This document shows, in pieces, positions 1-20,000 of a DNA stretch of 20,000 nt; within the stretch, counting starts at the first letter, position 1; every line of letters starts with the position of its first letter. The DNA lies in assembly GCA_000182565.2 (NCBI GenBank), contig KQ257454.1. One strand, 5' to 3'. Origin of the DNA: Spizellomyces punctatus DAOM BR117. Its lineage: Eukaryota. The notes under the pieces are model-generated. The model was given only the letters and a program-made list of their open reading frames with translations, searched no databases and had not been told where the DNA came from. Position numbers and translations under genes: made by a program.

Positions 1-1872
1 TTGACGCATAGGTATATCGGTTGAGTACTTGACTGACACCCGCGCGTGCTTGCATGAATTTTTTTTGGTCGCCCCAGTTACCAGTAGCAAGAGAATACTG
101 CAGCCCTCTCGTTATGGTACCGCCCTTAATTGCCATTGTCAAGTTGAACTCGCCGCGTGAGTCTACCACTTTTCTTGTATATCTGGTCACGTCATTCGTA
201 AGCTTCCTAAAGAGCATCCGGAACAGCCCACTAAGTAGTGGACCAGCTAGATCCAGACGCTTCTTTCCGAAGTGATCACGATCGTCGAGTTCACGTCGCT
301 CCAACGCCGCCAGCAGCAGTCGGTGAATCATGTAACCAAAGAAGAACGCCTTCCGTGTCTGATGATGCGCGCTAGTGCTTACATGAGGAAGCATCTCCTT
401 TTGCAGAATGTCGGCAGCATATCTGGCGAACGCTATGTCAATCGTGTGTTCCCAATCTAAAGTAAAACATACCTCCTCTCACCTTAGACGCTTATCTCTG
501 GTGACACCTATCGTAGTTCCTCTTCTCCCGATATAGTCCAAGGCAATATCCCTATCCTGAATTACGAACGCTTCTTCAATTGATGGTTTCAATAGCTCCA
601 GCATTTCGCGGTCATTGAAATCGTAGCAAATCTGGGCAAGAATATCCCGATCTGTAATGGAGCCCAAGGCTCGGAACACTACCATAATCGGAATATCGGA
701 TTTGATATAAGGTAGAGATGTGCGGATGACGTGTCCTGATGTCTACCATGTATCATGAATTTTTAACATATTTAAAGCATAAGGACCAACAGAACCGCCA
801 TAGGACGACTTACCCCTTTTCCTCCCTTCGCAAGCATTTTAATGAATAGCGTGGACGCTAATTTCGATCCTTTTTCTGGCTGACTTCTAATTTCTGCACT
901 GAATAAATATGGTGCTGGCTGTGCTTTGGCAAAGACGTAGACGGTGTTTGTAGCCATCCGTTCTTGGGCGATAAGGACTTTCTCGGAACCATTAATCACG
1001 AAGTAACCACCCTAACGCAGCATGAAGATTAGTATCTACCAATGACACAATGAAACCGATGTAACACCAACCTGATCATATGGACACTCTCCAACAGATT
1101 GCACATCAAATCCTTCCACATCGTTTGCTCGCAGCAAGTCAGTCAAACTGCAATAGCTCGATCGCAACATAATCGGAACTTTTCCAATGAAGACTTTGTC
1201 CCAATCACTTTCCGCATGCTCCACTTCCCAATACATATCTGCTGCCGAAGTAACATCCTGATTTAGGGGATTTGCTGGGTCTGCTATTTCCACCTTCTTT
1301 CGCATGTCCACATATAACGGGGCAGAATACCTAGATTAAAGGAGCGGTCAACACCCGAAGTGAGAAGCACGCCTCGAGTCAGCGCATACGTCAAGTTTCG
1401 CAAGCGGGCCTCCTGTGGGTAAAGTTGCTTTGTTTCTCCTTCAGGTTCCGAGTGCGTTGGCTTACTGAGGTAAATTTGGCCGAACTGGATCGAATATCGT
1501 CTCTGGTACAAAACGAATATATCAACAGGAGGCGCACCCAACATCATGACAGAGAGTTGTACTTTACCGTGACATCGCTATGCGTGCCGCTGTGCTGACC
1601 CTGAGTAATGATTTGAAACTCTCCATTCTCACTGACGATCTCTTGGATTGTATTTTGCACGAACTCGTCGAATGAGTCCAGCTGTTGCCGCACTAGACCC
1701 TTGTCATCGAAGTATGTTTCTATAACTCCCCAGCAATCCTCTTGTGTAATCTCATCGCTGAGTAGTCCGGCTATTCAACAAGACAAGAACCTGAATCAGG
1801 AAGGACCGCACGAACCACTCAAGACACCCACTTGATCTCACCATCATAATCATAGGAAGGGTTCATCATCAT
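1..1872 (-). CDS. RPB2: RNA polymerase II second-largest subunit, 5' part (multi-exon; continues beyond base 1)
   Basis: Spliced translation [56 protein letters not shown]...[14 protein letters not shown]...[24 protein letters not shown]...[18 protein letters not shown]...[13 protein letters not shown]...[15 protein letters not shown]; canonical RPB2 blocks, GT-AG introns (first 1771-1841). Which of the three tandem ATGs (1872/1869/1866) is used is uncertain. Confidence 0.97.
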
Positions 1873-2356
1873 GAAAAAGAGACAAGCGGGATGGATGGTA
1901 AAGTGGAGAACAACAAGTAATCTATTCAAGTCTTTGAAGGAGATGTTACGATCCTCGCCACCACGCGATCAAAACGTATGGGCCAGTACTGCACCAATTC
2001 AGGAAAGAATAGCACAGAGGCCGCTGGAAAATCAGCAGTAATCAGCAGCAAGGGTAAAGTCGGCAGTTCAAAACGACGGTGCTGACTACTCCTTGCAAGA
2101 TGAATGGTATCTAAAAATCATGAATTGTTAGTCAAAGGCACTTCATGAAGGTCGGCGGTAACAGGCCCGGCCCCTCAACTGTCGTCAACTCACGGAAGAC
2201 CACCACTCGCAGGTTCAGTAAATGCCAAATCAACCTCGTCCAAGCACACTATTGACTGAACGCTGGTTGGGTCAAGGAGATCTGTCACAATCTCACCAAC
2301 AGTTTCGAGCTGCAACCTGACCTGCAACTGCATGGCAATCATGATCCCAACATCCG

Positions 2357-2376
2357 TCACGTGAGAGTATCACGTG
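2357..2376. promoter_or_regulatory. Two tandem TCACGTG E-boxes (bHLH-type) in the RPB2/CDC20 divergent intergenic region
   Basis: TCACGTGA at 2357-2364 and TCACGTG at 2370-2376; function inferred only. Confidence 0.35.
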
Positions 2377-2515
2377 CCAAACAGCTTCAACCCAGCGTAG
2401 GAAAGGCTAAATATAGGGGAAATTCTGAAAAAGCTTAAAGATGAAATAGCTGTGCACAATCGTACGCCTACGGATATTGATGATCTCTTAATAGAAAGGT
2501 AAACTTGAAGGCGAT

Positions 2516-2627
2516 TTGTTTACGGCCAGCTGCAATATGAGCCAGTATAAACAATCATCGCTTGTAAATAAAAGTAAAAAGTGATCGAGTATTACCTCAG
2601 GGTCGTCCCACGCGTCCCCGTATTGAC
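2516..2627 (+). promoter_or_regulatory. Cluster of forkhead-type sites plus an MCB element upstream of the CDC20-like gene
   Basis: TTGTTTAC 2516-2523 (=GTAAACAA), ATAAACAA 2547-2554, GTAAATAA 2564-2571, TATTGAC 2621-2627 (=GTCAATA), ACGCGT 2610-2615; 180-290 bp upstream of ATG 2807. Confidence 0.5.
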
Positions 2628-2806
2628 ACTTTGACAGCTGTGGACGAGATCTAGTGGGTGTCCCCAGTTCCGCCCCGAGAGGGCAATCTGTTCCAAACAT
2701 TACCCTCTAAGCAGTGCCAGTCTGTCATTCCTGTTGCTTACAGTTCACAAGGCAGGACCGACGGAGAATTTTGCCTTGTTTCTCCTCAGGTCTTCACTTG
2801 AAGGAC

Positions 2807-4631
2807 ATGACTGGCGGCGACAATAAATATGGAGAGGGGTCCTCTTCCTCAAATCCTGCCGAGCAGTCCACCTCAACCTCTTCCTCCTTCCTTTTTCCAG
2901 CTCCTCCCCGAACACCCAGAAAGCGAAGACGTTCAGAAGTCGACGAGGATTTTACAAAGCGCGGTCGCTTCGACCGATTTGTCGCATCGAGTATAAGTCC
3001 TCACGCAACTCCAGAACTAAGGAGTGCCTTTAGACACAATACTAGGCGTATGTACTATTGCGGCATTTGTCGTTATGTCGAATAATTCGGCTCTTTTGCT
3101 TACCTACCGAGAACTCCAAGCAGCCGACTCTCCCACTCGCTGGTCGGGAGCATCTGTGGCATTTCCAACGCCGAGCACGAGCAGCAGTAGTAATAAGGGC
3201 TCACCTTATGCGGAGGCTCTCGGGCTCGGTGGAGAAGGTAGATTCTTCCGTCATGGACCGTCCCCCACACCGCAACAGAAAACGGACGCTGAACTAACTT
3301 GGGAGCGACTCCGAATAACGCCAACGAAGCAAAGTGATAGCTCTATCCCACATACACCTCGTAGTATCAGAAAAGAGCAGCGAGTCATTCCGCGACTTCC
3401 AGAGAGGGTTTTGGATGCTCCTGGCCTGAAGAATGATTACTATATCAATGTCCTGGATTGGTAGGTCCACTCTGTCAAAGCATGTTAAATTAACAATGTC
3501 ACCAACCTGTAGCATACATGTAGGTCCGCTAACAACATTCTAGCTGTTGGATTGAACAACAAGGTTTATCTGTGGGATGCGGTAAAGTCAATCATGGTTA
3601 ACGTCCTGTCGCAATGTCTTGCGCTGACGCTTAGCGGGTACCAGGCAACGACTGCTATTCATTGTATATGGACAGTCGAAGAGCCAGACTACGTAACCGC
3701 GTGCGTCTTTTCCCCATGTGGACTTCGAATTGCGGTTGGATCAGAGGAGGGTCGCTGCGAGATTTTTTCTGTTCCTCGTCACAACTTTAAAGCTGGCAAA
3801 TGTAAAGCTCGAATTCGTCATAGGAATGGTCTGGCAGCTGCTACCTGGTGTCAGAAGGACCATAGTCTGCTTTTGACTACAGGAGACAAACTTGGAGTGA
3901 TCAGAGTATACAGTACATCTGTACGACGTCCAAACGACCCACATCCCTCGCGAACACATTGTGAGCTGTTACGAGAATGGGCACATACACATTCTGATCG
4001 CATTGTCGGGCTGCAATGGTCATCGGACAATCGTACGCTCGCTAGCGGAGGTAATGACAATTTGGTTTGTTTATGGCAATTAGAGCGAACCGAAAATCCC
4101 AAAAAAATCATCCGGGACCACACATCCGCTGTACGAGCCTTAGCGTGGTGCCCATGGAATCCTGAGTTGCTTGCTACAGGTGGAGGCCTAGAGGATCGAA
4201 GAATACGTGTTTACAATGCTAGTGGTAGGTCTGAGCAGATAACATTGGCCGCATTGCTTAGTGTACTTGTGATAAGCGACTGAACTACATTCTTAGGGGA
4301 GAAAAAAACAGAAGTAGAAACGGGATCTCAAGTGTGCACCGTCCATTGGTCCAAGGGCTATAGGGAGCTGATTTCATCCCATCACACTACAGGAGATCAG
4401 CTCATCATCTGGAGTTGGCCGAGCATGAGGGAAATCGCACGATTACCTGGACACTCATCTCGCCCTTTGTTCTTCGCCATGAGTCCAAATGGCGAAACGA
4501 TAGTGACAGGAGCCGGCGACGAAAACCTCAAATTTTGGAAGTGCTTCCAATTGCAGGACGGGCAGAGACTACTGAAGGGCCCTGAACAGGACATAGAAGA
4601 GTATAGGCGACGGGCGTCAGATGTTCGTTGA
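2807..4631 (+). CDS. CDC20: CDC20/Fizzy-family WD40 APC/C co-activator (divergent), 5 exons
   Basis: [119 protein letters not shown], ends ..ASDVR*. DYY/PER/CPW fit the Cdc20/Slp1 rather than Cdh1 subfamily. Introns about 3048-3120, 3461-3523, 3582-3644, 4225-4296. Orthology to the mitotic CDC20 is uncertain. Confidence 0.88.
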
Positions 4632-4949
4632 GGCCTCCACCGGCCTGAGACACGCCGCAGCAGTGATGGATTGTATAGTGTATAGTTTATGCAGAAGGCA
4701 GTTTTTAATCTTAATGGTAAATAGATCTGTTGCTAAATAAGTGGGAACCGCAAGATATTTCATGCTTGGCGTGCATCGAATGAGCATCGGCGTTTGTTTA
4801 CTCAAATGAGCAGCAAATCGACCTCTGCTCGTCGCCAACGGAACTGTACGTGTAATTTTGATCAAGTCATGGATAAGGCATCCTTAAATATATTTACACA
4901 AAACCACGACACTGCTGGGTCCCATACTCGAGTATCTGCTCCAATACCG

Positions 4950-5681
4950 TCAGTAGTAATATACTCCGAAAGCTACGTTCGCGTTAGTTCACGGGAATTC
5001 CGTTCCTAAAAATGCAATCGTACTTACCCACGGCCACACAAAACAGAGAATCCTACAATCCATTACAAGAAAAGCGTCAAGATTGTACATGCAGCATATG
5101 AGTCCCAGTGGCTCACTCACATTGATGAACGTGTCTTGAGCCACGTTGTCAGTATCCGCATCCCAGAAACAGCGACATCCCATCCTACATGCAAAGTCCC
5201 GAACTAAATACCATCTCTGCCGGCTCGCTGTGCTTGCATCACCTTCTTACCTCACCCCTTCACCCCTCATTTCCCCAATTACCACATTAACAAGGTATTT
5301 GTATCTGGGTAAGTCGAGTTCTGGGCACATAAGGATGAGCGAGATCACACAGAGAGGTCACACTATTAGTAGCTGACTGACCTTTTAGTCGATTTTTTAT
5401 CTCATCTGCTATTTCTCGCGTCCATTGTGAGCAAGTGTCTGGATGATATGTCGCACCAGTTAGTCGATCCGCAAGTATCTGATGTATGAGTTTTGTGACG
5501 ATCGCTGGTCGAAACCTGCACAACGATACGCTCATTAGACTCCGTGTGAAACCTGTAAGCTCCTAGTGTGTTTTACACACGGCGAGCACACTAGTATCGG
5601 CCGCTCTTACACGTACTTTTGTTTGAAGTTGGGCCGAATGCTATATACTGCGCTGTCGTCAGCCGGCTTGTCCGTCATCAT
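4950..5681 (-). CDS. TCTEX1D2: Tctex1-domain dynein light chain, TCTEX1D2/Tctex2b type (ciliary/IFT dynein), 6 exons
   Basis: Spliced: MMTDKPADDSAVYSIRPNFKQK|FRPAIVTKLIHQILADRLTGATYHPDTCSQWTREIADEIKNRLK|ELDLPRYKYLVNVVIGEMRGEGVR|MGCRCFWDADTDNVAQDTFIN|DSLFCVAV|AFGVYYY*; matches the TCTEX1D2 signature (VVIGExRGEGV..RCFWDADTDN..NDSLFCV..AFG.YY). All junctions GT-AG and in frame. Confidence 0.92.
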
Positions 5682-5825
5682 TTTCAGTCAACGTCGCTGG
5701 GCAAAACACGCCAACGCTGTAGTAAGCGTCAATTGCGCCTCGACACGTGAGTTCATTTGGATGGCTTAGTAACTGCACCCACAGTAGCTAACGCACCTTA
5801 CCTTGTGCCAGAGATCAGAGGAAGG

Positions 5826-6407
5826 ATGGCTTTTCACGACGATGCAAAGGGAGGGAAAGCAAGTTTCCGGTTCTGCACAGAATGGTGAGGAAACCTCTAG
5901 AGGCCGCGGAGAGAAGTTTTATCTTTGCAGAGCTCATTGGCTAACCATCGTTCACAAAATAGTGACAACATGCTGTATCCCCGAGAAGACCGAGGAACAC
6001 GAGCTCTTCTTTACGGCTGTCGACACTGCAACCATGTAGAGGAAGCAGACTCGACGTGTGTTTATCAACATATAGTATCAGCAACAGCGAAGTACGGAGA
6101 AGTCGAGCGACGATAGCAACCGGACATTTCTAAATCATTGTTATAGAGAGCAAATCGTCGGCACCAAAGACCTTGCAAGCGATCCCACCTTCCCGAGAAT
6201 AGACAAGACTTGTCCCAGGTGTGGTTATCACGAGGCAGTATTCTTTCAATCTAGATCAAAGAGCCGAGACGCGACAATGAAAGTGGGTGATTTGCTATTC
6301 TATCATACTGTCTTTGTCTGTGTTCCGATCGAATTCATCGCATCTTCTTGTAACAGCTCCGCTATGTATGCTGCAACACCCAATGCGGACATCGATGGAC
6401 CGAGTGA
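5826..6407 (+). CDS. RPB9: RNA polymerase II subunit RPB9, 4 exons
   Basis: MAFHDDAKGGKASFRFCTEC|DNMLYPREDRGTRALLYGCRHCNHVEEADSTCVYQH...DLASDPTFPRIDKTCPRCGYHEAVFFQSRSKSRDATMK|LRYVCCNTQCGHRWTE*; two zinc ribbons, and it lacks the SADEP acidic hairpin of RPC11/RPA12. Confidence 0.94.
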
Positions 6408-6628
6408 GCGACTGCATAGTTACCCACAGACATAATCCATGACCTGCGAAGGTTCCTCTGTACAAATTCGTATATATTAGATATTGCTCTATGACAGAGC
6501 ACTTGGTTATTACCATTGATTAATTCCACTGCAACAGATACTATCACGAACAGTAACGTACATTGTTCCGGCAAGAGGATAAAGAAATTGAGATCCATCT
6601 TATCAACATGTAGATTTGATGCAAAGTG

Positions 6629-6654
6629 CTGCTGCTTTATACTGCTGCTTTATA
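6629..6654. repeat. Perfect 13-bp tandem duplication CTGCTGCTTTATA x2
   Basis: Copies at 6629-6641 and 6642-6654, between the convergent RPB9 and AOS1 stop codons. Confidence 0.8.
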
Positions 6655-6680
6655 TATTTTGACCACAGCGTCAGCTCAGT

Positions 6681-7635
6681 CTAGTCGATTACCATCGTTT
6701 CTTGAGAGTTTTTTGGCTGACCTGCAGCCTTCACAGCCACAGGAGGAGGCAAGTGGATGATTTTACCAGAGAATTCATCACCATTGAAGCAAAAGAAGTT
6801 ATTCAAAGGCGCATCCTTGCCGGATAACACTTTCAAAATGTCCTGAGCCGCAAATCCGCCGAGTATAGCGCACACAGGGGATATCTCCGCGCGGGCCGTT
6901 CGTGCAAAGCCTCTATCATAGATTTGTTTCCTTAACACCTGCAAATATCCTGTTTGACGCTTTCATACTTACCGAAGAAGCTCGTCGGTCACGTACGATG
7001 CATCACATTGAACTGACTTCAAGTACGGAGATTTCAATTGCAGAAGCGCATTCACATCATTACTCGAACCAGGTAACGGTAAGCGGTTATGTTTTGCCCA
7101 AAACTGCCAAAGAACTTCAAGGAGACGGGTGATTAGCTACGTGGGGACTCAAGGAAGGATACATCGAACTTACGGTTGAAGCCAAAGTATACCGGATCCG
7201 ATCCAGCCTTGAAGGCGCGAAGCTGCTGTCGGGACATCTCTGACATGCTAGTAGCACCCCAAATGCCCTGCTGTGTCTCTTCTAGGCTTGGAAATGCCAT
7301 TGATTTTTCAATCTTCTCGACCGTCACTTCATCCTTTATGGAAGATTTTCGTTCTCTATCGTCCGCATTGTAAGCAATTATGTGGAGACAGTTGGAACAA
7401 AATCCTGTGGCCGCTTACTCTATGTAAGCATGTTCCTTCAGATCGTTAAAGATGTAGCCCATTGTCCCTGCTGTGCCCGCGCTGTAGAACTTGATACCAT
7501 TATTTCGGCAGAGTCGATCAATTCGCGTCTATCAAGATATCGTAAGATGTATCGTCCGCAATGCATTGATGTCAACATGCTCTTACCATAGTTTGCAGGT
7601 CACTGTTGCAGAGACAAACAATATCATACTCGAGA
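6681..7635 (-). CDS. AOS1: SUMO-activating enzyme E1 subunit 1 (Aos1/SAE1/Rad31), 3' part; N-terminal exons probably in the assembly gap
   Basis: LEYDIVCLCNSDLQTM|TRIDRLCRNNGIKFYSAGTAGTMGYIFNDLKEHAYIE|...LLWQFWAKHNRLP...AEISPVCAILGGFAAQDILKVLSGKDAPLNNFFCFNG; stop shortly after the inactive adenylation half-domain, as in SAE1 and unlike UBA1. Confidence 0.85.
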
Positions 7636-8173
7636 NNNNNNNNNNNNNNNNNNNNNNNNNNNNNNNNNNNNNNNNNNNNNNNNNNNNNNNNNNNNNNNNN
7701 NNNNNNNNNNNNNNNNNNNNNNNNNNNNNNNNNNNNNNNNNNNNNNNNNNNNNNNNNNNNNNNNNNNNNNNNNNNNNNNNNNNNNNNNNNNNNNNNNNNN
7801 NNNNNNNNNNNNNNNNNNNNNNNNNNNNNNNNNNNNNNNNNNNNNNNNNNNNNNNNNNNNNNNNNNNNNNNNNNNNNNNNNNNNNNNNNNNNNNNNNNNN
7901 NNNNNNNNNNNNNNNNNNNNNNNNNNNNNNNNNNNNNNNNNNNNNNNNNNNNNNNNNNNNNNNNNNNNNNNNNNNNNNNNNNNNNNNNNNNNNNNNNNNN
8001 NNNNNNNNNNNNNNNNNNNNNNNNNNNNNNNNNNNNNNNNNNNNNNNNNNNNNNNNNNNNNNNNNNNNNNNNNNNNNNNNNNNNNNNNNNNNNNNNNNNN
8101 NNNNNNNNNNNNNNNNNNNNNNNNNNNNNNNNNNNNNNNNNNNNNNNNNNNNNNNNNNNNNNNNNNNNNNNNN
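7636..8173. other. Assembly gap (538 N)
   Basis: Run of N; should hold roughly the first 125 codons of AOS1. ORFs spanning it are artefacts. Confidence 0.99.
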
Positions 8174-8296
8174 CGATCGAATTGACATTGGATGGGTCAT
8201 GTGATATGCTTGGTCAGCACACGGACTGTTCTTCCCGACTGTGTGCGCTAATAAACATAGACAAAGGAATTGCAATTCACAACTTAAGAGTTCAAG

Positions 8297-10287
8297 ATGC
8301 CACCAAAGAAAGGAAAGAAGGGAAAGAAAGGCGGAGATAAGTCATCAAAAGGGGAATATCAGTTAAAGGATGAGGAGAGCAGACGGAGATATTTGCAGGA
8401 TATCAAGGATAAAGCAAAGGTAGTTTATTCGAGTCGTTTGGTAAGACGCAGGACAAAGAAAGCTTAAAGATATATTTTATTTACTCTAGGAGAGACAAGG
8501 TCTGGAGGAGAAGAATGCCCACCTTAATAACCTCAAGATCCAAAATAGATGGAGGGAAATAATGAAAGCAGGTACGCTAAGTGCTGCTTGCATCCTCTGG
8601 AAGAGTGTACAGTGAATGGCCATTATTTCATATGAGCGCAGCAAAGGCTAGGGATCTTGCACAGCAGATCGAAGTTCTGAAACAGATTCATGAGCGACAC
8701 CTCGACAGGAAGAACGCTTCAATTGAGACCCTCGCGAAGGATGTTGCAGAGGCTGAAGACCAGTTTGCAACAGCTCTGCAAGCACACTGTATAAACGTTG
8801 ATACCCTTATCGAATTGCAGTCGGCGAGACTGCAAACCTTGCAGAGTCAGTTTGAGAATGACTTGGGAATACTTGAAACCGAATTCAATGCAGAGAGGTA
8901 TATTATATTGACGTGTATCCAGAATGACTATGAACAGCGAGCTTACCTCGAGCCAGAATGAAATTGCAGACAGGACATGTGAAGGAAAAAGCAGATATTC
9001 TGGGAATCATGACAAGAATGGAACAAGAATTTCAAGACACCGAAGCGGATGCCAAGCACGAGTACTCTAGTATGAGAGATGATGTGAAGAACAAGGTTTC
9101 TTTCGCACAAACAGTTTCATTAGTCTACACCATGAACGACTTACAAGACTATTGGCTTGACCGTAGAATTTAGAGGAAAAACATGCGCTACGTATCCAGC
9201 TTGAAGGCACCGTCGAAGACTTGTGGCGACAGTTTCAGGCAGTAAGTTTTCTCTAATCTCCCAGATCACACTGGCGCAACCTAATAGTAGTATCAATTTG
9301 TGTAGGCGCTGAACCAATACAACACGTCCACCGAAGAAAGGAAGAAGCAGTTTGAGGATTTGAAACAGAAGGATCAAAAAAACGCCAAGGAGATTGAGCA
9401 GCAGATGCGAAAGCTTGTTAAGCTGCAGGTTGACTTAAGCTTGAATTGTACGCACTATGCAGCAATACAAATTGTCATACGTCTTTTTGATACAGGAGAC
9501 CATTGTCCATCTTAAAACGAAGCTAACAAACAACTCGAAAGAGTATGAAGAACGAAATCGGGCTCTCCGTGAAGAGAAGGAGGCAATTCAGTCACATTTT
9601 CAATCTTTGAAGCGCAAAATGAATTCCTTCCGGGAGGAAGAGCGCCGGAAGCTGACGGAGTTGACTATTGTCAGCAACCGAGTGATTAAAGACTTGGAAA
9701 GCAAAATTGAGAGAGCTGAAAAAATCATTAGGCTGGCGGAGATGAATAGGAAGCTGGAAACGGAAGAAGAAAAGGTTCAGCCCTTCTATCGAGAAACCTG
9801 GAAAGAAGGAGTACAGTTACAAGGGATCGCCGAAGTATGTGTCCAGGTTCATTTTGACTTCTTCTCATGAAAGCATTTGCTGAAAGATTAAGCTATTTGT
9901 AGGAATCAGCGACGGCACTTGAATTCCCGAAAGAGTTTGCAGCAATGGAGCAGTTTCATAAACGGTATAACAAAGTTAGTCTGGATCGTCTTGCCCTGGA
10001 GAAGCAAAGAGGACAGTTGCAAGAGGAAAACGAACACCTCCGCAATATTCTCAAGCAATACCTCGACGGTATCAGCGTAAATGAAACGGTGCTCGATCAC
10101 GCTAATCCACTGGTCGTGGTCAATGGTACGATTGGACTCTACAAATGCAAGAACACTGTGATCCAAATTGACGGTCATTCGTGGGTTTTTAGGACGAACC
10201 AATGCTGCCCTATCGCATCCCCACAGCCATCTCAATATTACCTATGTAGAAGCTGCACATCAACGACAGAGACTGGTCCTGTATTGA
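8297..10287 (+). CDS. DRC2: Dynein regulatory complex subunit 2 (CCDC65/DRC2), coiled-coil flagellar protein, multi-exon
   Basis: MPPKKGKKGKK N-terminus; NNLKIQNRWREIMKA|AKARDLAQQIEVLKQIHERHLDRKNASIETLAKDVAEAEDQFATALQAHCINVDTLIELQ; NLEEKHALRIQLEGTVEDLWRQFQ; LAEMNRKLETEEEKVQPFY; FHKRYNKVSLDRLALEKQRGQLQEENEHLRNILKQYLDGISVNETVL..NPLVVVN, all characteristic of CCDC65. Confidence 0.92.
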
Positions 10288-10658
10288 ATAAGACTAGGTA
10301 TCCCCAAGTGCTCGGCTCGTCGCATGAGTTCAGGTAATTACCACCAAGATATAAATATGTGTATTGGCTCGCAGCGTACGTCCTCTTTGTTGATGTTTGT
10401 AGAATACATTAAGGGCAAGTCACCATATAATTCTGATGTCAGTCTATTTGCTGTTTGCGGAATGGGACGTCTCAGTAGTGTTTGTGAAAAACGCTGCCGT
10501 GTCTACGAGGCCCCATGGATAGCTGCAGATCATCTTTTGCCAACCGCGGTTCTTAAGCGATATGGTAACAACACGGAAGGCCACATACGACCAATATATT
10601 CGATGACAAACAAACACCCTTATTCCTTGATAAATATGTGACTATATATCTTTATGTC

Positions 10659-11513
10659 TCACTTTTTGTTGCTGACAAAGGTCGCCACCAGCTTTCGATC
10701 GTGGCTCGTTGGCTGACCGACCATCTGCGCACACGACTGCAGGGCATCCGAAACATGCTTCAACACAGCCTCACTCTTCCTATTCCGCTTATCAACAATT
10801 GTGAAGCGAACCCGATACTTGTCCTCCAGCAGTTGCCGAGCTTTTGTCAACTTAATATTCAGATCGTGTGGCGAGATACTGGATCCGACTTCAAGCTCCT
10901 TTGCGGTATTAGATTTTCCGTCTTTTGGTCGTTTGACTCCACGTGCTTCAGCTTTAGCTTTCTTTTGAACTTCGTGAGATACGATACGACAAATCGGTGG
11001 GTTTTTGTCTGGGGATATCAGCAGAAGGTCATGAGTACGGCGGTTGAAAAGCGTCAGGGCTTTTTCTAGCGAGTGGGTGCCTAAGCTTTCATTCTCTTCA
11101 GAAAGAACTTCGACCGTCGTCTGAGGGATTTTCTCATTCTTGGGCGGTTTTACGAAAGTTGAAGATTTTGGCGTAGCATTTTCGCGAGCAATGATTCGGC
11201 AGACTGGGGGATCTGTCCGGTTGTTCACTAGAACTAAATCATGGGTTGTATTGTCATATAATGTGAGCGCTTTTGACAGCGGATGCGCTCCAAGGTTTTC
11301 GCTAGCAGCGGATATAACGGTAACGGTTGGGTAGGGGATATCTCGATTCTGGAGAGCTGGTGCGGTTTTAGAGGATGGTTTCGCCAGGAATGCAGGACTA
11401 GAAACCGCAAACGGTCGAGATGGAGGGGCTCTTAATTGCACACATAACGTCTGTCTATGTACCGCTGGCCTCAACATGCGGAACCACACGCAGCGGCATG
11501 ATCTTGCATTCAT
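10659..11513 (-). CDS. Mitochondrial translation initiation factor IF3-like protein, 284 aa, intronless, with duplicated IF3-N domain
   Basis: Arg-rich, acid-free N-terminal presequence (MNARSCRCVWFRMLRPAVHR..), two IF3-N-like units (NxxI..V.V....E.LG.....AL.......DL.L......PP.CRI), basic linker, IF3-C (KELEVGSSISPHDLNIKLTKARQLLEDKYRVRFTI). First ATG is 11513 (alternative M at 11477). Confidence 0.85.
   Translation of the reverse strand: MNARSCRCVWFRMLRPAVHRQTLCVQLRAPPSRPFAVSSPAFLAKPSSKTAPALQNRDIPYPTVTVISAASENLGAHPLSKALTLYDNTTHDLVLVNNRTDPPVCRIIARENATPKSSTFVKPPKNEKIPQTTVEVLSEENESLGTHSLEKALTLFNRRTHDLLLISPDKNPPICRIVSHEVQKKAKAEARGVKRPKDGKSNTAKELEVGSSISPHDLNIKLTKARQLLEDKYRVRFTIVDKRNRKSEAVLKHVSDALQSCAQMVGQPTSHDRKLVATFVSNKK
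10971..11348 (-). repeat. Intragenic tandem domain repeat, period 70 aa (210 nt)
   Basis: Unit 1 11348-11181 and unit 2 11138-10971 align without gaps, 28/56 aa identical by manual count. Confidence 0.92.
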
Positions 11514-11678
11514 TTGGATTGGAATTGTGGTCAGTGACAGAGGTAGAAGCTTGTGGCTTAGGATAGTGTATTGGCAGGCGGACGCGTACTGGTGTTTTGG
11601 AGTACTGTAGACCAATATTGGCACTTTGCAGAAAGACCTTGGACGAGCGGATTTAGCGTTAAGGAAGGATGGGCCAGC

Positions 11679-12606
11679 ATGGAGTTAGCTCTGGACCAGC
11701 TCATTGACGGTTTGCCGACAACGCATGTCTCGTTTGAAACTCTCCGAGACTTTGTCAAGAAGCGAATTGGAACTTTCCAGTATATTATCAAAATGCACGA
11801 AGGGAATTCGCACTTCTTGAGCACGGTCATCATCTCCAACGACATGCTCGTTACCATGCACCATGAGGAGAAGGCTAAAGTGAAAAAAAGAGTTACAAAG
11901 TGGTTTCATCTGGGTTATAGTATTGGAACTATTCTTGGTATTCCGAGCTCGACGGATTTCGTGCGAGCGTTCAGTCAACTCGTATCCGAGTATGAGAATA
12001 GCGATAATGACAGCCGTCGCAACCTGGTACGACTAGAAGAATCTTCTTGAGTCCTTCTTACACTGAAGATCCAAGGTATTCTCACCACTAGAAACGTATC
12101 TTTTCGGGGAAAACACCGCGAGGTGGGTCTACTGGCGATCAAACCAGTCAGCCTCCAGATGCTGGTGTGTACACTTATATGGATACCCCACACCTGGTAT
12201 GGCCAAGAATCTTGATGTACTTATTGTCCGGGCCATGAACTCACATCTTCGCGCGCCCCTGCACATTGGTTAATTCCAGCCGTTTGATATCGATCATGTG
12301 CCGACGGTGTTGGGACTGTTCGAGGTTCTCACTCTTGCCTACAGCAAGTTTACCGAAAATAGCGAGGCATGCCGAAATCAAGCATTTATCGATGCAGTTA
12401 TGAAGATTGATGGGAAAATCAAGGTGCCAAGTAATTGCGTTCGTTTGCACAGGCTGATTTCAATTCCTGACACATGACATCTTTTTTCTTTACCATTGTT
12501 AAAGAAAATTATTGGGGTTGTGATGAAAGACTTGGACTTCGTCGCCAAGAATCGTGTAAAGGAGGAATTGGATATGTTGCTTCTGACACCACCGGAACTA
12601 ATGTAA
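11679..12606 (+). CDS. Uncharacterised protein (about 230 aa, 4 exons), likely a conserved fungal family
   Basis: In-frame GT-AG splicing gives MELALDQLIDG..DFVKKRIGTFQYIIKMHEGNSHFLSTV..KWFHLGYSIGTIL..FVRAFSQLVSEYE..NL|KRIFSGK..YTYMDTPHL|PFDIDHVPTVLGLFEVLTLAYSKF..KIDGKIK|KIIGVVMKDLDFVAKNRVKEELDMLL..M*. Resembles, from memory, unannotated fungal proteins with a KRIxTxxYxxKxHEG ... P.LPFxxD pattern. Confidence 0.8.
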
Positions 12607-12830
12607 CAGACCGGCTCGGGTGCCCTCCCTATCCCATTTGTTGGGATATGTAAATACCTAAGTTGAGTGCCTATTGGGCGGTCGGAGCGTTCAAGCCATG
12701 AAGTCATTGATGTCAATCAAATTGGGACCAAATGAGCACACGCAAATGATGAGTGAGGTCCACCGTTAATTATAAAGGATAAAACGAACAAGACAGACTA
12801 TACCCTGTCTAAAATCTATACAAAGAAAGA

Positions 12831-16412
<3,582 letters not shown>

Positions 16413-16517
16413 GATGGGCAAGCTTCCAACGTTAACAGATGGGCAGAAAGTCCCATAGATGGTCGGAGCCGGAATTGTCCAGCATTTCGGACCAATGCTT
16501 GTTGGCTGGGCAACTTG

Positions 16518-16543
16518 TTTGCGCCACAGGTAGGGGGACGCGT
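16518..16543 (-). promoter_or_regulatory. MCB element (ACGCGT) with adjacent imperfect E2F-like site upstream of MCM3
   Basis: ACGCGT 16538-16543 and TTTGCGCCA 16518-16526, about 105-130 bp upstream of the MCM3 ATG. Confidence 0.45.
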
Positions 16544-16813
16544 TCTGGGAGGTCGATCGTAATCTTTCCCCGACTCCTTGAACTGTTAACATGCCCTGCT
16601 GTGGAGAGGCAATTCACTGAGAGCGTTTGGGTAATTGTTTTCTTTTTGTATTGGCTAATGTGGTGGCAGCTGCTCAATATTCTTGCTTTCATCAGGGACG
16701 GTCGTATTGCCGGCAAATGAGCACCCCTTTTATGAAGCATTGAAATCGTCGACGACCTAGTGTTTTTGTTTTTGCAGTTGTTTTGTTTTTTTGTTTGGGA
16801 GACAAGAGCCGCT

Positions 16814-19800
16814 ATGGTGACCAACCTAACTCGAGAATTCCGTGTGGGAGTCATTGGCGCTCCTGCGGTGTTGGAATCCGATCTCTTCACATCTGTCAAA
16901 GCTCCTGTGAACGCTTCGAACACTACTTCTAACTCTGATGGTAAGCGCATGAAAGACGTCATGACGGTGCAGAGGCTTATTGCTGTACACTCTGAATTGG
17001 ACAGGCTCGTCACCATCCGTAGAAATTGATTTGCATGGGCAAAATTGTATTCTGAAGCTTGTTTTCGTGGACGAACGAGAAATCCAAAATGTTGGCGAAT
17101 CGTCCTTTTGGCCTGAGGTAATGTATCCAACCAACTTAATCTCACACTACGCACCTCTTGTTGATATCCTTATAGGCGATAAGCAACTGTAATGGAATCT
17201 TGCTGTGCTATCCTGTTTCTGATCGAGCTTCCTTCTTGAACGTTATTGACCTTCTTGGTAATGTCATGGTCGGAGTTCTCATTTGCTGGAACTTCTTAAT
17301 TGATAATTTATCTTCAGCTACTGGAAAGGAAGCGCCGACGGCATTAGTAGGCTGGAACCCGCCAGGAACGGAACGACAAGTAGATTTCGATCTTGGTGTA
17401 AAACTAAGTGGAGTGTTCAATGTCGACTTTGCGGAGTTGCCCAATCCCGAGACGGAAGTACCGAACAATATTGTTGGCATATTGACCAACATGGCCGATC
17501 GAATGCTGAAGTCTGCAGGTGGAGTGCATCTACTAATATTACGTATGTTACAATCTCTGATTGTCTCATCTCATCTGCAGATGGAACAGATTCGAACCCT
17601 TTTAAATTTGACGAGATCAAGTATGATTCCTTGCGGTCTCAGCTGCGGGAGCTTCGAACGACGTCTACCGTAATTCGCCGAAACTCGCAAGTGTCCTCCG
17701 CGCTGTCGAGTAGCGGAGACAGTGCGTCCAGCACCTCATTGAACGAGGGATTTGTTTACCCGATGCCCATGATTCGATCCTCAAAGGACGCTGAAGATGA
17801 CCAACCTGAACCAATCCGTAAGAAAGGGCCTTTGGTCCACCCAGAGGATAAAGCCGTAGGTACAGGTATGTAGGTGATCTCTTGCGCTTTTGCCTTGACG
17901 TCTAGCTTTTGTGCTCAAATATCTGTAGACGAAGCGTCTGATCAGGGTAAAGGAGCCGTTCGGCCTCTCGCTCATAAACAACCGAGTGAGGCTGTCTCCA
18001 CCGGGGAGGACACAAGTTCTATCGACCGCCGCACATCGCTCTCGCCGTCGCTTTCCTCCACGTTCAGTCAGAATACGATATCATCTGCTGCCTCCGGCAT
18101 GCAAGGTGTGATAGGCTCGCTATCGGGCGAGCAGTACCGGCGTCTGTCCCGTAGACTTGATATACTAGATGTTACCCGCGATGGTTTCTCTATTGATGAT
18201 GCACCATATCAGGAGTATGGGTCTAATGGGTCGAAGGATTGGAAACATCTATCTGTTCCAGTATCAGAGGCGAGGTGAGCGTGTTAGTTCGCTTACAGCT
18301 TAAGTATTTGCTGATTTTACCTCTGCTGCAGTAGCACAACATCGACCAGCTCCGTACGCCAGGGATTCACCTTAGAGGAATTAATTGAGAGATTGACAGC
18401 GCCCAATGTTCATGGCAAGTACACTATGTTACCTATGAGTTGATTTGTTTGTTTCTGACGGGTTGGGCACAGATATGGAGTTTGTGAAGGTGTTCCTGAT
18501 GCTCTATCGGAAGTTTTTACGACCAAGTGAATTGCTGGACCGTCTCATGGACAGATTTGACACATTTGACGATAAGGATGAGAATGCACATCAAAGAGGC
18601 AGCCCCATCAATGCTGTGCAACTACGGTAAGTGCCTCCGTGTATATTTCAATTAGTATTTGGCTAACGTACTATAATGTCCGGTCTACAGTGTTTGCAAT
18701 GTCTTGATACATTGGTGTACGGAGTACTGGTGCGACTTTCACTCGGATAGAATGAGGTTCACAATGCACGTCTTTCTGGAGATAATTTCCAGCCGACCGG
18801 CATACGCAGCCATCTGTCAAAGACTGAGTGGGCTGGTTTTCAGAGAGCCGCCTTCCGATAAAGAAAAGGATGCGTTTGATTGGGGCGTTCCGGACATTGA
18901 TGATGAAGAAGAATATGTTCAAACTGAACAGAACACCTCTTCGGCGGGCGACCCTGAAGACGGACCAGATACCCAGCCACGGACATTCTCCTTTGGTTCC
19001 ATGGGTGCCGCACCAGCTAGCGTGGAGGTGTCACTTCGACGGTCAATCTTTAGCACTGGCAGCGGCAGCAGCGAAGTAGCAGACAGAGCATTACGTCGTC
19101 GTTCTGGTGCATCTACTTCCACATCTAGATCCTCTGTCTCCGAGGGAACGGAGGTTGGTGTGGGGCGGAAACCTCCAAGCATGGGATCGTCGGATGGCAT
19201 ATTGCAGTCTGTACCGCACCATCCTTTTCCAAGCCTTTCCTTCTTGGAGATTGACAACGAGGCCATAGCGCAGCAATTGAATGTGTTGGAGAGCGAAATT
19301 TTCAGGAGGATCAAGGTAGCTTTGCCGTCATGCTGTAAGCAACGAACAGGATATTCATTTGCTGGCCATAGGCTCGAGATCTTCTCCAGCACATTTGGAG
19401 TCGGCAATCCAAAGGGCGACATGCTCCGTCAGTAGCAGCCAGTATCGGTCATTTCAACTTCATATCCGCGTGGTATGGACCAACGTGCGCATGGAGACAT
19501 TCTTAGGCCATTGCTGACTCCGCTGTAGGGTTACTACTCGCATTCTGGTTCAAAAGAAATTAAAGACACGAGCAAAAGTCTTGGGCAAATTTATGAAGAT
19601 TGCACAGGTTAGTCTTTTTCATTCCGGCACCGGGGCGGAGAACTGCGACTAAAATTCAGAGGTCACAGATTTTGCGCAACAGCAATAATTATAATACCCT
19701 CATGGCTGTTCTGGCTGGAGTCAATAGTGCTGCCGTACTGCGACTTCGACAGACACGAAAATTGCTGCAGAACCGACAATCTTACCGCAATTACCAAGCG

Positions 19801-20000
19801 CTGGAGAAGCTCATGAGCTCTGAACGATCATTTGCAATTTATCGGCAAACACTTCGCCGGAGTGATCTCCCCTGTATCCCTTACCTGTGGGTATAATCAA
19901 CCTCTATCTATCATCGCATCCTGCGCTAATTGGGATATTTTTACAGTGGCGTATTTCTCAGAGATCTGCTATATATTGATGAGAATAAGGACAAGCGACC
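16814..20000 (+). CDS. Ras guanine-nucleotide exchange factor (REM + CDC25 domain) with an N-terminal degenerate Ras-like domain; continues beyond window
   Basis: REM: TLEELIERLTAPNVH|DMEFVKVFLMLYRKFLRPSELLDRLMDRF..QLR|VCNVLIHWCTEYWCDF; CDC25: IAQQLNVLESEIFRRIK..HFNFISAW|VTTRIL..NNYNTLMAVLAGVNSAAVLRLRQT..PCIPYL|GVFLRDLLYIDE. All upstream exons from ATG 16814 splice in one frame to the REM. Confidence 0.9.
18415..18472 (+). other. GC-AG intron (58 nt) in the RasGEF REM domain
   Basis: G|GCAAGT donor, TTCTGAC branch-like site, CACAG acceptor; restores ..PNVH-D-MEFVKVF. The nearest GT donor (18419) shifts frame to a stop. Confidence 0.8.

What the first reader, a model, noticed from the sequence alone, without database searches (positions are those of the whole stretch)
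10971..11348. Mitochondrial IF3 with two tandem N-terminal domains (N-N-C architecture)
Seen: NRDIPYPTVTVISAASENLGAHPLSKALTLYDNTTHDLVLVNNRTDPPVCRIIARE and NEKIPQTTVEVLSEENESLGTHSLEKALTLFNRRTHDLLLISPDKNPPICRIVSHE lie exactly 70 codons apart, 50% identical with no indels, before one linker and one IF3-C domain. Known: bacterial and mitochondrial IF3 have one N and one C domain, and the bacterial N domain contacts initiator tRNA. Inference: the divergence, with core residues retained in both copies, suggests an old duplication under selection rather than an assembly error. It may be an adaptation to this lineage's mitoribosome or tRNAs; chytrid mitochondria have reduced tRNA sets and 5' tRNA editing.
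Basis: partly seen in the sequence, partly recalled or inferred. Interest (0 to 1): 0.72.

Follow-up and report, generated by a model that had tools for sequence, protein, structure and literature searches.

The report
Mitochondrial IF3 with duplicated N domain
A chytrid fungus encodes a mitochondrial translation initiation factor 3 carrying two copies of its N-terminal domain instead of one, an old duplication kept in several related genera, which could be used to study how this domain works on the ribosome.

Summary
One uninterrupted minus-strand ORF (CDS 10662-11513, 284 aa) reads: presequence-like N-terminus, IF3_N, a 9-residue spacer, IF3_N, a Lys-rich linker, IF3_C.

- **Both copies are real IF3-N domains.** Alone, each passes Pfam's cut-off of 26.9 bits (48.3 and 53.1). 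They are 28/57 identical without gaps (E 3e-21), exactly 70 codons apart. Both fold confidently as IF3-N.
- **N2-linker-C is the canonical factor.** It aligns with whole solved IF3 chains. N1 is the extra module.
- **The duplication is old.** Third-codon-position identity between the copies is 30% and dS is saturated.
- **It is not an assembly artefact.** The same architecture occurs in Spizellomyces 'palustris', Powellomyces hirtus and Fimicolochytrium jonesii, where N1 groups with N1 and N2 with N2. It also occurs, perhaps independently, in Irineochytrium annulatum and one unnamed protein.
- **Most chytrid relatives on record have one N domain.**
- **Not settled:** dN/dS could not be run (no relatives' DNA), RNA reads barely cover the repeat, and the function of N1 is inferred.
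- **Literature:** none of the papers I searched describes an N-N-C IF3.

Verdict: a real, conserved new variant of a known factor, of moderate interest. The proposed link to tRNA editing is untested.

The parts
10662..11513 (-). Complete CDS of the mitochondrial IF3 homologue (284 aa; stop codon at 10659-10661). It is a single uninterrupted ORF.
   Evidence: ORF list and translation. Identical 284-aa protein on record. TIGR00168 infC scores 95 bits against a cut-off of 60.
11352..11513 (-). Residues 1-54: presequence-like N-terminus (7 Arg, 2 Lys, no Asp or Glu), disordered in the model.
   Evidence: Composition; pLDDT 46-50 for residues 1-50. Mitochondrial targeting is inferred; no predictor was run.
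11169..11351 (-). N1: the first IF3_N domain (residues 55-115), the extra copy.
   Evidence: Pfam IF3_N 48.3 bits alone. pLDDT 94-96 with strand-strand-helix-strand-strand order. Modelled alone, pLDDT 89.3, and its top Foldseek PDB hits are IF3 N domains (1tif TMq 0.74, rmsd 1.6 over 58 columns; 6o6d).
11142..11168 (-). Nine-residue spacer between N1 and N2 (residues 116-124); pLDDT dips to 62 in block 111-120.
   Evidence: Identity to Powellomyces is 6/9 and to S. 'palustris' 9/9.
10959..11141 (-). N2: the second IF3_N domain (residues 125-185), in the canonical position ahead of the linker.
   Evidence: Pfam IF3_N 53.1 bits alone; pLDDT 94-98. 1tif aligns to model 121-194 with Z 10.8, rmsd 2.5. 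phmmer to 1tif_A gives E 6.6e-08.
10905..10958 (-). Lys/Arg-rich interdomain linker (residues 186-203), preceded by the helix that ends N2 (180-190).
   Evidence: 4 Lys and 2 Arg in 18 residues; pLDDT 60 for residues 191-200.
10662..10904 (-). IF3_C domain (residues 204-284). It runs to the last residue, so there is no C-terminal extension.
   Evidence: Pfam IF3_C 33.6 bits alone (cut-off 34.8; E 3.8e-08). 1tig Z 13.9, rmsd 1.5, 83 residues aligned to model 202-284.
10561..10658 (-). 3' UTR, with a poly(A) addition site near 10561.
   Evidence: RNA run X3: depth 19-29 on one strand over 10571-10798, and oligo-T loose ends before 10561 (3 reads).

Best explanation
This is a nuclear gene of a Spizellomyces-like chytrid for the organellar (mitochondrial) translation initiation factor IF3. 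Its N-terminal domain was duplicated in tandem. Shown: the protein reads presequence - N1 - 9-residue spacer - N2 - basic linker - C. Both N units are bona fide IF3-N folds. N2-linker-C is collinear with a whole bacterial or human mitochondrial IF3, so N1 is the additional module. The duplication is old and predates the split of Spizellomyces from Powellomyces and Fimicolochytrium. Inferred: the C domain and N2 do the canonical job, meaning anti-association on the small subunit and handling of initiator tRNA. N1 sits where other mitochondrial IF3s carry an unstructured N-terminal extension, and there is no C-terminal extension. It probably acts as a structured adaptor that adds a second contact of the IF3-N type. 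The single N domain of known IF3s alternates between a platform site (near uS11, or mS37 in mitochondria) and the tRNA elbow. Two tethered N domains could hold both sites at once, or raise the local concentration for either site.
For: - Architecture: Pfam finds two IF3_N stretches plus IF3_C. Each N alone is above the cut-off. infC TIGR00168 scores 95 bits, with its best stretch covering residues 160-321 of the 321-aa ORF (N2 to the end) against model positions 5-170 of 170.
- Fold: the AF2 model has mean pLDDT 84.4 and both N domains at 94-98 with the same strand/helix order.
- N2-linker-C is canonical: whole IF3 chains align only to model 119/125-284. These are 5lmn_X (Z 14.5, chain residues 3-170), 9a5a_B, and human mtIF3 6rw4_8 (model 120-284).
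- N1 alone folds as IF3-N.
- Age: codon-position identity is 0.56/0.72/0.30; only 8 of 28 identical residues use the same codon; dN is 0.49 and dS is not computable.
- Conservation: two N domains occur in 6 genes or taxa among the 278 IF3 proteins held.
- Orthology within Spizellomycetales: N1 is closest to N1 or single-N relatives (Gaertneriomyces 53%, Fimicolochytrium N1 49%). N2 is closest to N2 (Phlyctochytrium arcticum 56%, Powellomyces N2 48%).
- Constraint: N1, N2 and C keep 36-49% identity to Powellomyces and Fimicolochytrium, against 17-33% for presequence and linker.
- Expression: 3'-end RNA reads and a poly(A) site.
- Two alternative N-domain sites: bacteria (PMC8266586 passages) and plant mitochondria (mS37, then tRNA elbow; PMC12776268 passages).
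- Extensions act as adaptors in yeast Aim23 (PMC6321546 abstract and passages).
Against: - Nothing here shows what N1 binds.
- Of the three E. coli N-domain residues that touch the tRNA elbow (R25, Q33, R66; PMC9723500), both copies keep only the R66 equivalent. R25 becomes Thr in N1 and Glu in N2; Q33 becomes Asn and Ser. These residues therefore do not single out either copy as the tRNA binder.
- One copy looks eroded in some relatives. Powellomyces N1 scores 34.8 bits against 73.2 for its N2. Fimicolochytrium N2 scores 18.5 bits against 81.0 for its N1, has a 14-residue insertion and has lost the PPxCR motif. This fits partial redundancy rather than two indispensable roles.
- By their gene models, most named chytrid relatives have a single N domain.
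- RNA reads cover the repeat at depth 0-1.1 only, so the mature mRNA over 10959-11351 is not directly shown.
- The AF2 models lean on alignments of IF3 homologues.
Confidence: 0.55

Rival explanations
1. Largely redundant duplication. The tandem copy arose by unequal crossing-over and has been carried along, either by constructive neutral evolution or through mild dosage or avidity benefits. Only one working N domain is needed, and either copy can serve.
For: Erosion is reciprocal: N1 is the weak copy in Powellomyces hirtus and N2 is the weak, insertion-bearing copy in Fimicolochytrium jonesii. In Irineochytrium N2 is weaker (46.9 against 69.4 bits). By their gene models, single-N proteins occur in other Spizellomycetales: Gaertneriomyces, Phlyctochytrium arcticum and Thoreauomyces.
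Against: In Spizellomyces both copies are intact, score alike (48.3 and 53.1 bits) and are 92-93% identical between two species, the same as the C domain. Both remain detectable in every N-N-C protein after divergence that erased the presequence and linker. The single-N models of Gaertneriomyces, P. arcticum and Thoreauomyces begin inside or just before a domain and may be truncated.
Confidence: 0.27
2. N1 has taken on a different job from IF3-N on the ribosome. Examples would be binding a mitochondrial mRNA-specific activator, an assembly factor or another protein, so that the factor is bifunctional.
For: N1 lacks two of the three bacterial tRNA-elbow residues. It is separated from N2 by a short flexible spacer. 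Mitochondrial IF3 also takes part in small-subunit biogenesis in other systems (titles and abstracts listed only).
Against: N2 lacks the same two residues, as do the single N domains of other fungal relatives read, so the loss is not specific to N1. N1 is no more divergent from single-N relatives than N2 is.
Confidence: 0.12
3. Artefact: an assembly duplication, a mis-annotated intron, or one copy spliced out so that the mature protein is ordinary N-C.
For: RNA depth over the repeat is 0-1.1, so splicing is not directly excluded.
Against: The copies are only 53% identical in DNA, too different to be an assembly artefact. A 764-nt contig of another run (X1, kind not on record, same species label) spans 10780-11543 with 0 differences and 0 gaps. 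No joints were reported. There is no GT[AG][AT]G[TC] donor-like site between residues 55 and 185. The same collinear architecture appears in independent assemblies of five other taxa.
Confidence: 0.03

Closest known systems
Bacterial IF3 (infC), e.g. Thermus thermophilus chain 5lmn_X and E. coli chain 8jsg_A
   Same: It has an IF3_N fold, a basic linker and an IF3_C fold in the same order. Residues 119/125-284 align over the whole bacterial chain (5lmn_X Z 14.5, 162 residues aligned). TIGR00168 is above its cut-off. The PPxCR motif and the R66 equivalent are kept in both N copies.
   Different: There is a second IF3_N domain and a presequence upstream. The equivalents of the R25 and Q33 tRNA-elbow residues are replaced in both copies. 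The gene is nuclear and eukaryotic.
Mitochondrial IF3 of human (6rw4_8, 6neq_z) and yeast Aim23 (8om3_d)
   Same: It is an organellar IF3 with a presequence. Human mtIF3 aligns to model 120-284 (Z 12.4) and the Aim23 C domain to 200-284 (Z 10.4). These factors carry mitochondria-specific material N-terminal to the N domain (PMC6321546).
   Different: The described extensions are unstructured or helical peptides, 60 residues in Aim23. Here that position is filled by a complete second IF3-N fold. There is no C-terminal extension, because the C domain ends at the last residue. The Pfam mIF3 model scores only 21.8 bits against a cut-off of 33.8.
Kinetoplastid mIF3-1/mIF3-2 (lineage-specific duplication of the whole gene)
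   Same: This is a lineage-specific duplication affecting mitochondrial IF3 (PMC3401457 passages).
   Different: There the duplication produced two separate genes. Here a single domain was duplicated inside one polypeptide. That paper contains neither 'tandem' nor 'two N-terminal'. Its Supplementary Table S2 was not seen.

Membership tests
IF3 / infC superfamily (organellar IF3) | IF3 N-terminal domain (Pfam PF05198) | tested here: met
   There are two stretches. Scanned alone, they score 48.3 and 53.1 bits against a cut-off of 26.9. Folds are confirmed.
IF3 / infC superfamily (organellar IF3) | IF3 C-terminal domain (Pfam PF00707) | tested here: met
   The sequence score is just under Pfam's cut-off (33.6 alone, 29.7 in the whole protein, cut-off 34.8; E 3.8e-08). 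The fold matches 1tig with Z 13.9, rmsd 1.5, 83 residues aligned. The whole-protein model TIGR00168 scores 95 bits against a cut-off of 60.
IF3 / infC superfamily (organellar IF3) | Basic flexible linker joining the N and C domains | tested here: met
   Residues 186-203 hold 4 Lys and 2 Arg. There is a helix at 180-190, and pLDDT falls to 60 for residues 191-200.
IF3 / infC superfamily (organellar IF3) | One N and one C domain per polypeptide (the architecture of all solved chains matched) | tested here: not met
   There are two N domains. This is the variant feature, not a reason for exclusion: N2-linker-C alone satisfies the canonical layout.
Mitochondrial IF3 (function and location) | Mitochondrial targeting presequence and import | tested here: inconclusive
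   The first 54 residues hold 7 Arg, 2 Lys and no acidic residue, and are disordered in the model. No targeting predictor or experiment was available. One relative is annotated 'IF-3, mitochondrial' by its source (Rhizophlyctis rosea).
Pfam mIF3 (PF14877, animal-type mitochondrial IF3 model) | Score above the gathering cut-off of 33.8 bits | tested here: not met
   It scores 21.8 bits over residues 228-285 of the 321-aa ORF only. I do not file the protein under this Pfam family.
Bacterial-type IF3N contacts with the initiator-tRNA elbow (E. coli R25, Q33, R66) | Conservation of the three contact residues | tested here: not met
   Only the R66 equivalent is kept in N1 and N2. The R25 equivalent is Thr or Glu and the Q33 equivalent is Asn or Ser (alignment to chain 8jsg_A; N1/N2 register; residues from PMC9723500).
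IF3 activity | Binding to the small subunit, anti-association, start-site and tRNA proofreading | not testable with these tools
   This needs biochemistry or cryo-EM.

The most novel reading that the evidence does not exclude
The N domain of mitochondrial IF3 was duplicated at least twice independently in chytrids: once in the ancestor of Spizellomycetales and once in the Irineochytrium lineage of Chytridiales. On this reading it was kept because the two tethered N domains occupy the platform (mS37/uS11m) site and the initiator-tRNA elbow at the same time. That would replace the toggling of a single N domain with a static two-point grip suited to these mitochondria.
Probability: 0.15. Interest if true: 0.7.

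Novelty: new variant of a known kind. Interest (0 to 1): 0.5.

Why it matters
IF3 is one of the most conserved translation factors. Every solved bacterial and mitochondrial chain matched here has one N and one C domain. Current models explain its fidelity function by a single N domain moving between two sites. A natural factor with two N domains, conserved across genera and possibly evolved twice, offers a ready-made test of that two-site model. It is also an unusual way of building the mitochondria-specific 'N-terminal extension': re-using an existing fold instead of adding a disordered peptide. The reciprocal erosion of N1 or N2 in different genera gives natural single-copy-like variants for comparison. 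If N1 proves redundant, the finding is a well-documented curiosity of domain evolution.

Tried and rejected
- **Whole genome of the window:** not held.
- **dN/dS per copy:** not possible. Two scans of metagenome contigs gave 153 and 152 pattern matches but no relative by tblastn (P0002; alignment A1). No chytrid genomic DNA is reachable with these tools.
- **Word-indexed protein searches:** the single-sequence search found only the query itself among 601 candidates. The profile search was swamped by bacterial IF3: only the 8000 candidates sharing most words were scored, and it did not even return Powellomyces or Fimicolochytrium, which were in the query alignment. It therefore says nothing about how rare the architecture is.
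- **RNA:** no listed holder of the stretch is on record as RNA. The one RNA raw-read run of the same species label (X3, about 6% of it read) is strongly 3'-biased and gives depth 0-1.1 over the repeat. X4 laid nothing.
- **Domain tree:** 39 N domains, 61 columns, 7 of 36 inner branches starred, 18 open. It does not resolve whether there was one duplication or two. AU tests reject neither hypothesis. Holding the four Irineochytrium and P0008 domains as one clade costs 2.1 lnL (p 0.425). Holding all six N2 as one clade costs 14.9 lnL (p 0.12). Rows left out were Thoreauomyces (43-residue fragment) and Cladochytrium tenue (split domain). Only 5 bacterial sequences were taken as outgroup.
- **Remnant of a second N domain in long linkers:** looked for in Gaertneriomyces, Batrachochytrium, Quaeritorhiza and Borealophlyctis with my own HMM at domain E up to 1. 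None was found.
- **PMC1370609 (Laforest 2004, tRNA editing in chytrids):** not held.
- **Literature on an N-N-C IF3:** searches (0 papers; 7 papers, none relevant by title or abstract), plus term look-ups in PMC3401457, PMC6321546 and PMC3978653, found no description. Supplements were not read.

Full report
**1. What is in the sequence**

The minus strand of the window has one open frame, 10659-11624. From its first ATG (11513) it encodes 284 residues. A protein of exactly this sequence is already on record, on a 1.54-Mb contig.

Pfam finds two IF3_N stretches and one IF3_C. NCBIfam's infC equivalog TIGR00168 scores 95 bits against a cut-off of 60. Its best stretch runs from the second N unit to the C-terminus against model positions 5-170 of 170.

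Scanned separately, each unit passes the IF3_N cut-off of 26.9 bits:
- N1 (window 11169-11363): 48.3 bits.
- N2 (window 10959-11153): 53.1 bits.
- The C part reaches 33.6 bits (cut-off 34.8, E 3.8e-08).

The two units are 28/57 identical with no gaps, E 3e-21.

**2. It is not an artefact and it is old**

At the DNA level the copies are 53% identical. Identity by codon position is 0.56, 0.72 and 0.30. Only 8 of the 28 identical residues use the same codon. dN is 0.49 and dS is saturated. An assembly duplication would be near-identical.

A 764-nt contig from another public run of the same species label (X1, kind not on record) covers 10780-11543 with no differences or gaps. That run may not be independent of the assembly.

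An RNA run (X3) shows that the gene is transcribed and polyadenylated near 10561. The library is 3'-biased, however, and depth over the repeat is only 0-1.1, so the mRNA structure there is not directly shown. No joints were reported. No strong donor-like site lies between residues 55 and 185.

**3. Fold**

An AlphaFold2 model built on a 70-sequence alignment has mean pLDDT 84.4.
- Residues 1-50 are below about 50.
- Both N units are at 94-98, with the same strand-strand-helix-strand-strand order.
- pLDDT dips at the 9-residue spacer (62) and in the basic linker (60).
- The C domain is confident.

VIA-align placed whole IF3 chains on model residues 119/125-284 only:
- T. thermophilus 5lmn_X: Z 14.5, chain residues 3-170.
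- 9a5a_B: Z 14.4.
- Human mtIF3 6rw4_8: Z 12.4, model 120-284.

The isolated N-domain structure 1tif fell on 121-194 (Z 10.8), and the C-domain structure 1tig on 202-284 (Z 13.9, rmsd 1.5). So N2-linker-C is a complete canonical IF3 and N1 is extra.

Modelled alone on a 38-sequence alignment, N1 gave pLDDT 89.3. Its best PDB matches were IF3 N domains or IF3 chains: 9a5a_B, 1tif (TMq 0.74, rmsd 1.6 over 58 columns) and 6o6d. Both models rest on alignments of IF3 homologues, which favours this outcome.

The C domain reaches the last residue, so there is no C-terminal extension. The first 54 residues hold 7 Arg, 2 Lys and no acidic residue. That looks like a presequence, but no targeting predictor was run.

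**4. Relatives**

A full HMMER scan of 1.84 billion representatives gave 2127 hits at E up to 0.001, of which the best 150 were listed. Names came from three cluster look-ups covering 30 proteins.

The 90% cluster mate of the window's protein is from Spizellomyces sp. 'palustris' (92% identical), so the window comes from a Spizellomyces-like chytrid. The neighbouring genes are ordinary eukaryotic nuclear genes (CDC20-type WD40, MCM, a flagellar coiled-coil protein).

Every one had at least one hit, and 9 rows had two:
- Two rows are the window's own gene (P0001, P0002).
- Two are alternative models of Powellomyces hirtus.
- One, Cladochytrium tenue, is a single domain split by an insertion.

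That leaves six genes with two N domains: the window, S. 'palustris', P. hirtus, Fimicolochytrium jonesii, Irineochytrium annulatum (Chytridiales) and the unnamed P0008. Pfam agrees for four of the five relatives scanned. It reports one stretch for F. jonesii, whose N2 carries insertions.

Single-N proteins, by their gene models, include:
- Gaertneriomyces and Phlyctochytrium arcticum.
- Rhizophlyctis rosea (two paralogues) and Borealophlyctis.
- Polyrhizophydium, Entophlyctis and Quaeritorhiza.
- Batrachochytrium (two species) and Synchytrium.
- Cladochytrium replicatum, Rozella and Coemansia.

These are listed. The models of Gaertneriomyces, P. arcticum and Thoreauomyces begin inside or just before a domain and may be truncated. 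I could not check their DNA. The 278 proteins are the top hits of my searches, not a census of IF3.

**5. One duplication or several**

Within Spizellomycetales the copies behave as orthologous sets.
- Spizellomyces N1 is closest to Gaertneriomyces (53%), Fimicolochytrium N1 (49%) and Borealophlyctis (48%).
- Spizellomyces N2 is closest to P. arcticum (56%) and Powellomyces N2 (48%).
- Fimicolochytrium N2 is closest to Powellomyces N2 (42%).
- The N2 set shares the S-H-[ED]-x-Q start of the linker helix.

In the maximum-likelihood tree the Spizellomycetales N2 domains plus P. arcticum form one clade, but without support (44/0). This points to one duplication before Spizellomyces and the Powellomyces/Fimicolochytrium group separated.

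For Chytridiales:
- The N1 domains of P0008 and Irineochytrium group strongly (100/94).
- P0008 N2 joins them (97/78).
- All four domains share a G-P-G/T turn (three have G-P-G, Irineochytrium N2 has G-P-T), as does the single domain of Cladochytrium tenue. The Spizellomycetales domains do not.

This favours a separate duplication in that lineage. With 61 columns, though, the AU test rejects neither a single ancient event (14.9 lnL worse, p 0.12) nor the independent one (2.1 lnL worse, p 0.425).

**6. Constraint**

Between the two Spizellomyces species, N1, N2 and C are 92%, 93% and 93% identical, and the presequence 87%.

| Region | Identity to Powellomyces and Fimicolochytrium |
|---|---|
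| N1 | 37-49% |
| N2 | 36-46% |
| C | 41-47% |
| Presequence | 21-33% |
| Linker | 17-28% |

Both copies therefore look constrained in the Spizellomyces line. This is indirect evidence; dN/dS was not possible.

Against full indispensability, one copy is eroded in some genera. Powellomyces N1 scores 34.8 bits against 73.2 for its N2. Fimicolochytrium N2 scores 18.5 against 81.0 for its N1, with a 14-residue insertion and loss of the PPxCR motif. Irineochytrium N2 scores 46.9 against 69.4 for its N1.

**7. How it may work**

In bacteria the single N domain alternates between a platform site near uS11 and the elbow of initiator tRNA (PMC8266586, passages). In plant mitochondria the N domain reaches mS37 early and later holds the tRNA elbow (PMC12776268 preprint, passages). 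Yeast Aim23 has a 60-residue N-terminal and a 32-residue C-terminal extension that act as adaptors to the mitoribosome (PMC6321546, abstract and passages).

In the chytrid protein the place of the N-terminal extension is taken by a whole IF3-N fold. I infer that N1 supplies a second contact of the same kind, so that both N-domain sites can be held at once or with higher avidity. This is inference only.

The three E. coli residues that touch the elbow (R25, Q33, R66; PMC9723500, passages) do not discriminate between the copies. Both keep only the R66 equivalent. Read by eye, the single N domains of other fungal relatives also lack the R25 equivalent.

The editing itself is documented for Spizellomyces.

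**8. Novelty**

The papers I could search contain no N-N-C IF3.
- Search listings (no paper) gave nothing relevant.
- The survey of mitochondrial initiation factors reports only whole-gene duplication of mIF3 in kinetoplastids, and holds neither 'tandem' nor 'two N-terminal' (PMC3401457). Its supplementary table was not seen.
- PMC6321546 and PMC3978653 hold no such statement.

Public annotation names these proteins only 'hypothetical' or 'IF3 N-terminal domain-containing'.

I rate it a new variant of a known kind. It is real, conserved and mechanistically suggestive, but it sits within a well-understood family and its function is untested.

Noticed in passing
window 7001-8300: This is an AT-rich island (GC 0.29 at 7001-8000 and 0.36 at 8001-9000, against about 0.46-0.49 elsewhere). 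It has long overlapping ORFs on both strands. The one ORF scanned (7606-8337, + strand) has no Pfam hit.
   Followed up: no
window 9457-10436 (+): A convergent neighbour gene, in several exon-like ORFs, encodes a coiled-coil protein with a 'sperm tail C-terminal domain' hit (NYD-SP28_assoc, 27.2 bits, cut-off 27). RNA reads carry oligo-A loose ends behind 10430-10436, so its poly(A) site lies about 125 nt from that of the IF3 gene (10561).
   Followed up: partly
window 11670-12047 (+): A divergent neighbour ORF of 126 aa has no Pfam hit. Its ATG lies 157 nt from the ATG of the IF3 gene, so the two probably share a short bidirectional promoter region.
   Followed up: no
P0007 and P0013 (Rhizophlyctis rosea): This chytrid has two separate single-N IF3 homologues (234 and 165 aa) on different contigs. 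That is a whole-gene duplication rather than a domain duplication.
   Followed up: no
P0216 (Cladochytrium tenue, partial): Its single IF3_N domain is split by an Ala-rich insertion of about 27 residues between the helix and the third strand. The protein is rich in Gly and Ala runs.
   Followed up: no
P0005 (Fimicolochytrium jonesii), P0153 (Powellomyces hirtus): Erosion of the duplicated domains is reciprocal: N2 is degraded and carries insertions in Fimicolochytrium, while N1 is the weak copy in Powellomyces.
   Followed up: partly
P0012, P0018, P0022, P0006 (Quaeritorhiza, Batrachochytrium spp., Gaertneriomyces): These single-N chytrid IF3 homologues have unusually long N-to-C linkers (about 45-80 residues). 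My HMM found no detectable remnant of a second N domain in them.
   Followed up: partly
window 3552-4280 (+) and 13912-14427 (-): These are exon-sized ORFs with CDC20/Fizzy-type WD40 hits and MCM P-loop/lid hits. They are ordinary nuclear housekeeping genes flanking the locus.
   Followed up: no
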